From a bacterium (GTDB taxonomy: Bacteria > BMS3Abin14): a stretch of 64,000 nt of DNA. Where the stretch lies: contig JARGFZ010000003.1 of the NCBI GenBank assembly GCA_029210965.1, positions 55,893 through 119,892 of the forward strand, given 5' to 3'. Positions 1 to 64,000 of this stretch are shown piece after piece (within the stretch, counting starts at the first letter, position 1; every line of letters starts with the position of its first letter). The notes under the pieces are model-generated. The model searched no databases, had not been told where the DNA came from, and saw nothing but the letters and a program-made list of their open reading frames with translations. The translations under genes were made by a program, and so were the position numbers.

Positions 1-361
1 GCAATATCCTCTGGGCAGGGGATACATCATCGTAGACTATCAACCCGTTCTGCGTCCGGTGTATGAGGGCGGTCCTGCGAAGCCCTCTCTGCCTCAGCTC
101 CTGGGGTATCTCCCGGGCATTCTCCAGACCAGGAAAGAACGCGACGAGAATAGCTCGATCTCTCATGCCAAAACCAACTTCATCACTTTAAAGCGACCTC
201 CTTTATAATACCACCCGTTAAAAGAAAGTTGGGACCCGTTATGTCCTATGTGGAGATAAAGTTCCGTGTTCCAGATTACAGGAATCGCATCCCGAGGCAT
301 TAGTTCGAGGAATTGTCGTTGATCTGTCTGATTTCTGGCTACTGATAACTGTGTACCAAGT

Positions 362-868
362 TCAATTAAAATCCTTCGCTTGTCCATCCCAATCCAGTTC
401 CTTGAGCGCCTTGCGGTTCTCTTTGGAGAGGAGGGGTTTAGTGTGACCCTGGAACCAGCTGACAACCAGGGCACTGTGGCGGCCAGCCTTTTTATCAAGG
501 GGGGTGGATTCAAAAAGAGCTGTCACCTTGTAGACCGGCAGGGAGGTCTGGTCAGCAGATTGATACTCGTACCGTCCCAGTAGTACGGAAGGGAAATCTC
601 TTTTCCAGAGGACCTTCGCGGGGTATTCGCCCCAGAGAAGTTCGAGTTTGATCTCGTTTATCCGGTCCCCTTCGCTGAAGATCTTCGTGTAGGTTCCGTA
701 GGTAAAACCAACATGGAGTTGGACTGCCATGATCCTCCTGCCGGATTTCAGCAGGACATCCAGGAGCGGTATTGGCATAGGAATGCGTTTTTTGGTTAAG
801 AACATGAGGCAATAATAACAGGAAAGTGCGTGAAGCAGTAGCAGTAGAAGTATTAGCAGAAGGGGCAA
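362..868 (-). CDS. hypothetical membrane-anchored protein (N-terminal hydrophobic segment)
   Basis: 168-aa ORF with protein-like composition and N-terminal TM/signal segment; overlapping ORF 163..513 looks non-coding. Confidence 0.4.
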   Translation of the reverse strand: MPLLLILLLLLLHALSCYYCLMFLTKKRIPMPIPLLDVLLKSGRRIMAVQLHVGFTYGTYTKIFSEGDRINEIKLELLWGEYPAKVLWKRDFPSVLLGRYEYQSADQTSLPVYKVTALFESTPLDKKAGRHSALVVSWFQGHTKPLLSKENRKALKELDWDGQAKDFN

Positions 869-1001
869 GCCAATTGAAAAGAGGTGATTTCTTCAGAAAA
901 TTAACCGGCTCCAGTGCTCTGCATTCTCGATCTTTATCAATTATTCTAAATTCATTCCACCTCTGTGACAAGGACCATTGCTGCTCTTACTGCTCTTGCA
1001 T

Positions 1002-1035
1002 AAAAAAAGCCCCGCCGGCTTACGCCGGCGGGGCT
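1002..1035 (-). terminator. rho-independent terminator of csp
   Basis: perfect GC hairpin agccccgccggc-ttac-gccggcggggct; on the minus strand it is followed by a U-run (plus-strand A7 at 1002-1008). Confidence 0.8.
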
Positions 1036-1061
1036 TTCAGGTGGTCTCTAAGCGAAGCTGC

Positions 1062-1262
1062 TTACAGAGCCGAGACGCTGCTTGCCTGGGGGCCCTTGGG
1101 GCCGTCCGTAACCTCGAAGGTCACTCTCTGGCCTTCTTCAAGGGTTTTGAAACCGTCGCCCGAGATAGCCGAGAAGTGCACGAATACGTCGGGACCCTCA
1201 GTCTGCTCGATGAATCCGAAACCTTTTGAATCGCTGAACCACTTTACTGTTCCTTCTGCCAT
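1062..1262 (-). CDS. csp: cold-shock protein (CspA family, 66 aa)
   Basis: [19 protein letters not shown]...VFVHFSAI... is the canonical CSD sequence; start placed at the internal ATG giving the typical 66-aa length; followed by a rho-independent terminator. Confidence 0.9.
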
Positions 1263-1588
1263 TTTTCTACTCCTTGTGTTCTTTTGTAGTCCTTCGGAAC
1301 AGCCCAGCAAGGTCCTTCGAAACAAACGGCCCTGGACGTAAAACCCAGGACCGATGATCATCATCCTTCAAGCTTTTCCGCACTTACTACAAAAACAATT
1401 AAATTGCTCATGGGGAAATTCCCAGAAGCAAACGGATTCATACACCCAATCCATGTTAATTGCAAGGGGATAATCAGCATTTCAGCAGAAAATAATAGAA
1501 AGAAAAAGTAACCTTAATGGCAGGAAGTAGTGGTAACAGGAAAGATCTTTATGTGTCTCCTGTTTTCCTGCTACTACTACTATTACTA

Positions 1589-2197
1589 TTACCCGTTATT
1601 ATTACCCCTCCTCCACGGGAAAAACATTGGCACTCGTTTCTTATAATCACGGTATTCTTCGCCGAACTCCTCAACAAGCTTTCTTTCCTCCAAAACTGTC
1701 CCAACAAACAGATATGCAGTCAGGACAGCGTTGGTTACCAAAACTGTTATGTCCAGAGGCCTGGCCCATAGGATGAGTATAGCCGCCATATACCATGGGT
1801 GTCGGATCACTCCAAGTATACCGGAGGTATCTATCCCACCAGTCTCAGTGAGGCCCTTTTTCGATTCGTTCTCCGTCGCCTGGCGGATACCCAGAAATTG
1901 CCACAGGTCATAGTGCTTACCGCCTGCATAAAAAAGGACAATGGCACCCATGACAAGGAACAACTGAACCGGACGCCACGCCCCGGACCAGGAGAAGAAA
2001 GGATCACCTCGAAGGGAATTGGAATAGATCAAAACAGGGGTCAGGGTCAAGATGGAGACAAGGTTGAAGAAAACCCTGTGAAAACGATAACGGTCCTTAT
2101 ACCTCTCTTTAAGACGCGAAACCACAACCCGGGATATAAGGAGGCTGTGCAGGGCACACCAGAGGGACCAGAGAAGTGCGAGATAGAATAATTTCAA
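1589..2197 (-). CDS. membrane methyltransferase, ICMT/PEMT (isoprenylcysteine carboxyl methyltransferase) family
   Basis: multi-TM protein with the RHPxY...EE motif (GVIRHPWYMAAIL ... EERKLVEEFGEEY) typical of the ICMT/PEMT/NnrU-like family. Confidence 0.7.
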   Translation of the reverse strand: MKLFYLALLWSLWCALHSLLISRVVVSRLKERYKDRYRFHRVFFNLVSILTLTPVLIYSNSLRGDPFFSWSGAWRPVQLFLVMGAIVLFYAGGKHYDLWQFLGIRQATENESKKGLTETGGIDTSGILGVIRHPWYMAAILILWARPLDITVLVTNAVLTAYLFVGTVLEERKLVEEFGEEYRDYKKRVPMFFPWRRGNNNG

Positions 2198-2751
2198 ATT
2201 TCATCCGCCATCGCTAACGCCCGCCGACCAGCTATGGCGGACAAGAATTTCAGATTTCAAAGTGAATTCCTAGTCGCCATCTCATAATCTGAAGGAGGAA
2301 TAGGGAAGGAGGAAGGAAGAAAAAAACCTTAACCTTCGCCCACCATCTTTCTCCTTTCATCATTCTGCCAAATTTCAATAACATGATCTCACCCGATCTT
2401 CAAACTGGTCATGGAGACGGAGCGCAGATCAATGGATTTATTATAATATTCCAACGGTTCCGACAAATCCGAGGCACCCGGGACGGTGAACAGGGGCAGA
2501 AACTACCAGCGAAAGCAAAACCAGCAGGTACATTACTCTTATCATTGCTTCACATCCCGCACCCTTTTCACCCAGTAACATAAAATTACCATGGATAAAG
2601 GGCCCATATAGCAATATTTCTTACTTATTTGGTAAAGATACTGCGTTGTACGGAGTTGTCAAGGTGAGATGAGCGCGTTTAGACAGTTCTTGGTCATTTT
2701 TCTGCTAAACTGTAAGTACACTCTCACAACGTACTGATAGGGAGGTTTTTC

Positions 2752-3216
2752 ATGGGGCTTTTTTATCGAACACCATTGCTAATACTTATACTAATACTAA
2801 TACTTATCCCCACACTGTCCTCAGGATCCCAGGGTATGGTCACCATTGAAAGCAGGCACAGCGTACAGATAACCGCTGACCGCCTTGAACCCATATTAGA
2901 GGAGAAGGGGATGACCGTCTTCTCCAGGATCGACCACGCCGCCGGGGCAGCCGGGATAGGCGAGACCCTCAGGCCTGCGATTCTTTTCATCTTTGGAAAC
3001 CCCAAGGTTGGCACTGCGCTCATGAAGTGCGGCCAGACGGCAGGGATCGATCTACCCCTCAAAATACTCATCTGGGAGGATGATTCGGGCCTGGTGAAAC
3101 TGTCTTACAACGACCCCCGATATATTGCCGACCGCCACGGCATCAGCGACTGCGGACAGGTGCTGGAAAAGATGACCGGAGCGTTAAAGGCGTTTGCCGA
3201 AAAAGCATCAGAGTAA
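2752..3216 (+). CDS. DUF302 domain protein with signal peptide
   Basis: good RBS (agggagg), N-terminal signal peptide, conserved DUF302-like core (TVFSRIDHAAGAAGIG...PLKILIWED). Confidence 0.65.
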   Translation: MGLFYRTPLLILILILILIPTLSSGSQGMVTIESRHSVQITADRLEPILEEKGMTVFSRIDHAAGAAGIGETLRPAILFIFGNPKVGTALMKCGQTAGIDLPLKILIWEDDSGLVKLSYNDPRYIADRHGISDCGQVLEKMTGALKAFAEKASE

Positions 3217-3281
3217 AAAATCGAACCCCCCGTTTCTGACTCCCCGGGGGGGTAAGAAACGGGGGGGCAAAGGGGGAAAGC

Positions 3282-3563
3282 ATGGATTTGATCACAGGCA
3301 CGTGGGAAGACAGGATTTACGATCCTGATGGTGAGGTCGTAAAATCGGATGTCATCATTCTAAGGCAAGTGGGTCAGGAGATAGCGGGGAACATCCGCAG
3401 GGAATTCCCCGTTACACAGGCGCACAGAAAATGGGAGATCAACGGGAAGGTGATCGGCAAGGATTTTATGGCCATTTTCTGGCCTGACAACCCGGAGATC
3501 ACCAGTCACGGATGCTGGCATTTAAGGCGTGAAAGCGAATCCCCGGATTACCATAAACAATGA
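3282..3563 (+). CDS. hypothetical small protein
   Basis: 93-aa ORF with purine-rich RBS-like sequence; 65-nt convergent overlap with the DUF169 gene weakens it. Confidence 0.3.
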   Translation: MDLITGTWEDRIYDPDGEVVKSDVIILRQVGQEIAGNIRREFPVTQAHRKWEINGKVIGKDFMAIFWPDNPEITSHGCWHLRRESESPDYHKQ

Positions 3564-4008
3564 CCAGGTCAGGATCGTACTCACAGCGCCCGAGGACCGA
3601 AAGCCAGATCTGCTCAACCGCTCCCATCTCTTGCCTGGGATAGACAGCCTCCATCCTTTTGGCCACTTCAGGGTCGTCCTGATAAAAATCGCCCACAGTG
3701 TTATCGAGAAATCCATCAGGTTTAATGTGCCCTGCCGCCACGGATGCCAGGGGACAGGCGTGGTCCGCGCTATCGAATAAAAGGGTCCATCCAAAAGTTC
3801 GGGCTATATTCAAGCCCTGGCAAACGGCCACCGGGTGACCAAAATCAGCCCCCGGGCGGCTGTGCCTCTGATGGAGTTCCTCCCCTTTTTTTGCCAGCCT
3901 CACCGCCACGGGGAAGGTGGCGGGTTTTGCGTTGTCATGAATCGCCTCGTTTAGATTTTTCAGAATGTCCTTCACTTTGACCTCCTGGAAACTGATTCCA
4001 GATCCCAA
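3499..4008 (-). CDS. DUF169 (COG2043) family protein, possibly N-terminally short
   Basis: shares the GHIKPDGF / VYGNPG-type motifs with the second DUF169 gene at 46887..47654; shorter than the usual ~250 aa. Confidence 0.5.
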   Translation of the reverse strand: MGSGISFQEVKVKDILKNLNEAIHDNAKPATFPVAVRLAKKGEELHQRHSRPGADFGHPVAVCQGLNIARTFGWTLLFDSADHACPLASVAAGHIKPDGFLDNTVGDFYQDDPEVAKRMEAVYPRQEMGAVEQIWLSVLGRCEYDPDLVIVYGNPGIRFHALNASIRDW

Positions 4009-4111
4009 ATTCCAGAATTAGACGCTTTTTATATCAGACACCAAACAATCGTTCCAGACAGCTATCGTTCTTTATTCCAAGCTATAAGGAAAGGGTTATA
4101 ATACTTTCTCT

Positions 4112-4498
4112 ATGAGGCCGATTATTTCACAGAGAGTTTTGACGGCAGGTCTTTTGCTCGCCCTCATTCAAGCCGGGTGTCACCCTACCTCCAGACTATT
4201 GACGATAGTGTCCGGAAAAACCGTTTACGGGAAAATGGCCATGGAGGATACCGATATTGCAGTTTACCGATGGGAGCCGTCCCGATGGCGCTATATTTCG
4301 GGCACAAGAAGCGGCTATCACGGATCGTTCCGGGTCCACCTCCCACCGGGAACTTACCGTTTTAAGGCCAGCACGACGATGAGATTGGGAGACGAGGAGG
4401 TTTCCCTGTCCGGCACTCTGGAAAACCTGGTTGTGAAAAAAGCGATGGGGCGAATGGACCAGGTGGTTATTCTTATGGTCCCGGTATCGGTACCATAA
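4112..4498 (+). CDS. lipoprotein, carboxypeptidase-regulatory-like beta-sandwich domain
   Basis: lipobox LIQAGC after a signal peptide; small all-beta-like remainder. Confidence 0.55.
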   Translation: MRPIISQRVLTAGLLLALIQAGCHPTSRLLTIVSGKTVYGKMAMEDTDIAVYRWEPSRWRYISGTRSGYHGSFRVHLPPGTYRFKASTTMRLGDEEVSLSGTLENLVVKKAMGRMDQVVILMVPVSVP

Positions 4499-4500
4499 AA

Positions 4501-4549
4501 GGTCCTGGGTCCTGTGTTCTGTGTTCTGTGTTCTGTGTTCTGCGTTCCG
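4501..4549. repeat. tandem heptamer repeat (ggtcctg x2, tgttctg x4, cgttccg)
   Basis: seven consecutive 7-nt units seen directly in the sequence, between convergent genes. Confidence 0.9.
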
Positions 4550-4672
4550 GGTTTCAATATACTACTGATCACCGATTACCTGCCTTCGTTATTAGCTTCG
4601 GCGTGGCAAGCCGATCACTGATTACGGCCTTTACCCCGACACTCCGATACCCCGTTTCCCCCACACATTAAT

Positions 4673-6268
4673 TTATTGCCCCTCCCCTTCCTGTTTCAGA
4701 TCAAAAGTCTGAATCATTTCGCTGGCCGGGAACTGCGCCCTGGCATCGTCCAGGATCTGCTGAGCTTCTCCGGTCCGGTTCAAGCTGCTCAACACCTTTA
4801 CGAGAAGGATGGAAGCCTCCACCTGAAGGGGGGATGGTGGGCGCTGGGAGAGAAGGTCTTTCAGTACCTGCTCGCTCTCCCAGAACTTTCTGACCTCGGC
4901 CAGGCTCCTCGCATGGATCAACTGGTCTTCCGGCCCACGGTAGTGCTGTCTTGAAACAAAAGTATTTCTGGTTTCCCCGGAGGACACGGAACTGTCCTGA
5001 GGCTTCACCCCTGATGCAGCAACTTTGCTGTCCTCAGTTGGGCTTTCCTCGGCTGGAGCACCAGGTATTGAAAGGGCAACCGCCTCCTTCTGCTCTCCCA
5101 GCGTTTCCAAGGTCTGAACCGGGACATCAGATGCCAGAGAGGGGGCTTCCTTCAGAGCAGCCGCCGTGAGTGAACCGGAAGGGGCCCCAACATCTTCATT
5201 GGCAATTATGCCTGCAGTTTCAGATGGCAGCGGAGGTTCTGCCTGTGAAACCGCGGCCATTTCCTCCAGCTGGCCATCCCTTCCCGCAGAGTTATTCAGG
5301 TCAGATTCCCTGACCATGGGAGCAGTTAAAGGCTCCCCCGCAGCCTGAGACATTTCGGTTTCAACTATAGAGACCCCTGTCTGATCCAGTTTGCTCTCCA
5401 TTGGCACCTGGAGATCAGCCTTTTCAACCTCCCCTATGGAAGCCACATCACCTTCCATTGTCGCGGGCACCGAAGGGACCGCCTCCTGGTCCTTTGTCTT
5501 TTGTGACAATACCTCCTGCACCACCGGGGCCGGGGCAGCCTCGGTAACGGCCCCCGGAGTCTCCACCCCGACATCGGGAGTAGCTAACGCCTCCCCCTTT
5601 TTCAAGACAGGCGCCTTTTCCTCCAATATTTCCAATGCTGCGATCTTTTCGGGTTTGGGCTCGGGTTCGGATACGGACGCAGCTGTCGACCTGAAAGCAC
5701 CGTCATTTTCACGGGTCTCTTCAACCAAAGTACCTGAAGGCTCTTCACCGGAGGAATCCGCAAAGGAGTCCCTCTTTTCAAGTGAGAGTTCCTTTTCCCC
5801 AAGGGTAGTAACGTTTTCAGGTTTTTCCGGAGCCGACTCCATATAGGTAACAGGTGCTTTCGGTACCGGTATCGGGTCGTCTATCTTGATGAGTACACCA
5901 ACGGCAACTAAAACCACAAGGGCGATAGAGAAAGCCGGCGCCATTCGGGGTATGATGAAGTTCCAGTTACGGCGGGGTTTATGACTTTCAGGTGCACGGG
6001 TGGCAGCATCTTCTTCCACCCGGTCCAGGACGCGAGCGGTAAAACTCTCCCAGTATCTATCATCCGGCGGCACCATGCCCGGCACTCCTGCCATACCTTT
6101 GGGGTCCACCGCGCTGCCGGCATGGTGGTCGGCCAGTCGGAGTCGTTCCAGAAGCGGACCGCACTCGGTGCATGACTCGAGATGCTTCTCCACTCTCCGT
6201 GCCGCACCACGGGAGAGATCTCCATCATGGTAGGCCATAAGCCGCTGTTGTGCTCTTTGGCACCTCAT
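4673..6268 (-). CDS. anti-sigma factor: N-terminal zf-HC2 zinc finger, one TM, long acidic/Pro/Ala-rich periplasmic region, C-terminal TPR-like part
   Basis: HLESCTECG zinc-finger anti-sigma motif; TM helix ~res 105-125; ATGA start/stop overlap with the upstream ECF sigma factor gene. Confidence 0.75.
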   Translation of the reverse strand: MRCQRAQQRLMAYHDGDLSRGAARRVEKHLESCTECGPLLERLRLADHHAGSAVDPKGMAGVPGMVPPDDRYWESFTARVLDRVEEDAATRAPESHKPRRNWNFIIPRMAPAFSIALVVLVAVGVLIKIDDPIPVPKAPVTYMESAPEKPENVTTLGEKELSLEKRDSFADSSGEEPSGTLVEETRENDGAFRSTAASVSEPEPKPEKIAALEILEEKAPVLKKGEALATPDVGVETPGAVTEAAPAPVVQEVLSQKTKDQEAVPSVPATMEGDVASIGEVEKADLQVPMESKLDQTGVSIVETEMSQAAGEPLTAPMVRESDLNNSAGRDGQLEEMAAVSQAEPPLPSETAGIIANEDVGAPSGSLTAAALKEAPSLASDVPVQTLETLGEQKEAVALSIPGAPAEESPTEDSKVAASGVKPQDSSVSSGETRNTFVSRQHYRGPEDQLIHARSLAEVRKFWESEQVLKDLLSQRPPSPLQVEASILLVKVLSSLNRTGEAQQILDDARAQFPASEMIQTFDLKQEGEGQ

Positions 6269-6852
6269 CTCTTCTCACCCCTTTGCGCCACGCTACCCGC
6301 AGGCTCCAGAACTTCCAGGACCCGTTCCCTTGCCCTGGACAGCCTTGACATTACCGTCCCGATCTTCACACCCATGACCATGGCAATATCCTTGTAGGAC
6401 ATACCCTCCACTGCCCTGAGTAGAAGTGTGGCACGCAAGTCACTGGGAAGCGTCTGCACGGCATGATCAATACTTGTGGCGCTTTGATTTGCCTCCATTG
6501 TCTCCAGTTGCCTGGGAGACGGGTCTGCTACTTCAGGAAAGTCACCATCGACAATCCCTCGTGCTCTGCTCTTACTGGCTCTTACCGTATTAAGACTCGT
6601 GTTGTAGGCAATACGTTTGAGCCACGGTTTGAAGGAGCGGGACGAGTCGAAGGAACCCAGCGCACGGTAGACTCTGAGGAACGTCTCCTGGGCAGCATCG
6701 TCAGCGTCGTGGTGGTTACCGGTGACGGAACGAGCAAGACGATATACCGCCATACGATGGCGATCCACCAGATCCTCAAACGCACTTATGTCTCCTGCCG
6801 CCGCCCTTTCGGCGACAGTTTCATCCTTTATTTCGTCCAATGCCACCTCCAA
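6265..6852 (-). CDS. RNA polymerase ECF-type sigma-70 factor
   Basis: sigma-70 region 2 (AQETFLRVYRALGSF) and region 4 HTH (SYKDIAMVMGVKIGTVMSRLSRAR); non-ATG (TTG/GTG) start; translationally coupled to the anti-sigma gene. Confidence 0.85.
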   Translation of the reverse strand: MEVALDEIKDETVAERAAAGDISAFEDLVDRHRMAVYRLARSVTGNHHDADDAAQETFLRVYRALGSFDSSRSFKPWLKRIAYNTSLNTVRASKSRARGIVDGDFPEVADPSPRQLETMEANQSATSIDHAVQTLPSDLRATLLLRAVEGMSYKDIAMVMGVKIGTVMSRLSRARERVLEVLEPAGSVAQRGEKR

Positions 6853-7072
6853 GCATATCTATATACCATAAGGAGGCTGATTTTATTCCATAGGAATAAA
6901 CCCGCCGCCTCCCGGGTAATAGGGGAAAGGCCGTGATTGGTAACTCGCTTGCCACGCCGAAGCTAAAAGCGAAGACGGGTAATTCGTGACTCTAAAACAC
7001 TGAATCACAGATCACAGCCTATATGAGATTTGAAATTTGAGATCTGAGATTCGAACTAAAAGGAGGTCAGTC

Positions 7073-8431
7073 ATGAAAACGAAAACAATATTTACAGTTA
7101 CCACGCTCTATTTCACTATGCTTTTCCTGTTGTCCCTGGCCATCGTCCTGTCCCCGCTTCTTGCCGCCGGATCGGCGCTTGATATGGATGTGCGGCCTGA
7201 AAACAGTACCCTGCTTTACCGGAGCAACGGTACAAGCACTATCCAGATAAGGGTTGTCGCCCCCGACGGTCTCCCCCTTCCCGACAGGCCTCCCCTGAAC
7301 CTGGCCCTGATTCTGGACAAGAGCGGCTCCATGGGAGAAGAGGGGAAGATGGACTATGTAAGGCAAGCCGCCCACATGGTGGTAAACCGCCTCGGGCCGG
7401 AGGACATTCTCACTATCGTCACATATGACAACCAGGTCAGGGTCCCCATATCGGCACGCAAGGTAAGGGATAATCAGCAGTTTCACAGGATCATCGACGG
7501 CATCTACCCCGGGGGAAGAACATACCTCTCAGGGGGCCTCGAGGAGGGTTTCAGGCAGGCAAAAAGATACAGGAAAAAAGGGTACGTCAGCCGTGTAATT
7601 CTTCTTTCCGATGGCCTGGCCAACGTTGGTGTCACCGACCCCAGACAGCTCAGCCGGAGGGCCGACACCATGTACGAAAGCGGCGTTGCTGTGTCCACCT
7701 TCGGCATGGGATACGAATTTGACGAGAACCTGCTCACCGCCATGGCCACGGGTGGAGGAGGCAGCTATCACTACATCTCCCGTCCCGGTGACATCCTTGC
7801 CGCCCTTAAAAGAGAGTTCAATATGGCCGCCAGCACGGTGGCTTCCGGAGTCGAGATCATAATCCGCCCCCTGGATGGCTGCCGCTTTGAATCGGCTCCC
7901 GGTCACGGCTGGAGGCTGGAGGGAAGCTCGGCCGTCATAGGTCTCGGTGACCTGAGCGCCGGGGAAACGCGGACCCTTATGGCACGGATGAATGTTCCCA
8001 CCGGGAAGCTGGGTAACCAGGGTGTGGCCGACGTGGCCCTTCGCTACCGTGTCCCTGTTTCGGGAAAAACATCCAGAACGGACGAGGCTCCCGTCATCCT
8101 CAGCGTTGTGGACGACCCCTCGGTGCACAGGGAGAATATCGATATCAAGGTCGAAGAGAAAAAAGCCGTTATTGAGACCAACGCCATGATGAATGAGGCT
8201 GCGAAAAAGGTGGACGAGGGGGACAGGGATGGGGCCCGCTCCATCATCCAGAAGGTCATGGGAGCCCTCAAATCCTCTCCGGCAGCATCGGCCCCCGCTG
8301 TACAGGCGGAAATGGAGCGTGCCCGGGAGTACGGCGGGCGCATCGACGGAATGGACGACATGGCTCCGGCCGAAGTGAAGGAGATGCAGAAGGATCTTAA
8401 GTACAGGAGTTATCAGGAGCTGCATCAATAA
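7073..8431 (+). CDS. von Willebrand factor type A (VWA) domain protein, N-terminal signal/anchor
   Basis: MIDAS motif LILDKSGSMGEEGK...T...SDG; strong RBS aggagg 8 nt upstream of ATG 7073 (the ORF track started at an upstream TTG). Confidence 0.8.
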   Translation: MKTKTIFTVTTLYFTMLFLLSLAIVLSPLLAAGSALDMDVRPENSTLLYRSNGTSTIQIRVVAPDGLPLPDRPPLNLALILDKSGSMGEEGKMDYVRQAAHMVVNRLGPEDILTIVTYDNQVRVPISARKVRDNQQFHRIIDGIYPGGRTYLSGGLEEGFRQAKRYRKKGYVSRVILLSDGLANVGVTDPRQLSRRADTMYESGVAVSTFGMGYEFDENLLTAMATGGGGSYHYISRPGDILAALKREFNMAASTVASGVEIIIRPLDGCRFESAPGHGWRLEGSSAVIGLGDLSAGETRTLMARMNVPTGKLGNQGVADVALRYRVPVSGKTSRTDEAPVILSVVDDPSVHRENIDIKVEEKKAVIETNAMMNEAAKKVDEGDRDGARSIIQKVMGALKSSPAASAPAVQAEMERAREYGGRIDGMDDMAPAEVKEMQKDLKYRSYQELHQ

Positions 8432-8462
8432 ACTTCAGTGCAGAGTGCAGAGTGTAGAGAGA

Positions 8463-8495
8463 AAAACAGGGCGGCCTTAGGGCCGCCCTGTTTAA
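8463..8495 (+). terminator. rho-independent terminator after the VWA gene
   Basis: cagggcggcc-ttag-ggccgccctg hairpin followed by ttt. Confidence 0.7.
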
Positions 8496-8628
8496 TCTCA
8501 TATCTCAAATCTCAAATGTGATCCAAGACCTTGAAAGTTTAACTCTGTGTCACCCTGTGGTGCGGCCTGGGAGCGGCCGTACTGTGGTAAATTAGCTTTA
8601 CCCGCTTTAACAGGAACCGCTCTTCCCT

Positions 8629-8676
8629 GAGATTGCCGCGTCGCTCTCGTCAATCTCGATGCTCCTCGCAATGACC
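8629..8676 (+). repeat. REP-like interspersed element copy 1 (gagattgcc...ctcgcaatgac)
   Basis: conserved ends gagattgccgcg / ctcgcaatgacc flanking an internal hairpin; one of four copies in the window. Confidence 0.7.
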
Positions 8677-8770
8677 ACCCTTCGCCAAGGCTACGGGTGG
8701 CAAGCAGATTTCCTCCTGCTTCTGCGTGCTGCGTCCTGTGTGCTGCGTGCTAAACCTTACCGTTCACTGT

Positions 8771-9532
8771 TCACCGCACTTTACCAACTGGCGCCAGATA
8801 CACTGTAAACTCTTCTTCCCCGTCCACACCGATGAGTTCGTCCACCTCCTGCTGGTCGTAGGCAGCCACACCGCAAGTCCCGGCGCCAATGGCCTCACAG
8901 GCAAGGTACAGGTTCTGGCACACGTGGCCCACATCAATGAGGATCACCCGGTGAGCAAGCGGTCCATACCTCCACTCCATGCGGTAGGGGATGGTGGTCC
9001 ATACAAAGGTCACGGCCCCGGCACCCACAAACTGCTGTCCCAAACAGGCCAGGGTGACCCTTATCTCCATGTTATCGACCTTGCCCAGGAAAACCAGTGC
9101 ATGTTCCATGGGCAGGTATAGGTAAAGGCCGGGATCGACCCCTTCCACATTTCTTATCAGCAGGTAGGTCTCGAAGCTGTGCCGGGCACCGGCAGACGGC
9201 ACCGTGCGCAAGGCTACCGAAGGGTGCGGAGTCTGCCGCACACCTTGAGTGCAGTAGAGAAGAAAGGAAAGTTCGGCAAGGGACAGGTCGTCCGGCAGGT
9301 AATGCCGCCTGCTCTCGCGGTTTAGGATGGCCGATTCCAGGTCTGTTCCGGGGATATCCCCTTTCCAGTCCGCGGGAGCCGGAAGCGAAACCCGGCGCGC
9401 TGCCGGATCGAAAGGCTTCTGGACGGGAGGCGCCGGCACACCCTGGTGCTGATCGGTCTGCCGGAAATCATATTCTTTGCGCAGGGTGTCTTTCAGAAAC
9501 TCCCGATGCTGTTTAATAAGATCGTTTTTCAT
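8771..9532 (-). CDS. SagB-type dehydrogenase / nitroreductase-superfamily protein
   Basis: RRHYLPDDLSLAELSFLL ... SAGARHSFETYL ... typical of the SagB/ThcOx nitroreductase-like family. Confidence 0.7.
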   Translation of the reverse strand: MKNDLIKQHREFLKDTLRKEYDFRQTDQHQGVPAPPVQKPFDPAARRVSLPAPADWKGDIPGTDLESAILNRESRRHYLPDDLSLAELSFLLYCTQGVRQTPHPSVALRTVPSAGARHSFETYLLIRNVEGVDPGLYLYLPMEHALVFLGKVDNMEIRVTLACLGQQFVGAGAVTFVWTTIPYRMEWRYGPLAHRVILIDVGHVCQNLYLACEAIGAGTCGVAAYDQQEVDELIGVDGEEEFTVYLAPVGKVR

Positions 9533-9553
9533 TTCTTCCCCAAGGATAGAATC

Positions 9554-9596
9554 GAGATTGCCACGGCCATTGAAGAGCGCTGGCCTCGCAATGACA
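9554..9596 (+). repeat. REP-like interspersed element copy 2
   Basis: gagattgccacggcc...ggcctcgcaatgacaaag with internal inverted repeat ggcca/tggcc. Confidence 0.7.
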
Positions 9597-9727
9597 AAGT
9601 GGTTTCCCCGAATTCAGCCTTCCTCTGCGTCCTTCGCGTACTCTGCGTTAAAATATGCCACCTTTTCGGTAACCGGTATTGCTTTGCTTCACGCATTCAC
9701 GCTCTACGCACAAACGGGCGGTCTTTT

Positions 9728-9961
9728 CTAATCGTCCTCGTCCTCTTCAAGTACTGTTCCCTCCTCCAGGGCATCCTGAGCTTTCTGCAAGTCTGAAGCC
9801 TTGACCTGCAGCATAATATCCCCCAGGAGACCGGGATAAAGGGCGTTGGAGTGGGGCGCGTGTATATGGGCCTCGATACCAGCCGCTTCCAGCATGCTCT
9901 TTGCCATCTCCGCTTCAACCAGGTTGGGGTGGGTCGATACGGTTTCAAGTTCTTCGGTCAT
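9728..9961 (-). CDS. DUF2007-like small protein (putative signal-transducing protein fold)
   Basis: start moved to the internal ATG with an aaaggaa RBS; MAKSMLEAAGIEAHI pattern resembles DUF2007. Confidence 0.45.
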   Translation of the reverse strand: MTEELETVSTHPNLVEAEMAKSMLEAAGIEAHIHAPHSNALYPGLLGDIMLQVKASDLQKAQDALEEGTVLEEDEDD

Positions 9962-10117
9962 AGGGGGTTCCTTTATGTGTGATTCCAGGTTCAAAATTTC
10001 AGCTAAAACTATCTCATATCTCAAAGGTTTACTGCATCCTGCGTGCTGTGTGCTGCGTTCATATTTCTCCTGGCTTCCGGCTCCCGGCTCCCGGCTCCTG
10101 GGTACTGGGTACTGCTT

Positions 10118-10780
10118 TTACGGTTCCTCATGTATTATTTCCCCCATAAACTCCTTGGGGTCGAGTTTCTGTTGGGCGGCCAGGGTCATGAAAAACCCTT
10201 TATCCGGGTGATCCACATCCATCTCCATTATCAGATCGTACCACCTGGCCGCCTCTTCCCTTTCACCGTTACGCCTGTACTGTTCGCCCAGGAGATATGG
10301 AACAATGTAGATCAGGTCCTCATCCATCGACTTGGATCCCATTTCCATGATGAAATATTCGATAGCCATCTTTCGATGATGTTTCTCCCACTCCTTCTCT
10401 TTCAGGTCGTAGCAGCACCACGCGGCATGCAGGTAAAGCATCCCCAGGGAATAGGCACCCGCCCCAAGGCTTTCGTCGATGATCGCCAGAAACTCGAATT
10501 TTTTCCAGGACGGGATCTCCTCTTCCGGCAGTTGGGGTGTGATAACCTTGCGGACGAGACCACGAACATCATCCATGAGATCACCTTTCTCCAACGCCTC
10601 TCTGGAGAATCCGCAGTGCGGGCATGTGTGAACCTGATGGTGAATGGACTGTCCACCGGCCGACATGGTGAAGAAGTCAGTGGTTGTCAGCCCCGGGGTA
10701 TCGGCCGTTTTACAAACGGTATCCTCATAATATTCATAGCAGCAAGGACAATGAAACTCCACCAGGGCTGTTGAGGCCAT
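10118..10780 (-). CDS. DUF2225 family protein (N-terminal zinc ribbon + TPR-like C-terminus)
   Basis: CPCC...CPHC zinc-ribbon pairs followed by a helical TPR-like region; gggagg RBS. Confidence 0.6.
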   Translation of the reverse strand: MASTALVEFHCPCCYEYYEDTVCKTADTPGLTTTDFFTMSAGGQSIHHQVHTCPHCGFSREALEKGDLMDDVRGLVRKVITPQLPEEEIPSWKKFEFLAIIDESLGAGAYSLGMLYLHAAWCCYDLKEKEWEKHHRKMAIEYFIMEMGSKSMDEDLIYIVPYLLGEQYRRNGEREEAARWYDLIMEMDVDHPDKGFFMTLAAQQKLDPKEFMGEIIHEEP

Positions 10781-11053
10781 GGCACATTCCTCCCATCATA
10801 TTAAATCTCTCTTCAGAGCGAATCCGGTAAAACAAGATTAGAACGCGGGAAAGGGAAAAAGCAAGTTATCATCTGTTTGTTGCGTAATATGGTATACACG
10901 ATTTTCTCAACAGACAGCTGTCCTTTAGACGCGGGTTGAGAAGGTGCTTGGGTTTTTCGTGTTATAATAGACAAAACATTCAGAGACCCGAAAATGATCT
11001 ACCAGCGCTATCTTGCGTTGTATATAAACAGGATCATGTAATTGGAGGGAATA

Positions 11054-11482
11054 ATGGAACAGCTGCCTTTTGAAGGATGCTTCGGTTGCGGCCCTGACAA
11101 TGAATTCGGTTTAAAAGCTACCTTCCGCAACATGAGCGACGGGGGCGTAGAGGGGTTCTTTACGCCGCAACAACACCACTGCGGTTACAGTGACGTTGTC
11201 CACGTAGGACCCATCACAGGTTTTCTCAGTGAAGTTCTGGGCCGGCTCGCCTTTCACCAGGACCAGTATTACCTCACCCAATCCCTGCACATCACCTTTA
11301 AATGTTCTGTTTCCCCTGGTGTAAAGCTGCACGCCATGGCCAGGCTGAAAAAATCCTCCAAATCCCACTTTACAGCTGAAGGAGGAATTTATGGCCCGGA
11401 GGGTGAACTTATCGCTACCGGTGAGGGGCAGTTCGTTACCATGAAAAGAGCGGAGGTAAAAAAAATCGCGGGGAAAGGGTAA
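11054..11482 (+). CDS. PaaI/YbgC-type hotdog-fold thioesterase
   Basis: CFGCGPDNEFGL motif characteristic of PaaI-like thioesterases; ATG at 11054 preceded by ggaggg. Confidence 0.7.
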   Translation: MEQLPFEGCFGCGPDNEFGLKATFRNMSDGGVEGFFTPQQHHCGYSDVVHVGPITGFLSEVLGRLAFHQDQYYLTQSLHITFKCSVSPGVKLHAMARLKKSSKSHFTAEGGIYGPEGELIATGEGQFVTMKRAEVKKIAGKG

Positions 11483-11599
11483 GGGGGGAATAAAGGTTTG
11501 AGGTTTGAGGTTCAAGCTAAAAACCCCGGCATACCGGATCCAGGTTACCGGGGCTGGAAGCGAATTAAAACCTTTGGACATTGGACGTTGGACTTTCTT

Positions 11600-11863
11600 T
11601 TACGCTTCCACCCACTCACTACCGTTGTGCATGAATTTATGCACGAGCTTCTCACATTCCCGACAGACAAAACGACCCAAGCTGGTTTCCCTGACATGGT
11701 CACTGCACATATCCATGCAGTGATCACGACAGTGGAACAACTCGCCGCGCTTTCTCTCATTACAGATAGGGCACACAAACATATCTTTAGACAAAGTAGC
11801 CTCCCTGGCCGTCAACAGGGTTACTTTGAACCTTTGCGGTGACACTACATTGTCGTTGATCAC
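11600..11863 (-). CDS. cysteine/histidine-rich small zinc-ribbon protein
   Basis: CPICN...HCRDHC...C...H...CREC arrangement; more protein-like than the overlapping plus-strand ORFs; true start may be an internal Met. Confidence 0.4.
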   Translation of the reverse strand: MINDNVVSPQRFKVTLLTAREATLSKDMFVCPICNERKRGELFHCRDHCMDMCSDHVRETSLGRFVCRECEKLVHKFMHNGSEWVEA

Positions 11864-12006
11864 TTGTTCAAGAGAAGCGTGAAAGGGGAGTCAGCTGTAG
11901 AAGAAGAAAATACCAGTTCAATCACTCCACAAGCCCTACCTATCCCAAACAGGCTATTTTTGCCTGCCATAGGATGTTAAAATAACCACGGGGAGGTAGC
12001 AACCGG

Positions 12007-12354
12007 ATGAAAACAGGATCCATCCATACCAGCACACTATCTATCGAGGACTACTGGAAACATTTCCAGAAGCTCATCGCTACCGCTGACGGCGGAACGA
12101 TCCTGACTACCATGGGCTGGGTACTGTTCTGGTTGGATCACATTCCCGAACACGTCATCCATGCTCACTTCATCACCGGTTTCCTGTTCCTTGGCGCCCT
12201 GTCCATGGGGCTCGTCGGAGCCCGTGTAATGATACAAACCAGGAATCGGTTCGGAACCAGAGCAGACAGATTTTTTCACTTCGTCAAGATCAGCTACACC
12301 CTGCTGTCTTCTATCAGCGGGATCTACGCATACCTGAGGTTCCCGTCATTCTAA
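12007..12354 (+). CDS. hypothetical small membrane protein (3 TM)
   Basis: hydrophobic segments; no competing ORF. Confidence 0.45.
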   Translation: MKTGSIHTSTLSIEDYWKHFQKLIATADGGTILTTMGWVLFWLDHIPEHVIHAHFITGFLFLGALSMGLVGARVMIQTRNRFGTRADRFFHFVKISYTLLSSISGIYAYLRFPSF

Positions 12355-13009
12355 AAAACGGTATCGGGGTGCCGGGGTGTCGGTGTAACGGGGAAAAAGC
12401 CCAAACACAGATGGGAACCCTGAAAATGACGCCGACCTTCGGTGGGGATTTCAGGTTTTACCTGGATACTTGGATACCTGGTTACATGAGCATTTACCCT
12501 CTTATCCCCTTTATCCCCTTCATCCCTGTTAAAAAGGGCAGTGCAAAGTGTAATGTGCAGAGTGTAGAGTTCAGACCACGCCCTTTCCCTTTTTCCTTTT
12601 TCCTTTTTCCTCGCCGGAAGGCGTATGCCTTCCGTACAGATGGTAGGCACAGTCTGGTCCTATCAGTCTTTTAGCGGTATGACGATTTACCTTGATCTCG
12701 CCGCTTAAGATTTTCCGCCGGTAGAGATACCGGATCCTGATCCTTTCCGCCTCGGGTTTCATGGGGGATATAATAACATGTTTGGAGTTCGTGGTTTTGG
12801 AATCGGGAAAAAGTAACTGGTTGCCAAGTGAATTATGAAGAGTGAACCGTGAACAGAAAAAACCAGTTATCATCCACCCTCACCATTCACTGCCTGCCCC
12901 GAGCTTAGTCGAGGGGCTCACCTTTCACCATCCACCAATTTGACTTTTACCTCCCATGATTCTATTACAAGGTCTCCATTATCAATGCCGATCCAGGAGA
13001 GATCAGTAT

Positions 13010-13327
13010 ATGAACTATTATGTTATTTTTGGGATCATCATCCTCGCCTTCATTACAAGCATCGCACTTTCCTCAAGGGTGATGAAAAGACTGAGGACCA
13101 GGCACACCGACATATGGGAGGCTATGGGCAAACCCACCAGACTGGTCCTTAAAGACAGGGTTACCCCTGACAGCGAACCATTCTGGCTCAAAGGTTACAA
13201 AGAACTGGACGATCCCCAGTTCGAAAGCCAGGTGGAGCTTCTGAAGATGTTCAACAACGTTCTTGGCGTTATTGTACTGGTTTTTCTGGTGCTCATGGTG
13301 GTCAAACTGATGATGGGGTATACTTAA
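13010..13327 (+). CDS. hypothetical small membrane protein (2 TM)
   Basis: ATG 13010 with ggagag RBS; N- and C-terminal TM helices. Confidence 0.4.
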   Translation: MNYYVIFGIIILAFITSIALSSRVMKRLRTRHTDIWEAMGKPTRLVLKDRVTPDSEPFWLKGYKELDDPQFESQVELLKMFNNVLGVIVLVFLVLMVVKLMMGYT

Positions 13328-13455
13328 GAACCTAATTTTTACTGGTCTTACCTTTACAAATCCTCTACATTCAAGGCTGTATCCAGCCAGGCTAACGCCT
13401 GTTTTTGGCCGCCTGAAATGTTTATTTCTGTAACTTTAACAAGGAAGGAGAAACC

Positions 13456-13905
13456 ATGGATATTTCTGAGTACACAGAGGTGTTACTGGACGCGAAAGAG
13501 GAAAAGGGCCTTACTTTTGCAGCGCTTGGGAAGAAGATCGGCGTCAGCGAGATGTGGATCGCCGGCCTGCTCTACGGCCAGATGCAGGCTACCCCGGAAG
13601 AGGCGGCCAAGGTCGTGAAGGCCCTTGGACTGGAAGAGGACAAAGAGGCGTTTGAATATTTCCTGACCTCCTTCCCCAACAAAGGTCTGGGACCCGTCGT
13701 TCCCACCGACCCGCTTATCTACCGCTTGTATGAGATCGTTCAGGTTTTCGGTTATCCCTTCAAATCGGTCGTCCATGAGAAATTCGGCGACGGTATCATG
13801 AGCGCCATCGATTACACCTTCCACGTGGAAAAAGAGAAAAATCCCAACGGTGACAGGGTCAAGGTGATCATGTCCGGGAAGTTCCTGCCTTATAAGAAAT
13901 TCTAG
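13456..13905 (+). CDS. cynS: cyanate hydratase (cyanase)
   Basis: N-terminal HTH region plus C-terminal cyanase domain with near-identity to the conserved block PTDP.IYR.YE..QV.G...K...[12 protein letters not shown]...GDR...GK.LPYKKF; strong RBS aaggaaggag. Confidence 0.9.
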
Positions 13906-13926
13906 GATTATTTCCTTAAACGGATC

Positions 13927-13971
13927 AGAGACCGGGATCTGCTGACATACAGATCCCGGTCTTTTCTTTAG
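13927..13971 (+). terminator. rho-independent terminator after cynS
   Basis: agaccgggatct-(10 nt loop)-agatcccggtct followed by ttttcttt. Confidence 0.8.
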
Positions 13972-14199
13972 TGTACCGGAAATAATCAGCACGCAGAACG
14001 CAGAACGCAGGACGCAGCACGCAAAAGGAGAATCTGTTTTTTCGGAACGAACCGGAATGCCGGTGAACCGGGGAAACGGGGAGAAGGCGTGTTTCCTGCA
14101 ATAGCGTTGTTTTTCACCACGGAGTCACAAAGGGCACGGAGAAAGTCCAAAAGTCAGGTGCACATGTGCACCGTACTATTTTTATCCTGGATTTTGATT

Positions 14200-15066
14200 T
14201 TAATCCGGAATTCGGAATCCGGAATCCGGAATTGTATTTTCACACGGCACATCAGTCTGGCAAAGACCGCACCCTACATGTTTTGCATCGAACTTTTTCG
14301 ACAGGTCCTTGAATAGAGGCCCGTACGTATACTTTTCACACCGATATTTGTCATGGCCATCAAGGGTTATGGCCCCTACTGGACATCTCTCAACACACAT
14401 CCCACATTCCACCCCTTTGCACGTCAGGCAGTTCTCCCGATAATCGCTGTATGGATGCTCTGATGGCTCCAGGAAAAGATCCGTTACCACACTGCCGATC
14501 CGGTTAGCCATCCCAAGGGGTGTAATAAATCCGTCATTTAGACTGAAAGTACCCAACCCGGCGGCATAGGCCGCGTGACGCTCAGACCAGGTGGAGGCCC
14601 ATCCGATATCGGGATCATCGACCCTGGCCCACTGATCCAGAAGCATAGGCCCGGCGGCTCTGCCGCCATGTTCCAAAATAAAATCCACTACGGATTGCCG
14701 GACGACATCGTTAAACAGTTCACCGTAATTTCTTGTGCGGGCCCAGCGGCGGGAAGGGTAGCGACCCTCTATCCGGTTGGTCTGCCTCGTTTTCTCGGTT
14801 ATGGGTAGGACCCAGCAGATAACAGTACCAGCCGCCAAAGCGCCTGGGCCATAAGCCTGCTCAAGAACCTCGCTGGGTGTCCAGTGAAAGGGGCCGATGA
14901 TAGTCTTGTACCTGGTAAACAGCTCATCATCAGCGGAAGCAAACCCCACCAGGGGCGCGTCAAAATAGGGGCTGCCGTCCTCACCGCGGTTGGCCGGATC
15001 GCTTTTAACGCGGTTTTCGATCACATCTATCAGTAACTGTTTGATATCAATCTCCCCAGGGTTCAT
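14200..15066 (-). CDS. 4Fe-4S cluster protein, epoxyqueuosine-reductase (QueG) / reductive-dehalogenase-like
   Basis: C-terminal CLTCKGVECGMCVERCP and CGLCQTDVPC ferredoxin-type motifs; start set at ATG 15066 with aggaacagga RBS. Confidence 0.5.
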   Translation of the reverse strand: MNPGEIDIKQLLIDVIENRVKSDPANRGEDGSPYFDAPLVGFASADDELFTRYKTIIGPFHWTPSEVLEQAYGPGALAAGTVICWVLPITEKTRQTNRIEGRYPSRRWARTRNYGELFNDVVRQSVVDFILEHGGRAAGPMLLDQWARVDDPDIGWASTWSERHAAYAAGLGTFSLNDGFITPLGMANRIGSVVTDLFLEPSEHPYSDYRENCLTCKGVECGMCVERCPVGAITLDGHDKYRCEKYTYGPLFKDLSKKFDAKHVGCGLCQTDVPCENTIPDSGFRIPD

Positions 15067-15382
15067 GTGATATCCTGTTCCTATATTTGATTGGCGACTG
15101 ATAAACAATCTATTATACAGTGCGCATTATGTCATCATATCCTTGCTCCATACCCTTTGCATTCTGTACTTTCCAGCCATAGAATACACATTATTCTTAG
15201 GCCAGGAGATCATTTCTAATGAAAAAATTCGAGATCGAGGAAGATCCGCTGTGCAAAACGAAGATGGCCTACCCGGATGATGGGAAGGTAGTGTTTAAAG
15301 TCAGGCTGAAGAAAAGGGGAGTATAAATTGAGAATTGCGCATTGAGAATTCAGGATTTCAGGCTGTAATACTCAATCCGGAA

Positions 15383-16521
15383 TCATTGTACCTGTTCCAG
15401 CCTCAGTACGCGCCCGTTCCTGCTATCGGTGAGCAGGTAGATTAGGCCATCCGGTCCCTGGCGGACATCCCTGATACGCTCATTCATCTTCTGGAGCATG
15501 CGCTCCTCTTTGATTACCTTTTCCCCATCAAGCACCAGACGCACGAGCATGGCTCCACGCAGAGCACCTATAAAAAGATCTCCCTTCCAGCTTGGGAAAA
15601 CATCGGCAGTGTAAAAAGCCATTCCCGAAGGTGCGATGGATGGATCCAGTAATAGACCGGCTGCTCCATACCTTCCTTGCTTGTTCCCTCCCCTATTTTA
15701 AAGCCGGAATAGTGCCGTCCATAGCTGATCACCGGCCAGCCGTAATTGCGCCCCCTAAGCGGGATGTTGATCTCGTCACCACCCATCGCGCCGTGTTTAA
15801 CGGTCCAGAGCCTGCCCGTTTCGGGGTGAAGCGCGGCGCCCTGGGGGTTGCGGTGGCCGTGGGACCAGGTCTCGGGCCGGTAGCCAGAGCGTGCGGCGAA
15901 AGGGTTGTCACCGGGAACTATCCCGTCGGGCATGATGCAAATCACCTGGCCCCTGTGGATGGAAAAATCCTGGGCCCTGTCCCTCTCACCTCGTTCACCA
16001 ATGGTGATGAACAGATTGCCATCCCTGGAAAAAACAAACCGTGAACCGAAATGAATACCGGTATTTGTCTTTGAAATCTGGCGGCAGATAACTTTAAAAT
16101 CCTCAACACGTCCTTCGGTGAGGCGCCCTCTCCCGACCGCTGTACCACCGCCCCCCTTTCCAGGCTCCGCGTAGGAAAGATAAACCAGCCTGCTGGTTTC
16201 AAAACCCGGGTCAAGAACCACATCAAGGAGCCCCCCCTGTCCCCGTGCGAACACCTCGGGCACCCCGGTCAGAGGTTGTGATACTGTGCCGGCCTGGTCC
16301 ACATAGCGCAAACGTCCCGGCCTTTCGGTCACGAGCATCCTTCCATCAGGCAGAAAGGCCAGTCCCCATGGGTTCTCCAATCCGCGCGCAACTGTGACAA
16401 CATGGACGGAATAAAGCTCCGTAGCATATTCATCGCTGCCGGCAGCTGACGCTTCCCCAATACCTGCAGCTAAAACCAGCAGGAAAATGATCCGTGACAA
16501 ATAGTGTGTCAGGGCGCTCAT
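15383..16521 (-). pseudogene. PQQ-dependent soluble aldose sugar dehydrogenase (YliI/Asd family), -1 frameshift (or sequencing error) at ~15645
   Basis: ORFs 15568..16521 and 15383..15622 together give the full family sequence (…[18 protein letters not shown]…[10 protein letters not shown]…); the junction lacks one G of an expected tggGat. Confidence 0.7.
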
Positions 16522-16752
16522 GACCGACCCTCCCTGCCTGTAATTTTCTGAAAACCAACCCTTGCCAAATATATTGAGCCTTGTTCGTGTTCTCGTGACG
16601 AGCTATTTCAGATCCCGTCACAAAAAAAACGCCGCAGTCACCTTGACGGAAACTGCGGCGGCAGGTCCTGTTTTAACTGACTGTAGTCATCAGCACAAAT
16701 TACTGTCGAGGTTGTGGTCTTGAATGCTCAATCCGGAATTCTCAATCCGAAA

Positions 16753-17691
16753 TTACTGGATTTTCAGGGCCGCCTGCGTCACAAGTCGTGATATCCCCAA
16801 GGACTCCGAAGAGTAAAGGAACAGTCCCGCCCAGATAAAGCCGAAACTCACAAGGTGACTGGTAGTGAACGGTTCACCAAAGGCAAAGACCGCCCACGCG
16901 AAGTGCGCCGTCGGGACGATATACTGCATGATACCCATGGTAGAGAGGCGAAGGCGGTTCAGCGCACCTCCGAAGAGAATAAGGGGTGTGACAGTAATGA
17001 CACCAGCCAGAAGGAGAAGGATATCGATATTTTTCCCAAGGGCCATGAAGGAGAGACGATCAGCTGAAAAAAGCCAGAGAAGGTATCCCAGCGCCAAGGG
17101 GGAGAGAAGTGTCGTCTCTATGGCAAGCCCCGTCACTGCGGGCAGGCAAGCGGCTTTCCTGATCAAACCGTACAAACCGAAGGAAAAAGCAAGGGTTATG
17201 GATATGAGGGGCAGGCGTCCTATCATCACCGTCTGAACGCCGACGCCTGCTGCAGCCAGGGCGATAGCAACCTTTTGTCTGCCGGTGAGCTTTTCACGAA
17301 GGAATACTGCTGCAAGGAAAATACTGACCAGCGGGTTGAGATAGTAACCAAGACTGCTTTCCAGAACCTTACCTGCCGCAACCGCGTAAATAAACACGAA
17401 CCAGTTGGTGGAAATGAGAAGGGTGGTAAGGGTTAGTGTGGCAAGAGTCCGCCTGTTAAGCACCATGGATCGGAGCCGTGCGCCTGACCTGGTCACAGCG
17501 ACAAAGATGAGAAGAAAGGCTGCTGACCAGATGATGCGGTGTGCCAGGACCTCCGCAGCCGGTACTTGAGCCAACGCCTTGAAGTAAAGGGGGAAAAACC
17601 CCCATATAGAATAGGCGGCAAGCCCCATCCAGAAACCGGATCTCCCTTGTGTGTTCCCAGTGGGATGGCTGATGTCACCTGTACTGTTCAA
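16753..17691 (-). CDS. rarD: EamA/RarD family DMT transporter
   Basis: 10-TM DMT protein; N-terminus LAAYSIWGFFPLYFK matches the RarD signature (LAAYFIWGIAPAYFK in E. coli). Confidence 0.7.
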   Translation of the reverse strand: MNSTGDISHPTGNTQGRSGFWMGLAAYSIWGFFPLYFKALAQVPAAEVLAHRIIWSAAFLLIFVAVTRSGARLRSMVLNRRTLATLTLTTLLISTNWFVFIYAVAAGKVLESSLGYYLNPLVSIFLAAVFLREKLTGRQKVAIALAAAGVGVQTVMIGRLPLISITLAFSFGLYGLIRKAACLPAVTGLAIETTLLSPLALGYLLWLFSADRLSFMALGKNIDILLLLAGVITVTPLILFGGALNRLRLSTMGIMQYIVPTAHFAWAVFAFGEPFTTSHLVSFGFIWAGLFLYSSESLGISRLVTQAALKIQ

Positions 17692-17972
17692 CGAGCCTCC
17701 ATCCTATGATTGGCGGGAATGGTGTTTAAACCCATTCGCACTAACGCTCCTGGTGTAACAGGCCGAAACAAGCGCAGCAAAGAACTCTTTTCGGCCATAA
17801 TGACGATCTTGCCCTTGATGGAAACGGTAAGCTCTTTTCCTGGTGACAGAATGTAGTCCGTGCTGTCTCCGGACACGGTAACCCAGACAGCACCCTCAGC
17901 ACAACGGACCGTAATAGTCCCCAGACTATTTCTGAGGCTTACCATGTCGTCCCTGTTCATGGAAATAACCAT
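17688..17972 (-). CDS. DUF2917 family small protein
   Basis: TVRCAEGAVWVTVSGDSTDYILSPG pattern typical of DUF2917; ATGA overlap with rarD. Confidence 0.55.
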   Translation of the reverse strand: MVISMNRDDMVSLRNSLGTITVRCAEGAVWVTVSGDSTDYILSPGKELTVSIKGKIVIMAEKSSLLRLFRPVTPGALVRMGLNTIPANHRMEAR

Positions 17973-18197
17973 ATCACTCCTCCTTCAGAACCCATTGTGC
18001 TTTGCCGTCAGGGTAGGATAACAGCGTCACATTATGATCACGATCCGCGACTTGCCTAAATAATCTGCCACGTGTGACAAAAAAGCACCAGATACATTAC
18101 TTCACTTTTGTACCTGATACAGTTTATATTAATAACAACTGTGCCCTTTCAGGGATCGTCAAACTGTGCCTCTATAAAATGGAAGAGATGAGATACT

Positions 18198-19646
18198 ATG
18201 GGCCCCATGCAAAAGACCGAGCTTACCGACAGTCAGAGAACACCCCTGTACGAACAGGTGGCAGGCCAGATCGCCTCCCTGGTAGAAAGGGGCACCTACA
18301 GGCCAGGGGACCGCATTCCCTCCATACGGAAACTGAGCCGACAGATGAAGGTGAGCGTTAACACCATTCGGGAGGCTTACGGTTACCTGGAGGTGCGCCG
18401 CATCATAGAAGCCAGGCCACAATCCGGATATTACGTCTGTTCCAGCCTGCCGGAGGTTCCGGCGGAACCGGAATTCGAGAACAGGGAGATCCACCCTACA
18501 GATGTCGGCGTGGGAGAACTGGCAGAAATGGTCATGAGAGACACTGCCAATTCTGATCTGATCCAGTTTGGAGCATCCATCCCCGATCCGACACTGCTCC
18601 CCATCGACAGGCTAAACAGGATGCTGTCGTCAGAAGTCAGAAGACGTCCTATCGTTTCGGTCTCCTATTCCCTGCCTCCAGGTTACGAACGCCTGCGCAA
18701 ACAGATCGCCAAACGGATGGTGAATTCAGGCTGCATGGTGGGACCGGAGGATATCGTCATAACAAACGGATGCATGGAGGCGGTGACCCTGGCCCTGCTG
18801 GCTACCTGCAAACCAGGTGATACCCTTGCCGTTGAATCCCCGACCTATTACGGTTTTTTCCAACTCATTCACCAGATGGGGTTAAAAGCCCTGGAAATCC
18901 CCTCAACACCGACCAGCGGGATCAGCATCGAAGCTCTTACCTATGCCCTCGAAACCACCAGGGTGAATGCCTGTCTCGTTGTCCCAAACTACAGCAACCC
19001 TATCGGTTCGATAATGCCCCATGATCGAAAACTCCAGCTTGTCAGGCTTCTTGAGCAGCACAGCATCCCACTTATTGAGGACGACATTAACTCGGACCTC
19101 TCCCATTCTGATGAACCCCCTACCACTGCCAAGGGCCATGATCGAACCGGGAATGTCCTCTTGTGTTCCTCCTATACCAAGACCCTTGCCCCGGGCTATC
19201 GGGTAGGATGGATGGTTCCAGGGCGATACCAGGCACAGGTACAGAGGCTCAAACTGCTCATGAACATCGGCAACGCGACACCACCGCAGATGGCCATTGC
19301 CGAGTTTCTGATAAGCGGCGGCTACGAAAGACATCTGCGTAACATCCGCAGAACCTACGCCAAAAGGGTGGCCATGCTCGGCGAAGCTATTGGCCGACAC
19401 TTTCCGGAAGGAACGCGGGTCACCAGACCCCGCGGCGGTTTCAACCTGTGGGTGGAGATGAATGAAAAAGTGCAGGCCCTGAATCTCTACAAGGATGCAA
19501 TGAAACATGGGATCACCATAACTCCCGGCCCCCTCTTCACCGCTTCAGACAAGTTTCACAACTGTGTCCGGCTTAACGCCGCGTTCTATTCCGAGAGGAC
19601 CGAACTTGCGGTGGAGACCCTGGGTAAACTGGCGAAGAAATTCTGA
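18198..19646 (+). CDS. MocR/PdxR-family transcriptional regulator (GntR HTH + PLP aminotransferase domain)
   Basis: N-terminal GntR wHTH (RIPSIRKLSRQMKVSVNTIREAY) fused to aminotransferase class I/II fold (~480 aa). Confidence 0.85.
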   Translation: MGPMQKTELTDSQRTPLYEQVAGQIASLVERGTYRPGDRIPSIRKLSRQMKVSVNTIREAYGYLEVRRIIEARPQSGYYVCSSLPEVPAEPEFENREIHPTDVGVGELAEMVMRDTANSDLIQFGASIPDPTLLPIDRLNRMLSSEVRRRPIVSVSYSLPPGYERLRKQIAKRMVNSGCMVGPEDIVITNGCMEAVTLALLATCKPGDTLAVESPTYYGFFQLIHQMGLKALEIPSTPTSGISIEALTYALETTRVNACLVVPNYSNPIGSIMPHDRKLQLVRLLEQHSIPLIEDDINSDLSHSDEPPTTAKGHDRTGNVLLCSSYTKTLAPGYRVGWMVPGRYQAQVQRLKLLMNIGNATPPQMAIAEFLISGGYERHLRNIRRTYAKRVAMLGEAIGRHFPEGTRVTRPRGGFNLWVEMNEKVQALNLYKDAMKHGITITPGPLFTASDKFHNCVRLNAAFYSERTELAVETLGKLAKKF

Positions 19647-19963
19647 AGGAATGATTACTATAAAAGCGTTGTTTTGAACGCAGAGGTCGCGAAGGACGCT
19701 GAGGAAAACCTTAATCTGGTTTAAAACTGACTGTCATTCCGGACACGGCCTGGTGCCGTGATCCGGAATCCAGCAATTCAGGCCGCGGCGGATCACGAAT
19801 CACGAATCACTGTTTTTTCACACCAGACACAGAGTTCACGGAGAAAGGCTGTGCTTGTGGAGTAGCATTATTCCTTTAAAAGCGTCCGATTTTGAACACA
19901 AAGTTCACGAAGTAACACGAAGGGGTTCTTTGAGACCTGATATATCTTTACTTTGTTTACTTC

Positions 19964-20584
19964 GTGTTTAAAAAAAATATCGTCTTTGGAGAAGAAAGAT
20001 TGAAAAGTAAGCTATACGATCGAAGAACACTGGCCGCCTACCACGAGGCGGGTCATGCTGTGGTGGCCTATGACCAGGGGGTCCGGGTTCACGGCATCAG
20101 TATCATAGCGGACGAGGGACGCATGGGGCACATCGCCATCGATACCCTGCTCCTGAACCGGCTGGCACCAACTTTTGGGCACAACAAGGGAGCCAACAAC
20201 CGCTTCACCATGGAGCGCCACGTCATGGTCCTCCAGGGGGGGCATGCCGCTGTCCATCATCTGGATCCAGCAAAAAAAGAACTGGCCGAAACGGTCAACG
20301 GCGAAGGGTCTGACCAGAATATAGCCATGAGCCTTGTGAACGCATTTGCTGAGGGGGAAAAGGAGGCCGAGAAATACTATCTGTGGCTGGACGCCCGCAC
20401 TGAAGGGATCATGGGCAACCCCATGAGGTGGTTCCAGGTCCAGGCCTTGGCCGAAGCGCTCCTTGAGGATGAACAGCTGGGGGCGAGAAGAGTCAGAATG
20501 GTGATTAAAGAGGCGGGGGAAGAGTGGGTCAGGGCGCAGGGCACAGGGCACAGGGCGGGGGGAATCTCCCGACCTGACGACTGA
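19964..20584 (+). CDS. standalone FtsH-like peptidase M41 domain protein (no AAA+ or TM region)
   Basis: AYHEAGHAVVA zinc-binding HEXXH, third-ligand region and ...LQGGHAAVH... match the FtsH protease domain; start may be TTG 20000 (RBS ggagaag). Confidence 0.6.
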   Translation: MFKKNIVFGEERLKSKLYDRRTLAAYHEAGHAVVAYDQGVRVHGISIIADEGRMGHIAIDTLLLNRLAPTFGHNKGANNRFTMERHVMVLQGGHAAVHHLDPAKKELAETVNGEGSDQNIAMSLVNAFAEGEKEAEKYYLWLDARTEGIMGNPMRWFQVQALAEALLEDEQLGARRVRMVIKEAGEEWVRAQGTGHRAGGISRPDD

Positions 20585-20607
20585 GCGACTTGGCGAAAAA
20601 GGCACAT

Positions 20608-20655
20608 GTCATTGCGAGGAGCTATGGGACTTTCAGGGGCAACGAAGCAATCCCG
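20608..20655 (-). repeat. REP-like interspersed element copy 3 (inverted orientation)
   Basis: gtcattgcgag...cgaagcaatccc is the reverse complement of the gagattgc...ctcgcaatgac consensus; generates the spurious ORF 20590..20916. Confidence 0.65.
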
Positions 20656-20829
20656 GATTTAAAACTTTCACTTCAAATATTTTTTCATCAGGATTCACCC
20701 GGTGTAAACCTGTGGTGCGGCATTCAAGTGGCCGCTCTGCCTGCCCTGAGCCTGCCGAAGGGTGTACCCTGTGTTAAAGTCTTTTTCGGTTTTGTGGGCA
20801 ATACTCTCCACCAGAATATAGATTTTCTC

Positions 20830-20925
20830 TGCGTAACTCTGCGGTTCAGCCTGGGAATGGCTGAGCTGCGTCCTTCCGCCGTCACTCTGCGAGCTATGGC
20901 GGACAGGCTGCGTTAAAGCTTGTGC
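20830..20925 (+). repeat. ~95-nt dispersed repeat, copy A
   Basis: ~90% identical to the reverse complement of 22598..22692; partial related copy at 36096..36150. Confidence 0.7.
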
Positions 20926-21207
20926 CATTTTGGCATATACCGGGATCGCTTCGCATGGGATACAGCTCGCGATGACAGATCGTAAACCGCACTCCATTCT
21001 ACGTTCTACATTCCACATCCTACATTCAGGCTTTAAAATAACTGTTCACGATTCACTTTTACTCAATTCTCAATTCTCAATTCGGAATTCTCAATTGCTC
21101 TTTCCCTCCTGCGTCCTACGTTCTGTTTTCTTTTTCCAGACACCAGAATCCAGACGCTAGACACTGGTTTTCACCCTGCTACACTTGCCTTATACGGGGT
21201 GAGGTTC

Positions 21208-21600
21208 ATGGTTGAGATCGAGGACAAGCTCATCGTTACCGGGGGATACGATTACGATCCTAAATGGCTTAAGGGCAGGGACGGCTGCGTTGGCACCGTT
21301 ATTCGTTTCCTCTGGGAAGGAAACCACCGCAACAGTAAACTTGTCCTTGATCTTGGAGAGGACTTCCGTACCTGCGAATTCAAAGGCCGCTACCTCATTC
21401 TTTTCCTGAGGGATTCGGGTTCCAACTGGGAAGATAAAGGCGTCGTACACGTTGTCGTCGGCAGCTCTATTCCCCAAGATGTGGCCAGTATCAGCATCGC
21501 TTCGGACCCTGAAAGCGGTTTCAAATGGGTGGAGGCGGCGGCTAATTATCGAATCCTCAGTAAAAAAACCCAGAGTGGGGGATTTTCGGAAGTAGGGTAA
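21208..21600 (+). CDS. hypothetical protein
   Basis: ATG 21208 preceded by ggggtgagg; protein-like composition, no recognisable family. Confidence 0.45.
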   Translation: MVEIEDKLIVTGGYDYDPKWLKGRDGCVGTVIRFLWEGNHRNSKLVLDLGEDFRTCEFKGRYLILFLRDSGSNWEDKGVVHVVVGSSIPQDVASISIASDPESGFKWVEAAANYRILSKKTQSGGFSEVG

Positions 21601-21739
21601 AATAAGCGAATCTCAGATCTCAGATCTCAAAGAGGCCGCGGTCCACAACTCCAGATCATGGAATCTGTAACCTTGGGCTTTTTTCCTTGTTTATTTGAGA
21701 TTTGAGATCTGGGATATGAGATGGATGAGTGATCCCCGA

Positions 21740-22000
21740 TCACTCATCCCCTGCCGGCCACGGAGTCGCATTGCTGATCGTGACCACCAGGGTGGTCTTT
21801 CCCACAGATGACGCTTTACGGAAAGCATCAAGCAGAGCCTTGAAAACCTTTTCATCCTCCCCCCACAGCATGGTCCCCATAAGGCCAACCTCATGCTCTA
21901 CACCGTTGTCGGCGAGGGCATCGAGAGCCGCCCCTATGCCCGGCGAGACCTCTGTCTGTCTGAGGGGATAAACGCTCATATGGGCTGAGATTTTATTCAT
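21740..22000 (-). CDS. MTH1187/YkoF-like (UPF0045, DUF77) small protein
   Basis: MSVYPL...EV...AL..L...GVEHEVGLMGTMLWGEDEKVFKAL pattern of the MTH1187/YkoF family. Confidence 0.6.
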   Translation of the reverse strand: MNKISAHMSVYPLRQTEVSPGIGAALDALADNGVEHEVGLMGTMLWGEDEKVFKALLDAFRKASSVGKTTLVVTISNATPWPAGDE

Positions 22001-22115
22001 AAAAACACCTCGCTACGCCAGTGCACAAGTGCATTAGTGCAACCGTTCGTTTAGCGGATTCCCCGTGCATAAGTCTTCTGAACTGCTGCACTATCTGCAC
22101 TCCCTGCACTTGCTG

Positions 22116-22526
22116 TTATTCTTCCCCGATCAATCCCAGCCAGTAAGCCGCAGAGATCCCCCACACAGCGTTGAGGACGACCACCAGCACCGGCGTCATG
22201 GCTCCCAATTCCAGCCCCAGGTACCCTTTGTAGGCCTTGTAAGGAAAAACCAGAAAAAGCTGCATCGCCGTCGGCCCGAGGCTGAGGAGGACCCCCCTTT
22301 TTATTGGAGAATGCTTGAAGATCGGGATCAGGAAAAGAAGACCCCATACCCCCCCCCAGACGACCCTGGGGTACAACCACATGGGGACCAGTTTGGGGGC
22401 CAGTTTCACACCCATCATGGCTGTGATGCCGTACATGCCCAGAGCCCACAGGGCAATGCTGTTAACGAGCCCGCCCAAAGCTCCAGCCGAAAATATCAGA
22501 CTTATCCTTCTCAGGAAAACTTCCAT
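22116..22526 (-). CDS. hypothetical membrane protein (4 TM)
   Basis: four hydrophobic helices; the overlapping plus-strand ORF is low-complexity. Confidence 0.55.
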   Translation of the reverse strand: MEVFLRRISLIFSAGALGGLVNSIALWALGMYGITAMMGVKLAPKLVPMWLYPRVVWGGVWGLLFLIPIFKHSPIKRGVLLSLGPTAMQLFLVFPYKAYKGYLGLELGAMTPVLVVVLNAVWGISAAYWLGLIGEE

Positions 22527-22597
22527 ATTTTTCCCCTTTCTACGGTTTCTTCCAGCGATTTTACGAGGGTGAGTGCTGTTTTGTAAAGGAAGATAGA

Positions 22598-22692
22598 AGC
22601 AGCAGTTTCTGTAAAAGCGGCAAATGCTTTAACGCAGCCTGTCCGCCATAGCTCGCAGAGCGACGGCGGAAGGACGCAGATCAGCCACTCCC
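22598..22692 (-). repeat. ~95-nt dispersed repeat, copy B (inverted)
   Basis: reverse complement matches 20830..20925. Confidence 0.7.
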
Positions 22693-22774
22693 AGGCTGAA
22701 GCGCAAAGTTACGCAGGGTCATCCGGGATGATACAATAACCACCACTTACCTTTGTCACACTTACCTTTGTCAG

Positions 22775-22999
22775 TTGAAAACATGGAATAAAGTAATGGA
22801 GATCTTAGGAATACTCATACTGGCCGGCTTTCCAATAGCGCGCTACAACCTGCTCATAAAAGACGCCCATCTGGCTCTTCTTGCAACAGATGACAATGAT
22901 ATAAAAGGGAAGTTTCGCTCTAAAATATTCAAAACTTCCTTTTTTGTGTGCATTGGCTCTGTTTTTGCCTTTCATCTTGTCCTGGCTGGTTTAGGATAG
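22775..22999 (+). CDS. hypothetical small membrane protein in an AT-rich patch
   Basis: 74-aa ORF with two hydrophobic segments; the region 22780-23150 is markedly AT-richer than its surroundings. Confidence 0.3.
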   Translation: MKTWNKVMEILGILILAGFPIARYNLLIKDAHLALLATDDNDIKGKFRSKIFKTSFFVCIGSVFAFHLVLAGLG

Positions 23000-23145
23000 G
23001 CAGTACTAATGTGGGCGTTTATTACAGTGCCCATAGTCTCGGTACTCAATGTTTTGATCTTGCTGTTGATCATGGAAGCTGTGAATCGAAGAAAATTATA
23101 AGCATTCAGCGGCTATTAATCCTCTTCTACGTTCAACATTGATAA

Positions 23146-23297
23146 AGTCGCAAAAAGTCCAATCCGGGACTTTTTGCTCCACGGAAAGGGAAAAGCGTCG
23201 TTTTCCCTTTTTTTACAAATCAATGACTTACAGTGCGAGTCATTAATCAATGCGCCCCGCGCGGGGCGCATTGATGGACTTTTTGCGAGTCCATCAA
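23146..23297. mobile_element. ~150-bp MITE-like multi-hairpin element, copy 1
   Basis: terminal inverted repeats agtcgcaaaaagtcc / ggactttttgcgagtcc, 4-5 internal stem-loops, flanked by direct repeat tCAACATT on both sides; ~90% identical to 34767..34917. Confidence 0.7.
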
Positions 23298-23373
23298 CAT
23301 TCTACATTCTGACTAGAATTACTGACTCCTTTGTTCTTGATCTTTCCCCGACACCCCGATACTCCGACACAGA

Positions 23374-24534
23374 CTATACTCCTGGGTACTGCCCTATTTT
23401 TATAAACTGTACCGCCACCAGCGACACCAGACTCAGCACCGCCCCCGCCACGAACGGGATCCGATAATCCACGACCCAGAGCATGCCGCCGATGATCGGG
23501 AGGATTACGGCTGCTATGTGGTTAATGGTAAAACCCACGGCCATGCTCGGGGCGATGTCCTCCCTGTCGGCCACTTTCTGAAAGTAGGTCTTGATCGCCA
23601 TGGAGAAATTAAAGAGGAGGTTGTCGAGTATGTAAAGTCCGGCCGCCACCCAGCGGGACCCGGTCAGTGCATAGGCCAGAAAGATGATCACCAGCCCCCC
23701 GTATTCGATAGACAGAACCTTGCGCTCGCCGAACCTCACAATGGCCTTCCCCACCAGGGGAGCGGCGAAATAACCGATGATGTTGTTGAGGATGAAAAGG
23801 ACCGTGACCTCCTTCACACTGAAACTAAAAACCTTGACAAGCAGAAAAATAGAGAAAGCAATGAAGATCTGTCGCCTGGCCCCGGCCATGAAGGTGAGAA
23901 AATAGAAGAGGCGGTATTTCCACTTGAACACCATCTCCTTTTTCTGGAGCGCAAGTTCGTGGTCGACAGGGTTCTGTCTCAACCCCCAGATACCGAAACA
24001 GACCACTATTAAACCCACCGCCAGGAACATCATGCGGTAGTCGAGATACCAGCTCATAAAGTACACCAGGCCACCCACGGCTACATTAGTGGCCGCAGAC
24101 AGGCTGCGGATGGAGCCCAAAACGTGGGGAGCGGTAGCGGAGTCGAAATACTGAAGAGTCAGGGACTGGTTGGTGGTTTCGTAGAAATGAAAGCCGAAAC
24201 TCAGGAGCATGGTAGTCGCCGCGATACCGATAAAGGTGGGGAAATATCCGGTTACGCCGACACCTGCGCCCAGGACCAGGATGGAAAGGGCAGACAACCG
24301 ATGTTCCTTTATAACCAGCATGACCCAGACGGCCAGCAGCGCCAGAAACCCGGGGATCTCCCTCACAGATTGGACGATCCCCATGTGGTTGCCGTCCAGG
24401 TTAGCCCACTCGACGGCGAAGTTGTTGAGAAGCGTTCTCCAGCCCTGGAGCCCGATCATGGAGGCTACGCTGAGGATCAAAAGGAAACGCAGCATGGAAC
24501 GTTGACGATCCGGGACTTTGGGTATGGAAAACAT
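23374..24534 (-). CDS. MFS transporter (12 TM)
   Basis: 386 aa, ~12 predicted TM helices in 6+6 arrangement. Confidence 0.8.
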   Translation of the reverse strand: MFSIPKVPDRQRSMLRFLLILSVASMIGLQGWRTLLNNFAVEWANLDGNHMGIVQSVREIPGFLALLAVWVMLVIKEHRLSALSILVLGAGVGVTGYFPTFIGIAATTMLLSFGFHFYETTNQSLTLQYFDSATAPHVLGSIRSLSAATNVAVGGLVYFMSWYLDYRMMFLAVGLIVVCFGIWGLRQNPVDHELALQKKEMVFKWKYRLFYFLTFMAGARRQIFIAFSIFLLVKVFSFSVKEVTVLFILNNIIGYFAAPLVGKAIVRFGERKVLSIEYGGLVIIFLAYALTGSRWVAAGLYILDNLLFNFSMAIKTYFQKVADREDIAPSMAVGFTINHIAAVILPIIGGMLWVVDYRIPFVAGAVLSLVSLVAVQFIKIGQYPGV

Positions 24535-24684
24535 CGGGGCAGGTTACAGGGAAAAAGAAAAAGGGGAAAGGACAAGCGATAGAATCGCCTGACACAAAGA
24601 CCCGGCGACACGGGGACACGGGGAAGGAACCCTCACCGCGTCATCGCGTCTTCGCGTCACCGCGTCAAGATTAACCAGGGGTGC

Positions 24685-25341
24685 CTACCCTGCCATCAAA
24701 ACCGAAACAGCCGATAGAAGAGCAATAATGATAAACAGGCCTCCGACACCTGCCCTGGCCCTGTTCAAAAACATATCCCCCACCTTCCTGTGAAAGATAC
24801 CGGCTGCGCCGCAGATAAAGCAGAACCAGACCAGGGTCCCGAAGGCCACGCCTGACCCGACCACAAGGGATTGACCGAGGACTGACCTTCCAGAGCTGAT
24901 GTTCAGGAATGTGAAGGCAGCCATAAAGAAAGCAAGGGTCAAGGGGTTTGAAAGGACGAGGGTAAAGTTCAGCGCTGAAAGATGCAATGGTCCAAAATCC
25001 TTACCCGGGATAGACCTGTCGATGGGACTCAGGGTGAGCATTTTCGCTCCCATGGCGAGCAGGAGTACACAGCCGAACAGCTTGAACCAGAAGCTGTTTC
25101 CGATGACAAAAGCGGTGATAAAACCGGATCCAAGGGCGGCAACAAATCCGAGAAGACCGTCGGCGGCCACAGCTCCCAGGGTCGGCCAGAATGAGCGCCA
25201 GAAACCAAGGGTCATGGCACGCTGAATGGTGAGGATGCTTATGGGCCCTAAAGGAAGGGCAGCCGCAAACCCTGCGACAACCGAAATAAAGAAGAGGGAT
25301 GGGCCCGGATGGTATCCGGAAAAGACGCTCTGTAAAAACAT
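24685..25341 (-). CDS. LysE/RhtB-family amino-acid exporter
   Basis: 218 aa, 6 TM, N-terminal AALPLGPISILTIQRA motif typical of the LysE translocator family. Confidence 0.75.
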   Translation of the reverse strand: MFLQSVFSGYHPGPSLFFISVVAGFAAALPLGPISILTIQRAMTLGFWRSFWPTLGAVAADGLLGFVAALGSGFITAFVIGNSFWFKLFGCVLLLAMGAKMLTLSPIDRSIPGKDFGPLHLSALNFTLVLSNPLTLAFFMAAFTFLNISSGRSVLGQSLVVGSGVAFGTLVWFCFICGAAGIFHRKVGDMFLNRARAGVGGLFIIIALLSAVSVLMAG

Positions 25342-25513
25342 GGCCCTTCATACAGGAAATGATCTGATTTTGCACGAAGAAAAGCAGGGCGAAGGGCGCG
25401 GGGCGCAGGCACGGAACAACTTTATTAGTGGCTTCAGGAAAGCTGGATATATGCAACTAATCACAAATCACGAGTCACAAGTCACAAGTCACAAGTCACG
25501 AGTCTCGGTTTTC

Positions 25514-25678
25514 TCAGCTTTTCTTGGCCGTTACCGCCGAAAAAGGCGAAAACTGCTGTTGCACATCCTCACAGGTACAGATGGGGCAAACCACCTTTGT
25601 TATGGCCGCCTCCGCCATGGTCATGACAGCCTCGAAGATCTGCTTGCACTTCTTGCACTCGAATTCGTAAACAGGCAT
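25514..25678 (-). CDS. FmdB-family zinc-ribbon protein (54 aa)
   Basis: MPVYEFECKKCKQIFE...CPICTCE, the canonical FmdB family N-terminus; aaggggg RBS; below the ORF-track size cutoff. Confidence 0.75.
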   Translation of the reverse strand: MPVYEFECKKCKQIFEAVMTMAEAAITKVVCPICTCEDVQQQFSPFSAVTAKKS

Positions 25679-26039
25679 TTTTTACCCCCTTAAAACACTC
25701 ACACACACCCCGATCACGGCTATTCTTGTCCCTTTTCACTTGTCCCTTGTCACTTGTCTTTTGTCCCTTGTTTATAGTATTAGCGGTAAATAGTTGAAAA
25801 GCAAGGAGGGTAAACAAAACCAATCTCAGATCCCAAATCCCAAATCTCAAAGTAATAAGATCCAGGAGCCATCCGGCCTGGCAACAAGCCTCGCCAAGGC
25901 CATGGAGGGCAGGCAGAGTAAATTCATTTTTCACCTCTACTCCTACTAATACTTAAACTTATTCTTATACTTATACTTCCACCAACCCATGGTATAAAAT
26001 TGACTGAATACACAACATTTTCATCCAAAGAGAGGCCTG

Positions 26040-28493
26040 ATGGCAAAAAAACCAAAACCCCTTACTCCAAAAGAACTGCGTTACACATGCGACGTGGGCT
26101 GCATCCCTTTTAAAACAACGGACGATGCCCCTGCTCTTGAGGGACCACTGGGCCAGGAACGTGCTTTGCAGTCTATGGATTTTGGACTAAAAATGAGAGG
26201 TCCTGGCTTTAACCTGTTTACTGTCGGGATGCCCGGCAGCGGCAGGTCTTCAACCGTAAGAGCAATGGTCAAAGAGAAGGCCCTGGCGGAGGAGGTGCCC
26301 CTCGATTGGGCTTACGTCTACAACTTCGAAAACGCCAGATCTCCGGTAGCGCTGTCCTTTCCCCCAGGACAAGGGAGAGTCTTTGTGCGGCAAATGAAGG
26401 AACTCATTGATCATCTGAAAATTGATATTCCTGCAGCGCTGGAAAACAGGGAGTTTGAAAACACAAGGAACCATTACCTCGAGCAGATGAGTCGTGAGAA
26501 CGCTATTGAGTTTGAAGAGTTTCAACAACTTGCCAGGCAGCAGAATTATTCCTTCGAAAAAGTGGAAAGTGAATTTGCTTTTATACCCTTGAAAGAGGGT
26601 GTCAGGCTACAACAGGAGGCGTTCAATGCGCTTCCCGACGAAGAAAGGTCCCTATACAGCGAGAACCTGCGCCAGCTGCAGAAACGATTTATGGATATAT
26701 CCCGTGCAACAGGCAAAAGGGACGTGGAAACTCGCAAGCAGTTGGAGAATATCACCCGGGAGCAAGTTGAAAGAACCGCCGAACCTCTTCTTGAACTCCT
26801 GATGGCAAATTACCCTGACAATGGAAAGGTGCAAAGGCATCTGGAACTATTGCTCGATGATATGGTGGATAATTTCCCCCAGTTTCTGCCGGCCCATGCC
26901 AACCAGACCCCCTTCGCGGGAGGTGAGCCAGCACCATTAGAGCTTCCTTTTTCCCGTTATCAGGTCAATCTCATCGTGGACATGATGAATCAGGAGGGGG
27001 CACCTGTTGTTGAAGAAAACCACCCTTCCTTTCAGAACATTATCGGCAGGATGGAATATGCCTTTCAATCCGGCGTCGCCATCACAGGCTATGAACAGAT
27101 CCAGCCCGGGGCGCTGCACCTCGCCAACGGCGGATACCTTATCCTGGATGCTCTGGAGGTCCTCCGTAGCCCCTTTGCATGGGAGGCGCTCAAGAACAGC
27201 CTCATGTCTGGACTGATAAAGATCGAGGATATGGGTGAACAGTACAAGATGTTTGCCACCATTACCCTTAAACCGGAGCCGATCCCCCTGTCTGTCAAAA
27301 TCATCCTCATAGGGAGTCCCCTCATCTATCACCAGCTGCTTGCCCACGAAGAGGATTTCAAAAAGCTGTTTAAAGTGAAGGCTGACTTCGGCAGTACCAT
27401 GAAGCGAACAGACGATGCTGTAAGGGACTACTCTATTTTTATCGCCTCCCTTTGCCATAAAGAGGACCTCCTTCCCTTTGACCTCTCTGCTATGGGAGCC
27501 GTGATAGAGCACGGTGTCCGTATGGCAGAAGACCAGTCACGCCTGACAACAAGTTTCTACCAGGTAGGCGATCTGGTCAGGGAGTCCTCCTTCTGGGCAG
27601 GCGAGGAAAAAGCCTCAACGGTTTCCCGCCCCCACGTGTTCAGAGCCATAAAGGAGCGAAAACAGCGATACAACATGGTTGAAGAGAGGATCGGCGAACT
27701 CATTGAGGAGGGCACACTTATGGTCCAGACCAAAGGCGAGGTCGTGGGCCAGGTCAACGGCTTATCGGTCTACACAATGGGTGACTACCGGTTCGGCAAA
27801 CCCACCAGGATCACTGCCAAAGTTTTCCTCGGCAAATCCGGCATGGTGAATATCGAACGTGAGGTCAAGCTCTCCGGAAGCATCCACAACAAAGGGGTGC
27901 TTATCGTTTCTTCCTACCTCGCAATGCGTTATGCCCAGGATTTTCCTTTGGGGCTTAGCTCCTCTGTTACCTTCGAACAAACCTACGACGAGGTGGATGG
28001 AGACAGCGCCACCGCTGCGGAACTCATCGCCCTCACTTCAGCTTTGGCGGAGGTTCCCGCCTACCAGAACATCGCCATTACCGGATCCATGGATCAGCAT
28101 GGGCGCATTCAGCCCATCGGAGGGGTTAACGAGAAGATCGAGGGGTTTTTCGCAAGCTGCCGCGACCACGGCCTCGATGGAGACGAAGGCGTTGTGATCC
28201 CGAAAGCTAACGTGAAGAACCTCATGCTTTCCAATGAGGTTGTCGAAGCGGTGGAACAAGGCATGTTCAACATTTATACTGCTGAAACCATCGACCAGGC
28301 TATCGAGATCCTCACCGGCACATCAGCTGGTGCAAGAGGGAAAAACGGGAAATTCCCCAAAGGAACTTTCAACCGCAAAGTTGAGGACCGCCTGCGGAAG
28401 ATGGCCGAGCAGACAAAGGGATCCAACGGCGAAGGGGAAGGTCAGGGCAGAGGGCGAAGGGCGAAGGACGAAGAAAAATCAGTATCGAAGTAA
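26040..28493 (+). CDS. Lon-like protease (COG1067/LonC-type): AAA+-like N-terminal domain with degenerate Walker A, C-terminal Lon S16 proteolytic domain
   Basis: Walker-A-like GMPGSGRSS (Arg in place of the invariant Lys); C-terminal Lon protease fold with catalytic Ser context GDSATAAELIALTSAL and Lys K...GGV..K. Confidence 0.8.
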   Translation: MAKKPKPLTPKELRYTCDVGCIPFKTTDDAPALEGPLGQERALQSMDFGLKMRGPGFNLFTVGMPGSGRSSTVRAMVKEKALAEEVPLDWAYVYNFENARSPVALSFPPGQGRVFVRQMKELIDHLKIDIPAALENREFENTRNHYLEQMSRENAIEFEEFQQLARQQNYSFEKVESEFAFIPLKEGVRLQQEAFNALPDEERSLYSENLRQLQKRFMDISRATGKRDVETRKQLENITREQVERTAEPLLELLMANYPDNGKVQRHLELLLDDMVDNFPQFLPAHANQTPFAGGEPAPLELPFSRYQVNLIVDMMNQEGAPVVEENHPSFQNIIGRMEYAFQSGVAITGYEQIQPGALHLANGGYLILDALEVLRSPFAWEALKNSLMSGLIKIEDMGEQYKMFATITLKPEPIPLSVKIILIGSPLIYHQLLAHEEDFKKLFKVKADFGSTMKRTDDAVRDYSIFIASLCHKEDLLPFDLSAMGAVIEHGVRMAEDQSRLTTSFYQVGDLVRESSFWAGEEKASTVSRPHVFRAIKERKQRYNMVEERIGELIEEGTLMVQTKGEVVGQVNGLSVYTMGDYRFGKPTRITAKVFLGKSGMVNIEREVKLSGSIHNKGVLIVSSYLAMRYAQDFPLGLSSSVTFEQTYDEVDGDSATAAELIALTSALAEVPAYQNIAITGSMDQHGRIQPIGGVNEKIEGFFASCRDHGLDGDEGVVIPKANVKNLMLSNEVVEAVEQGMFNIYTAETIDQAIEILTGTSAGARGKNGKFPKGTFNRKVEDRLRKMAEQTKGSNGEGEGQGRGRRAKDEEKSVSK

Positions 28494-28560
28494 CGAGGGT
28501 ATCGGAGTGTCGGAGAAAAACCTGGAACCTGGAATCAAAATCTGAAGGAGATTCTTCACG

Positions 28561-29850
28561 TTGAACATACAATCCAGGAGGATCCTGGCCTGGTCCATTT
28601 ATGATTTTGGTAATTCCGCCTTCGCCACCACAGTAATAGCCGGATTCTTCCCGATCTTCTTCAAGGAATTCTGGAGTGTGGGGGTGGACGTAACTGAGAG
28701 CACCTTCAAACTCGGACTGGCCAACACCATATCGGGGATCCTTGTAGTCCTGCTGGCACCCGTCCTCGGAGCTATAGCTGACAAGGGCGGGGCCAAAAAA
28801 AGATTCCTGGCAGCCTTCGCCGCCATGGGCTGCGCCATGACTGTCTCCCTGTTTTTCGTAGGAGAAGGAAACTGGGTTCTGGCAGCGGCTTTTTTCATTG
28901 CGGGGACTGTTGGATTCTCCGGGGGAAATGCATTTTACGATTCCCTTATCATGGATGTGACCGGGGAGGACAAGGTGGATCTCGTCTCCGCTCTCGGGTA
29001 TTCTTTGGGCTACCTCGGAGGCGGCATCCTTTTTGCCGTCAATGTTTTCATGGTACTGAAACCCGAGTTTTTCGGATTGATCGATAAAAGCCAGGCGGTA
29101 CGGGTATCTTTCCTCACAGTGGGTCTTTGGTGGGCCGTATTTACGGTTCCACTGCTTCTTTTCGTAAAAGAGACAAAACCCCGGCAAGTTGAATCCTGGG
29201 CTCACACCATCAAAGGAGGGATCCGTCAACTCGCCGACACCTTCCGCCAAATCAGACACCTTAAGGTCGTTTCCCTGTTTCTCCTTGGCTACTGGCTCTA
29301 CATCGACGGTGTTCACACGGTTATCCGCATGGCTGTGGATTACGGCATGTCCATAGGTCTCGATTCGAACCGTCTCATCCTTGCCCTGCTGGTGGTTCAG
29401 TTCGTCGGGTTCCCGGCCGCCATGGTATTCGGGAAAATGGGGCAGAAACTGGGGGCCAAGACAGGAATATACATAGGGATCGCCGTCTATATTCTCATGA
29501 CCGTATGGGCATACTACCTTGACAGTGAGGCGGAGTTTTTCGGGATGGCTGTAGCCATCGGCCTGGTACAGGGTGGGATCCAGTCCCTGAGCCGGTCTTT
29601 TTATACCAGGATCATCCCTGAGGGACAGTCAGCAGAATTTTTTGGATTTTACAATATGGTGGGCAAATTCGCCGCGGTCCTGGGACCTTTCCTCATGGGA
29701 TGGATGGCCCTCGCAACCGGTGAGCCGCGTAAGGGGATCTTCTCTATAACCGTTCTTTTGCTGCTGGGGGGAGTATTCCTTTTCTTCGTGGACGAAGGTA
29801 AAGGGAGGGAAGTGGCGAGGAATTTGGAAAAGAATGCACCCTTCGACTGA
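28561..29850 (+). CDS. MFS transporter, UMF1/Atg22-like family
   Basis: AWSIYDFGNSAFATTVIAGFFPIFF N-terminal signature of the UMF1 family; 12 TM. Confidence 0.8.
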   Translation: MNIQSRRILAWSIYDFGNSAFATTVIAGFFPIFFKEFWSVGVDVTESTFKLGLANTISGILVVLLAPVLGAIADKGGAKKRFLAAFAAMGCAMTVSLFFVGEGNWVLAAAFFIAGTVGFSGGNAFYDSLIMDVTGEDKVDLVSALGYSLGYLGGGILFAVNVFMVLKPEFFGLIDKSQAVRVSFLTVGLWWAVFTVPLLLFVKETKPRQVESWAHTIKGGIRQLADTFRQIRHLKVVSLFLLGYWLYIDGVHTVIRMAVDYGMSIGLDSNRLILALLVVQFVGFPAAMVFGKMGQKLGAKTGIYIGIAVYILMTVWAYYLDSEAEFFGMAVAIGLVQGGIQSLSRSFYTRIIPEGQSAEFFGFYNMVGKFAAVLGPFLMGWMALATGEPRKGIFSITVLLLLGGVFLFFVDEGKGREVARNLEKNAPFD

Positions 29851-29939
29851 GCTTCCGACTTTGCTCTTCGAGCTACGACGGACAAACAGGGCAGGGAACG
29901 TAGAATGCAGAAGTAAATCTTTAACTTATTGAAAACCAG

Positions 29940-30314
29940 TCACGAATCACTGTTCACGGCTTTTTCCCAGAGAATTCCCAGATACCAACTCTGGTACTGT
30001 TCCAGATCCTCAGCCGTTATCTGGGCAAGGCGCTCAGGATCTTTTTCCCTCCAGGGATAGTGACCCATTTGTTTGGGGTATTCAGCCCCGGCGAGGACAT
30101 CCCGGTAGTCCCTGCAGGCCTGCAGGGTAAAGTAGCGGACCTGTTCCGGGCTTCTGCCCGCAAGTTTGAGGATTGCCATTCGGACCCGATCCGCCTCCCG
30201 ATGGAAGTCCCCACTCCCATACTGCCCCAGTATATCGACAACCTGCTCCCTATCTTCTTCCCGGGGGAACATCTTTTCCAGCAATCGCGGCAGCAGTTTA
30301 CTGTGATCGGTCAT
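29940..30314 (-). CDS. hypothetical protein downstream of hgcB
   Basis: start set at internal ATG (MTDHSKLL...); soluble, no family recognised. Confidence 0.45.
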   Translation of the reverse strand: MTDHSKLLPRLLEKMFPREEDREQVVDILGQYGSGDFHREADRVRMAILKLAGRSPEQVRYFTLQACRDYRDVLAGAEYPKQMGHYPWREKDPERLAQITAEDLEQYQSWYLGILWEKAVNSDS

Positions 30315-39915: not shown

Positions 39916-41336
39916 CAGTCACCTTCCCTTGTCGGAAAAATCAATGAAACCACCGTGCCCTTTCCAGGCTCGCTCTCGATCGAAAGCTCACCATTGTGCA
40001 GTTCCATAATAGCGTAACAGATGGAAAGTCCGAGCCCAGTACCCTGACCGACCTCTTTTGTTGTAAAGAACGGTTCCACAATATGCGGCAGGTCTTTTTG
40101 GGTGATGCCGATGCCCGTATCAGCGATCTCGATAAGGACCGAATTCTTTTCCCTTCTGCCCGTGACCGAGATCCTGCCCCCCGGATCGGTGGCATCCATG
40201 GCGTTAATGAGGATGTTGAGCAGGGCCTCCTCCACCTTCCAGAGCATGGTAGATATTGTCCCGACACCATCGATATCAACAAAGAAGTTGTAATCTTTCT
40301 TTCTGGGCCCCAGGAGGTTCAAGGCTCCCTCAACCACTTCCTGCACCCTTGTCTCTACGAATTCCGAGTCCCGCGCACTGGACACCTGAAGGAGCTCCCG
40401 TGCGATCCTCGACGCCCTTTCAAGGTCCCTTTCCATCGTTCCTATCCTGTTAATATGAAGTTGGCTTGATCCCTCTTCACTGATCTCTTTTTTCAATATC
40501 TCCAGGTTGAGGGACAGGTTGGCAAGGGGGTTGTTGATCTCGTGTGCAACACCTGCGGCCAACCTTCCGAGGGCGCTAAGCTTTTCTGATTGTACAAACC
40601 TGTCCAGGCGCTCCTCGATGACAGCCTTTCGTTCTCCATCGAAAGTGTGCAGTGCGTGCATCATGAAGTGGAGGATAATTAGGGCGGAGATTCCCCTGAA
40701 AAGCTCTACAGGAAGATGGAACCCGGAAATGAGAGTTCCTGAGGGGATCAACCCCGTGAAGATCCCGTAAATGATGACTGAAAGACCCGCCCCGGTGAAA
40801 TTAAGAGCTCCCTTCTTGCTGACACCCCGTACTGTAACGGAATAGAGGATCAGACCGGCCCCGGAAAGCAATGCACCGGGCAGCGCAATGAGATTCCTGA
40901 TGCGGAATTGGGCCCACGCGAAGTAGTCCGCTGAACTTCCCTGGAAAGGGAGCAGGATCGATATCAGACCCGCCCCCACCAGAGCCGTGAACAGGACGCC
41001 AAGCCAGGCACTATAGCCGGGTTTTGTGATCCCCAGAACGCAGACTCCGAACAGGAGAAGGAAAAGGAAAGATACCAGTACTAGCCCTAGCTTGATGATG
41101 TTGGTCGTTACAGAGGGCTCTGGAACTGCATAAAGAGTATTGATCTTGAGGAACATCTCGTACCACTCATGGGATCCGTGAATGTAGGCGAACAGGGCAA
41201 AGATCCAGAGGAAGCGGGCTATCTTCAGATTGCTCAGGCTGGTGTCTCTCGAGGTTATGGATACACCGATGGCAAAAAAAGCACCCCCATAAAAAAGGTA
41301 AACAAGCAGGTTAAAGAGGTTTTTCTCCATGCTCAA
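39915..41336 (-). CDS. membrane sensor histidine kinase (multi-TM N-terminus, HisKA + HATPase_c)
   Basis: ~6 TM helices, H-box AHEINNPL, N/G-boxes (NILINAMDAT...DTGIGI...GTGLGL). Confidence 0.85.
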   Translation of the reverse strand: MSMEKNLFNLLVYLFYGGAFFAIGVSITSRDTSLSNLKIARFLWIFALFAYIHGSHEWYEMFLKINTLYAVPEPSVTTNIIKLGLVLVSFLFLLLFGVCVLGITKPGYSAWLGVLFTALVGAGLISILLPFQGSSADYFAWAQFRIRNLIALPGALLSGAGLILYSVTVRGVSKKGALNFTGAGLSVIIYGIFTGLIPSGTLISGFHLPVELFRGISALIILHFMMHALHTFDGERKAVIEERLDRFVQSEKLSALGRLAAGVAHEINNPLANLSLNLEILKKEISEEGSSQLHINRIGTMERDLERASRIARELLQVSSARDSEFVETRVQEVVEGALNLLGPRKKDYNFFVDIDGVGTISTMLWKVEEALLNILINAMDATDPGGRISVTGRREKNSVLIEIADTGIGITQKDLPHIVEPFFTTKEVGQGTGLGLSICYAIMELHNGELSIESEPGKGTVVSLIFPTREGD

Positions 41337-41445
41337 TCTTAACTCAGCAGATCAGAGTGTAAAGGGAAGATATTAATTACGAACTGAGGATTGAGAATTG
41401 AGGATTATTGCACCGTATTTAATCCTTGGGGACAGTCCCCAAGGA

Positions 41446-41772
41446 TTAAATACCATGTCTATCATTTTCCCCTGTTACAGTTTCAGCCGACTCTATAATC
41501 AACGCTTTGCCGCCGGCGATAGCCGAAGTGACCTTGAGCCTGCCGCTGGTGACCAGGCGCTGCACCGTGCCCCGGGAAACTCCCATCATTTTCCCTGCTT
41601 CTTCCTGGGTAAGGCCTTCCATGTCACAAAGGAGTACCGCTTCAACTTCGTCGTGGCGTAGTGTGATCTTTTCAAGTTCCACCATGGGTATCCCGGCTGG
41701 CTTGAAAACGGTTTCTTCTCCACTTCTGAACGGGCAAGAACAGTGCCTGTGTTTTCTTGGGCGAGGCGACAT
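41446..41772 (-). CDS. DUF134 (UPF0251) predicted DNA-binding protein
   Basis: sigma-70 region-4-like HTH LTQEEAGKMMGVSRGTVQRL; 1-nt overlap with the upstream NifX-like gene. Confidence 0.65.
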   Translation of the reverse strand: MSPRPRKHRHCSCPFRSGEETVFKPAGIPMVELEKITLRHDEVEAVLLCDMEGLTQEEAGKMMGVSRGTVQRLVTSGRLKVTSAIAGGKALIIESAETVTGENDRHGI

Positions 41773-42164
41773 CAGTGGCTATGCCCGTGCTCGCATCCAT
41801 AGCCATGACCGTGCCCGCCGCAGACCTTGTCGGCAGTGATCTCATTCAGGATTCCCTCCTTGAAGCTCTCGATGTTCTCTGCTACCGTCTGGCCGCCTGC
41901 CTGGTACACCTTCAACCCCGCACGGGTTAAGCCAGTGAGAGCTCCTGACCCGATCCTCCCCACAACCACGGCATCCACCTCTCTCCCTCCCAAAGCACTG
42001 AACGGCTGGCAGGCGCCGTGAAGGTGCTGACGATCAGGGTTGTGATGCTCCTCAAAGGCGTTTGCCTCAGGGTCAAAGATCAGGAACCCTTTTGCCGAAC
42101 CGAAATGTCCGTGGACCTGACTGTTTAGCCCTTCGTTCACATTAACTGGAAAACAGATCTTCAT
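41772..42164 (-). CDS. NifX/NafY-like dinitrogenase FeMo-cofactor-binding-domain protein with C-terminal His-rich tail
   Basis: Nitro_FeMo-Co-like core (ICFPVNVNEGL...HFG.A..F.I.D); C-terminal GHGHGYGCEHGHSH. Confidence 0.65.
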   Translation of the reverse strand: MKICFPVNVNEGLNSQVHGHFGSAKGFLIFDPEANAFEEHHNPDRQHLHGACQPFSALGGREVDAVVVGRIGSGALTGLTRAGLKVYQAGGQTVAENIESFKEGILNEITADKVCGGHGHGYGCEHGHSH

Positions 42165-42178
42165 AGCTTACCTCCATT

Positions 42179-42200
42179 GGCTATTATGTGTATAATAGCC
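42179..42200. promoter_or_regulatory. perfect 9-bp inverted repeat GGCTATTAT-gtgt-ATAATAGCC in the divergent NifX/DUF134 - rhodanese intergenic region
   Basis: seen directly; contains a TATAAT -10-like hexamer; lies between divergently transcribed genes. Confidence 0.45.
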
Positions 42201-42840
42201 AAATTTCCTCCATGTCAACCTGCACCCCCCGTCTAATTCAGGATCAGTCGATCAAAATACTGACAGGTGCACAAGGTGCACTTGCTTTACAGGAGTTCGA
42301 ACCAGGCATCACCCTGTTGGACACCGATGAATTAAAAAAGATGATCGAAACGGATGCTGACATGCTGGTTGTCAACACCCTGGCACCGATCCTCTTTCGT
42401 GACCAGGCCATTTCCGGTTCGGTCAACATACCCTACGAAAACCTGAAAAGGGGCAGGATCAGTTTCCCTGATGACAAAAACAAACAGATGGTCTTCTACT
42501 GCCTCGGCTTTCAGTGAACCATGGCTCCAGAGACTGCCAGGCTGGCGGTCGCACAGGGTTATACCAGCGTTTACCTATATGCGCAGGGCCTGAAGGGTTG
42601 GACCGAGAAGGGGCTCCCGGTAGAGTCGGCTAAAAAGATCCCCGCCATCTCCGTTGACAGAATACCTCCCGCCAGGGTGAAGGCCATGATGAATGAGGAC
42701 GATTCTATCCTTCCCCTGGACATCAGGGAAAACCTGGCACCAGGATCGCGCCATTTTTCAAAAACAAGGGCTACGATGTTGTCGGGGTCATGGAGGGGGG
42801 CATCACCGCCTGGAAGGATGTGGGTCTTCCCGTCAAGTAG
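42188..42840 (+). CDS. rhodanese-domain sulfurtransferase with in-frame TGA at 42515-42517 (candidate selenoprotein or pseudogene); second, partial rhodanese domain with frameshift
   Basis: ORFs 42188..42517 and 42521..42880 are in the same frame across one TGA (…KNKQMVFYCLGFQ-TGA-TMAPETARLAVAQGY…GLKGWTEKGLPVES); 7-bp GC hairpin gacugcc-AGGCU-ggcgguc 15-33 nt after the TGA; 3' part shifts frame near 42750. Confidence 0.45.
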
Positions 42841-43072
42841 CACATTGGAAGGACTGAAACCAGGGCATTTAATAACCTGACGCATAGATACAGCGATGGG
42901 GTGGCATGGCGGAAAACCTGTCACCCCATCTTCACGCCTGCCCACTACCCTGACACTCTGGCAGCTTGTCGGCAACTTTCCTCTTTACAATCTTTTTACC
43001 TATGTGACCTCGCTTGTTTATAACCACCCCTTACCATAGTGCGATGAAGATCCGGTCCGGCCTGTTGTATCA

Positions 43073-43657
43073 TTGTGTGATAAGCGCGCACGACCAGAAA
43101 AAGAAAGGCACTTGAACAAAAGGCTCCTCGTCATTGAGGATGACCTGGACATGGCCGGTATTATCGAGGACCAGCTGAAGGATGCCGGCTATACCGTCAC
43201 CGTCACCCACAACGGTGCCTCAGGGCTTGAACTGGCCGCGAAGCAGGACCACGACTTCATTGTGCTGGACATCATGCTGCCGGAGACAGACGGGCTGGAG
43301 ATATGCCGCCAGGTCCGCTCCATGCCAGGCTATACCCACATCCTCATGCTCACCGCCCTCTCCTCGGAGATCGACAAAGTTGTTGGCCTGGAGATGGGGG
43401 CCGACGACTACATGACCAAGCCTTTCAGCCTCCGGGAGTTGATGGCCAGGATCAAAACGATCCTGCGCCGGGACGCTACTCTCAGAGCAAAGAGAACCGA
43501 AGAGCAGCAGGAGACGATCCGGATAGATGCTCTGGTTATTGATGTTGGCAAACGGCGCGTTACCCGCTCGGACACCCCCATTGAACTGACGGGAAAGGAG
43601 TTTGACCTGCTGCTTCACTTTGCCCGGAAACCAGGCAGGGTCTACTCCAGCTTTTGA
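43073..43657 (+). pseudogene. OmpR-family response regulator lacking most of the winged-helix DNA-binding domain
   Basis: intact receiver domain and start of wHTH (…LTGKEFDLLLHFARKPGRVYS) then stop; no frame continues the expected ~50 C-terminal residues. Confidence 0.6.
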
Positions 43658-44895
43658 CCCTTTTCCCGGCCGCTGCAGGGTTCAACATAGTGTGGACACT
43701 CTACACGGTCAGATATCAACTCCTTAGTGCTGATCAGAGACTCAACAGCGGACTGGCTGACTATCTCGTTAAACACGAATTTGACGAAGGAGAACTGGCG
43801 AACGCAGGAGCAAAACTCGAACACAGCTTCGAGATGCTCATGGACATCAATCCTAACATCGAACTCTACCTTCTCGACCCTGAGGGGACGATCCTGGCTT
43901 ATTCGGCCCCCAAAGGCCATGTCGTGAGAGAACAGGTATCGGTCAACCCTATCGTGGAGTACCTGTCTCCGGCACCAAGCCTACCCATTCTCGGTGACGA
44001 CCCTCGCCACATGTGGCGCCAGAAACCTTTTTCCGCTGCCGTCGTCTCAATGGAAGGCCTCAAAAATGGGTACCTTTACATCATTCTTGGTGGTGAGGAA
44101 CACGACTCCCTTTTCGACCTTTTTACCGGCAACTCCATCTTCCGCATCAGCCTCCTGGTTTCCCTTTCAGCCCTCCTGTTTCTCTTTGCCACCGTATTCC
44201 TGCTCTTCAGGATAGCGACCGTTCGTCACAGACGGCTTGTTCTTGCCATGAAAGCGTTTCGCCAAAGTGACTTTTCCGTACCCGTCCAGGTGGTCCCCGG
44301 AACCCGGAAAATGGGGGGGGGACGAGATCGATCTGCTGGAAACGGTGTTTACCGAAATGTCCGAAAGGATCGGGGAGCAGATAGGGGAACTCAAGAACAA
44401 GGACAATCTGCGGCGTGAACTGGTCAGTAATATTTTCCACGACCTGAGGACGCCTATCGCTTCCCTCTCATGGACTTCCAGGAACCGGCCCGGCTCAAAC
44501 ATATTCAGCTATCGGCCAACATCGATGAAAACACGAACCTCGTCAACGATGACATCCGCCTGTTGGAGCGGGCCATCCAGAACATCATCGACAACGCCCT
44601 GAAGTTCACTCCCGAAAACGAACAAGTCACCGTGAGCCTCGCAAGTTTCGGGGACAAGATCAGGTTGTCCATCAGAAATACGGGACCGGGTGTCAGCCCC
44701 ATTGATGTGCCTCATATCTTCGAACGTTTCTATAGAGCACGATCTTCCAGCAGTGAAACCGGAGTGGAACTCGGCCTGGCCATTTCCCAGCGTATCGCCG
44801 AACTGCACAGTACTTCCGTAGGCCTTGAGAACCATCCTGAGGTGGGCAGCGTTTTCACCCTGGACCTGGAAGCGTGGTCCCAGCCGGAGTTTTAA
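43654..44895 (+). pseudogene. sensor histidine kinase with two frameshifts and an internal deletion between H-box and N-box
   Basis: three overlapping ORFs (43654..44418, 44267..44602, 44470..44895) tile one HK; first shift at a G9 homopolymer (44313-44321); H-box FHDLRTPIASL lies only ~55 aa from the N-box DNALKF (normally ~100). Confidence 0.65.
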
Positions 44896-45313
44896 TATTT
44901 TCGGCTCTTCCGGGAAATAAGTACCTGCAAATAAGCCCTGCTTTTACCAAAGGGGTAACTGTCAAACTCTAAAAGCTTAATTAACCACAATTCTTTTTCA
45001 CCACCCGTTCGTCGCTCGCTTCAACAATATGACTCACTAGAGGACGCTGAAGACACCCTTCGGCAGGCTCAGGGCAGACTGAGGAATCAAAAGCACTGAG
45101 ACTATCCCCTTCACCGAAGCTGATTGAGTCATCCAGGCCTGGATGAAAGTGAACTTTAATCTTGGTCTGCAGGACTCAATCAGTTGATTTCCAGGAAATC
45201 CTTCTCCCGTGGTGAAATGGGTACTGTAAGCATCTATTCCGCAAAAACGGGAGTATATACAGACCTTTCATACAGACCTTTCCTACGTGGAAAAGAGTGC
45301 GCAAGCGTGGAAA

Positions 45314-45703
45314 ATGGCACTCACGGCCGAACAGTTCCCTATCCTCAGGGAAGAAGGTACGGGACGCCCCTTCACAGGGGCACTTTGGGACAACCATCGG
45401 AAGGGCATTTACCGCTGCGCTGGATGCGGTATTGACCTGTTCTCTTCCGCTACCAAATACGATTCCAGAACAGGTTGGCCCAGTTTCTGGCAACCCATCG
45501 CAGCCGGCAAGGTTCGAGAGGTGGAGGACAACAGTTTTTTCACGCGCAGGACAGAGGTAAAGTGCGCCAGGTGCGGCGGCCACCTTGGACATATGTTCAA
45601 CGACGGTCCGAAACCCACAGGGCTGAGGTACTGCATCAACTCGGCGAGCCTCACCTTCGTAGATGTACCGGTAGAAGGGGCCATGATTAATGAGGAGGGC
45701 TAG
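45314..45703 (+). CDS. msrB: peptide-methionine (R)-S-oxide reductase
   Basis: CAGCG...GWPSF...[35 protein letters not shown] is the SelR/MsrB signature with both zinc-binding CxxC pairs and catalytic RYC; start at ATG 45314 (an upstream GTG at 45287 is possible). Confidence 0.9.
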
Positions 45704-45998
45704 GGTTAAATTATTGTTATGGCTGGCTCTTCCCGGAGCCCTGATCCTGACGGCCATGGGACCGACAGTCCTGACCCATGGCGCTGACCTTCAGACCGCC
45801 ACCTTTTACGTAGCCTGATATGACCTGGGCAAAGCCGCCCTGGCAGGGCGGCCGGGAGTCGTGAAAGTGTCAAGCGGATGGCGCGGTTTCAGGGTGATCA
45901 ACACTGTTTTGTACGACCCGGAGCTCATAACCGTGGAAGAGATGGTTGGGATCCTCAAAAAAAGCGGGATCTATCGCGGCACAGCTGATTTTCAGTGA
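45690..45998 (+). CDS. secreted HMA/MerP-like ferredoxin-fold protein with in-frame TGA (candidate selenocysteine) in the metal-binding loop
   Basis: ATG 45690 with gaagggg RBS, signal peptide [31 protein letters not shown]; mature TATFYVA-[TGA 45816-18][54 protein letters not shown] matches the beta-alpha-beta-beta-alpha-beta layout of MerP/CopZ with TGA where GMTCxxC normally sits; hairpin gccgccc-UGGCA-gggcggc 16-34 nt downstream; packed between msrB and msrA. Confidence 0.5.
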
Positions 45999-46025
45999 TT
46001 ATAATAAGGAAAGGAGGTTCAGACC

Positions 46026-46661
46026 ATGAAAAGAATGCTCGTAATGATAATTGCGATGTTCTCCCTGGCGGCGGTTGTTACCGTTCCAGGCTCAGTAAAT
46101 GCCGAGGAGATAACAATGGATCAGAAAAACAAGGGTTATGAAACAGCCACCTTTGCAGGAGGCTGTTTCTGGTGCATGGAACCACCCTTCGACAAGCTGG
46201 ATGGAGTTATCTCAACCACATCGGGCTACACCGGAGGGCAGGAGAAGAACCCGACTTACCAGGAAGTGTCCGCGGGCAAGACAGGCCACGCGGAGGCGGT
46301 TCAGATCGTCTTCGATCCCGGGAAGGTTTCCTACAAAAAACTGCTGGAGGTTTTCTGGATGCAGATCAACCCAACGACCCCTGACCGACAGTTCGTGGAT
46401 GTGGGCTCCCAATACCGCTCGGGTATTTTCTACCTCGATGACAAGCAGCGCCGCCTGGCAGAGGAATCGAAAATAGAAATAGCTGAATCCGGACGCTTTG
46501 ATGGGCCCATCGTCACCGAGATAACCAGGGCAGGTGATTTCTGGCCGGCCGAGGATTACCACCAGGATTACTACATGAAGAGTCCGCAGCGGTACAAATT
46601 CTACCGCTTCGGATCGGGCCGGGACCGGTACCTGAATAAGGTGTGGGGGGGGAAACCGTGA
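46026..46661 (+). CDS. msrA: peptide-methionine (S)-S-oxide reductase, periplasmic (signal peptide)
   Basis: ATFAGGCFWCMEP active-site motif; N-terminal signal peptide; strong RBS aaggaaaggagg. Confidence 0.9.
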   Translation: MKRMLVMIIAMFSLAAVVTVPGSVNAEEITMDQKNKGYETATFAGGCFWCMEPPFDKLDGVISTTSGYTGGQEKNPTYQEVSAGKTGHAEAVQIVFDPGKVSYKKLLEVFWMQINPTTPDRQFVDVGSQYRSGIFYLDDKQRRLAEESKIEIAESGRFDGPIVTEITRAGDFWPAEDYHQDYYMKSPQRYKFYRFGSGRDRYLNKVWGGKP

Positions 46662-46710
46662 TTCGTGATTAGTGCTTGGTGATTCGGAAAAAAATTATAG
46701 TCCAACAAAG

Positions 46711-46763
46711 AAAAGGGCCACATGCAGCCATTTAAGCTGGCTGGGCGCGGCCCTTTTCATTTG
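46711..46763 (+). terminator. rho-independent terminator after msrA
   Basis: aagggcc...(nested hairpin cagcc/ggctg)...ggccctt followed by ttcattt. Confidence 0.6.
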
Positions 46764-46886
46764 TGATCATCTGTCCCGTTAGTGACCGGGGTCTTTGGTT
46801 TGTTCGAGTTACGAGTCACTAATCACGAGTCACGGTTCTTCCCGAATCACGAATCACGGTTCTTATTCCGAGTTCCGAGTCTCAAA

Positions 46887-47654
46887 TTACGAGTCACGGC
46901 CCTTTTCTCTGCTATCCATGAGCTCATTCCACCAGGATCTGTTAAGAAAAGCATCCTCAGGAAAATCCACCATCCTTTCGAACCGCTCGGGCGACACTGT
47001 CAGCGAGATGATCTCCGGGGGCAGGTACCTGCGCATGGCGAGATCGGTCGCCCCGATGACTGCCCGGTCCTTCCCGAAGTTGTTAAACACCTCCCACATG
47101 AGACCGCACCCGGACGAAAAGGGCGCGGCGACCTCATCGGGATCAGATCTCCAAAAGGTGGCAAGAGTCATAAGTCCGGCCAGTCGGTCCGGGTCCGCGA
47201 AGAAGGTAACGGACTTGACCTGGTCCCAGTGATCCAGTTTGAGAGGGCCCATCAGGACATGATCACCGACAGGTTCGGGAAATACTATCTGGTCCAGGAA
47301 TTCCTGAGCGAGGGCAGGAGTAGCCTTTAACCCCTCACCCATGGGGGCCCCGTTTTTTCCATCGGTGAGGAAGTTGGCCATCCAGGGGGCGAATTTTTTG
47401 TCAAAACCGAAATGCTTCTGCAGCCCGGGGCAGCCGTGTGTCGGGTTCATGAAATCATCGCCCTCGGCCCGTTTGACTACAAGAGTTTCCCCCTTGAGCC
47501 AACGGGGGTAGTAAGCAAAGCAACAGGCACGGCCCTTGGCCTGGACAGATGGTTCGAAATCGGGTGAAGGATCGGTATCGTACAGCCCAATGATAGGGGT
47601 ATCCAACCTGAGAGCTTTCGTGAGCCTTTCGATCCCTGCCGACGTCGGTGCCAT
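46887..47654 (-). CDS. DUF169 (COG2043) family protein
   Basis: 255 aa with the family's conserved Cys/Gly-rich blocks (ACCFAYYP...HGCPG...SGCG). Confidence 0.65.
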   Translation of the reverse strand: MAPTSAGIERLTKALRLDTPIIGLYDTDPSPDFEPSVQAKGRACCFAYYPRWLKGETLVVKRAEGDDFMNPTHGCPGLQKHFGFDKKFAPWMANFLTDGKNGAPMGEGLKATPALAQEFLDQIVFPEPVGDHVLMGPLKLDHWDQVKSVTFFADPDRLAGLMTLATFWRSDPDEVAAPFSSGCGLMWEVFNNFGKDRAVIGATDLAMRRYLPPEIISLTVSPERFERMVDFPEDAFLNRSWWNELMDSREKGRDS

Positions 47655-47810
47655 ATTTCCTTCCTTCGGGTAATTATATCAGGTCAACTTCTATTCAAAG
47701 ATATCCCTGCAATTTAAGATCGGGGTTCTCTTCTATAAACTCCCAAAGAACGGTGCCAGCTTGCTTTCAAGATCCGGATCGTTCTCAATTATCTCAAGAC
47801 CTATGCGGTT

Positions 47811-48107
47811 TTAAACAACCTCGCCGTATTGCGACTGGGAAACAAAACGCTGATCCGATACCTTTCGGCATCTTAAAGCATCCACAAAGAAACCCTCATC
47901 AAAGCAGTGGAGACCAATTATTGTTTCTTCCGGCACAGACTCATCTCCGTAATCAAAGATAGACAAACCTCCAAGGCTGATATCCATCATCCGATAGGAC
48001 CTGCCATCGAGCAAAACCATGGCTCCCTTGGTGGGAGGGTGCCGCACCCACTTTCTTCTTTCCGTAACAGTGTCTTTCCACTCCAGTGATGGGTCCCTGC
48101 GTTTCAT
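47811..48107 (-). CDS. PilZ domain protein
   Basis: RRKWVRH...G...DISLGGLSI matches the PilZ RxxxR / D-x-S-x-G-G motifs; ATG 48107 with aaaggtgg RBS. Confidence 0.65.
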   Translation of the reverse strand: MKRRDPSLEWKDTVTERRKWVRHPPTKGAMVLLDGRSYRMMDISLGGLSIFDYGDESVPEETIIGLHCFDEGFFVDALRCRKVSDQRFVSQSQYGEVV

Positions 48108-48261
48108 ATCCTTTACCACCTTTGTTTGATATTGCCTGGATCAAGTAACCATGTTTCTATTATACATTCAATTAACTGATGGGACGGATCGTACACTGCA
48201 GAAAAAATGAAAATACCCGGAGACCCGGTGTGGATCGGGGCAGTAAACGGCCAGGGAGATC

Positions 48262-48561
48262 TCAGTCTCCCCCTTTCATACGCTTAATTACCTCATCCTC
48301 GATCCATTGGTCAGCCTCAAACCGAACCTCCTTGTACAGCTCTGACTTGGCGTAGGAGATGCTCAACTGGGTCTCGGAAGCGATAGTGCCCGTCTCTTTC
48401 ACACCCAGGTGACGCATATGCTCTTCCGATTCCCGCCCCTGTCTTTCCAAGGTCTCTCTGGCGGTCTGGTAACGCCTTGCGGACTCTTCCTTAACCCAGA
48501 CCAGGGCCTCCTCTTCAAGCTGCTCACGGAGTTTTTTTTCCTTATCTGACATGTCTGACAT
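48262..48561 (-). CDS. hypothetical charged helical protein
   Basis: 99-aa ORF with ggaagggag RBS; highly charged, coiled-coil-like. Confidence 0.5.
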   Translation of the reverse strand: MSDMSDKEKKLREQLEEEALVWVKEESARRYQTARETLERQGRESEEHMRHLGVKETGTIASETQLSISYAKSELYKEVRFEADQWIEDEVIKRMKGGD

Positions 48562-48838
48562 GCTTTACTCCCTTCCTCTCCCGATCCAAACGGGTAATGG
48601 TAATTACAACATTCCAGTTCAGGCGCTGCACATTCAAAACAGCACCACACATTACACAGGAAGTTAATAACTAACTAATCACAAATTGTCACGTGGAAGC
48701 AATGCAGATACGGAATTCGCAGTGGAAGGTGGAAAAAGGGAAAAGGGAAAAGGGAAAGATATTCCAAGGATGGCACTTCTCGTAATTATGACTGACCGTT
48801 GATTATTAAAACTTCACCACCAACCTTGCTGCAGCAGT

Positions 48839-49456
48839 TTATGTCAGGGTCATGCGATCGGCACGGATATTGATATCACCATCGATGTAAGCCATATTCA
48901 GCCCAACCTCCTCCGAAACAGGATCGAGAGTGTTGATCTCCAGGGCCATTTTACTTTCCCTGAGGAACCATCCTCGGTTCTTAAACCGGGCAGCAACTTC
49001 AGTCTGCTTGTCGACACGGCAGGCCACGATGAAACTCCACTTGCTCCGTGAATCTCGCCTTTCAATTCGGCTGACATTCACAAACCGGCCTCGACCTTTC
49101 ATCTGACGTGCAAAATCCTTTACTTCGGCAACGATGTCCACACCACCGAAAATTTCCGCCCACACGAAACTCATCATGGACGCCATATCCCCTGGAGCCG
49201 GCTTTCCTGAATACGAAAGGCCACCATGGATCTCGTTAAGGGAGTGCCTGTTCATTTTCCTTTTACCGGCAGCCGCCCCATGATCAAGGCTTTCGACACT
49301 GAAAGTACCCGCGCCAATTTCGAGATGATAAGCATCCCACCTGCCTGTTTCGAGTTCAGGAAGTTCAAGACACGGACCCGGGCCGATGCTCCCCTGGGAA
49401 AGAGCCGGGATCGTCAGGATAAAGATCATGGCTATGGCTGTGAACGTGCTTCTCAT
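48839..49456 (-). CDS. hypothetical secreted protein
   Basis: start set at ATG 49456 (gggagc RBS) giving signal peptide MRSTFTAIAMIFILTIPALSQG. Confidence 0.5.
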   Translation of the reverse strand: MRSTFTAIAMIFILTIPALSQGSIGPGPCLELPELETGRWDAYHLEIGAGTFSVESLDHGAAAGKRKMNRHSLNEIHGGLSYSGKPAPGDMASMMSFVWAEIFGGVDIVAEVKDFARQMKGRGRFVNVSRIERRDSRSKWSFIVACRVDKQTEVAARFKNRGWFLRESKMALEINTLDPVSEEVGLNMAYIDGDINIRADRMTLT

Positions 49457-49928
49457 GGTTAGGCTCCCGTGTTTGTTTGGCCTTACTGTTGGTATTACAA
49501 GAGCAAGGGCTGGACCAAATATAGAATGCAGAAAAAAGAACGCAGAATGTAGAATAAAAACAGACACTTGGAGCACAATCACAGGATGTGAACAGGATCA
49601 TGGCTACTGCAATGAGCGTTCGGATTTCGAACGGGTGTATGGAAATCGGAGGGCAAAATGGAAAGTGGAAGGTGGAAGGTACATGAACACACAAAAGGGA
49701 ACAGAGGAAAATATTGACGAGGAAGACGATAGTCTTTTTTATTTTTACATTTTACTTGCTACTAAAAGAAGCAGGCGGCCCGAAAGCCGCCTGAGTCATT
49801 CATTCGATAGTTTGTAACTACAGCATCGTATAATAAATTTTAACCCACCACAGCTTCTGAAGGGTAGTTTAAGACAAACCGTAGGTCGGCAAAATATGAG
49901 GCCGAACCCTAAAAATTTAATTCCAGGG

Positions 49929-50675
49929 CTATTGATCACCCATATTGAACTGATCGAGAGAGACCTTCTTATAACCTTGCGGGACCTGGAAAGTGGAGGC
50001 AGGCAGATTCTCCTCAACCAGCTCTTCCACGGGCGCCGATACCCCGCTTACAGAGTCCTCATCCACCACCTCTTCCATCATGAGCCAGCCCTTTTTCATC
50101 AGATCAAGGTAGGAAGATGACATGTCAACGGTGTCCCCGTTCATCCCGAGATCCTTGCACACCATCATTTTTTTCATGTGTTCATTTGCCTGGTCCCCGA
50201 AAGATCTATAGAAATTTGCCAGCTGGGCGTCCTCGGCCATCCACACTGTTCTTTCCAGCTGGCCGTTGTCCATCACCTGGTATTTAGTCGTCGCGTATCC
50301 GGCAACGGGCTCTCCTTTGCCGACCTTCTTTACAGTCACATTGGGCTTCGGCCTTGATTCGTTCATCTGCTTCATCTGGGCGAGCATTTCCGGAGGAGCG
50401 CCTGCGTACATCTTTTTGAGAACCTGACAGAACTCCTCGAACTTGAAGGTCGTGTATGTCCGTGAATCGTGATCTACCATCGTGACGGTGCCCTTCCTGA
50501 AATCCATGATCGATTCAGGGCCTCCGGCCTCCGGCGAGGGAACCTGTTTTACAATACCATCGCCGTAGTAGAACACACCCTCCTGGCTCGTTTCAACCCA
50601 CCCGGCGAAAGCAGGGAAGGCAGACAGTACCAAAAGGGCCAGGGCCGCACTGAAAATTCTCCGAAATCTCATCAT
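49929..50675 (-). CDS. DUF4412 domain secreted protein
   Basis: signal peptide; C-terminal ...FQVPQGYKK typical of DUF4412; gaggag RBS. Confidence 0.65.
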   Translation of the reverse strand: MMRFRRIFSAALALLVLSAFPAFAGWVETSQEGVFYYGDGIVKQVPSPEAGGPESIMDFRKGTVTMVDHDSRTYTTFKFEEFCQVLKKMYAGAPPEMLAQMKQMNESRPKPNVTVKKVGKGEPVAGYATTKYQVMDNGQLERTVWMAEDAQLANFYRSFGDQANEHMKKMMVCKDLGMNGDTVDMSSSYLDLMKKGWLMMEEVVDEDSVSGVSAPVEELVEENLPASTFQVPQGYKKVSLDQFNMGDQ

Positions 50676-50724
50676 GTTCTCCTCTTATGTTTTTTCCATG
50701 GGGGCGCCCCCTGGAATTTTAACT

Positions 50725-51351
50725 TTACCTGCTCGGTATCTTCATACCACCCGGCATTCCTGCAGGCATTCCTGCAGGCATTCCTGCAGGCATGGCAAAC
50801 TTGCTGAACCCCTGGGGGACTTCAAAGAGAGCCGGATCCTGTTTTCCAACATTCAGCTCCGTGATCTCGGATTTGACCTGCATATTGCGAGCTCCATCGG
50901 AAACCTGCATGTCGTTCTTGACCAGGATGCCGTCGTCGGTGAGCCAGCTGAAGCCTTCGAGCCTGTTGCCCTGGGGATCCTGGGCCACCGTCCTGTACTT
51001 TGTCGCAGCGATGCCGTTCACCGTCTCCTTGCCAAGGCTCTCCTTCTCCAGATATTTCAGGTTGCCGCCCCCGCCGGGAGCCGCCGCGATGGGCTTTTCC
51101 ATGTACATTTTCTGCTTGGGCATGAGGATCCACATGACCCCCTTGTCGAAGCGGATGATCTGGATGGAATCGTGCATCTCCATGCGCTTCATGCCGGGCG
51201 CTGCGAAGACCTTCGATTCCACATCACCGCGTTCTGTACTCATACGCTGAGTCGCGCTGTATTGGGCGGTTGAGTCATCAGCCTGAACGGAAGAGATGGC
51301 AATCGCTGTATAAAAGCTGACCAACAGAATATACATAACGGTTTTTTTCAT
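50725..51351 (-). CDS. DUF4412 domain secreted protein, tandem paralogue with C-terminal (PAGM)x3 repeat
   Basis: signal peptide; ...FEVPQGFSKF; C-terminus AMPAGMPAGMPAGMPGGM encoded by a 12-nt tandem repeat at 50753..50791. Confidence 0.65.
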   Translation of the reverse strand: MKKTVMYILLVSFYTAIAISSVQADDSTAQYSATQRMSTERGDVESKVFAAPGMKRMEMHDSIQIIRFDKGVMWILMPKQKMYMEKPIAAAPGGGGNLKYLEKESLGKETVNGIAATKYRTVAQDPQGNRLEGFSWLTDDGILVKNDMQVSDGARNMQVKSEITELNVGKQDPALFEVPQGFSKFAMPAGMPAGMPAGMPGGMKIPSR

Positions 51352-51360
51352 TTGTTTCTC

Positions 51361-51464
51361 CTATTGTTTAACCAGTTCCACACGGCGGTTCTTTGCCCGC
51401 CCTCCGTCGCTGGTGTTTGCCATGACCGGTGCCAGGGGGCCGACGCCTTCACCTCGCAGGCGGC
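51361..51464 (-). repeat. duplicated 3' fragment of the OmpA-family gene (~89% identical to 53391..53493)
   Basis: encodes ...SRLRGEGVGPLAPVMANTSDGGRAKNRRVELVKQ* in its own frame, matching the C-terminus of the OmpA gene at 53388..54305; only ~48 codons are open. Confidence 0.75.
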
Positions 51465-52789
51465 TGACGCCACAGATTGTTATGTGTAAGGCCCGAATTC
51501 CCACTGATCAACATCTCGGAGGAGCGGTTCATGTTCTGCTTGCCGGACAGTGTGTTAGACCATTCACTATCCAGGAAATGCCACCTCCAGATGAAGTACC
51601 TTTTGGCACACGCTTTCTTGCCGAGCACCGTATTCCCGAAGCTGCATCCCCCCCATTCACTCTTTTTGCTTGTGGCTGCGTCTCCGAGGGTAAAGGTTTG
51701 CACCACCGTCCGGCTGGACGCTGTATTGGCATTAAGATAGGCATTAGCGACTGTCCGCCCGTCCATCCACTGTTTCGCAAACGGAACGGTCTGGGTCGGA
51801 TAGAAATTGATGAACCGCGATCCTAAAACAGTATTGACCCCTATCCCCTGCCATGCGGAGGCGAGGCGGCTGCCCCAGCAACTCGTGTGATGCACCAGCC
51901 GGATGGGCAGGAACCGGTATCCGGTCGTCCCTCCGTCGGGTCCGGCGAGGCCACCGATGTCCGCTGCCGTAACCTGGTCGTTATTGGTCAGGCTGTACGG
52001 CCCGAAGCTAGCCCGGAATCTTCCGTCGGACCCGCCGTGAGAGATGATCCATATGTCGATGGTGTACCCCTCATCGGCGAGGCGCTTTATATAGGCAAAC
52101 AGGTTGTTTTTGGTCGGCGCGTCCTTGATGTTGACGGTTCGTTCATCCTGCTCGGACAGATCCAGCCACGGTTCCACATTGTCATGCTTGAGAATAACGT
52201 TAAAATCGTAAAGTTCCATGATCTTTTTCAGTTTGACCGTCTCCTGGAAAAAGGATTTGAAGGGACTGTCGGCCATATAGGAAAAGATGATCCCGGCTTT
52301 GCGACCCGTCAGCTTCGGCAGCAACGGTTCAGCCTCGTTTTGCTGGGCCGGTGGTGGAGTCGAAGAGGTCGATGGAGGCGGTGCAGACGTGCCTGCGGCC
52401 GGCGTCCTGATGACCGGTGTTCTGATGACAGGTTGGCGTGTCTGCCACAGTGGCGCAACAGGTGTGGTGCCCACCGGGCGCGGTTGCACAACCGGTGTGG
52501 TGGCCGTTGGTTGCGTGCTTTGCTGCTGGGCGGGAGTTGAAACGGAAGGACTTGAAGTTGCAGCAGGAGCCGTCCATGTACCTGGCTGCGGCGCCTGTAC
52601 AGTTTGAACTGTGCTGGCAGTTGGCTGTGATGGGATGGTCTGCGTGGGCTGCTGTATCTGCTGGGGTTGCGTGGTGGTCATCGCACCGCCCCAGACGGGA
52701 AGGTTGCCGGCTGATGCCCAACTGCTGCCAAACAGCACACCCGCCGCTACAGTAAGGGGAAATAAGGATTTAAACCGGAAATTTTTCAC
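51449..52789 (-). CDS. secreted protein with long Pro/Thr/Gln-rich linker and uncharacterised C-terminal domain (possible His/Cys hydrolase)
   Basis: GTG start with gaggag RBS, signal peptide, ~130 aa of PTQS low complexity, then a globular domain (…IWIISHGGSDG…LVHHTSCWGS…); its 3' end runs into the duplicated OmpA fragment in another frame. Confidence 0.55.
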   Translation of the reverse strand: MKNFRFKSLFPLTVAAGVLFGSSWASAGNLPVWGGAMTTTQPQQIQQPTQTIPSQPTASTVQTVQAPQPGTWTAPAATSSPSVSTPAQQQSTQPTATTPVVQPRPVGTTPVAPLWQTRQPVIRTPVIRTPAAGTSAPPPSTSSTPPPAQQNEAEPLLPKLTGRKAGIIFSYMADSPFKSFFQETVKLKKIMELYDFNVILKHDNVEPWLDLSEQDERTVNIKDAPTKNNLFAYIKRLADEGYTIDIWIISHGGSDGRFRASFGPYSLTNNDQVTAADIGGLAGPDGGTTGYRFLPIRLVHHTSCWGSRLASAWQGIGVNTVLGSRFINFYPTQTVPFAKQWMDGRTVANAYLNANTASSRTVVQTFTLGDAATSKKSEWGGCSFGNTVLGKKACAKRYFIWRWHFLDSEWSNTLSGKQNMNRSSEMLISGNSGLTHNNLWRQPPAR

Positions 52790-52978
52790 ACATTGCTCCT
52801 CGTGGGGCTGATGCTGGAAGGTGGCGGCCCCCCGGACAAATTGCTTTTCGGGTTGGAAATCCCTTCCAGACTTAATTGCATTGCTCAGCTAGTGCGTAAC
52901 CTTAAGGGCTCGGTTCCTTTCCAGCCCCGGACCCGTTGTTCACAACTCCGCGATCCACTCCATTAATTACCAGGGGGA

Positions 52979-53302
52979 CTACCTGGCGATCCCGCCATAG
53001 GGTTTCCCCGGCAAATTCCCTTTCTGTATGACCACCGCTCTTTGTTCGCCGCTGCAAGTGTTCTGGATACGACAAATGATTTCGGTTCCGCGATCAAAGC
53101 AGGAACCTGGAACGTCCACCCAATCCGCAGTTGCTGGATCACATTTTTTATCCCCATCTGCCGACGGACTGGTAATGGAACCGGGTATTCTCGGTGTAGG
53201 TTTTGGCGCTATCTGCGGCTTCATTAGCATGACCGCGTATGAGGGTGAAGCCAATACTGCCAGCGCAAGCAGCGAAAAAACGATAAATGCGAACTTTTTC
53301 AT
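52979..53302 (-). CDS. small secreted Cys-containing protein
   Basis: aaaggag RBS, signal peptide MKKFAFIVFSLLALAVLASPSYA, 6 Cys in the mature part. Confidence 0.55.
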   Translation of the reverse strand: MKKFAFIVFSLLALAVLASPSYAVMLMKPQIAPKPTPRIPGSITSPSADGDKKCDPATADWVDVPGSCFDRGTEIICRIQNTCSGEQRAVVIQKGNLPGKPYGGIAR

Positions 53303-53387
53303 CCTCTTTCTCCTTTTTGGTTAGGAACTGTTTGGTAAGACACCTTTTTACCAGCCACTATCGAACGCCGTATCACAGCCTGCGGCG

Positions 53388-54305
53388 TTACTGTTTCACC
53401 AGTTCCACCCGCCGGTTCTTTGCCCGCCCTCCATCGCTGCTGTTTGCCAGCACCGGCACCAGGGGGCCAACGCCTTCACCTCGCAGGCGGCTTTTTGCGA
53501 TGCCGTACTTTACCGTCAGGACCTCCACCACCGCCCTGGCTCGGCGCACGGAAAGATCCCTGTTGTAATCCAGGCTCCCGACGCTGTCGGTATGTCCCAC
53601 GACGTAAAGATTCAGATCGGGCCTCTGAGCGAGGAGTTTCGCGATCTCGCCTAACGCTTGCTCGGATTCCGGTTTCACATCTGCTTTGTCGGTGTCGAAA
53701 TAGATGCCGTAGATGGAGGCGTGCCCGGTGCGGTCGATCTCGTCGGCCAGAGCATCGGCATCCACCTTGACCAGCCCCGTTTCCATGGGCTTTGATTCCA
53801 CGATCCCCAGGAAGGTCTTGTCGGTGCCCTTGCACACGTGGAGGTTTACGAAGATGTCACCTTCAGGCCGCGCAAGCCTGGCCGTGGCGTGTCGCTGCTC
53901 GAAACAGGCCCACCGGTAGTTGAGCATGGGATCCTCCGGGCCTGGTTTGCCGCACTCCTTGTCGGCGCAGGTAAAGAGAAACTCGAAGCCGCCGGCCTTC
54001 ATGGCTTCTTCGTAGTTCTGGTAGATCTCCAGGGTCGACCTTTTTTTAGGGTTCTGATAGACGATCCCGGTGGCCTTGCCCTTGACGGTTATGGTGTCAG
54101 CAAAACCGTCACGTCCTGATTTACCCGTGGGCATCTGCACTTCGTCGAAATCGCGGACAAAGGACTTGCCCCCCTTCGACCCGGGATAACGCTTGATCAA
54201 GGGATGGTCGCCGTCTTCGGCCCTGGAACCGGGAACCCAGGCGAACATTATTGCCGCCACCAGGACGAGAACAAATACCGTCAACGATGATTTTCCATAC
54301 AACAT
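53388..54305 (-). CDS. OmpA-family protein (N-terminal domain + C-terminal OmpA_C peptidoglycan-binding domain)
   Basis: signal/anchor; C-terminal OmpA_C motifs (…YVVGHTDSVGSLDYNRDLSVRRARAV…GRAKNRRVELV). Confidence 0.85.
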   Translation of the reverse strand: MLYGKSSLTVFVLVLVAAIMFAWVPGSRAEDGDHPLIKRYPGSKGGKSFVRDFDEVQMPTGKSGRDGFADTITVKGKATGIVYQNPKKRSTLEIYQNYEEAMKAGGFEFLFTCADKECGKPGPEDPMLNYRWACFEQRHATARLARPEGDIFVNLHVCKGTDKTFLGIVESKPMETGLVKVDADALADEIDRTGHASIYGIYFDTDKADVKPESEQALGEIAKLLAQRPDLNLYVVGHTDSVGSLDYNRDLSVRRARAVVEVLTVKYGIAKSRLRGEGVGPLVPVLANSSDGGRAKNRRVELVKQ

Positions 54306-54555
54306 GGCTCATTCTCCTTTATCAGTTCCCGGCAGGCAGCTTGCCCGCGAGATTTCTGACGCTCTTTTCGTCATTGTCTTCGCAGGTCCTGGAGGCGATC
54401 ACATCCGCCATTTTTCGCTCCGCTTACCCTTCCCGCACCAGGGGGTCGGAGCGGGATCAGGGCCGTTTTTGCCTTAACCGGCCCCGGATACCCCTTTATT
54501 GATCCAACTCCCACCCTTCCGAAAACAGGCAAGATGGGCCGGGATGATCCCCTCC

Positions 54556-55038
54556 TCATCTTGCCCAGTTCACGCGCACCCGGTTTTCACCCTCTTCATA
54601 GTGGACCGTCAGTTCCCCGCGATAGGACCTTTGGACGGAGTCGCCCAGGCGGCGGGCGAGGTGCACGCCGGTAGTTGTAATGCCGGTGGTACCACCGTCA
54701 TTCTCCATAGCCATGACCCTTTCCAGCGGATGCTCCCCCTTTTCCGCTTCCGCCACATTGCTGACCAGGTTCATGATCTCCTCGCGGTTCTCCGTGAAAA
54801 ATGGCCCGTCCAGGGTAAGATATCCGGCCGGATAGTTATCCCTGATCCGTCTGCACGCCGGACAGACCGTACTGACAACCTCCCCTGAAGGTGCGCTCCA
54901 CGTCCATCGGCCATCCACCACCGTCGCACCGCAATCCTTGCACACTGCCCCCCCGGGCGGCTTTTCCGCCAGCCTGTACGGATCCTTGTCCCCCTTGAAC
55001 CTCATCCTGTCTACCCGTCCGGTCTTCCACTTCGCCAT
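54556..55038 (-). CDS. hypothetical zinc-ribbon protein (NMD3-like CxxC...CxxC N-terminal module)
   Basis: ATG 55038 with ggagg RBS; CKDCG...CPACRRIRDNY zinc-ribbon pairs. Confidence 0.45.
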   Translation of the reverse strand: MAKWKTGRVDRMRFKGDKDPYRLAEKPPGGAVCKDCGATVVDGRWTWSAPSGEVVSTVCPACRRIRDNYPAGYLTLDGPFFTENREEIMNLVSNVAEAEKGEHPLERVMAMENDGGTTGITTTGVHLARRLGDSVQRSYRGELTVHYEEGENRVRVNWAR

Positions 55039-55424
55039 GATCGTACCTCCCCGGCCACGCCATGAGACATTCCAAGCCAACCATTCCCCTGTAATAATTA
55101 TACCTCTCTGGGGTAGATCCAGGGGCCGGTCCAACCGCGGGGTTTTCGAATTCATCTCTGTCTTATAGGTTTCCTCTTTCCTCTTTTCCCCTTTCCTTTT
55201 CCCGGCGGTGTGCTATAACCCTCCCCCAATGAAAAGAACCGCGTACGGAAAGATCCTGACCTTACTCCTTGCGGCCGGAGCTTTGGCAGCCGCAACCGCC
55301 GGGGGGTGGCTTTTCCTGGCCGCCTCCGACCTGCCCGACGTCCGTTTCCTGGCCGGGGCCGACACTGTCGTCAACCTGACGGTGCTACTGCCAGACCAGG
55401 GGGTCGGACCCCAAATGCATTAAG

Positions 55425-55847
55425 CTATTTCGGCGGCACGACGATTATGATCTCGGTCGTCATGTTCCCGGCCAGCCCGAACCATTCCGGGAGGTTCTTG
55501 TTGGTCGCCACCGAGATCTGCTGCTTGCCCATGTAGGCGGCAGGTCCGCCGCCGGGCTCACCAACGTAAAGGATCCAGGCTCCGTACTCTGCGTTTAAAG
55601 CCCAGTCTGGAAATTTATCCTGGTAGAACGCCCGCACATCTTCGACGGGTGCCGAACTGGCGAACCGGGCACCGACCACTTCGTCGCCCAGGCCTCCGTT
55701 GATGAATTCCACGCCCTTGTAAAGCGGTATCCCCGCTTCCTTGAGGATCTTCGCGTCCTTCGCCGGCAGATCCGCCGCAAAAGCGATGAAGGTCGATAAG
55801 ATCAACACCAGGCCAATTATTAAGGATATCTGTAATGTTTTTTTCAT
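55425..55847 (-). CDS. hypothetical secreted protein (paralogue of 55880..56296)
   Basis: signal peptide; C-terminus ...GEPGGGPAAYMGKQQI...EIIIVVPPK shared with the neighbouring gene. Confidence 0.55.
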   Translation of the reverse strand: MKKTLQISLIIGLVLILSTFIAFAADLPAKDAKILKEAGIPLYKGVEFINGGLGDEVVGARFASSAPVEDVRAFYQDKFPDWALNAEYGAWILYVGEPGGGPAAYMGKQQISVATNKNLPEWFGLAGNMTTEIIIVVPPK

Positions 55848-55879
55848 GGCTATCTCCTTGCGCTCCTCAGTTAATCAGC

Positions 55880-56296
55880 TCAACACTTCGCGTTATTTGG
55901 GTATCCGGACGGTGATCTCGGAATCTGTTGAACCCGGGGTCTCATCCGTGGTCCGAGTAAAGATGCACGGCTTTGTTGAAAGGTCCTTGGCCTCCATACC
56001 CCCGGGGCCCTTGTAGATGACCCTGCTCCCGTGACGTCCATTTCAGACCAGTCGGAGAACTTTTCCTCGTACCAGTCCATGATCTTGTCAGGGGAGTCCT
56101 TGGACTTGAACCACATGATGGTGGCGACCTCGTTATCCCCGGTGGTGTAACTGGCGCCCGGATACACCTGGACCCCGACACTTTCCAGGGCCTTTACCTG
56201 CTCTGCCGAGAGATCCTCCGCATAAGCAGCCATCGGTCCCGAGGCCACCATAACCATGCCCAGCAGCATTGCTGCAACTACTACTATTTTCTTCAT
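55880..56296 (-). CDS. hypothetical secreted protein, paralogue with apparent frameshift near 56020-56035
   Basis: N-terminal 2/3 in one frame; paralogue-matching C-terminus (…VIYKGPGG…EITVRIPK*) only appears in another frame. Confidence 0.5.
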   Translation of the reverse strand: MKKIVVVAAMLLGMVMVASGPMAAYAEDLSAEQVKALESVGVQVYPGASYTTGDNEVATIMWFKSKDSPDKIMDWYEEKFSDWSEMDVTGAGSSTRAPGVWRPRTFQQSRASLLGPRMRPRVQQIPRSPSGYPNNAKC

Positions 56297-56335
56297 ATTT
56301 CACCTCATTTCCAGGAATGCATCCGATCTTTCAGA

Positions 56336-58507
56336 TCACCACCGTTTATTCCCCGGGCATACAGCCATATCGTCCCACTGTTTGCCGCACCACGACCAAT
56401 CCTCAGAATCAGCGTATCCGACCGGCCACTCCCAGCCGATCCAGTAAGCGTTCATTTCTATATCAAAAAGGCTGTCTTTCGGCCTTCCGTCGCAGCTGGT
56501 GGGATCCCACTTGCTGCAGTTTTTTCCGTCCAGCTTTTTTTCCACTTCGTCCGGGACCAGGTCGCCGTCAAAATCCAGTTTATGGCGTTCAAAAAATGAC
56601 AAGGCCTGAGGGTTGGTCGCCCCCCACCACTCCCAGCGCTCTTTTTGATGCCGGGTTTCATGACGGGCCGTCTCCGCAAAGCAATCGATCCCCTTGGATT
56701 CTTTACCACCCAGAGCCTTTACTCTCGGCGCACAGGATTTCTGCATGATCCGATCGGTAAGAAACACTTTGTCTGCTGCGTAATCGTACTGCCCGATAGC
56801 CTTCGAACCATCCGTAGCTATTTTTACAGGCGTGTATGCCGGTTTATACCCCTTGCCGGCCTTCGTTTGCTTCCAGTAAAAGAACCAGTTGGGTATCGTT
56901 CCGCTCCCCGCACCGGGGTGGTTTAACGCATCCGGCGGGAAAAACAGTTGAACCACGACAGAGTCAGACTTCCCGCAGGCGCTGGCGGTGATCCTTTTTT
57001 TGCCCAATTGTGAGGTGTTCCCGGGAAGTCCTTCGAAACTGATCTTCACGGCGTTGGAGGCCGTCGCTGGATCAATCTTTTGCTTCGACCCGCTTAGCTC
57101 CTCCATTTTCCAGGATGCGTCGGCATCGCAGTCCCCCTTGACTTCCGCCTCTGCGTCGATCTCAAGTTCGCCAGGGTTTTCTTTGCCAAAGGTGAACTGA
57201 TCGTCTTTTACAGGTGTTACGATCTTGATGGATGAGGGTTCCTTCTTCTCGGTGGGCTCTTTTTTCGGCGGCCCGGAGATCACGATTGTTTTCTCACTTT
57301 TTAATATCTTCGGCTTTTTCCTCTCGATATACGCGATCCATTTCGTATCACCGGTTGTCGTTCCCAGCCTGGTGCGGCAGACCAGGTCCCATGGGGTATT
57401 TATGGTCGTGGTTCTAATGGTGTAAGAACCTGGCTGGCCCAGATCCACCGTGCATCCCTCTTTCTTGGGAACCGAATGTTTCCCCTCGAAATAGGCGCTT
57501 GAAGCAATAACCTCTTCCACTCCGCTGTCGGCAATCTGATCTATCTCACTGCATGAGAACTCTGCACCCTGGGGAGGTGGAGAGCCGGTGAGGTCGCACT
57601 CCAGGGTGTATATCCCACCCGGATTGGGCTTTGTGTAATCGGGCTCGGGTGCACCCTGCGATTTTTTCGCACCGGCTTCCCGCAGGGTTTCTTTCAACTC
57701 ATCATCACCGGTCAAGCTGGCCATATCCATGGCCGTCCCGCCACCTTTCCTTTTCTTCCCTTTCGAGCCCGGGGAACCCGCAGGAGCGTTCACATCCGCA
57801 CCGGCCTCGATTAGAGCTTTGGCTATCTTTGTTTTCCTCATGGAGACCGCTCGCATGAGCGGCGACGTCCCGTCTTCATCCTTTGCTTCCACATCCGCGC
57901 CGCTCTCGATAAGGATATCGACGATGTTGGCCTTCCCCGCCATGACGGCCAGGCTCAGCGGCCTCATTCCAAGGAACCCGACACCGTTCACGTCCGCGCC
58001 GGCTTCGATCAAAGCCGTGATGATTTCGACCTTCCCTGGCTTGATCGCCGATGAAAGGGCCGTCGCGCCGGTTTTGCCGTCCCTTGTATTTACATTGGCA
58101 CCGGCCTGGATAAGCGCCTTTACGGCATCGGCCTTGCCCTGGGAGACGAAACTCACGAGGACCGTCATGTTCATGAGATCGGATCTGGCGTTCACATCAG
58201 CGCCTTCCTGGGCCAGGAGGCTGATCATGGCCGGATCACGCGCGGCCATGATGACCGGCATGCCGCTGACACTCATGTTCACATCCGCGCCCTGGGTAAT
58301 GAGTCCCCTGACACGCTCCAGGTCACCCTTGCCAACAGCTTTGAAAAACTCTTTCTGGGCGGGGTCAGGGGGGCTGGCAGCGAGGGCCAACGGCTGAAGC
58401 GAGACGGCAGCAAGCATCAAGGCAAGGAACATTGAAGAAAACACATAAAAGCGCCCCGCTCCTGGGCCCTGTTTTATTAAAGCCCGCCCCATTATCAAAA
58501 GACTCAT
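56336..58507 (-). CDS. secreted ankyrin-repeat protein with large C-terminal domain carrying an HExxH motif
   Basis: ATG 58507 with ggagga RBS; >=6 ankyrin repeats (…GADVN… x6); C-terminal ~450 aa with many Cys and ARHETRHQ (HExxH). Confidence 0.7.
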   Translation of the reverse strand: MSLLIMGRALIKQGPGAGRFYVFSSMFLALMLAAVSLQPLALAASPPDPAQKEFFKAVGKGDLERVRGLITQGADVNMSVSGMPVIMAARDPAMISLLAQEGADVNARSDLMNMTVLVSFVSQGKADAVKALIQAGANVNTRDGKTGATALSSAIKPGKVEIITALIEAGADVNGVGFLGMRPLSLAVMAGKANIVDILIESGADVEAKDEDGTSPLMRAVSMRKTKIAKALIEAGADVNAPAGSPGSKGKKRKGGGTAMDMASLTGDDELKETLREAGAKKSQGAPEPDYTKPNPGGIYTLECDLTGSPPPQGAEFSCSEIDQIADSGVEEVIASSAYFEGKHSVPKKEGCTVDLGQPGSYTIRTTTINTPWDLVCRTRLGTTTGDTKWIAYIERKKPKILKSEKTIVISGPPKKEPTEKKEPSSIKIVTPVKDDQFTFGKENPGELEIDAEAEVKGDCDADASWKMEELSGSKQKIDPATASNAVKISFEGLPGNTSQLGKKRITASACGKSDSVVVQLFFPPDALNHPGAGSGTIPNWFFYWKQTKAGKGYKPAYTPVKIATDGSKAIGQYDYAADKVFLTDRIMQKSCAPRVKALGGKESKGIDCFAETARHETRHQKERWEWWGATNPQALSFFERHKLDFDGDLVPDEVEKKLDGKNCSKWDPTSCDGRPKDSLFDIEMNAYWIGWEWPVGYADSEDWSWCGKQWDDMAVCPGNKRW

Positions 58508-58539
58508 GCCTGACACTCCTCCAAAGAACCCGTTTTCGC

Positions 58540-59400
58540 TTAATCCAGAACGCTGTTAAGCCCCTTCAGGTCCAGGGAATTTTTGACATAACTTTCAACG
58601 CTTTCCCGGTCACCATACACATTGGCGTAAAGGACGAGCGCGCGGAGGTGGTTGGCAGGCGTCTGGACGCTCTTGGGAAAGATGACTTTCCAGTTCACCC
58701 GGTCAAACTCGCTCACCTCCCACCCGCCGATATAATATTTGTAACCAAGATGATCCTGGTTGTTCTTGTCGATACGGAACGCGTGGGTCACGCCGGGCGC
58801 CGTCATGTCATACTTCTTGCCGATATGTTCTCCGCCATCGTTAACGAGTACCCTCACAAAAAATTCGGAGGGCTTACCTGCAGGCGGTTGTGAACCCGGT
58901 TCACCCCCTGCAGCCTGACCCATCGCCCCCTCCATCTGTTTCTGGAGCATGGCGTTAAGCTGCAGCTGAGCCTGCTGCATTTTTTCCACATCCCCGGTCA
59001 TGGCCGCGTCCATCATCTCCTTCTCGAGTTCCTGGGCGGACTTTTCTTGCGCGGCCACTTGCCTTTCGGCAGCAGTGATCCGGTGGAATTTAAACCCAAG
59101 GTTAAGCCTCAGGGGGATCTTCCTGTCGTATTCGTAGATCAAAAGGTCATCACCCTGGCGAAATCCGCCCTGGTCGTCCCCCAAGGATGAACTGAGGTCC
59201 CGCTCCCAGCCGTCGAGGGGAGGCACCGCTGCCTTGACCTGATCAATGACGCGGTTGATGAACTGGATTTCGGCGGCAGTTGCCGGACTACCCTCATCGT
59301 CGCTGATAGGGTCGGCAGTGGCTCCTCCCTTAAATCCGGCCAGGAAGAAGAGTATGAGAAATACTGCCTTAAACTTGCGTGATAAATATCGTGTTTTCAT
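58540..59400 (-). CDS. hypothetical secreted protein
   Basis: signal peptide; Q/M/A-rich coiled region; no family recognised. Confidence 0.55.
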   Translation of the reverse strand: MKTRYLSRKFKAVFLILFFLAGFKGGATADPISDDEGSPATAAEIQFINRVIDQVKAAVPPLDGWERDLSSSLGDDQGGFRQGDDLLIYEYDRKIPLRLNLGFKFHRITAAERQVAAQEKSAQELEKEMMDAAMTGDVEKMQQAQLQLNAMLQKQMEGAMGQAAGGEPGSQPPAGKPSEFFVRVLVNDGGEHIGKKYDMTAPGVTHAFRIDKNNQDHLGYKYYIGGWEVSEFDRVNWKVIFPKSVQTPANHLRALVLYANVYGDRESVESYVKNSLDLKGLNSVLD

Positions 59401-59420
59401 TTCATATCCCTGGTTAATTG

Positions 59421-61121
59421 TTATTGGACGCTGATCTCATATTTAAAATTACCTGTGGTCCGGTAACCATCAATTCTGACGGCGATTCCTCTTGTCTTAA
59501 CCTCTCTGAAAGTGAAAGAACAAGTCTGCCCGATATTATCCTTGCCTTTGGCGAACTCACAGTTCCACGGTGTCCAAAAATGTCCCCAATCTCCCATGTA
59601 ACCAACCACTGTTGCTCTGGATCCTCCGTCAATTTTTTTTATTGTTATCGTGACAGGATCATTCGATTGCCAAAAGTGTCTAAGAAATTTCTTGTGGGTT
59701 GCGGAAACAATATTTCCCGTTCTGGATTCACCTCTTCCTGGCAATTGGACAATTGAATCATTTCTTCTGAAAACATTTGCCGATAAAGGGAAATTGTCCA
59801 TGCATGAATAATAAAATCCCATTCTCATGTTTGCCGGAAAGTTTTGGATCGCATTCCGGTTACAAGGCAGTTCCCCTCTGGGGGTATTGACAGTCACGGT
59901 AAAAGTTCCAGTAGTGCCGCCAGCTACAGGAGTGTTCCCTATCGCCGCGTTGCCATTCAAGATGTTATAGATATAAGGAGCATTTATATTCCCGCTAACG
60001 TATTTCCAGGTAGAAAGTGGTTTGTTCTGGCCGTTGTAAATAGTTTCCCACGATTGAGTTTGCCATGGTTTTACACGCCATTCCTGAGCTGCAGCTGTTG
60101 CACTCGGGGAAACAAGTGTTGCCCCAATTGTCATTGTTGAACCACTATCTGAATCCTGGGTCGTTGTGCTTGATTGCGACGGTGATGAGCCTTGCTGCTG
60201 ATCAGCCTGGGTCGCTGTTGGCTCCACCGGTGTCGCCACAATGGGAGCAGGGCCGGAGGAACGCTGACCGCTTACCGGCGTCACGGTCCCCTGGACAGGT
60301 GTTCCTGTTATGAGAGGAGGCGATGACTGCTGCTGATCGGCCTGGGTCGCCGTGGGCTCCACCGGCGTGGCGACAACGGGAGCGGGGCCGGAGGAACGCT
60401 GACCGCTTACCGGCGTCACGGTCCCCTGGACAGGCGTTCCTGTTATGAGAGGAGGCGATGACTGCTGCTGCCCGGCCTGGGTCGCTGTGGGCTCCACCGG
60501 TATCGCCACAATGGGAGCAGGACCGGAGGAACGCTGACCGCTTACCGGTGTCACGGTCCCTTGAACCGGTGTACCGACGATAGGCGTCGGAGAGGCCGGC
60601 TGGGGGGCGGGAACAGGGGGAGGTGTCCATCCGCCTCCGCTGGCGGGCGGACTGGCTCCCCACTGCGGCGCGGGAGCTTGATTAGAGGGCGGAGGGGCGG
60701 CGCCTCCGGGTTCACTCCACTGGCCCCCGCCGTCATTGGCGGGCTGGCCGTTATTCTGGCCGGCTCCGGGCTCCGGCCCCATGGATGCCGGCCAATAGAC
60801 GGTGATGGTCACTGTGGACCCGAGCATGGTTATCCCACCAGCGCCTGGTTCCTGATCGATGACCGTGCCCTCTCTCCCGGCGAGATCCTCCCTGTATTTC
60901 CTGGCGTACACGATACTCGGCTCGACCCCGGATTGCTGCAGGACGGCCATGGCATCTGACTCGTACATCCCGACAACGCCCGGCACCCGGATCATCTCAT
61001 CGGCCGCCTGATTGTAACGCTGCTGGCTCGGGCCCCGGTCGAGAGCACCGCCAAGTCCCGCCGCAGGGAGCAACAAACCGAACATGGGCAGGACGATATA
61101 AACAAGTCTGCTAAATTTCAT
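59421..61121 (-). CDS. secreted protein: PASTA domain + Pro-rich linker + 3 tandem 41-aa repeats + Cys-containing C-terminal domain
   Basis: ATG 61121 with aggagg RBS; PASTA-like VPGVVGMYESDAMAVLQQSGVEP...GTVIDQEP; three near-identical ~123-nt DNA repeats at 60195..60565. Confidence 0.7.
   Translation of the reverse strand: MKFSRLVYIVLPMFGLLLPAAGLGGALDRGPSQQRYNQAADEMIRVPGVVGMYESDAMAVLQQSGVEPSIVYARKYREDLAGREGTVIDQEPGAGGITMLGSTVTITVYWPASMGPEPGAGQNNGQPANDGGGQWSEPGGAAPPPSNQAPAPQWGASPPASGGGWTPPPVPAPQPASPTPIVGTPVQGTVTPVSGQRSSGPAPIVAIPVEPTATQAGQQQSSPPLITGTPVQGTVTPVSGQRSSGPAPVVATPVEPTATQADQQQSSPPLITGTPVQGTVTPVSGQRSSGPAPIVATPVEPTATQADQQQGSSPSQSSTTTQDSDSGSTMTIGATLVSPSATAAAQEWRVKPWQTQSWETIYNGQNKPLSTWKYVSGNINAPYIYNILNGNAAIGNTPVAGGTTGTFTVTVNTPRGELPCNRNAIQNFPANMRMGFYYSCMDNFPLSANVFRRNDSIVQLPGRGESRTGNIVSATHKKFLRHFWQSNDPVTITIKKIDGGSRATVVGYMGDWGHFWTPWNCEFAKGKDNIGQTCSFTFREVKTRGIAVRIDGYRTTGNFKYEISVQ
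60195..60565. repeat. 3 x ~123-nt in-frame tandem repeat inside the PASTA-domain gene
   Basis: seen directly; encodes SPPLITGTPVQGTVTPVSGQRSSGPAPIVATPVEPTATQADQQQ x3. Confidence 0.9.
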
Positions 61122-61172
61122 GAGAGATCCTCCTGGACGTGATGCAACGGTGTCCACAATCAGACTGTTCCA

Positions 61173-62474
61173 CTATGGGGCTGATGGCTCCCCCTTAGGC
61201 GGCAAGTCCGGCCCCGGCTTGAAAGTGCTGCCGGGGAGGTTCGGAGCGCTCCTGGGTTTGAACACGGTTGTCGGTGAAGTTGGCTTTCCTACCGGTGATA
61301 CCGGTGTTTGCACCCGTGATGGCGGATTAGAAGCGGTGGAAACACGCTGCAGCCAATAGCTGCCTCCCCTGTTGACCATACCGGAGGTGGTGTCGTAAAG
61401 CTGCCTTTCGGTCAGTTTGCCGCAGCTCGCGTCCGCGTCGTAGATCCTCATGGTCGAAGCCTGGTAAGCAGCGTTTGCGGTGGGGACCTTTGTCTGCAAG
61501 GTGTGGAACAGGTAGTTTCCGGATGGGCTTCTGGTGATCGTTCCCTCGCCGCCCGTGGGTGCCCTCTGGGCCGACAGGTGGGTGGCGCGGTAGGTAACGC
61601 TGCCGCCTGCCGTGAAGATCTGCTCAAATTGCCATCCTGTGGTCCTGGTCCCGTTGTTGTAACCGTCCCATGCCCCGGAAAGATCACACTGCGCCGCACC
61701 GCCAGTGGTCCCTGTACCGCTGGCGGGCACCCTGGATGCAGTGCGCGGATCAACAGGTGTAAACTGTGTGCCTCTGGTCCCCTGGCTGGCATCTCCTCCC
61801 CCCCAGACAGGACCGGTCCCGCCGGAAACTGTATTATCAACGCATTGTATGTTGGCTCTTAAAGTCACCGTTTTCTCCGGTACTCTCCGGCCGTAAATGA
61901 ACGATCCCAGAGTTTGAACAAAATCAAAGCGAATCTCCTTTTCCAGAACCGCCGATTTGCCAGGGATAAATACCGGAGGGGCTCCTGACGGGAACTGGCC
62001 GCCGGAGGTGTTGTTCACAGAACGCATGGGAATATCGAAACAGACCGAATTGATGTCCTGCTCCCGAAACGGCTGTCCGGATATCTCCAAACCAGTAAAG
62101 GTGCACAAGGGGGTGTCCAACTCCCCGTAACCCACACGGTAATAATATGGGTTATTACCTAATGATACGCTTCCCGGCTCCATGTGAACGGCAGAAACAT
62201 AATTGATCTTTCTGCAGCGCTTTGTAATCCCACGAGGCTCTTCCACACGGGATACCTGGAAAGTAATACTGTTATTTCCTGAAAAACCTCCCTGGGGATG
62301 CACCTCGAAATTAAACTCCTGCTGGGAGGTAGTAACGGTCTCCACGCTTGATGCCGCGCCCATGGCGGTGTCGGAAAGACCCGTTACCAGGAAAAGGGCG
62401 ACAGCGGCTGCCCACACAACGGGGAAGCTTCCCGCTCGCAGCATCAGTTTTTTTTCAGCATTCAATAACCTCAT
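61173..62474 (-). CDS. hypothetical secreted protein (Gly/Thr-rich)
   Basis: aggagg RBS, signal peptide; ATGA-type 4-nt overlap with the upstream gene. Confidence 0.6.
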   Translation of the reverse strand: MRLLNAEKKLMLRAGSFPVVWAAAVALFLVTGLSDTAMGAASSVETVTTSQQEFNFEVHPQGGFSGNNSITFQVSRVEEPRGITKRCRKINYVSAVHMEPGSVSLGNNPYYYRVGYGELDTPLCTFTGLEISGQPFREQDINSVCFDIPMRSVNNTSGGQFPSGAPPVFIPGKSAVLEKEIRFDFVQTLGSFIYGRRVPEKTVTLRANIQCVDNTVSGGTGPVWGGGDASQGTRGTQFTPVDPRTASRVPASGTGTTGGAAQCDLSGAWDGYNNGTRTTGWQFEQIFTAGGSVTYRATHLSAQRAPTGGEGTITRSPSGNYLFHTLQTKVPTANAAYQASTMRIYDADASCGKLTERQLYDTTSGMVNRGGSYWLQRVSTASNPPSRVQTPVSPVGKPTSPTTVFKPRSAPNLPGSTFKPGPDLPPKGEPSAP

Positions 62475-63712
62475 GGCACCCTCCTTATGGCCTTATCCAC
62501 GGTTCCGTTGGTACGGCCCCCCTCGATCAGGTGAATCTGCCGTATCCAGGCATCCTGTCCCGGGCTCTGGCCTCCGGCAACAGACACCGATTTGATCACC
62601 TGGGGGCCAGGGGTAAGGTCCATCAATTCACTCTCGAAAAAAAACCATTTACCAATCGTTATCTGGACAACACCGTCAGCAGGACTTGACTGGCGATGGG
62701 TCGTGAACCTTGTGCGGTAAGCCTCATCACCACAGTGATCTTTACCCTCAGAATCCAGATAGCAGATGGAAAGCTCAATCGCCCCGGCATCGGTCTGTGA
62801 CAGGCCCCCCGGATCCTTGTCGATACGCAGTTCCATCTCCAGGACAAGGGACCCCGCATCCCGGACTTCCCTCTGTATCACCTGCTTGACACCGGACCGA
62901 AGGGCCTTGCTGTCGCTCCAGATCCGCAGCCCATCTTTTCCGGATGCCACATGATCGACAGCGTCCCCATCCTCCCCCTCGGAAAACAGATCCCATCCCT
63001 GCAGACCCTGGCTGAAATCTCCGTTAAAGATCAGACCTCCCCCGGGACGCCAGTCGGTCCCTGGTCCGTTGTCAGGACCACGGGCATCATAGGGGTATTC
63101 CACAACGTATTGGACCTGGTCTGTTGTCTGCGGCAGGAATAGGTCCGACGGTCCGCGCAGGTAGGTGATCCCTGTTCCCACATGGTTCATGGGCCGGACG
63201 GCCGGGGTGGTCAGGTACATGAAATGACGGAAACGGCTTGTGGGCCCGGCGCCGCGAGGTCTGGCCTGGACGGCCACAAATGCCAGGTTACCCCGGCTGC
63301 GATCGGAGACGCCCACTCGCCACCGGTATTCTATCCAGTCCGGATCCGTGCGGACAACCGGGCCCAGAGGCAGTTTGTAGCTCCTGGCCTCGGGGTCGTA
63401 GGGCCAGCGGTCAAAAAGCTCGGCAGAAAGTTCCTTCCCGGCATCGGCCCGATAGCGCAGCCCCAGAGTGTAATCGAGCCCGGGTTCCAGATCCACCAGA
63501 TAGATGGTGTTGTAGCCGTTCCCAAGGGGGCCTGACCGGTCCAGCGGCGTGTCGGCCCTGTTAAACCCTTGCCCTTCGTACCACTGACCGGTTGCGGGCA
63601 ACTGTATGGCCCGCCACTGAATATCCGCCCCCCTCTGGCCGGCCCTGCCGAAGACAGGCAGGAGTAAAAGGGGAATCACAAGTGCAGTAGCGATCCTGAA
63701 AACCGGATTCAT
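62471..63712 (-). CDS. hypothetical secreted protein
   Basis: aggag RBS, signal peptide MNPVFRIATALVIPLLLLPVFG; co-oriented and tightly spaced with flanking genes. Confidence 0.6.
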   Translation of the reverse strand: MNPVFRIATALVIPLLLLPVFGRAGQRGADIQWRAIQLPATGQWYEGQGFNRADTPLDRSGPLGNGYNTIYLVDLEPGLDYTLGLRYRADAGKELSAELFDRWPYDPEARSYKLPLGPVVRTDPDWIEYRWRVGVSDRSRGNLAFVAVQARPRGAGPTSRFRHFMYLTTPAVRPMNHVGTGITYLRGPSDLFLPQTTDQVQYVVEYPYDARGPDNGPGTDWRPGGGLIFNGDFSQGLQGWDLFSEGEDGDAVDHVASGKDGLRIWSDSKALRSGVKQVIQREVRDAGSLVLEMELRIDKDPGGLSQTDAGAIELSICYLDSEGKDHCGDEAYRTRFTTHRQSSPADGVVQITIGKWFFFESELMDLTPGPQVIKSVSVAGGQSPGQDAWIRQIHLIEGGRTNGTVDKAIRRVP

Positions 63713-63721
63713 CAGCCGCTC

Positions 63722-64000
63722 CTATTCTTCATACCGGCTCACGATCTTTTCCACCGCCTCGTCGATGCAGTCGCGAAGGGCCTTGTCGATCCCCTCTTTC
63801 TTGTCGTGAGCGATCCCTAGGTTCGCGCCTTTCAGCTTTTTCTTCCCGAAAAGTTTTCCCAGACCGGAGGCGGAGAAACCGCCCTCCGAGATCTTTTTCC
63901 TGACGCTGACAGCATCGAGGACTTTCCCTGTTTTGGCATCCAGAACCCGCACGTCAAGGCCGATCTCGGCATTTTCACCGCTGGTTTCCACACCCACACC
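63722..64000 (-). CDS. CsgG-like lipoprotein (C-terminal part; gene continues beyond the window end)
   Basis: …GVGVETSGENAEIGLDVRVLDAKTGKVLDAVSV… resembles the C-terminal beta-strand region of CsgG-family secretion channels; reading frame is open to the window edge. Confidence 0.45.
   Translation of the reverse strand, partial: GVGVETSGENAEIGLDVRVLDAKTGKVLDAVSVRKKISEGGFSASGLGKLFGKKKLKGANLGIAHDKKEGIDKALRDCIDEAVEKIVSRYEE

What the first reader, a model, noticed from the sequence alone, without database searches (positions are those of the whole stretch)
23146..23297. MITE-like ~150-bp element (2 copies) with TIRs, target-site duplications and compensatory stem changes
The copies at 23146..23297 and 34767..34917 are ~90% identical and built of consecutive hairpins (gcaaaaagtcc/ggactttttgc; gggaaaa-gcgtcg-ttttccc; aatgactta…agtcatt; cgccccgcgcggggcg; gatggact…agtccatc). 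Their ends are inverted repeats of each other (agtcgcaaaaagtcc … ggactttttgcgagtcc). Each copy is flanked by its own 7-8-bp direct repeat (tCAACATT for copy 1, tCAAACTT for copy 2), as expected for transposition. Several differences between copies are compensatory within stems, which hints that the element is also transcribed as a structured RNA. One copy sits just downstream of the hgc-nitroreductase cluster.
Basis: seen in the sequence. Interest (0 to 1): 0.55.

Follow-up and report, generated by a model that had tools for sequence, protein, structure and literature searches.

The report
Hairpin-rich MITE with 6-bp duplications
The two repeats are copies of a ~154-bp non-coding mobile element (a MITE) from an apparently undescribed, hairpin-rich family found in sediment and vent bacteria of two phyla; it is real, but an ordinary kind of genomic parasite.

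Summary
Two ~154-bp copies (23141-23295 and 34762-34915) are 88-89% identical. Each is a string of five hairpins with ~20-bp terminal inverted repeats (GAYnnnnTCGCAAAAAGTCC).

The true target-site duplication is 6 bp (AACATT, AAACTT), not 7-8 bp. The extra 'TC' lies outside the duplicated block.

A genome-collection scan found the same architecture in at least 20 genomes: Desulfurivibrio, Desulfobacteraceae and related MAGs, and Mariprofundaceae. These include short ~45-bp forms, dimers, tandem arrays and a second interior type.
- Of 67 full-length copies, 32 carry a perfect 6-bp flanking repeat, against ~1 expected.
- The target is A-W-N-N-W-T.
- A metagenomic relative has the copy-2 site without the element.
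- Stems covary strongly: 22 of 41 pairs, and 0 of 500 shuffles reach the observed values.

Nothing marks it as a single-strand RNA. G·U and A·C cells are equal in number, there is no orientation or gene-context bias, and there is no Rfam match.

No transposase was found in the window or in the 120 genome loci, so the autonomous partner is unknown.

Verdict: a genuine MITE, a new member of a known kind. The one unusual feature is an interior whose hairpin structure is conserved across phyla.

The parts
23141..23295 (+). MITE copy 1 (155 bp), from the GATAAAG... terminus to the ...GTCCATC terminus
   Evidence: nhmmer model positions 1-154, E 1.6e-38; fold z -9.2 and -11.6.
23135..23140 (.). Left copy of the 6-bp target-site duplication of copy 1 (AACATT)
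   Evidence: Read directly. The register was fixed by the family analysis.
23296..23301 (.). Right copy of the 6-bp target-site duplication of copy 1 (AACATT)
23141..23160 (+). Left terminal inverted repeat of copy 1, GATAAAGTCGCAAAAAGTCC
   Evidence: Columns 8-20 are invariant or nearly invariant in 67 copies; columns 8-20 and 27-34 were also fixed by the search pattern.
23276..23295 (-). Right terminal inverted repeat of copy 1. Its reverse complement is GATGGACTCGCAAAAAGTCC, matching the left TIR at 16/20. It also forms hairpin H5 (GATGGACT/AGTCCATC).
23150..23177 (.). Hairpin H1 of copy 1: the core of the left TIR paired with an internal inverted copy of itself (GCAAAAAGTCC-aatccg-GGACTTTTTGC)
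   Evidence: helix 1, 99.6% paired.
23186..23209 (.). Hairpin H2 of copy 1 (AAGGGAAAA-gcgtcg-TTTTCCCTT)
   Evidence: helix 2: 6 of 9 pairs with compensatory change.
23222..23244 (.). Hairpin H3 of copy 1 (AATGACTT...GAGTCATT). Its base is lost to H4 in this copy.
   Evidence: (helix 3: 9 of 11 pairs with compensatory change).
23246..23275 (.). Hairpin H4 of copy 1, extended to a perfect 13-bp palindrome ATCAATGCGCCCC-gcgc-GGGGCGCATTGAT. It gives a terminator-like hit because a T-run follows.
34762..34915 (+). MITE copy 2 (154 bp), inserted in a (TCAAACT)n heptamer array between convergent genes
   Evidence: (E 1.4e-44).
34756..34761 (.). Left copy of the 6-bp target-site duplication of copy 2 (AAACTT)
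   Evidence: A relative without the element is shown.
34916..34921 (.). Right copy of the 6-bp target-site duplication of copy 2 (AAACTT)
34762..34781 (+). Left terminal inverted repeat of copy 2, GATAGAGTCGCAAAAAGTCC
34897..34915 (-). Right terminal inverted repeat of copy 2 (reverse complement GATGACTTCGCAAAAAGTC). With 34894-34896 it forms hairpin H5.
34771..34798 (.). Hairpin H1 of copy 2
34806..34831 (.). Hairpin H2 of copy 2
34837..34871 (.). Hairpin H3 of copy 2 (16-bp stem)
34873..34890 (.). Hairpin H4 of copy 2 (GCGCCCC-gcgc-GGGGCGC)

Best explanation

**Anatomy.** Each is ~154 bp of non-coding DNA bounded by ~20-bp inverted termini (GAY-nnnn-TCGCAAAAAGTCC). The interior is a string of hairpins (H1-H5).

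**Mechanism (inferred).** The element encodes nothing. A transposase made elsewhere in the genome must bind the two termini, cut the element out or copy it, and insert it with a 6-bp staggered cut. Repair of the stagger leaves the 6-bp duplication.

**Target.** The preferred target is A-(A/T)-N-N-(T/A)-T, often preceded by TC.

**Derivatives.**
- The left end carries the terminal motif twice, in inverted orientation (H1).
- A 45-bp minimal form, consisting of left terminus, loop and right terminus, also exists and moves.
- Dimers can move as a unit.

**What is shown and what is inferred.**
- *Shown:* the termini, the 6-bp duplications, the multi-copy and multi-genome distribution, the derivatives, and a homologous site without the element.
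- *Inferred:* that the enzyme is a DDE-type transposase, and which IS family supplies it. No candidate was found.
- *Untested inference:* the interior hairpins are conserved by compensatory change between host-specific subfamilies, so they are probably needed for the element to propagate or to be tolerated, for example as DNA or RNA secondary structure that insulates neighbouring genes.
For: **Termini and architecture**
- They are conserved in 67 aligned full-length copies from at least 20 genomes.

**Target-site duplication**
- 32 of 67 copies have a perfect 6-bp repeat in one fixed register. Shuffled pairing of flanks gives a mean of 1.0 and a maximum of 4 in 1000 trials.
- Identity between the two flanks is 0.70-0.78 at the six positions and 0.2-0.5 outside them.
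- A stricter set gives 15 perfect and 6 one-mismatch repeats among 39 copies, against 1.1 and 5.8 expected.
- Duplications that lack the usual A...T (CTCTCT in L074, TTACAT in L110) still match on both sides. This fixes the length at 6 rather than 4.
- Seven of the 34 regex matches have a perfect 6-bp repeat (the script flagged 6), against 0.6 expected; only some of the 34 are true short forms. Others have 5- or 7-bp repeats.

**Other signs of mobility**
- In L027 a dimer, A-agcatt-B, is flanked by an outer ATCTTT duplication. In the Mariprofundaceae, arrays repeat one 6-mer at every junction.
- Copies within a genome are 82-95% identical. Copies between genomes are 67-83% identical.
- Many MAG contigs break inside the element.
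- In metagenome contig L121 the ion-channel gene is 90% identical in protein. Its downstream heptamer array reads GTTTG-AAGTTT-GAGGTT without interruption. In the window the element and a second AAGTTT sit in that position.

**No coding capacity, no transposase nearby**
- 154 bp leaves no room for a transposase gene. Pfam scans of 65 window ORFs found no transposase domain.
Against: - **No autonomous partner.** None was found between inverted termini 0.4-4 kb apart in the 120 genome loci, as a multi-copy ORF in those loci, or in the window. The mobilising enzyme is therefore inferred only.
- **Only two copies in the window.** The rest of this genome could not be searched.
- **About half of the copies lack a perfect duplication**. 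This is expected for old copies but remains an assumption.
- **The L121 site is not a clean empty site.** It lies in a tandem heptamer array and carries a different ~50-bp insert nearby.
- **Interior conservation is unusual.** A plain DDE MITE does not need strong structural conservation of its interior, so something else may be acting.
Confidence: 0.87

Rival explanations
1. The element is primarily a gene for a structured non-coding RNA (or a cis-acting RNA module such as a terminator or stabiliser). In this reading the inverted ends are just the closing helix.
For: - Folding is very stable (z -9 to -12).
- Covariation is strong: 95% of cells are paired, 22 of 41 pairs show compensatory change, and 0 of 500 shuffles reach the observed values.
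- Loops vary about twice as much as stems.
- Both window copies lie between convergent genes.
- H4 of copy 1 scores as terminator-like.
Against: - Copy-specific 6-bp duplications, dimers and short forms are transposition signatures, not features of an RNA gene.
- There is no strand signal. G·U cells number 92 and A·C cells 86; counted as distinct events the figures are 38 and 39. Host groups lean in opposite directions.
- There is no orientation bias in co-directional gaps (14 against 23). Convergent gaps are not enriched: 13 of 62 against a 17% background.
- No Rfam match, at the gathering threshold or at E<=1.
- Copy 2 has no terminator-like site.
- Clustered multi-base changes, as at 23245-23251, can be made by hairpin template-switching without any selection on RNA.
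Confidence: 0.08
2. It is a REP/REPIN-type or IS200/IS605-derived palindromic element, moved as single-stranded DNA by a tyrosine HUH transposase (RAYT or TnpA) that recognises the hairpins.
For: - The element consists almost entirely of hairpins, and their structure rather than their sequence is conserved.
- The 45-bp short form looks like a REPIN.
- TTGAT and TCAA, which straddle the element-flank junctions, resemble IS200/IS605 cleavage motifs. This resemblance rests on my own recall.
Against: - Those systems make no target-site duplication and have no terminal inverted repeats. Here both are present and statistically solid.
- The TTGA/TCAA motif dissolves into a 6-bp TSD plus the GAY...RTC termini once copies with other targets are examined (L074, L080, L110).
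- No Y1 transposase domain was found in the window ORFs.
Confidence: 0.03
3. It is not mobile at all: a duplicated regulatory or terminator region spread by segmental duplication or gene conversion.
For: There are only two copies in the window, both in 3' intergenic regions.
Against: - Homology stops exactly at the inverted termini, and the flanks are unrelated.
- The same unit occurs in dozens of unrelated contexts in at least 20 genomes of two phyla.
- The flanking 6-mers differ between copies but match within a copy.
Confidence: 0.02

Closest known systems
Correia elements (CREE/NEMIS) of Neisseria
   Same: ~100-155-bp non-autonomous elements with ~26-bp terminal inverted repeats. They are multi-copy and intergenic, come in full-length and internally deleted forms, and fold into hairpins when transcribed. 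(Established knowledge; also named as MITEs in PMC11602168.)
   Different: Correia elements duplicate TA (2 bp), whereas this element duplicates 6 bp (A-W-N-N-W-T). The termini share no sequence similarity. The interior here is three further independent hairpins that covary. The host range here spans two phyla, not one genus.
ERIC/IRU and RUP (enterobacterial and pneumococcal MITEs of the IS630 type)
   Same: Small imperfect palindromes in intergenic DNA that are mobilised in trans.
   Different: Those elements insert at TA. No similarity was detected: the Rfam and BLAST searches were empty.
BOX elements and BIMEs (mosaic repeats)
   Same: Modular build. Constant end modules can carry no cassette (the 45-bp form), the H2-H4 cassette, or in the Mariprofundaceae a different cassette.
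   Different: BOX elements and BIMEs lack a defined pair of terminal inverted repeats with a target-site duplication. Here both are shown.
ISNCY / ISDol1 group of insertion sequences (candidate parent; recalled from memory only)
   Same: As I recall the ISfinder family table, this group makes 6-7-bp direct repeats, and its type element comes from Desulfococcus oleovorans (Desulfobacterota). Both the duplication length (6, occasionally 7) and the host clade would fit.
   Different: Nothing was tested. I could not obtain an ISDol1 sequence or its terminal repeats. The only in-library mentions confirm just that the subgroup exists. Other families with about 6-bp repeats (IS481, IS1634) are not excluded.

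Membership tests
MITE (definition as in PMC11602168: 50-800 bp, non-coding, TIRs of at least 10-15 bp, TSD of 2-10 bp, no transposase) | Terminal inverted repeats of at least 10-15 bp | tested here: met
   The termini are 19-20 bp and match at 16/20 (copy 1) and 15/19 (copy 2). The core TCGCAAAAAGTC is conserved at both ends in 67 copies.
MITE | Target-site duplication of 2-10 bp, different for each copy | tested here: met
   The duplication is 6 bp. It is perfect in 32 of 67 copies against 1.0 expected. Both window copies are perfect.
MITE | Small size, with no coding capacity and no transposase | tested here: met
   154-155 bp is far too short for a transposase gene. The ORFs that cross it are artefacts of open frames.
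MITE | Multiple dispersed copies in a genome | tested here: met
   Two copies in the 64-kb window. There are at least 33 loci in one Mariprofundaceae MAG, 28 in ZodW_265, 21 in SZUA-204 and 9 in D. dismutans AMeS2. The window's own genome could not be searched as a whole.
MITE | Presence/absence polymorphism (an empty site) | tested here: inconclusive
   L121 has the homologous region downstream of the ion-channel gene without the element, and the junction sequence there is contiguous. The site is a tandem heptamer array, however, and the wider flank has diverged.
MITE | A cognate autonomous IS with the same termini | tested here: not met
   None was found in the window or in the 120 genome loci. 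This is not required by the definition, and fragmented MAGs rarely assemble IS elements.
REP/REPIN with RAYT | No target-site duplication; REP hairpins flanking a Y1 (RAYT) gene | tested here: not met
   A 6-bp duplication is present. No Y1_Tnp domain was found in the window ORFs.
IS200/IS605-derived palindromic elements (PATE) | No TIRs, no TSD, and insertion 3' of a fixed 4-5-nt motif | tested here: not met
   TIRs and a TSD are present. The flanks vary (CTCTCT, TTACAT, ATGGAT...).
IS630/Tc1-type MITEs (Correia, ERIC, RUP) | TA dinucleotide duplication | tested here: not met
   The duplicated block is 6 bp. Agreement between the two flanks drops sharply outside it.
Any Rfam RNA family | Covariance-model score at or above the gathering threshold | tested here: not met
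   There are 0 hits in the window at the gathering threshold. The best relaxed hit scores 19.7 bits against a threshold of 79.
ISNCY/ISDol1-derived MITE | Termini identical to the IRs of an ISDol1-group IS; 6-7-bp direct repeat | not testable with these tools
   The repeat length fits my recollection of the ISfinder table. No ISDol1 sequence was available for comparison.

The most novel reading that the evidence does not exclude
The interior hairpin cassette (H2-H4) may be more than passive filler. It could be a selected structural module that the transposon carries around: for example a mobile bidirectional terminator or insulator, an RNA-stability element, or a DNA or RNA structure required for a step of mobilisation.

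The basis is as follows.
- Its stems are kept by compensatory substitutions between host-specific subfamilies in two phyla, while the loops drift.
- An unrelated interior with the same termini is again hairpin-rich.
Probability: 0.22. Interest if true: 0.6.

Novelty: new member of a known kind. Interest (0 to 1): 0.33.

Why it matters
**Practical value**
- The family is a marker of recent genome dynamics and a cause of contig breaks in MAGs of sulfur- and iron-cycling bacteria (Desulfobacterota and Zetaproteobacteria).
- Its precise consensus, 6-bp duplication and target motif allow it to be annotated. At present it is mis-called as ORFs: the 406-aa ORF at 33672-34892 runs through copy 2.

**Biological interest**
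- Most prokaryotic MITE clusters are genus-specific (97.4% in PMC11602168, clustered at high identity). This family has clearly related subfamilies in two phyla.
- That points either to horizontal spread of the helper transposase or to great age.
- The structure-conserving evolution of its interior is unusual for a MITE, and it could be tested in a cultured host, Desulfurivibrio dismutans AMeS2.

**No link to mercury methylation**
- Nothing ties the element functionally to the neighbouring hgcA-like or nitroreductase genes.

Tried and rejected
Rejected. Only the 6-bp register gives matching flanks, and copies with atypical targets fix the boundaries. A 4-bp TSD with T...A termini was rejected for the same reason.
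- **IS200/IS605 or RAYT mechanisms,** suggested by the TTGAT and TCAA motifs. Rejected because a TSD and TIRs are present.
- **Search for the autonomous element.**
  - Inverted termini 0.4-4 kb apart in the 120 genome loci enclose only ordinary genes.
  - Termini not followed by the known interior led to a second MITE type and to truncated copies, not to an IS.
  - An all-against-all comparison of 1580 ORFs found no multi-copy protein.
  - Pfam scans of 65 window ORFs found no transposase.
- **Empty sites among the fetched loci.** None was clean.
- **Other collections.**
  - Viral contigs: 0 matches to the pattern.
  - Phage records: only a chance 45-nt hit.
  - Plasmids: none.
  - 352 kb of metagenome loci around ion-channel homologues: no copy.
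- **Literature.** Sequence-string searches gave nothing relevant. MITE-plus-taxon searches found no description of this family. 'ISDol1' appears in only two papers, without sequences.
- **Exact-protein look-ups to identify the source genome.** Not on record.
- **Gene-context analysis.** It relies on a crude longest-ORF caller. The first version was spoiled by ORFs running into the elements and was replaced by a masked version.

Full report

Yes. The two stretches align from a few bases before GTCGCAAAAAGTCC to ...GTCATC and are unrelated outside that span.
- In the family alignment they differ at 18 of 160 columns.
- Exact modules of 20-28 nt occur only at these two places in the 64-kb window, with 0.00-0.01 matches expected by chance.
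- A profile built from the family finds exactly two copies in the window.
- Each copy folds into a row of hairpins far more stably than shuffled sequence, on either strand and with RNA or DNA parameters: z from -8.8 to -11.6.

**2. Surroundings in the window**

- Copy 2 lies between the stop codon of a nitroreductase with two 4Fe-4S motifs (33702-34559, +) and the stop codon of an ion-channel gene (34946-35770, -).
- Copy 1 lies between small unassigned ORFs and the stop codon of an MFS transporter (23374-24534, -).
- The 406-aa ORF at 33672-34892 that runs through copy 2 is an artefact.
- None of the 65 window ORFs scanned has a transposase domain.

**3. Relatives elsewhere**

I scanned one genome per species (GTDB collection) for the first hairpin, using the pattern TCGCAAAAAGTCC-N3-9-GGACTTTT. 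About five are unrelated terminator-like hairpins. The rest are the same element.

| Source | Loci |
|---|---|
| Mariprofundaceae MAG S009_29 | 33 |
| MAG ZodW_Metabat.265 | 28 |
| MAG SZUA-204 | 21 |
| Desulfurivibrio dismutans AMeS2 (cultured isolate) | 9 |

- Other hosts are two further Desulfurivibrio genomes, several Desulfobacteraceae, Desulfobulbia and Desulfatiglandaceae MAGs, two further Zetaproteobacteria MAGs, and others.
- Desulfurivibrio belongs to the Thermodesulfobacteriota and the Mariprofundaceae to the Pseudomonadota. The family therefore spans two phyla.
- The window's copies are closest to those of MAG 'PFL40', at 0.90 identity.

**4. Anatomy**

Sixty-seven full-length copies align over 160 columns. 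The unit reads, in order:
1. GAY-nnnn-TCGCAAAAAGTCC, the left terminus.
2. A loop, then GGACTTTTTGC. This closes H1, so H1 is the terminal motif paired with an inverted copy of itself.
3. A linker.
4. H2, H3 and H4.
5. GACTTTTTGCGA-nnnn-RTC, the right terminus, which also folds as H5.

Derivatives exist:
- A ~45-bp minimal form made of left terminus, loop and right terminus. It can be explained by deletion between the two direct GACTTTTTGC motifs.
- Internally deleted copies. L007 and L101 carry an orthologous insertion, one of them with a deletion.
- A second, ~114-bp type in the Mariprofundaceae, with the same termini and a different, also hairpin-rich interior.

**5. Transposition signature**

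Placing the boundaries 7 nt outside TCGC and GCGA gives a 6-bp direct repeat immediately on both sides.
- It is perfect in 32 of 67 copies. Random pairing of left and right flanks gives 1.0 on average and never more than 4 in 1000 trials.
- Agreement between the flanks is 0.70-0.78 at the six positions and falls to 0.2-0.5 outside them.
- A stricter set gives 15 perfect and 6 one-mismatch repeats among 39 copies, against 1.1 and 5.8 expected.
- The window copies have AACATT and AAACTT. On the right-hand side that 'TC' is the end of the element (...ATC). On the left it reflects a weak target preference.
- The target consensus is A-(A/T)-N-N-(T/A)-T, with TC favoured just before it.
- Copies whose duplication breaks the consensus (CTCTCT, TTACAT, TTCTCCT) still match on both sides. 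This rules out shorter duplications combined with longer termini.
- Some duplications are 5 or 7 bp.
- In L027 two copies separated by AGCATT are flanked together by ATCTTT on both outer sides, which is what is expected if the pair moved as one unit. In the Mariprofundaceae, arrays repeat the same 6-mer at every junction, as expected if a new copy chooses the site of an old one.
- Copies within a genome are more alike (0.82-0.95) than copies between genomes (0.67-0.83).
- Many MAG contigs end inside the element.

**6. A site without the element**

The one metagenome scan, made with the ion-channel protein, returned contig L121, 90% identical in protein.
- Downstream of its stop codon the same heptamer array reads ...GTTTGAAGTTTGAGGTT....
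- In the window GTTTG-AAGTTT is followed by the element, then a second AAGTTT, then GAGGTT.
- Homology resumes further on: GTTCAAATTCCGGATATCG in L121 against GTTCAGAATCCAGGATATCG in the window.
- This is what an unoccupied site looks like. The repetitive context and a different ~50-bp insert in L121 make it supportive rather than decisive.

**7. Structure conservation**

RNAalifold predicts five helices (41 pairs). Of these pairs, 22 have compensatory double changes.

Counting on that structure:
- 95.0% of cells are paired, against 86.8% in shuffles.
- 230 cells carry changes on both sides, against 69 ± 6 in shuffles.
- The covariation score is 0.267, against 0.123 in shuffles.
- No shuffle out of 500 reaches any of the observed values.
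- Controls with the 3' partner slid by 1-3 columns pair at only 30-52%.

Further points:
- H2, H3 and H4 carry most of the covariation. H1 is invariant, partly because the search pattern demanded it.
- Loops are about twice as variable as stems: 0.93-1.23 against 0.50-0.69 bits.
- The sequences are related, and the structure was derived from this alignment, so these figures overstate significance. Even so, whole stems are rewritten between subfamilies, for example GGGAAAA/TTTTCCC, GCGAAAA/TTTTCGC and CCGAAAA/TTTTCGG in H2.

**8. RNA or DNA?**

An RNA read from one strand tolerates G·U but not A·C.
- In the stems there are 92 G·U cells and 86 A·C cells. Counted as distinct events, the figures are 38 and 39.
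- Host groups lean in opposite directions.
- With the elements masked before ORF calling, 62 full-length copies could be placed:

| Gap type | Copies |
|---|---|
| Co-directional, element on the genes' strand | 14 |
| Co-directional, element on the opposite strand | 23 |
| Convergent | 13 |
| Divergent | 12 |

- The background in the same loci is 65% co-directional, 17% convergent and 17.5% divergent. There is no orientation bias and no preference for 3' ends. That both window copies sit between convergent genes is therefore incidental.
- No Rfam family matches.
- Only copy 1 has a terminator-like site.
- In copy 1, five adjacent substitutions at 23245-23251 make H4 a perfect 13-bp palindrome while destroying the base of H3. 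This is the pattern left by template switching within a hairpin, a mutational route to 'compensation' that needs no selection. That mechanism is established knowledge of quasipalindrome mutagenesis; applying it here is my inference.

**9. The missing partner**

- No transposase lies between inverted termini in the loci.
- No multi-copy ORF exists among 1580 ORFs of the loci.
- The window encodes none (section 2).
- Viral contigs, phage records and plasmids hold no relative.
- From memory, the ISNCY/ISDol1 group, named after a Desulfococcus element, makes 6-7-bp repeats. That would fit both the duplication and the hosts. I could not obtain a sequence to compare, and the library holds only two passing mentions. 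This is a lead, not a result.

**10. Comparison and verdict**

By the usual definition (PMC11602168: 50-800 bp, non-coding, TIRs of at least 10-15 bp, TSD of 2-10 bp, no transposase) this is a MITE.
- It works like Correia, ERIC or RUP elements, but it is not one of them: those duplicate TA and share no sequence with it.
- Its modular build recalls BOX elements and BIMEs.
- I found no description of this family.
- It is a new member of a known kind.
- Two features lift it slightly above routine: related subfamilies in two phyla, and an interior whose hairpins are maintained by compensatory change.
- Whether that interior has a function of its own is the most novel reading still open. I put it at about one in five.

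Noticed in passing
window 4505-4545, 19793-19817, 24590-24624, 30333-30383, 34916-34945, 46816-46864: Many intergenic regions hold short tandem arrays of 7-8-nt units (CTGTGTT, TCACGAA, GACACGGG, TCAAACT). MITE copy 2 is inserted inside one. Similar arrays flank MITE copies in other hosts (L118 GAACCTC, L119 CATCCTT, L098 GGACYTT, L025 GGATCAG).
   Followed up: no
L010:420-533, with further copies in L012, L024, L026, L044, L051, L058, L074, L095, L104, L110: The Mariprofundaceae MAG S009_29 carries a second, ~114-bp MITE type. It has the same termini (TCGCAAMAAGTCCGTCCGTGG...) but a different interior, which also forms hairpins (DNA fold z -3.4). It often sits directly beside a copy of the first type and shares the same 6-mer.
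   Followed up: partly
window 23245-23251: Five clustered substitutions relative to copy 2 and to the family consensus make H4 of copy 1 a perfect 13-bp palindrome (ATCAATGCGCCCC/GGGGCGCATTGAT) and break the base of H3. This looks like a single template-switch event rather than independent mutations.
   Followed up: partly
L027:5128-5442: Two MITE copies separated by AGCATT are flanked together by ATCTTT on both outer sides. This suggests that a dimer transposed as one unit.
   Followed up: partly
L007:2256-2390 and L101:3830-3982: The same insertion site is occupied in two syntenic Desulfobacterota MAGs, labelled Desulfatiglandaceae and Desulfobacteraceae. One copy has lost H3 and part of H2. 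The insertion is therefore inherited vertically and is decaying.
   Followed up: partly
window 60193-60597: Three tandem copies of a 135-nt unit (83-93% identical to the reference copy) lie inside the 578-aa ORF at 59421-61157 (-), which has a PASTA domain. This corresponds to a 45-residue protein repeat.
   Followed up: no
window 51362-51465 and 53389-53492: A 104-nt direct repeat (89% identical) sits about 2 kb apart. One copy overlaps the 3' end of the ORF at 51449-52789 and the other the 3' end of the OmpA-family ORF at 53388-54305.
   Followed up: no
window 8679-8705, 25888-25914, 37699-37725, 37844-37870; and 8539-8584, 20694-20739, 20823-20868: Two further small dispersed repeats are present: a 27-nt motif CCTTCGCCAAGGCTACGG..GGCA.GC in 4 copies, and a 46-nt motif in 3 copies. 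They may be other repeat families of this genome.
   Followed up: no
window 30814-32109 (-) and 33702-34559 (+): The 431-aa ORF has a CdhD-type corrinoid domain (E 2e-11), as expected for HgcA. The 285-aa ORF is a nitroreductase with an N-terminal two-cluster ferredoxin domain. A second nitroreductase lies at 8771-9532.
   Followed up: partly
L022, L027, L037, L040, L057, L062, L102, L105 (contig ends): Many MAG contigs end inside a copy of the element. The family is therefore a practical cause of assembly breaks in these genomes, and copy numbers in MAGs are underestimates.
   Followed up: no

What the first reader, a model, noticed from the sequence alone, without database searches (positions are those of the whole stretch)
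42188..42880. Rhodanese-like gene with in-frame TGA plus SECIS-like hairpin, and a decayed second domain
A rhodanese domain (…KNKQMVFYCLGFQ-TGA-TMAPETARLAVAQGYTSVYLYAQGLKGWTEKGLPV…) continues in the same frame across TGA 42515-42517. Starting 15 nt downstream is the hairpin gacugcc-AGGCU-ggcgguc. It has the same geometry and GGC loop core as the hairpin after the TGA in the HMA-like gene. Rhodanese-related sulfurtransferases are an established prokaryotic selenoprotein family (Zhang & Gladyshev surveys). However, the 3' part (second rhodanese-like half-domain) needs a frameshift near 42750 and seems to lack its catalytic loop. A nonsense-mutated pseudogene is therefore the competing explanation.
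Basis: partly seen in the sequence, partly recalled or inferred. Interest (0 to 1): 0.6.

Follow-up and report, generated by a model that had tools for sequence, protein, structure and literature searches.

The report
Decayed selenocysteine rhodanese gene remnant
The in-frame TGA is a real, inherited selenocysteine codon with its recoding hairpin, in a periplasmic two-domain rhodanese family, but this copy has lost its start region and the core of its second domain and is most likely a dead gene.

Summary
The rhodanese domain reads through TGA 42515-42517. A 7-8 bp hairpin (42532-42550, loop A-GGC-U) follows 14 nt later.

The TGA is not a nonsense mutation. Four distinct orthologues, on six metagenome contigs, carry the same in-frame TGA and the same hairpin, with conserved coding on both sides. 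In all of them gene callers split the gene into 100-aa and 148-aa ORFs. In 120 of 120 Cys-type homologues the aligned residue is Cys (FYCNG[VI]KCGKS). The motif is therefore C-x4-U. The upstream FYC Cys sits at the canonical catalytic position, and Sec sits five residues later. More distant relatives carry C-x4-U (UxxS) and even U-x4-U.

The window copy is nevertheless broken. An 894-bp segment carrying DUF134 and NifX-like genes replaces its promoter, ribosome-binding site and signal peptide. A 127-nt deletion between 9-nt direct repeats removes the catalytic loop of domain 2 and shifts the frame. The adjacent response-regulator and histidine-kinase genes carry two deletions of about 200 nt and a frameshift.

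Verdict: a recently decayed remnant of a genuine selenoprotein gene, belonging to a known kind (Sec-containing rhodaneses). Moderate to low interest. No reads were available, so an assembly artefact is not excluded.

The parts
41398..42292 (.). 894-bp segment that stands where intact orthologous loci have about 270 bp holding the rhodanese promoter, Shine-Dalgarno site and signal-peptide codons. It carries DUF134 (41446-41772, minus strand) and a NifX-like Nitro_FeMo-Co gene (41772-42164, minus strand).
   Evidence: blastn matches L003 338-3729 to window 38002-41398 and L003 3999-4436 to window 42292-42729. The alignment shows no similarity to the RBS or signal-peptide region of L001, L003, L004 or L006.
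42188..42265 (+). Non-homologous 5' end of the open frame (VYNSQISSMSTCTPRLIQDQSIKIL...). It has no hydrophobic signal-peptide core in any frame and no Shine-Dalgarno site before GTG 42188 or ATG 42212.
   Evidence: The orthologues start MNRSLYVLLAVVAMLLVCAQGANA, preceded by AAAAGGAGGG.
42266..42514 (+). Conserved N-terminal part of rhodanese domain 1, ending ...MVFYCLGFQ. The Cys is at 42500-42502, the canonical catalytic position.
   Evidence: 88.6% DNA identity to L006. Pfam match. The alignment to 6MXV and 1YT8 places this Cys on the catalytic Cys.
42515..42517 (+). In-frame TGA, read as a selenocysteine codon. It is the second position of the C-x4-U motif.
   Evidence: The same TGA is present in L001/L002, L003, L004/L005 and L006. 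The aligned column is Cys in 120 of 120 Cys-type homologues and in 28 more distant full-length clusters.
42532..42550 (+). SECIS-type hairpin GACUGCC-AGGCU-GGCGGUC. It can also be drawn as an 8-bp stem with a GGC triloop.
   Evidence: The stem is kept in 5 of 5 sequences. The only stem change is C-G to U-G in the window. 5 of 7 hairpin codons are codon-identical, against 25 of 85 in the background. MFE is -11.0 kcal/mol. It meets all four constraints of the published bSECIS model (PMC13188914).
42518..42729 (+). Rest of domain 1, the linker, and the first strand of domain 2 (...ILPLDIRE), still in frame 1.
42721..42730 (+). Junction of a 127-nt deletion. In intact genes the deleted stretch is flanked by CATCAGGGA ... 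CATAAGGGA. The deletion removes about 42 codons, including the CHKGKLG catalytic loop of domain 2, and shifts the frame by +1.
   Evidence: Alignment A1 columns 670-796. blastn matches L006 204-641 to window 42292-42729 and L006 760-912 to window 42721-42873.
42736..42840 (+). Out-of-frame (frame 3) remnant of the C-terminus of domain 2, GTRIAPFFKNKGYDVVGVMEGGITAWKDVGLPVK, with the original TAG stop at 42838-42840.
   Evidence: 93% DNA identity to L006.
43073..44895 (+). Neighbouring OmpR-type response regulator and histidine kinase. They are syntenic with the intact orthologous loci but are broken here.
   Evidence: Relative to L090 (RR 235 aa, HK 487 aa), about 209 nt are missing at 43651-43675 and about 202 nt at 44467-44468, with a frame change near 44240-44310. 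The Pfam domains are truncated or split.

Best explanation
Window 42266-42840 is the decayed remnant of a genuine selenoprotein gene.

**The intact gene.** It is seen in four orthologues. It encodes a Sec-pathway-exported (periplasmic) protein of about 250 aa with two rhodanese domains.
- Domain 1 carries the active-site loop F-Y-C-L-G-[FY]-Q-U. The Cys is at the canonical rhodanese catalytic position. A selenocysteine lies five residues later, where the loop meets the following helix.
- The UGA is recoded by SelB binding to a hairpin 14 nt downstream. The hairpin has an 8-bp G+C-rich stem and a GGC apical loop.

**Inferred chemistry.** The catalytic Cys accepts sulfane sulfur as a persulfide. 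The neighbouring selenolate attacks it, forming a selenenylsulfide or Se-bound sulfur. The C-x4-U pair would then be a redox-active centre for processing periplasmic sulfane sulfur or polysulfide. Domain 2 would act as a structural or secondary catalytic partner.

**The window copy.** The Sec codon and hairpin are intact, but the copy has suffered two lesions.
1. Its promoter, ribosome-binding site and signal-peptide core were replaced by an 894-bp DUF134/NifX-like segment.
2. A 127-nt deletion between 9-nt direct repeats removes the core of domain 2 and shifts the frame.

It is therefore most likely not expressed as a working protein.

**Shown:** conservation of the UGA, the hairpin and the Cys column; both lesions; decay of the adjacent two-component genes.
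**Inferred:** SelB-dependent recoding, the chemistry, the periplasmic location, and loss of function.
For: **The TGA is an inherited Sec codon.**
- All four homologue clusters found by protein search start at MAPETARLAV, directly after the TGA.
- Their six contigs all show a 100-aa ORF, then TGA, then one codon, then a 148-aa ORF, in one frame.
- The Rhodanese domain spans the TGA.
- Cys occupies the U column in 120 of 120 Cys-type two-domain homologues (FYCNG[VI]KCGKS) and in 28 more distant full-length clusters.
- About 18-20 further clusters of 120-166 aa begin 0-12 residues after that column. Two were checked at the DNA level: L089 reads FYCLGRR-TGA-VAS and L088 reads FY-TGA-KGFK-TGA-VKAP. 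Each has a hairpin with a G-rich loop at the same place.

**The hairpin behaves like a SECIS element.**
- The stem is kept in 5 of 5 sequences. The single stem change gives a G-U pair.
- Synonymous sites are conserved in the hairpin codons: 5 of 7 against 29% background.
- The published bSECIS constraints are all met. These are a 3-9 nt loop, a 4-16 bp stem, the N1-G-[G/U]-N-N2 loop pattern, 16-37 nt spacing, and MFE <= -7.5 kcal/mol. The observed values are loop A-GGC-U, spacing 21-22 nt, and MFE -11.0.

**The host lineage appears to use Sec.**
- A second gene in the window (HMA-like, TGA 45816-45818) has the same hairpin geometry. Its TGA and hairpin are conserved in L090 and implied in 7 homologue clusters.

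**This copy has decayed.**
- 5' replacement.
- 127-nt deletion with microhomology at its ends.
- Loss of the signal peptide.
- Neighbouring RR and HK genes with two deletions of about 200 nt plus a frameshift relative to L090.
- Long ORFs elsewhere in the window are intact, so general sequencing error is unlikely.
Against: - No reads were available, so the deletion and the 5' junction could be assembly artefacts or minority alleles.
- The exact deleted allele was not found in any public assembly.
- The window lineage shows no excess of non-synonymous change: 14 non-synonymous against 17 synonymous lineage-specific changes. Any decay is therefore recent, and loss of function rests on structural lesions only.
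- Domain 1, the TGA and the hairpin are all intact, so a truncated product cannot be formally excluded.
- No tRNA-Sec was found in the 64-kb window, and selA/B/D were not looked for.
- Covariation support for the hairpin is weak: there are no double compensatory changes.
- The chemistry is inferred only. No close relative has a solved structure or an assay.
Confidence: 0.78

Rival explanations
1. The window sequence misrepresents the organism. The 127-nt deletion, the 5' junction, or both are assembly or consensus artefacts, or a minority allele. On this view the real gene is an intact, functional two-domain Sec-rhodanese like L006.
For: - The window appears to come from an uncultured lineage. 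Its closest relatives are MAGs.
- Neither the exact allele nor the neighbouring NifX-like protein is on record in public assemblies.
- The retained parts are under apparent purifying selection and are 88-93% identical to L006.
Against: - Three independent deletions of 127-209 nt and one replacement lie within 3 kb, while flanking genes are intact. This is the pattern of deletional decay, not of random indel error.
- The deletion lies exactly between 9-nt direct repeats, which is typical of replication slippage in vivo.
- The 5' segment carries complete, plausible genes with their own RBS.
Confidence: 0.1
2. The remnant is still used. It would be a leaderless or weakly initiated transcript giving a cytoplasmic single-domain Sec-rhodanese (domain 1 plus a 50-residue frameshifted tail). 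This would be a case of neofunctionalisation after truncation.
For: - Domain 1, the Sec codon and the hairpin are intact. The one stem substitution preserves pairing.
- There is no excess of non-synonymous change.
- A TATAAT box lies at 42191-42196, just upstream of ATG 42212.
Against: - There is no Shine-Dalgarno site and no signal peptide.
- The TATAAT box lies in a palindrome that more plausibly serves the divergent NifX-like gene.
- In tandem rhodaneses the two domains pack together, and here domain 2 is destroyed and replaced by out-of-frame sequence (established knowledge of the fold).
- Window-specific substitutions hit positions that are invariant in the orthologues: P67S, V35L, L167P.
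- The adjacent regulator genes are dead.
Confidence: 0.08
3. The TGA is an ordinary stop codon. Either it is a nonsense mutation, or the family is really two separate small genes (100 aa and 148 aa) coupled through TGA-ACC-ATG. The hairpin would then be only a by-product of the conserved ETARLAV peptide.
For: - Gene callers annotate two ORFs in every homologue.
- An ATG lies 3 nt after the TGA.
- The hairpin lies in conserved coding sequence and shows no double compensatory changes.
Against: - The TGA is conserved in four orthologues at 67-86% amino-acid identity to L006.
- The split would fall inside one rhodanese domain, at its active-site loop.
- Homologues are continuous, with an invariant Cys exactly there.
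- Relatives with other downstream residues and no ATG (VKAP, VASV) also have the TGA and a hairpin.
- Synonymous sites of the hairpin are conserved above background.
Confidence: 0.02

Closest known systems
Rhodanese-like domain-containing selenoprotein 'form 1' (PF00581, UxxS motif; example WP_010941598.1, Geobacter sulfurreducens), as listed in PMC13188914 and PMC9312934
   Same: - It has a rhodanese domain with a single Sec.
- Relatives of the window gene carry exactly U-x-x-S at this column (L089: U-V-A-S).
- Cys forms read C-x-x-S (CGKS, CTAS).
- It occurs in the Deltaproteobacteria/Desulfobacterota world.
   Different: - The window subfamily reads U-T/V-M-A (UxxA).
- The reference sequence could not be retrieved, so its domain architecture and the alignment of its Sec could not be compared.
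- Identity with form 1 is therefore a lead, not a result.
TsoB, rhodanese/DsbD fusion-like selenoprotein (NCBIfam NF045694, UxxxxU)
   Same: - It is the best NCBIfam match for domain 1: 66 bits, profile positions 42-161.
- It has the same x4 spacing between the two redox residues.
- A relative (L088) has the full U-x4-U.
   Different: - The score is far below the cut-off (66 against 805).
- There is no DsbD-like membrane domain.
- The second domain is a rhodanese.
- The first position is Cys, not Sec, in the window and its orthologues.
Rhodanese-related (seleno)protein, LYCAU type (NCBIfam NF041203, CxU; 'form 3', abundant in Olavius symbionts, PMC1976440)
   Same: It is a small Sec-containing rhodanese from marine sulfur-cycling Deltaproteobacteria. 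Domain 2 of the orthologue gives a partial match of 68 bits.
   Different: - Scores are below the cut-off of 115 (68 and 35 bits).
- The motif is C-x-U, not C-x4-U.
- It has a single domain.
Cys-type two-domain periplasmic rhodaneses of Desulfobulbales (FYCNG[VI]KCGKS; e.g. P0005, P0006 from Thiovibrio, P0108 from Ca. Electrothrix)
   Same: - The architecture is the same: signal peptide, a C-x4-C domain, and a canonical CxxGxRS domain, about 250 aa.
- They share 29% identity over residues 32-250.
   Different: - They have Cys instead of Sec.
- Their genomic context differs (next to HdrA-like genes in L007).
- Their function is also uncharacterised.
Solved tandem rhodaneses (PDB 6MXV rhodanese-like family protein; 1YT8 thiosulfate sulfurtransferase) and Sud polysulfide-sulfur transferase (1QXN)
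   Same: They share the rhodanese fold, and the catalytic Cys aligns with the FYC Cys. Sud is a periplasmic sulfur carrier, a functional analogy.
   Different: - They are only distant (E 1e-8 to 1e-4).
- They have the canonical C-x5-[ST] loop with no second Cys or Sec.
- None is a selenoprotein.

Membership tests
Bacterial selenoprotein gene (Sec-UGA plus bSECIS) | In-frame UGA conserved in orthologues, with conserved coding sequence on both sides | tested here: met
   The TGA is at the same codon in L001/2, L003, L004/5 and L006. They are 67-86% identical to L006 across the whole 250 aa.
Bacterial selenoprotein gene (Sec-UGA plus bSECIS) | Cys-containing homologues with Cys aligned to the UGA | tested here: met
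   120 of 120 Cys at the column, plus 28 more distant full-length clusters with C/C.
Bacterial selenoprotein gene (Sec-UGA plus bSECIS) | bSECIS consensus: loop 3-9 nt, stem 4-16 bp, G in the first two loop positions, 16-37 nt from the UGA, MFE <= -7.5 kcal/mol (PMC13188914) | tested here: met
   Loop AGGCU (N1-G-G-N-N2 with an A-U closing pair), 7-8 bp stem, 21-22 nt spacing, MFE -11.0 kcal/mol.
Bacterial selenoprotein gene (Sec-UGA plus bSECIS) | Covariation support for the hairpin | tested here: inconclusive
   There are no double compensatory changes and one G-C to G-U change. Synonymous-site conservation is 5 of 7 against 29% (binomial p about 0.025 by my own arithmetic).
Bacterial selenoprotein gene (Sec-UGA plus bSECIS) | Host has the Sec machinery (selA, selB, selC, selD) | tested here: inconclusive
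   There is no tRNA-Sec in the 64-kb window, and the sel genes were not searched for. Indirect support comes from a second conserved TGA plus hairpin in an intact HMA-like gene.
Bacterial selenoprotein gene (Sec-UGA plus bSECIS) | Selenium incorporation shown experimentally | not testable with these tools
   This needs 75Se labelling or mass spectrometry.
Rhodanese homology domain (Pfam PF00581) | Score above the gathering threshold, with Cys at the active-site loop | tested here: met
   51.6 bits against 22.2 for the window read-through. The orthologue L006 scores 82.2 bits with two stretches. The FYC Cys aligns with the catalytic Cys of 6MXV and 1YT8.
TsoB (NF045694) | Score above the cut-off, DsbD-like membrane domain, and U-x4-U | tested here: not met
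   66 bits against 805. Only profile positions 42-161 match. There is no membrane domain, and the motif is C-x4-U.
Rhodanese_LYCAU (NF041203, 'form 3') | Score above the cut-off and a C-x-U motif | tested here: not met
   35 bits (window) and 68 bits (L006) against 115. The motif differs.
Rhodanese-like selenoprotein 'form 1' (UxxS) | Sec followed by x-x-S in a PF00581 domain, and homology to WP_010941598.1 | not testable with these tools
   The motif in the window is UxxA. The relative L089 has UxxS. The reference sequence is not retrievable here.
Intact, expressible member of the two-domain periplasmic family | Shine-Dalgarno site and N-terminal signal peptide | tested here: not met
   Orthologues have AAAAGGAGGG followed by MNRS..LLVCAQGANA. 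The window has unrelated sequence and no hydrophobic core in any frame.
Intact, expressible member of the two-domain periplasmic family | Complete in-frame second rhodanese domain | tested here: not met
   The 127-nt deletion removes about 42 codons, including CHKGKLG, and the frame is shifted.

The most novel reading that the evidence does not exclude
The two-domain periplasmic rhodaneses with a [C/U]-x4-[C/U] loop may be a distinct, largely unannotated selenoenzyme class of sulfur-cycling sediment bacteria. Gene callers routinely split them into two ORFs, and no curated selenoprotein model captures them. Their Cys-Sec (or Sec-Sec) pair would carry out reductive chemistry on sulfane sulfur or polysulfide, not plain sulfur transfer. 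The window would then show such a gene, together with its dedicated two-component regulator, caught in the act of being lost while a neighbouring selenoprotein gene (HMA-like, between msrB and msrA) is kept.
Probability: 0.2. Interest if true: 0.55.

Novelty: new member of a known kind. Interest (0 to 1): 0.35.

Why it matters
**Annotation.** A TGA that looks like a pseudogene lesion is the one feature here that is not a lesion. The real damage lies elsewhere.

**Scale of mis-annotation.** This rhodanese family is systematically mis-annotated. In every Sec-type member examined, the gene is called as two ORFs. About 18-20 of the 150 best representative clusters appear to start just after the Sec codon. 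If correct, many selenoproteins in sediment metagenomes go uncounted.

**Evolution.** The locus is a clean example of selenoprotein gene loss by medium-sized deletions, with the SECIS element still intact. This bears on the known balance between selenoprotein gain and loss (PMC1794560).

**Biochemistry.** The C-x4-U and U-x4-U loop in a rhodanese active site is an untested catalytic arrangement. The recently described Sec-dependent multihaem polysulfide reductase of Geobacter (PMC13510729) shows that selenium-sulfur chemistry in the periplasm is physiologically important.

Tried and rejected
- **Rfam, permissive thresholds, 41-47 kb.** Only chance-level hits and no SECIS family. Rfam seems to have no general bacterial SECIS model, so this says nothing either way.
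- **Fold of a 70-nt stretch.** Not better than shuffles (z = -0.6). Energy alone does not single out the hairpin.
- **The search for related loci in GTDB representative genomes.** No relative of the Sec subfamily was found. The family could therefore not be tied to a named species, and the window's own genome is not in that collection.
- **Metagenome scan.** It gave a single locus, the Cys form L007.
- **Handing in a U-to-C edited sequence to the representative search.** The 148-aa fragments were used as a profile instead.
- **Exact-sequence look-ups of the window's 119-aa ORF and the NifX-like protein.** Not on record, so there is no independent confirmation of the deleted allele.
- **Relative-rate and dN/dS test.** The window-specific excess of changes (31 against 5) is probably due to tree topology. 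Its N/S ratio (14/17) matches that of intact pairs, so it gives no evidence for relaxed selection.
- **Whether the upstream multihaem cytochrome (37968-39020) is a Sec protein like Geobacter MccSep.** It ends at a normal stop with no continuation, here and in L003. Rejected.
- **tblastn with classical HMA proteins.** It did not find the 'HMA-like' gene. A TGA-plus-hairpin scan found it instead.
- **Structure prediction.** Not run. The tool returns no coordinates, so the Cys-Sec distance could not have been measured.
Full report
**1. The observation**

Frame 1 of window 42188-42880 reads through TGA 42515-42517 as ...KNKQMVFYCLGFQ-*-TMAPETARLAVAQGYTSVYLYAQGLKGWTEKGLPV.... A Pfam scan of the read-through protein gives one Rhodanese domain (PF00581, 51.6 bits, cut-off 22.2). 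It covers residues 38-132 and so runs across the TGA.

The hairpin is GACTGCC (42532-42538), AGGCT (42539-42543), GGCGGTC (42544-42550). It begins 14 nt after the last base of the TGA. On its own it folds at -11.0 kcal/mol. A 70-nt stretch around it is no more stable than shuffled sequence (z = -0.6).

Hairpins of this class occur about 124 times per 128,000 positions in the window. [quoted passage not shown] One in the permitted place after a given TGA therefore has roughly a 2% chance. The case rests on conservation, not on energy.

**2. The TGA is inherited, not a mutation**

A protein search with the read-through sequence (U replaced by C) returned only four clusters. All are 148 aa long and all start at MAPETARLAV, the residues right after the TGA.

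Their six contigs come from six samples and give four distinct sequences. Each shows a 100-aa ORF, then TGA, then one codon (ACC or GTC), then the 148-aa ORF, all in one frame. The context is FYCLG[FY]Q-TGA-[TV]MAPETARLAV. The orthologues are 67-86% identical to L006 over all 250 residues.

The metagenome scan gave one more distant two-domain homologue, L007 (29% identity). It reads FYCNGVKCGKS: a Cys sits where the window has TGA. Using L007 as query brought in 1257 Cys-type proteins, mostly from Desulfobulbales. In the best 120, the column aligned to the TGA is Cys in 120 of 120, and the FYC Cys is also invariant.

The FYC Cys is at the canonical catalytic position; it aligns with the catalytic Cys of PDB 6MXV and 1YT8. 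The TGA position is a second, strictly conserved Cys/Sec five residues later.

**3. Sec at this column is common in the wider family**

A full HMMER scan was run with a profile of the four 148-aa fragments. It listed 28 full-length two-domain clusters with Cys at both columns. It also listed some 18-20 clusters of 120-166 aa whose first residue lies 0-12 residues after the Sec column. That is what a gene caller produces when it restarts after a TGA.

Two were checked at the DNA level:
- L089 reads FYCLGRR-TGA-VASVNAAG (C-x4-U, U-x-x-S), with hairpin GCCGCC-GGTCT-GGCGGC.
- L088 reads FY-TGA-KGFK-TGA-VKAPQSAR (U-x4-U), with hairpin AGCGCC-AGGCT-GGCGTT.

**4. The hairpin as a SECIS element**

In the five-sequence alignment the 8-bp stem is kept in all five. 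The only stem change is C-G to U-G, in the window. The only loop change is C to U, in L001. There are no double compensatory changes.

Among codons whose amino acid is invariant and degenerate, 25 of 85 are codon-identical across the five genes. In the seven hairpin codons (ETARLAV) the figure is 5 of 7, and both variable sites are compatible with the structure. By my own binomial arithmetic this gives p of about 0.025.

The published bacterial SECIS model requires four things (PMC13188914):
- a 3-9 nt apical loop and a 4-16 bp stem;
- G in the first two loop positions, usually as N1-G-[G/U]-N-N2 with N1 and N2 paired;
- 16-37 nt between the UGA and the loop;
- MFE <= -7.5 kcal/mol.

The element here has loop A-G-G-C-U with an A-U closing pair, 21-22 nt spacing, and MFE -11.0 kcal/mol. 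All four are met. Rfam gave nothing relevant.

**5. This copy is broken**

*(a) The 5' end.* The orthologues start with AAAAGGAGGG-N5-ATG and a signal peptide (MNRSLYVLLAVVAMLLVCAQGANA|L). The window has unrelated sequence upstream of about 42266, with no hydrophobic stretch in any frame and no Shine-Dalgarno site.

blastn shows L003 338-3729 matching window 38002-41398, and L003 3999-4436 matching window 42292-42729. So 894 bp in the window stand where L003 has 270 bp. This segment carries a DUF134 gene and a NifX-like (Nitro_FeMo-Co) gene on the other strand.

*(b) Domain 2.* Relative to all four orthologues, 127 nt are missing (alignment A1 columns 670-796). In the intact genes the deleted stretch is bounded by CATCAGGGA and CATAAGGGA. 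The window retains one copy, at 42721-42729. This is the signature of slippage between short direct repeats.

The deletion removes about 42 codons, including the CHKGKLG[TS][RK] loop, and shifts the frame. The last 34 codons and the original TAG stop survive in frame 3 (42736-42840, 93% identical to L006).

*(c) Timing.* Lineage-specific changes in the window are 17 synonymous and 14 non-synonymous. This ratio is no higher than between intact genes, so the decay is recent. Some changes hit residues that are invariant in the orthologues: P67S, V35L, L167P.

**6. The neighbourhood is decaying too**

The OmpR-type regulator downstream is syntenic in L003, L004 and L005. L090 is a 26-kb contig found through the HMA-like gene. 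It carries an intact RR (235 aa) and HK (487 aa), followed by msrB, the HMA-like gene, msrA and DUF169, in the same order as window 43016-48555.

Against L090 the window differs as follows:
- about 209 nt are missing at the RR/HK boundary (L090 3482-3715 against window 43651-43675);
- about 202 nt are missing inside the HK (L090 4506-4709 against window 44467-44468);
- the frame changes near 44240-44310.

The msrA, DUF169 and HMA-like genes, and long ORFs elsewhere (up to 817 aa), are intact. The lesions are therefore local. They are not the signature of general indel error.

**7. Does the host still decode Sec?**

No tRNA-Sec lies in the window, and the sel genes were not searched for. A second gene gives indirect support. 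It spans 45687-45998 and encodes a signal peptide and then ...[22 protein letters not shown]..., followed by a hairpin of the same geometry, GCCGCCC-TGGCA-GGGCGGC.

All seven homologue clusters of this gene are 57-aa fragments that start just after the TGA. L090 has the same TGA and an identical hairpin. That gene looks intact, so the lineage very probably uses Sec.

**8. How the intact protein most likely works (inferred)**

The protein is exported: it has a signal peptide with an AxA cleavage site. It has two rhodanese domains. In domain 1 the catalytic Cys would take up sulfane sulfur as a persulfide, as in all rhodaneses.

The Sec sits five residues later, at the position of the Arg or Ser/Thr that closes the canonical CxxGxR[ST] loop. 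It should therefore lie next to the Cys sulfur. It can attack the persulfide or form a selenenylsulfide.

The only curated family with the same spacing is TsoB. There a U-x4-U rhodanese domain is fused to a DsbD-like electron-transfer membrane domain. This points to redox cycling of the pair, not plain transfer.

In several Sec-type relatives the Cys of domain 2 is replaced by Asp (P0131, P0133, P0161, P0170). Domain 1 is therefore the conserved business end. No relative has a solved structure or an assay.

**9. Comparison with known families**

Sec-containing rhodaneses are established. Five forms are listed in PMC13188914: UxxS, UxxG, CxU/NF041203, UxxG/COG2897, and TsoB UxxxxU/NF045694. Eight such genes were found in the Olavius symbionts (PMC1976440).
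- The window gene and its orthologue L006 reach neither NCBIfam selenoprotein cut-off: NF045694 66 bits against 805, and NF041203 35 and 68 bits against 115.
- The U-x-x-S motif of 'form 1' is exactly what the relative L089 shows, and the Cys forms read C-x-x-S. The family is therefore probably 'form 1' or a close variant of it. The reference sequence could not be retrieved to test this.
- The window's own subfamily (FYCLG[FY]QU[TV]MA) is rare: four clusters among 5.8 billion proteins, and none in GTDB representative genomes.

**10. Verdict**

The alternative it feared, a nonsense mutation, is wrong. Even so, the gene is very probably dead for other reasons.

It is a new, decayed member of a known kind. 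The interest is moderate to low. It lies mainly in the annotation lesson, in the example of selenoprotein loss, and in the untested C-x4-U / U-x4-U active site. The main caveat is the lack of read-level data.

The organism is an uncultured lineage. Its LonC-like protein is 95% identical to that of MAG 'bacterium isolate PFL40' and 79% identical to that of the 2.03-Mb chromosome CP070698.

Noticed in passing
window 45687-45998 (+), TGA 45816-45818, hairpin about 45834-45852: A second candidate selenoprotein gene. It encodes a signal peptide plus an HMA-like small protein (...[24 protein letters not shown]...) and lies between msrB and msrA. Its hairpin is GCCGCCC-TGGCA-GGGCGGC. All 7 homologue clusters are 57-aa fragments that start after the TGA. 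L090 has the same TGA and an identical hairpin. There are weak NCBIfam hits to VPGUxxT thioredoxin-like and UxxU metal-binding (seleno)proteins.
   Followed up: partly
window 43073-44895 (+): The OmpR-type response regulator and histidine kinase downstream of the rhodanese remnant are pseudogenes relative to the intact syntenic L090. About 209 nt are missing at 43651-43675, about 202 nt at 44467/44468, and there is a frame change near 44240-44310.
   Followed up: partly
L088 (whole contig, gene 122-892): A relative with two in-frame TGAs in the active-site loop: FY-TGA-KGFK-TGA-VKAP. This is a U-x4-U two-domain rhodanese without a DsbD domain. Domain 2 has Asp in place of the catalytic Cys.
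   Followed up: partly
proteins P0131-P0234 (one search list): About 18-20 of the 150 best representative clusters are 120-166 aa long and begin 0-12 residues after the Sec column. This suggests many Sec-type members annotated as two ORFs. Only two were checked at the DNA level.
   Followed up: partly
window 41415-41453: A perfect 19-nt inverted repeat with a 1-nt spacer (GTATTTAATCCTTGGGGAC / GTCCCCAAGGATTAAATAC). It lies at the left edge of the 894-bp replaced segment, between the histidine-kinase start and the DUF134 stop. It gives chance-level Rfam 'miRNA' hits.
   Followed up: no
window 42177-42202: An 11-nt perfect palindrome, TTGGCTATTAT-gtgt-ATAATAGCCAA, containing TATAAT. It lies in the 47-nt gap between the NifX-like start and the rhodanese remnant. 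It may be the operator or promoter of the NifX-like/DUF134 operon.
   Followed up: no
window 42431-42445: A second patch of unusual synonymous-site conservation: the PYENL codons are codon-identical in all five genes at 4 of 5 codons. It has no obvious structure and is unexplained.
   Followed up: no
window 45269-45694 (+): The msrB (SelR) homologue matches only residues 44-185 of the L090 protein. Its N-terminal signal-peptide region may be missing or diverged.
   Followed up: no
window 37968-39020 (-), and L003 304-1434: A multihaem cytochrome c (MtrC/NrfB-like) is conserved upstream of the HK/RR pair next to the rhodanese locus. It is not a Sec protein here. The pairing of a periplasmic rhodanese with a multihaem cytochrome recalls the Geobacter ext cluster (PMC13510729).
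   Followed up: partly
window 26040-28493 (+): The LonC-like protease is 95% identical to that of MAG 'bacterium isolate PFL40' (JALHUC010000584) and 79% identical to that of CP070698 ('bacterium bin582', a 2.03-Mb chromosome). The window seems to come from an unclassified small-genome lineage. The rhodanese family was not found in those representative genomes.
   Followed up: no

Follow-up and report, generated by a model that had tools for sequence, protein, structure and literature searches.

A small gene with an in-frame TGA between msrB and msrA

The question raised by this locus is whether a short ORF with an in-frame TGA, wedged between msrB and msrA in a bacterial DNA stretch of 64,000 nt (hereafter the window), encodes a selenoprotein and, if so, what such a protein might do beside two methionine sulfoxide reductases. 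The ORF, hereafter named X (Table 1), starts at ATG 45690, shares its first 14 nt with the end of msrB (stop codon at 45701-45703) and ends with a TGA at 45996-45998. Inspection of the sequence bore out the start codon, the GAAGGGG ribosome-binding site, the 14-nt overlap and the lone in-frame TGA described in an earlier sequence-only reading of this DNA. That reading also placed the end of the ORF 27 nt before the msrA ribosome-binding site; the distance was right, but it is the gap to the msrA ATG at 46026. The deduced product of 102 residues has no cysteine and a signal-peptide-like N-terminus, the cleavage site being predicted from sequence features. A hydrophobic, although poorly conserved, N-terminus is also found in the homologues, in agreement with the earlier proposal of a secreted protein, and we infer that X is exported.

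Table 1 Features of the X locus (positions are those of the window)
Feature	Position	Strand	Details
Rhodanese-like ORF	42188-42880	+	In-frame UGA 42515-42517, hairpin 42532-42550; NF045694 TsoB N-terminal region (1.3e-18); NF041203
OmpR-type response regulator and sensor kinase remnants	43073-44895	+	Two deletions of about 200 nt, one frameshift
msrB remnant	45184-45703	+	Catalytic domain intact from 45287; Pfam SelR, TIGR00357
Shine-Dalgarno-like GAAGGGG	45674-45680	+	9 nt 5' of the X ATG; direct reading
X, small putative selenoprotein gene	45690-45998	+	102 codons including UGA; translation
Predicted signal peptide of X	45690-45782	+	31 residues, cleavage before ADL; sequence features
UGA, predicted to be read as selenocysteine (Sec)	45816-45818	+	Aligns with the Cys of homologues and the MsrA catalytic Cys (GCFWC)
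SECIS-like hairpin	45834-45852	+	Starts 15 nt after the UGA; GC-rich stem of 7-8 bp, apical loop U-GGC-A
msrA with signal peptide	46026-46661	+	GCFWC type, intact; Pfam PMSR (3e-66), TIGR00401

The UGA is conserved in a widespread family

The TGA was kept in all eight close metagenomic relatives. A degenerate DNA pattern search answered the earlier question of which codon homologues carry at this site: TGA in 114 and TGY in six of 120 species genomes. The pattern was made by hand and fixes the Tyr-Asp pair after the Sec codon together with three residues further on. It may therefore favour Sec forms and inflate the 114:6 ratio; for the same reason the 95% share of Sec forms among the genes retrieved from species genomes is probably an overestimate. 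An unbiased profile search gave roughly 110 Sec-type against 38 Cys sequences; the 38 full-length Cys forms were found among cluster representatives by an exhaustive search with a profile of the fragment following the UGA. These Cys homologues are single uninterrupted ORFs, and three of the six TGY genomes (L052, L058 and L074) have the same HK-X-MsrA-MsrB context. Database entries with Trp at this position proved to have TGA in the DNA, translated under code 4. X and msrA both terminate in TGA, so that TGA serves as a stop for two genes of the window, and a reassigned code is ruled out.

Homologues continue past the TGA: in 122 genes the frame is continuous and the amino acid sequence strongly conserved on both sides of it. 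Synonymous variation was found both upstream and downstream of the UGA among the eight close relatives. Members of the family occur in well over 100 species genomes and fall into some 700 sequence clusters; among the carriers are Desulforhopalus sp. IMCC35007 (locus L043), which can be cultivated, and the complete genomes CP070632 and CP070694. All seven database homologues retrieved by a word-index search are annotated as 57-residue proteins starting just past the TGA. Other records are likewise split at the UGA, or labelled 'hypothetical' or, for IMG fragments, 'copper chaperone CopZ'. Neither Pfam nor NCBIfam has a model for the family, and it is not one of the 119 prokaryotic selenoprotein families of a 2026 inventory. 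Thus X belongs to a widespread family that is absent from the databases and the inventory checked. OS_HP1 and OS_HP2 of an Olavius symbiont study were considered as possible members and dropped; we infer this by elimination against the 2026 table.

A covarying hairpin follows the UGA

The stem-loop noted earlier downstream of the TGA is present as described, with stem halves GCCGCCC (45834-45840) and GGGCGGC (45846-45852) around a TGGCA loop; in the minimum free energy fold the stem grows to 8 bp and the loop shrinks to GGC. Taken alone, the hairpin was no more stable than shuffled sequence (single-sequence folding, z = -1.1), and hence the case for it rests on comparative data. Among the eight close relatives, third codon positions within the stem were frozen, only one of six varying and that one giving a G.U pair, whereas outside the stem variation was seen in 20 of 23 conserved codons of comparable degeneracy. 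Across 115 Sec-form genes, 87.3% of the stem cells were paired compared with 38-58% for slid partners, and double changes had occurred in six of the eight stem pairs. The covariation score was 0.279 against 0.166 for shuffles, with none of 500 shuffles reaching the observed value. The Sec forms share an 8-bp stem 15 nt past the UGA and a UGG(A/C)N loop, whereas stem pairing fell to 52% in the Cys forms (n=6). These comparisons indicate a SECIS-like element, covarying and kept by selection. No Rfam SECIS family matched, either at gathering thresholds over the whole window or in E-value mode over both UGA regions; the one match in these scans (P11) was a chance match.

As also noticed from the sequence, a near-identical hairpin (8 bp, GGC loop, 14-nt spacer) follows the in-frame UGA of the rhodanese-like ORF. 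When both strands of the 64 kb were scanned, X and this ORF were the only two strong cases of a TGA with such a hairpin in an open frame. The second case lends independent, if indirect, support to the notion that the organism decodes UGA as Sec. Within the window itself no selA, selB, selD or tRNA-Sec was found (0 tRNAs; 31 large ORFs scanned). Taken together, the conserved UGA, the Cys homologues, the covarying SECIS-like hairpin and the coding conservation on both sides sustain the earlier proposal that X is a candidate selenoprotein, into which Sec is presumably inserted.

X is probably a minimal derivative of the MsrA N-terminal core

The structure was modelled with AF2 on the natural Cys homologue P0032 rather than on the window protein. 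The model (domain pLDDT about 97) showed a ferredoxin-like fold with a beta-alpha-beta-beta-alpha-beta layout, about 70 residues long, in which the Cys sits at the N-terminal end of helix 1; strand beta1, which lies upstream of the TGA, is integral to the fold, and the protein ends after beta4. Alignment of the X family with MsrA by hhalign (97.2%, E = 4e-11) placed the Sec/Cys over the catalytic Cys, spanning only MsrA columns 7-80 with a 17-residue deletion. All top matches of a PDB profile search were MsrA, as were the best structural matches, among them 4lwj, the 1-Sec-type MsrA of Clostridium oremlandii. When 30 members were searched against Pfam, 18 matched PMSR weakly, the best PF01625 score being 16.9 bits against a gathering threshold of 23.7; the window protein gave no PMSR match.

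The sequence-only reading had likened X to the HMA domains of MerP and CopZ. The layout of the fold and the position of the Sec between beta1 and alpha1, where HMA proteins have their CxxC site, agree with that comparison, but HMA (PF00403) was matched by none of the 30 members at E<=1. In NCBIfam, the models for MerP, CopZ and the UxxU metal-binding selenoprotein NF041115 matched weakly (E = 1e-5 to 0.1), and the family scored 13-17 bits with the MerP and CopZ models, whose cut-offs are about 91-95.

The family motif is F-x-V-x-(U/C)-Y-D-V-G, in which the Sec/Cys aligns with the MsrA catalytic Cys but lies in a (V/A)xUYDVG context rather than GCFW. There is one Sec or Cys only, the mature protein having no other Cys and no GMxCxxC motif, and conserved polar residues around the Sec form a cluster, U-Y-D...E-x-N. 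The Glu of this cluster is in register with the MsrA catalytic Glu if the stretch to the YDP motif is read without gaps; hhalign put the gap elsewhere. X is probably a minimal derivative of the MsrA N-terminal core with Sec in place of the catalytic Cys.

Two selenoprotein families were tried and rejected. The VPGUxxT thioredoxin-like selenoprotein type 2 (NF041383) matched only over positions about 126-208 of 287, scoring 31 bits where the cut-off is 275; this region of the profile is matched by MsrA too, so the match reflects likeness to MsrA, and a thioredoxin-X fusion read from it was discarded. TsoY (NF047643) was considered only because its UxxV motif accommodates U-Y-D-V and there is a TsoB-like gene 3 kb upstream of X; the window protein and 10 family members gave no match at E<=1.

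X travels with exported methionine sulfoxide repair genes

In 71 of 120 genomes, X has MsrA and/or MsrB as a same-strand neighbour no more than 1.5 kb away, and the gene order takes five forms; 44 of the 120 loci had no Msr gene within 3.5 kb. X is fused to MsrB in one genome (L129) and to a Sec-containing MsrA (GUFWG) in two (L042 and L048). In about 13 of the loci lacking Msr genes, X directly follows a TAT-exported molybdopterin oxidoreductase of the sulfite-oxidase/MsrP family. A two-component system was present within 3.5 kb of X in 69 of 120 genomes, and one of the OmpR type commonly precedes the msr module in relatives; neither the regulator nor the kinase reached any equivalog cut-off. 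The adjacent kinase aligned full-length, below cut-off, with heavy-metal sensor kinases, and YHS-domain and DUF364 neighbours were seen at a few loci. A WCxxC protein was nearby at a single locus of the 120. Naive six-frame ORF clustering of neighbours gave many antisense artefacts, and a cluster was kept only when Pfam or tblastn confirmed it; mer, cop and cus genes were not among the recurrent clusters.

Because the window contains hgcAB, X had been suggested to be an Hg(II)/MeHg ligand. The gene pair lies within 8 kb of X in only one of 120 loci, against the 71 with adjoining MsrA/MsrB, so that this link is not supported. The alternative offered at the same time, that X is a redox partner for periplasmic MsrA, agrees with the genomic evidence. 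X travels with exported methionine sulfoxide repair genes rather than with mercury genes.

The window copy may be decaying

Three substitutions are unique to the window copy. A GTG (Val) codon at 45894-45896 replaces the Glu present in 124 of 124 compared homologues, the residue in register with the MsrA catalytic Glu; CTG at 45825-45827 changes Val to Leu, and ATC at 45969-45971 changes Thr to Ile. Position-by-position frequencies showed that all three sites are near-invariant. The neighbouring genes are broken as well (Table 1). In msrB, comparison with an intact relative (tblastn) and with L006 and L002 (blastn) revealed a 13-nt tandem duplication (45257-45282) that throws the 5' part out of frame, and a replaced signal-peptide region; intact versions of the regulator and kinase occur in L001 and L002. 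Neither the unusual substitutions nor the broken neighbours had been noticed earlier. Given the unique substitutions and the damaged regulator, kinase and msrB, the window copy is probably under relaxed selection and may be decaying, possibly to the point of being non-functional.

Possible roles of X

We consider, with a probability of about 0.8, that X is an exported selenoprotein, an MsrA-derived mini-domain acting as a redox accessory of the periplasmic Msr module. The UGA would be decoded as Sec with the aid of the hairpin 15 nt downstream, and X would be a dedicated third component of the exported MsrA/MsrB repair system, its selenolate serving as a redox-active nucleophile. Reduction of methionine sulfoxide leaves a sulfenic acid on the partner reductases, and the most likely role of X would be an attack on this group in trans, the resulting selenenylsulfide being cleared by a periplasmic reductant encoded outside the operon. 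All 62 adjacent MsrBs lack the resolving Cys, carrying TGWPSF instead of CGWPSF; 1-Cys MsrBs are common in general, and this figure is therefore suggestive only. The near absence of WCxxC proteins around X (one of 120 loci) also favours such a role. With a single selenol and no Cys, X cannot complete a two-electron cycle alone, and the 44 loci without a nearby Msr gene, the lack of Sec machinery in the window and the unusual window copy likewise weigh against the main reading. That the Sec acts as a trans resolving nucleophile for 1-Cys MsrB (and MsrA), replacing the DsbD-fed thioredoxin domain of PilB-type systems, is a tentative proposal, to which we give rather less than even odds.

The retained MsrA-type Glu would suit an enzyme reducing sulfoxides directly at least as well as such a relay. 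X could itself be a minimal 1-Sec MsrA-type reductase of free or peptide methionine sulfoxide, or of another sulfoxide, with an external thiol reducing the selenenic acid, in which case it would not serve the MsrA/MsrB beside it. The Sec over the MsrA catalytic Cys, the Glu in register with its catalytic Glu, the polar cluster around the Sec and the top structural matches to MsrA, including the 1-Sec-type 4lwj, all point this way, as does the occurrence of X beside molybdopterin oxidoreductases in some genomes without MsrA/B. However, X lacks the MsrA loop and C-terminal half, which in E. coli MsrA carry Tyr82, Tyr134 and most of the substrate pocket; the Phe-Trp following the catalytic residue is replaced by Tyr-Asp; and a third reductase would seem redundant next to the complete MsrA and MsrB that X usually accompanies. 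We regard this role as rather unlikely.

Quite improbable is the idea, raised in the sequence-only reading, of a periplasmic HMA-kind chaperone whose lone selenolate would bind Cu(I), Hg(II) or MeHg. It draws on the ferredoxin-like fold with Sec at the metal-loop position, the weak NCBIfam matches, the CopZ label on IMG fragments, the kinase alignment, the few YHS-domain and DUF364 neighbours and the hgcAB genes of the window. Against it stand the single soft ligand without GMxCxxC, the lack of any Pfam HMA match, the much stronger MsrA homology, the nature of the conserved Sec neighbours (Tyr, Asp, Glu and Asn, not thiols) and a neighbourhood dominated by MsrA/MsrB in which mer, cop and cus do not recur and hgcAB is a single case. 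Least credible of all is a true stop, yielding a 42-residue peptide and a 57-residue protein from a CTG/GTG two codons past the TGA, or a pseudogene: the 57-residue annotations, the unusual substitutions and broken neighbours of the window copy and the lack of Sec machinery within 64 kb would suit it, but the conservation across the TGA in 122 genes, the single-ORF Cys orthologues in the same gene context, the place of beta1 in the fold and a hairpin that covaries only in TGA forms speak against it.

If the trans-resolving role of X were true, X would be a previously unrecognised third Msr component in anaerobes, coupling periplasmic protein repair to selenium, and it offers a concrete, testable candidate for recycling exported MsrA/MsrB in strict anaerobes that have no thioredoxin-like partner in the operon. 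In annotation, the family is at present split at the UGA or mislabelled and has no Pfam or NCBIfam model; in evolution, it shows an enzyme core shrunk to no more than a ferredoxin-like domain, a bridge between the folds of MsrA and HMA. For the window, the analysis corrects an unsupported link of X to mercury methylation.

Comparison with known systems

Compared with MsrA (PF01625, including the Sec-containing GUFWG forms), which has about 150 residues, X has about 70, being without the 17-residue Tyr-bearing loop and the whole C-terminal half; GCFW becomes (V/A)x-U-Y-D-V-G, and X is an extra gene beside a full MsrA, not a substitute for it. HMA proteins (MerP, CopZ and Atx1; PF00403) and NF041115 have a CxxC or UxxU pair where X has one Sec; X scores 18 bits against the NF041115 cut-off of 95, and its neighbourhood is one of methionine sulfoxide repair, not metal transport.

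Two periplasmic repair systems offer further parallels. In the Neisseria PilB protein (Trx-MsrA-MsrB; NF010625), as in the X module, exported MsrA and MsrB are accompanied by a third small redox domain, sometimes fused. The third domain of PilB has a thioredoxin fold with a CxxC site and receives its electrons from DsbD, whereas X derives from MsrA and has a single Sec, with neither DsbD/CcdA nor thioredoxin genes nearby (a WCxxC neighbour in 1/120 loci). In E. coli, the OmpR-type two-component system HprSR (YedVW) controls periplasmic MsrPQ. The X module resembles this arrangement in combining a periplasmic methionine sulfoxide reductase operon with an OmpR-type two-component system, and some X loci have an MsrP/sulfite-oxidase-family molybdopterin oxidoreductase directly upstream. 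Unlike MsrPQ, the enzymes of the X module are the thiol-based MsrA and MsrB, with no MsrQ-like partner seen.

A conserved in-frame UGA in X and a covarying hairpin behind it

The small gene X lies between msrB and msrA, and the sequence-only reading of its ATG, TGA, overlap with msrB and hairpin proved exact when checked against the sequence. Its frame is preceded by GAAGGGG, shares 14 nt at its 5' end with the 3' end of msrB, and ends 27 nt before the ATG of msrA. The conceptual product comprises 102 protein letters, with a start resembling a signal peptide and no Cys. The genetic code in the window is not reassigned, since TGA otherwise serves as the terminator of both X and msrA. No tRNA genes were found in the 64-kb window, and selA, selB and selD were absent from its 31 large ORFs.

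Table. Coordinates of X and of other features in the window
Feature	Position	Strand	Remarks
hgcA and hgcB	30440-32109	-	signature motifs present
Rhodanese-like ORF	42188-42880	+	in-frame TGA 42515-42517; SECIS-like hairpin 42532-42550
Remnants of OmpR-type response regulator and sensor kinase	43073-44895	+	broken relative to L001 and L002 (loci of relatives)
Replaced 5' segment of msrB	44889-45286	+	unrelated sequence in place of the msrB 5' end, including the signal peptide
X	45690-45998	+	309-nt frame from ATG 45690; single in-frame TGA 45816-45818; stop TGA 45996-45998
Hairpin GCCGCCC-UGGCA-GGGCGGC	45834-45852	+	15-nt spacer between it and the UGA of X

A word-index protein search returned seven homologues of X, all of them 57-aa fragments starting at a GTG two codons past the UGA position. 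The eight contigs that encode them carry TGA at the same codon (8/8), each with an in-frame signal peptide and ...TFYVA on its 5' side and with the same stem. A profile of the part following the UGA, used for an exhaustive search, matched 168 cluster representatives at E<=1e-3; full-length representatives had Cys at the critical position in 38 cases and 'W' in 25, and approximately 80 further representatives were fragments beginning directly after it. One 'W' form was traced to its DNA, where the codon is TGA, gene-called under code 4; such artificial forms enter protein databases because short contigs are called under this code. The TGA is likewise rendered as Trp in the public metagenome calls at L009 (179-487), in proteins P0012-P0015 and in others. 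A degenerate DNA pattern permitting TGA, TGC or TGT matched at least 120 species genomes, including Desulfobacterales, Desulfobulbales, Desulfuromonadales, Desulfomonilia, Deferrimicrobia, Nitrospirota and Myxococcota; one Planctomycetota genome was among the matches listed, and in these 120 the codon was TGA in 114 and TGY in six.

The hairpin, 8 bp with a GGC loop in the MFE fold, matched none of the Rfam models and, folded as a single sequence, was not unusually stable (z = -1.1). In close relatives all but one of the third positions in its six stem codons are invariant, and the single change gives a G.U pair; elsewhere in X 20 of the 23 conserved codons with at least four-fold degeneracy vary. 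When 115 Sec-form genes were aligned, 87.3% of the cells of the 8-bp stem paired, compared with 38-58% for slid partners. Double-sided changes occurred in six of the eight pairs (one pair varies as A-U, G-U, U-A, C-G and U-G), none of 500 shuffles reached the observed covariation score, and UGG was kept in the loop. The six Cys forms paired at only 52% of stem cells. This comparative evidence is decisive for the case that the UGA and the hairpin exceed chance. UGA conservation, Cys forms and a covarying stem are what typically marks a selenoprotein gene in bacteria, and the earlier selenoprotein call is well supported by them as a prediction; that the UGA is a real stop is very unlikely for this family.

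X resembles a stripped-down MsrA core

Pfam and NCBIfam hold no model of the X family. Weak profile matches pointed in two directions, to the start of MsrA (PF01625 positions 1-40; PRK05550) and to HMA proteins (MerP, CopZ and the UxxU selenoprotein NF041115). The top NCBIfam match, to NF041383 at positions ~126-208, only repeats the likeness to MsrA, since this stretch of the profile is also matched by MsrA. BLASTP alignment with the MsrA next to X placed TATFYVA-U on TATFAGG-C, with U on the catalytic Cys; MsrA structures ranked first when the family profile was compared with the PDB; a profile-profile comparison with MsrA gave 97.2% probability (E = 4e-11) with a 17-residue deletion; and PMSR was weakly matched by 18/30 members scanned individually. 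X is thus a stripped-down MsrA core with a plain ferredoxin-like fold that it either converged on or retained. HMA domains likewise have this fold, and the HMA label first given to X holds at that level only; 0/30 members match HMA.

In E. coli MsrA, two active-site tyrosines are carried by the loop and the C-terminal half, both of which are absent from X. A Glu seven residues before a Y-D-P motif is present in 124/124 X homologues. It shares its register with the Glu of MsrA HAEAV..YDP, hhalign placing the gap differently, and is probably the equivalent residue.

X keeps company with exported Msr enzymes

Close relatives carry, in this order, a response regulator, a histidine kinase, msrB, X, msrA and DUF169. 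Among the 120 genomes of the matches listed, 71 have MsrA and/or MsrB no more than 1.5 kb away on the strand of X, and 69 have a two-component system within 3.5 kb. With A for MsrA and B for MsrB, the orders A-B-X, X-A-B, B-X-A, X-B-A and B-A-X were all observed, and the Cys forms at L052, L058 and L074 share the HK-X-MsrA-MsrB context of Sec forms. By a crude test, the N-terminus was hydrophobic in 48/63 adjacent MsrAs and 48/66 adjacent MsrBs. The adjacent MsrBs with a motif have TGWPSF rather than CGWPSF (62/62) and thus lack the resolving Cys; the motif found in 57/63 adjacent MsrAs is always of the GCFWC type. A WCxxC protein occurs near X at one of the 120 loci listed.

Fusions were also found. 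In one genome among the matches listed (L129, ~4150-4950), X is fused to the MsrB C-terminus in a single frame (...RYCMNSAALLFAGMERAAGESTATFHVA-U-YDVGK...). In two Deferrimicrobia genomes (L042, ~4400-5600, and L048), a single ORF runs from signal peptide through the Sec-containing X domain and then, via a short linker, into an MsrA with UGA at its catalytic position as well (GUFWG); the fusion protein thus has two Sec. Its frame continues as far as a third in-frame TGA, within ...CPAG-U-C..., and this codon may either specify another Sec or be the actual stop. The linkage of X to exported MsrA/MsrB is tight and repeatedly reshuffled, fusions included.

At ~13 Msr-less loci among the matches listed, a TAT-signal molybdopterin oxidoreductase (sulfite-oxidase/MsrP family) precedes X. 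It lies directly 5' of X at L023, L025, L031, L036, L083, L112, L056 and L081, and some of these upstream enzymes are unusually short (~218 aa). A DUF169 (COG2043) gene is convergent to msrA in the window (46887-47654, minus strand) and in the closest relatives (L001, L003), and has no such place in the wider genome set.

The window's copy and a second UGA gene

Relative to L001 and L002, ~208 nt are missing at ~43651-43658 (regulator C-terminus and kinase start) and ~201 nt inside the kinase at ~44467; the kinase is also frameshifted. The replaced msrB segment contains an inverted repeat, CTGATTGAGTC / GACTCAATCAG (45120-45130 and 45173-45183), flanking an 18-nt palindrome (45129-45146), and a 25-nt stretch of it recurs exactly at 20741-20765 on the minus strand; it may be the footprint of a small mobile element. 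A 13-nt tandem duplication (ATACAGACCTTTC twice, 45257-45282) puts msrB out of frame. X itself is in frame throughout and keeps its UGA and hairpin. Among 125 sequences compared it alone has Leu three residues after Sec (U+3; Val in 117 others), Val at U+26 (Glu in 124) and Ile at U+51 (Thr in 123). These features point either to decay of the locus in this organism or to a faulty assembly at this site; what is concluded about the family does not rest on this copy.

A scan of both strands of the window requiring an open flanking frame gave only two strong UGA-plus-hairpin cases, X and the rhodanese-like ORF. In the latter, the UGA is followed by 14 nt and GACUGCCA-GGC-UGGCGGUC, and the N-terminal part matches NF045694 (TsoB, rhodanese/DsbD-fusion selenoprotein) at positions 41-161 of 572, and also NF041203. 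Past ~residue 185 it appears frame-shifted or degenerate, and this gene may be damaged too.

Novelty and proposed role

Sec-containing MsrA and several metal-related selenoproteins are already known. The X family is missing from a May 2026 review that tabulates 119 families (PMC13188914), from deep-Sep (PMC12013277) and, by elimination, from the families newly described in a study of Olavius symbionts (PMC1976440); X does occur in the genomes of the Olavius symbionts Delta 3 and Delta 4. A profile search of a 5.8-billion-protein collection gave 705 matching clusters at E<=1e-3, of which the best 120 carry no Pfam domain and are named 'hypothetical protein' or, in IMG, 'copper chaperone CopZ'. 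On these grounds we regard the selenoprotein family as new and X as a novel accessory of Msr systems; other literature may contain a description.

X is a Sec-type gene with an MsrA-derived fold and Sec at the catalytic position. Its selenolate would be the reactive nucleophile of the Msr module, resolving or recycling in trans the sulfenic acid of 1-Cys MsrB and possibly that of MsrA. The main rival is that X acts as a stand-alone one-Sec sulfoxide reductase, which the retained MsrA-type Glu and the precedent of the one-Sec MsrA of Clostridium oremlandii support. A metal chaperone is a weak alternative. The window does carry the mercury-methylation genes reported earlier (hgcA motif NVWCAAGKGTF in a 431-aa ORF with a CdhD-like domain; hgcB motif CMECSACSRNCP, with CC at the C-terminus, in the ORF that overlaps it on the downstream side), 13.6 kb from X. 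The mercury role proposed from them is not supported, hgcAB lying within 8 kb at only 1/120 of the loci listed. The evidence favours instead the suggestion of an Msr partner. The trans-resolving role is preferred because the MsrB partners lack a resolving Cys, because X operons lack a thioredoxin, and because X is fused to both MsrA and MsrB, much as the Trx domain of PilB is fused to its Msr enzymes.

What the first reader, a model, noticed from the sequence alone, without database searches (positions are those of the whole stretch)
59421..64000. Operon of three large secreted hypothetical proteins downstream of a CsgG-like gene at the window edge
Four co-oriented, tightly spaced minus-strand genes (4-nt overlaps, consensus RBSs) end with a gene whose visible part resembles the C-terminus of CsgG-type outer-membrane secretion channels. 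The cargo-like proteins include a PASTA-domain protein with three perfect 41-aa tandem repeats. This could be a CsgG-dependent surface-fibre or adhesin system unrelated to curli subunits. The upstream part, where CsgE/F-like genes and the rest of csgG would lie, is outside the window.
Basis: partly seen in the sequence, partly recalled or inferred. Interest (0 to 1): 0.55.

Follow-up and report, generated by a model that had tools for sequence, protein, structure and literature searches.

The report
Uncharacterised CsgG-family envelope gene module
The region is part of a conserved but undescribed operon built around a curli-channel-like (CsgG-family) outer-membrane protein, whose fixed partners are a lectin-like beta-sandwich protein and a PASTA-domain protein with a disordered tail; it has no curli parts, so it is probably a new use of this channel family.

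Summary
The genes are real. The cut gene is a CsgG/HfaB-family protein: the complete 228-aa protein scores 104 bits to PF03783, and this exact sequence is recorded on two contigs, the longer being 124,321 bp. Some details of the finding were wrong. There is one 4-nt overlap, not several. The repeats are three 45-aa near-identical copies, not three perfect 41-aa copies. Upstream lies a 141-aa secreted protein, not csgE/csgF.

In 96 related loci the order CsgG-like, then B, then optionally C, then a PASTA protein (D) is conserved. 50 of 52 close CsgG-like genes have a relative of B's N-domain directly downstream, and 23 of 26 loci with full-length B have a PASTA protein.

B models as two beta-sandwiches, the second resembling carbohydrate-binding modules. 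C is all-beta, modelled with low confidence, and dispensable. D's ancestral form is PASTA plus a disordered Trp/Pro/Gly/Gln-rich tail. The window's D has an added low-GC C-terminal domain.

The CsgG-like protein keeps both amphipathic hairpin segments but lacks the E. coli constriction loop, and its lineage lacks a conserved lipobox. Nothing resembles CsgA/B/E/F or HfaA/D, and no beta-solenoid or amyloid features appear.

Best reading, confidence about 0.4: an outer-membrane pore complex that handles or displays peptidoglycan-anchored D together with lectin-like B. A non-secreting envelope tether is nearly as likely.

The parts
63722..64000 (-). 3' part (last 92 codons plus stop) of the CsgG/HfaB-family gene; the complete product is 228 aa
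   Evidence: PF03783 at E=4.4e-12 on the fragment. The full protein from the overlapping contig L001 scores 104 bits to PF03783 and matches E. coli CsgG structures 4uv2/4uv3 at E=5e-10. The exact 228-aa sequence is recorded on two contigs, the longer 124,321 bp, the same length recorded for B and C of this window.
62471..63712 (-). Gene B, 413 aa. Signal peptide, N-terminal beta-sandwich (the 'BN' domain, constant partner of this CsgG-like subfamily) and a C-terminal CBM-like beta-sandwich
   Evidence: AF2 model has mean pLDDT 74.6. Foldseek matches the C-domain to CBM16, CBM22, CBM4 and CBM61 (E about 4e-7, TM 0.66-0.74 on the target). The family has 33 clusters at 90% identity and about 25 full-length clusters at 50% identity among 1.84e9 proteins. 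A BN-like ORF lies directly downstream of the CsgG-like gene in 50 of 52 loci.
61173..62474 (-). Gene C, 433 aa. Signal peptide, all-beta N-domain, Gly/Thr-rich linker, conserved small beta C-domain and a conserved Pro-rich tail. It is a lineage-restricted insertion between B and D
   Evidence: ATGA overlap with B. Only 11 clusters found. Alignment A3 shows invariant cysteines. AF2 pLDDT is 57.9 and no PDB match reaches E<=1e-3. C is absent from many syntenic loci, for example L006, L007, L012, L014 and L015.
59421..61121 (-). Gene D, 566 aa. Signal peptide, conserved GALDRG..RYN motif, PASTA domain, 264-aa Pro/Ser/Thr/Gly/Gln-rich linker and a C-terminal globular domain
   Evidence: NCBI names the exact protein 'PASTA domain-containing protein'.
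60798..60989 (-). PASTA domain of D (aa 45-108)
   Evidence: PF03793, 38.7 bits. Two MAG assemblies differ by 20 nt in 88 bp here (window 60867-60954) and nowhere else in 3.3 kb.
60186..60590 (-). Three tandem 45-aa repeats within the D linker (aa 178-312)
   Evidence: TRF reports a 135-nt period, 2.8 copies, 90% matches at 60193-60572. Copies share 39-43 of 45 aa. The same TPVQQTVTPV and ATPVEPTATQA motifs occur 0-4 times in homologues.
59424..60011 (-). C-terminal globular domain of D (aa 371-566), compositionally foreign
   Evidence: GC 0.43 and GC3 0.43, against GC3 0.57-0.73 in every neighbouring gene segment. The D family has at least three C-domain types. Most related modules have no such domain.
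58540..59400 (-). Gene E, 286 aa, secreted, with a coiled-coil-like middle; a conserved accessory gene of the extended cluster
   Evidence: 55% identical orthologue in L002 and weaker relatives upstream of the csgG-like gene in L004, L008 and L010. No Pfam or PDB match.
56336..58516 (-). Secreted ankyrin-repeat protein, 726 aa, with an HETRH motif; an insertion specific to this genome
   Evidence: Ank Pfam hits. Absent from all syntenic loci. HExxH motif at 56648-56662.
55880..56296 (-). Small secreted 'YPG-motif' protein (p138), frameshifted in this assembly
   Evidence: Orthologues in L002, L004 and L005. The two halves lie in different reading frames near 56030.
55425..55847 (-). Small secreted paralogue (p140), highly conserved
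   Evidence: 64-78% identity to orthologues at the same position in L002, L004 and L005.
53388..54305 (-). OmpA-family protein with a DUF4892 N-domain, 305 aa; a recurrent member of the module family
   Evidence: PF00691 at E=3e-17 and PF16234 at 27.8 bits, just under its 28.8 cut-off. 79-80% identical orthologues in L004 and L005. DUF4892/OmpA genes also flank the more distant type II modules.

Best explanation
What it is (high confidence). The region is the front half of a long minus-strand envelope operon. It belongs to an undescribed family of gene modules built around a CsgG/HfaB-family protein. The constant parts are:
- the CsgG-like protein;
- a beta-sandwich protein encoded directly downstream (the N-domain of B);
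- a secreted PASTA-domain protein whose ancestral form is PASTA plus a disordered Trp/Pro/Gly/Gln-rich tail (D);
- an OmpA/DUF4892 peptidoglycan-binding protein nearby.
This genome's lineage has added a CBM-like lectin domain to B, inserted gene C, and given D a long repeat-containing stalk and a swappable C-terminal domain.

How it most likely works (inferred).
- The CsgG-like subunits assemble into an oligomeric outer-membrane beta-barrel, using the two conserved amphipathic hairpins.
- The constriction loop is 11 residues shorter than in E. coli CsgG, so the lumen would be wider and would need a partner. B's N-domain is the best candidate for that obligate partner (cap or plug), not a cargo.
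- D binds peptidoglycan through PASTA. Its unfolded tail or stalk enters or crosses the pore. This tethers the complex to the wall and, in this lineage, presents an exchangeable C-terminal domain outside, alongside the glycan-binding domain of B.
- In relatives, a dedicated histidine kinase and NarL-type regulator sit upstream and probably control expression.

Shown: gene content, synteny, domain and fold assignments, hairpin conservation, disorder and variability of D.
Inferred: pore formation, who is partner and who is substrate, topology, and ligand binding.
For: - CsgG family membership: 104 bits to PF03783. Direct alignment to E. coli CsgG structures over the core and the first hairpin, without gaps in the hairpin.
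- Both hairpin segments are conserved in 11 orthologues, with invariant Gly/Ser/EAN positions and alternating hydrophobicity.
- Distant members carry canonical lipoboxes: LASC, SAGC and AAGC.
- Synteny CsgG-B-(C)-D holds from 76% down to 30% B identity. A BN-like ORF lies within 400 bp downstream in 50 of 52 loci of the subfamily, against 5 of 31 for more distant CsgG-likes. A PASTA protein is present in 23 of 26 loci that have full-length B.
- B is a tandem beta-sandwich with a CBM16/22/4-like C-domain.
- D has a conserved N-terminus and PASTA domain, a variable disordered tail that is 70-90% P/G/S/T/Q/A/N/D/E with no hydrophobic windows, and an optional C-domain. Recurrent Trp motifs occur in the tails.
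- D's C-domain has foreign GC content.
- More distant modules replace PASTA-tail with a different protein made of a low-complexity region plus a small domain, next to the same CsgG-like/BN pair and a DUF4892/OmpA gene. The common denominator is therefore a disordered polypeptide beside a CsgG-like gene.
- The CsgG-like, p140 and OmpA genes are far more conserved (62-82%) than B, C and D (25-56%), as expected for machinery versus exposed parts.
- CsgG channels are known to pass unfolded polypeptides (established knowledge of curli secretion).
Against:
- In the window's lineage the lipobox cysteine is not conserved. It is absent in L004, L005 and L009, and non-canonical (LTVC) here, with a signal peptidase I-like ASA|W site. 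In E. coli, lipidation is needed for membrane insertion.
- The E. coli constriction residues Y51/N55/F56 are missing.
- B, C and D's C-domain have invariant cysteines. This suggests disulfide-bonded proteins folded in the periplasm, which would not pass a narrow CsgG pore unfolded.
- No energy source or chaperone analogue has been identified.
- PASTA domains do not always bind peptidoglycan.
- The CBM-like assignment rests on fold alone; no sequence family matches.
Confidence: 0.4

Rival explanations
1. A non-secreting envelope tether or scaffold. The CsgG-like protein acts as an outer-membrane-associated or periplasmic ring or adaptor, as its distant fold relative LpoB does. B, the PASTA protein and the OmpA/DUF4892 protein form a periplasmic complex linking the outer membrane to peptidoglycan. 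D's proline-rich stalk acts as a periplasm-spanning spacer, like the Pro-rich regions of TonB or TolA. Nothing is exported.
For: - Two peptidoglycan-binding-type domains (PASTA and OmpA) recur in the module.
- There is a weak LpoB-family signal on the N-half of the CsgG-like protein: PF13036 at 27.5 bits.
- The lipobox is not conserved in this lineage and the constriction loop is missing.
- B, C and D have conserved cysteines, as folded periplasmic proteins do.
- B's N-domain and PASTA are as constant as the CsgG-like gene, as subunits of one complex would be.
Against: - Both CsgG-type hairpin insertions are retained at full length, with alternating hydrophobicity and invariant glycines. LpoB lacks them (established knowledge), and they have no obvious role in a soluble scaffold.
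- TIGR02722 LpoB scores 22 bits against a cut-off of 110.
- The fast evolution of B, C and D, the swapping of D's C-domain and its foreign GC fit exposed proteins better than housekeeping tethers.
Confidence: 0.3
2. A holdfast-anchor-like system. The CsgG-like pore exports B, C and D, which then anchor an exopolysaccharide or capsule to the cell surface, as HfaB does for HfaA and HfaD in Caulobacter. B's CBM-like domain would be the glycan-binding element.
For: - NCBI names the protein 'CsgG/HfaB family'.
- There is a weak HfaB-model match over the C-half (E=1e-6).
- Gene order resembles hfaA-hfaB-hfaD: a small secreted protein, then the CsgG-like gene, then larger secreted proteins (the hfa gene order is from established knowledge).
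- B has a CBM-like fold.
Against: - The HfaB equivalog scores 28 bits against a cut-off of 300, and nothing matches HfaA or HfaD.
- No polysaccharide synthesis or export genes were seen in the flanks examined.
- The CBM-like domain is missing from the more distant modules, which have BN only.
- The 141-aa upstream gene is restricted to this lineage.
Confidence: 0.12
3. A curli-like functional amyloid or fibre system, in which the CsgG-like pore secretes subunits that polymerise outside the cell.
For: CsgG family membership. Tandem repeats in D. In more distant type II modules the low-complexity partner can be Q/Y-rich and prion-like, for example L059 7250-9160.
Against: - No Curlin_rpt, CsgE, CsgF, CsgA or CsgB match in any gene.
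- D's repeats are 17% proline and act as linker sequence. Their number is not conserved (0-4 motif copies), and most modules have only a short disordered tail.
- B and C model as globular beta-sandwiches, not solenoids.
Confidence: 0.05
4. The genes are unrelated neighbours that happen to be co-oriented, with no shared function.
For: None beyond the lack of direct functional data.
Against: The same gene order recurs in dozens of independent contigs across wide sequence divergence. The genes are tightly spaced, and no terminator-like sites were found in the gaps between them.
Confidence: 0.02

Closest known systems
Curli (type VIII) secretion: CsgG channel with CsgE, CsgF and substrates CsgA/CsgB (E. 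coli; PDB 4uv3, 3x2r, 6si7)
   Same: The same protein family: PF03783 at 104 bits, and E=5e-10 to the solved CsgG structures. The alpha/beta core and both hairpin segments that build the barrel are present. TM1 reads GVAGAYKGVGVET here and GVGARYFGIGADT in E. coli. The gene is co-transcribed with Sec-exported partners.
   Different: - The protein is 228 aa against 277 aa.
- The constriction loop is 11 residues shorter and lacks Y51/N55/F56, and the C-terminal helix is missing.
- The lipobox is not conserved in this lineage.
- There are no CsgE, CsgF or curlin-repeat proteins.
- The partners are a beta-sandwich protein and a PASTA protein, which curli systems do not have.
Caulobacter holdfast anchor HfaA-HfaB-HfaD
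   Same: A CsgG-family protein used outside curli, flanked by a small secreted protein upstream and larger secreted proteins downstream. It is the accepted precedent for non-curli clients of this channel family.
   Different: The HfaB equivalog model scores only 28 bits against a cut-off of 300, and there are no HfaA or HfaD relatives. There is no sign of an associated polysaccharide locus.
LpoB (outer-membrane lipoprotein activator of PBP1b)
   Same: Shares the N-terminal alpha/beta fold region (PF13036 at 27.5 bits on aa 59-128). Shares a thematic link to peptidoglycan through the neighbouring PASTA and OmpA proteins.
   Different: TIGR02722 scores 22 bits against a cut-off of 110. The protein here carries the two CsgG-type hairpin insertions.
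PASTA-domain proteins (PknB/Stk1 kinases, PBP2x)
   Same: D has one clear PASTA domain (PF03793). The only non-family sequence hits of D are PASTA kinases of Actinomycetota and similar organisms.
   Different: D has no kinase or transpeptidase domain (NF033483 at 19.9 bits against 450). It is a Sec-exported stand-alone PASTA domain followed by a disordered tail. It is encoded next to an outer-membrane protein gene in MAGs labelled as Proteobacteria, Deltaproteobacteria or Desulfuromonadales.
Carbohydrate-binding modules CBM16, CBM22, CBM4 and CBM61
   Same: B's C-terminal domain has the same jelly-roll fold (Foldseek E about 4e-7, TM 0.66-0.74 on the target). It carries the N-G-D-F..G...W start motif common in such modules (read from the sequence; the motif's generality is from my own knowledge).
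   Different: No Pfam CBM family matches by sequence. It is not attached to a glycoside hydrolase. Sugar binding is untested.

Membership tests
CsgG family (PF03783) / curli type VIII secretion | CsgG domain above Pfam's gathering score | tested here: met
   The fragment scores 46.2 bits and the full 228-aa protein 104 bits, against a cut-off of 20.8. E=5e-10 to 4uv2/4uv3.
CsgG family (PF03783) / curli type VIII secretion | Two amphipathic beta-hairpin segments that form the transmembrane barrel | tested here: met
   Tested at sequence level only. TM1 aligns without gaps to E. coli CsgG. Both segments are conserved in 11 orthologues, with alternating hydrophobicity. The 3D arrangement was not modelled.
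CsgG family (PF03783) / curli type VIII secretion | N-terminal lipoprotein signal (lipobox Cys) | tested here: inconclusive
   The window protein has a non-canonical LTVC inside the hydrophobic core, followed by ASA|W. Orthologues L004, L005 and L009 have no Cys at all. The more distant L011, L014 and L015 have canonical lipoboxes.
CsgG family (PF03783) / curli type VIII secretion | Constriction loop with Tyr51/Asn55/Phe56 | tested here: not met
   The loop is 11 residues shorter and lacks these residues.
CsgG family (PF03783) / curli type VIII secretion | Accessory genes csgE and csgF | tested here: not met
   No PF10627 or PF10614 hit, nor any other family hit, for the 141-aa upstream protein, B, C, D or E. 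No such Pfam mark appears in syntenic loci.
CsgG family (PF03783) / curli type VIII secretion | Curlin-repeat substrates (CsgA/CsgB) | tested here: not met
   No Curlin_rpt hit in any cluster protein.
CsgG family (PF03783) / curli type VIII secretion | Nonameric outer-membrane pore | not testable with these tools
   No multimer prediction was available, and the full-length protein could not be submitted for structure prediction.
Holdfast anchor (HfaA/HfaB/HfaD) | HfaB equivalog score (NF037935, cut-off 300 bits) | tested here: not met
   28.2 bits, covering only the C-terminal half.
Holdfast anchor (HfaA/HfaB/HfaD) | Adjacent HfaA and HfaD homologues | tested here: not met
   No NCBIfam hit for the 141-aa protein, B, C or E; D matches only a PASTA-kinase model far below its cut-off.
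LpoB | TIGR02722 equivalog score (cut-off 110.55 bits) | tested here: not met
   22.3 bits. The Pfam LpoB hit covers only aa 59-128.
PASTA-domain proteins | PF03793 above the gathering score | tested here: met
   38.7 bits against 23.2, at D aa 45-108.
PASTA-domain proteins | Attached Ser/Thr kinase or PBP transpeptidase domain | tested here: not met
   NF033483 scores 19.9 bits against 450. No other Pfam domain is found in D.
Carbohydrate-binding modules (CBM4_9/16/22-like) | Jelly-roll beta-sandwich fold similar to solved CBMs | tested here: met
   Foldseek hits 2zex, 3oeb, 4xup and 2xom at E=4e-7 to 8e-6. TM on the target is 0.63-0.74 for the single-module CBM16/61 entries and 0.3-0.5 for the CBM22 entry 4xup. 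The B model has pLDDT 83-95 over most of the C-domain.
Carbohydrate-binding modules (CBM4_9/16/22-like) | Sequence membership in a CBM family and sugar binding | tested here: not met
   No Pfam family at E<=0.1. Ligand binding cannot be tested here.

The most novel reading that the evidence does not exclude
This would be a previously unrecognised, fairly widespread CsgG-family outer-membrane system, distinct from curli and holdfast. A pore without the usual constriction pairs with a dedicated beta-sandwich subunit. It threads the disordered, Trp-studded tail of a wall-anchored protein across the outer membrane. The anchored protein is PASTA-tail here and a low-complexity region plus a small domain in other lineages. 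That would be a new route for tethered surface display of exchangeable domains in diderm bacteria.
Probability: 0.15. Interest if true: 0.8.

Novelty: new variant of a known kind. Interest (0 to 1): 0.52.

Why it matters
CsgG-family proteins are very widespread, but only two client systems are understood: curli and the Caulobacter holdfast anchor. This work defines a third, conserved partner set: a beta-sandwich protein always encoded next to the channel gene, a stand-alone secreted PASTA protein with a disordered tail, and an OmpA/DUF4892 protein. None of the partner families beyond PASTA and OmpA matches any Pfam, NCBIfam or PDB sequence.

If the pore-and-tether model holds, it shows how a channel for unfolded polypeptides can be reused to link the cell wall to the surface and to display swappable domains. 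It would also give a function to PASTA domains outside Gram-positive kinases and PBPs. A CsgG-like pore without the usual constriction may also interest nanopore engineers. If the tether model is right instead, it adds a new outer-membrane-to-peptidoglycan connector.

Tried and rejected
- Contig extension. An exact-protein look-up of B found only a 4.4-kb contig, L001. A look-up of D found nothing on record. The window's own upstream DNA was therefore not obtained. However, the exact 228-aa CsgG-like protein is recorded on two contigs, the longer 124,321 bp.
- CsgE/CsgF/curlin, HfaA/HfaD and LpoB membership were rejected by Pfam and NCBIfam scans.
- PDB sequence searches with the D profile, E, p140 and the 141-aa protein found nothing meaningful.
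- The structure of C was low-confidence (pLDDT 58), and its Foldseek hits (pilus chaperones and similar) are all above E=1e-3 with TM below 0.2 on the query. I treated them as generic beta-sandwich noise.
- A tblastn of the CsgG-like protein against PLSDB plasmids gave no match.
- Literature searches for CsgG-like plus PASTA, CsgG plus DUF799/DUF4810/COG1462, periplasmic PASTA in Gram-negatives, and DUF4892 found no description of this module. DUF4892 is known only from the PA1624 structure paper, PMC7716261.
- P0142, which matches only B's C-domain, sits in an unrelated context, so the CBM-like domain alone is not diagnostic.
- The 578-aa GTG start for D was rejected in favour of the ATG at 61121.
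- I considered the 141-aa upstream protein as a CsgF/HfaA analogue. It is restricted to this lineage, so it is not part of the core.
- Taxonomy could not be resolved beyond MAG labels: 'bacterium', Proteobacteria, Deltaproteobacteria, Desulfuromonadales, and Syntrophorhabdaceae for type II modules.

Full report
**1. What is in the sequence**

ORF listing and direct reading show a run of minus-strand genes:
- a gene cut by the window end (63722-64000; 92 codons visible);
- B (62471-63712; 413 aa);
- C (61173-62474; 433 aa; ATGA overlap with B);
- D (59421-61121; 566 aa from the ATG that follows AGGAGG);
- E (58540-59400; 286 aa);
- a secreted ankyrin protein (56336-58516);
- two small paralogues (55880-56296 and 55425-55847).

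After a 270-nt gap come a cytoplasmic Zn-ribbon protein and an OmpA-family gene (53388-54305). Gaps between genes from the cut gene down to 55425 are 9-51 nt, or overlapping. No terminator-like site lies in these gaps. Every product except the Zn-ribbon protein starts with basic residues followed by a strongly hydrophobic 12-residue stretch, as Sec signal peptides do.

The cut gene matches PF03783 CsgG (E=4.4e-12) and D contains a PASTA domain. D's tandem array has a 135-nt period, 2.8 copies and 90% matches. That gives three 45-aa copies sharing 39-43 of 45 residues, not three perfect 41-aa repeats. Only one gene pair overlaps by 4 nt.

**2. The cut gene, completed**

An exact look-up of protein B found a 4.4-kb contig from GCA_032251125.1 (L001). 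It matches the window without gaps from 64000 to 60677, with 20 clustered mismatches, and extends 1.1 kb further upstream.
- It gives a complete 228-aa CsgG-like protein: 104 bits to PF03783, E=5e-10 to E. coli CsgG structures, and weak matches to the HfaB and LpoB models.
- The same exact 228-aa sequence is recorded on two contigs, the longer 124,321 bp, the length also recorded for B and C of this window. NCBI names it 'CsgG/HfaB family protein'.
- Upstream lies a 141-aa secreted protein with four or five cysteines and no family match. It is not csgE or csgF.

**3. How CsgG-like is it?**

I aligned the protein with E. coli CsgG. I also aligned it with ten orthologues.
- The alpha/beta core and both barrel-forming hairpin segments are present at full length. 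TM1 reads GVAGAYKGVGVET against GVGARYFGIGADT in E. coli.
- The hairpins have invariant Gly, Ser and E-A-N positions and alternating hydrophobic and polar columns.
- The loop that forms the E. coli constriction (Y51/N55/F56) is 11 residues shorter and lacks those residues.
- The C-terminal helix of E. coli CsgG is missing.
- The lipobox cysteine is not conserved in the window's lineage. It is absent in three of eight orthologues, and the window has LTVC followed by ASA|W.
- More distant members of the same module (L011, L014, L015) have canonical lipoboxes.

**4. Conserved neighbourhood**

B has only 33 clusters at 90% identity among 5.8e9 proteins. It has about 25 full-length clusters at 50% identity among 1.84e9. 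All come from MAGs or metagenomes. C has 11 clusters and D has 11.

Contigs carrying B homologues at 56%, 48% and 40% identity show the following:
- Gene order in the fullest case (L005): a 723-731-aa membrane protein with a weak HisKA_3 H-box; a NarL/GerE response regulator; the 141-aa protein; the CsgG-like gene; B; C; D; a 252-aa protein; p138; p140; AIM24; OmpA/DUF4892; DUF4412.
- L004 carries the E relative upstream of the csgG-like gene.
- L002 has E between the 252-aa gene and p138, and lacks the AIM24-to-DUF4412 tail.

The window shares this order but lacks the 252-aa and AIM24 genes. It has the ankyrin and Zn-ribbon genes instead.

More distant B homologues (about 30% identity; L014, L015) sit in a minimal module:
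- a lipoprotein CsgG-like gene;
- B;
- a 229-237-aa PASTA protein that is only PASTA plus a disordered tail;
- a Yip1 membrane protein.

C is absent there, and also from close relatives L006, L007 and L012.

**5. The view from the CsgG side**

A metagenome scan with the CsgG-like alignment returned 80 more loci. I searched six-frame translations with HMMs.
- Of 52 non-duplicate loci whose CsgG-like gene scores at least 204 bits and which have at least 300 bp downstream, 50 have a relative of B's N-domain starting within 400 bp. The figure is 5 of 31 for more distant CsgG-likes.
- 23 of 26 loci with full-length B and enough sequence also have the PASTA protein.
- A second architecture ('type II', seen for example in Syntrophorhabdaceae MAGs) has four parts:
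  - a DUF4892/OmpA gene;
  - a protein with a long low-complexity region (sometimes Q/Y-rich repeats) and a conserved 100-aa C-domain;
  - a lipoprotein CsgG-like gene;
  - a 205-244-aa protein that is the B N-domain alone.
- None of the partner families matches Pfam.

The family-wide core is therefore CsgG-like, plus the BN beta-sandwich, plus a protein carrying a disordered segment, plus OmpA/DUF4892.

**6. The proteins**

*B.* The AF2 model (pLDDT 74.6) is two beta-sandwiches. The C-terminal one matches CBM16, CBM22, CBM4 and CBM61. It has two invariant cysteines.

*C.* The model is poor (pLDDT 58). It is all-beta with a disordered linker and a conserved Pro-rich tail, and has no significant structural match.

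*D.*
- Right after the signal peptide there is an invariant GALDR...RYN motif and then the PASTA domain.
- A variable linker follows, carrying 0-4 copies of the TPVQQTVTPV and ATPVEPTATQA motifs.
- At least three C-domain types occur.
- In most related modules the protein ends after a 26-192-aa tail that is 70-90% P/G/S/T/Q/A/N/D/E with no hydrophobic window. The tail is often studded with Trp motifs such as Q-W-G, G-W-T-P-P-P and T-W-G-E-T-E.
- The window's D C-domain has GC3 of 0.43 against 0.57-0.73 for all neighbours. It looks recently acquired.

*Rates.* The CsgG-like, p140 and OmpA genes are 62-82% identical across the compared genomes, while B, C and D are 25-56% identical.

**7. Interpretation**

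Membership in the CsgG family is solid. Membership in the curli or holdfast systems fails on every partner-dependent feature tested.

The mechanism I favour, at about 0.4:
- The CsgG-like subunits form an outer-membrane barrel.
- BN is its obligate partner, a cap or plug for a lumen that lacks the usual constriction.
- The PASTA protein is anchored to peptidoglycan and feeds its unfolded tail into or through the pore.
- In this lineage the tail has grown into a repeat-containing stalk with a swappable end domain, and B has gained a lectin-like domain.

Weak points:
- no oligomer model could be made;
- lipidation is doubtful in this lineage;
- conserved cysteines in B, C and D argue against passage in an unfolded state.

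A non-secreting outer-membrane-to-peptidoglycan tether explains the PASTA and OmpA content and the cysteines equally well (about 0.3), but gives the conserved hairpins no role. A holdfast-like glycan anchor (about 0.12) and an amyloid fibre system (about 0.05) are less supported.

**8. Novelty and verdict**

No paper in the searchable library describes this module. I rate it a new variant of a known kind: a third, conserved client or partner set for CsgG-family proteins.

The gene is CsgG-like, the genes are linked, and the system is not curli. But there is no csgE/csgF, there are no fibre features, and at least B's N-domain looks like a subunit rather than cargo.

Noticed in passing
window 59424-60011: The C-terminal domain of D has GC 0.43 and GC3 0.43, while all neighbouring gene segments have GC3 0.57-0.73. 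Together with the three or more C-domain types in the family, this suggests recent cassette replacement.
   Followed up: partly
window 60867-60954 (versus L001 4143-4230): Two MAG assemblies of this organism are identical over 3.3 kb, except for 20 substitutions packed into 88 bp inside the PASTA domain (8 amino-acid changes). This could be a recombination patch or a strain or paralogue chimera.
   Followed up: partly
window 55880-56296: The p138 gene is split between two reading frames near 56030 when compared with its intact orthologues. This is a 1-nt indel: either a pseudogene or an assembly error.
   Followed up: yes
window 51364-51465: A 34-aa fragment 91% identical to the C-terminus of the OmpA/DUF4892 protein (53388-54305) is repeated here, across the end of the 446-aa ORF at 51449-52789.
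   Followed up: no
window 56336-58516: A secreted 726-aa protein with ankyrin repeats (aa about 90-245) and an HETRH (HExxH) motif at 56648-56662 is inserted in the cluster. It is absent from all syntenic loci. The rest of the protein has no family match.
   Followed up: partly
L001 1-30: The contig that extends the window upstream ends in CCCTTA-like short repeats (ccccttaccc ccttaccccc ttaccc). This may explain the assembly break upstream of the 141-aa gene.
   Followed up: no
L059 7250-9160; also L053 5027-5824 and L058 4837-5814: In type II modules the low-complexity partner can be strikingly prion-like (for example QYQGQQ repeated about 12 times and PNQPAPQDANPSQYPQ about 8 times). It is fused to a conserved C-terminal domain of about 100 aa with no Pfam match.
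   Followed up: partly
L032 4508-5668 and 6607-7893; L033: Two of the 52 close CsgG-like loci replace B with an unrelated 386-428-aa secreted protein, present as two paralogues in L032. L032 still keeps the PASTA protein.
   Followed up: no
L006 and L007 (both MAG PFL40, JALHUC01): One MAG carries two copies of the CsgG-B-D module (B 76% and 74% identical to the window's), both without gene C. They could be paralogues or co-binned strains.
   Followed up: no
window 49929-51351: Two adjacent DUF4412 genes lie here. The one at 49929-50675 is 57-63% identical to genes in L004 and L005, extending the synteny. The 446-aa ORF (51449-52789) shares its N-terminal 'YPG' domain with the 252-aa family that the window otherwise lacks.
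   Followed up: partly
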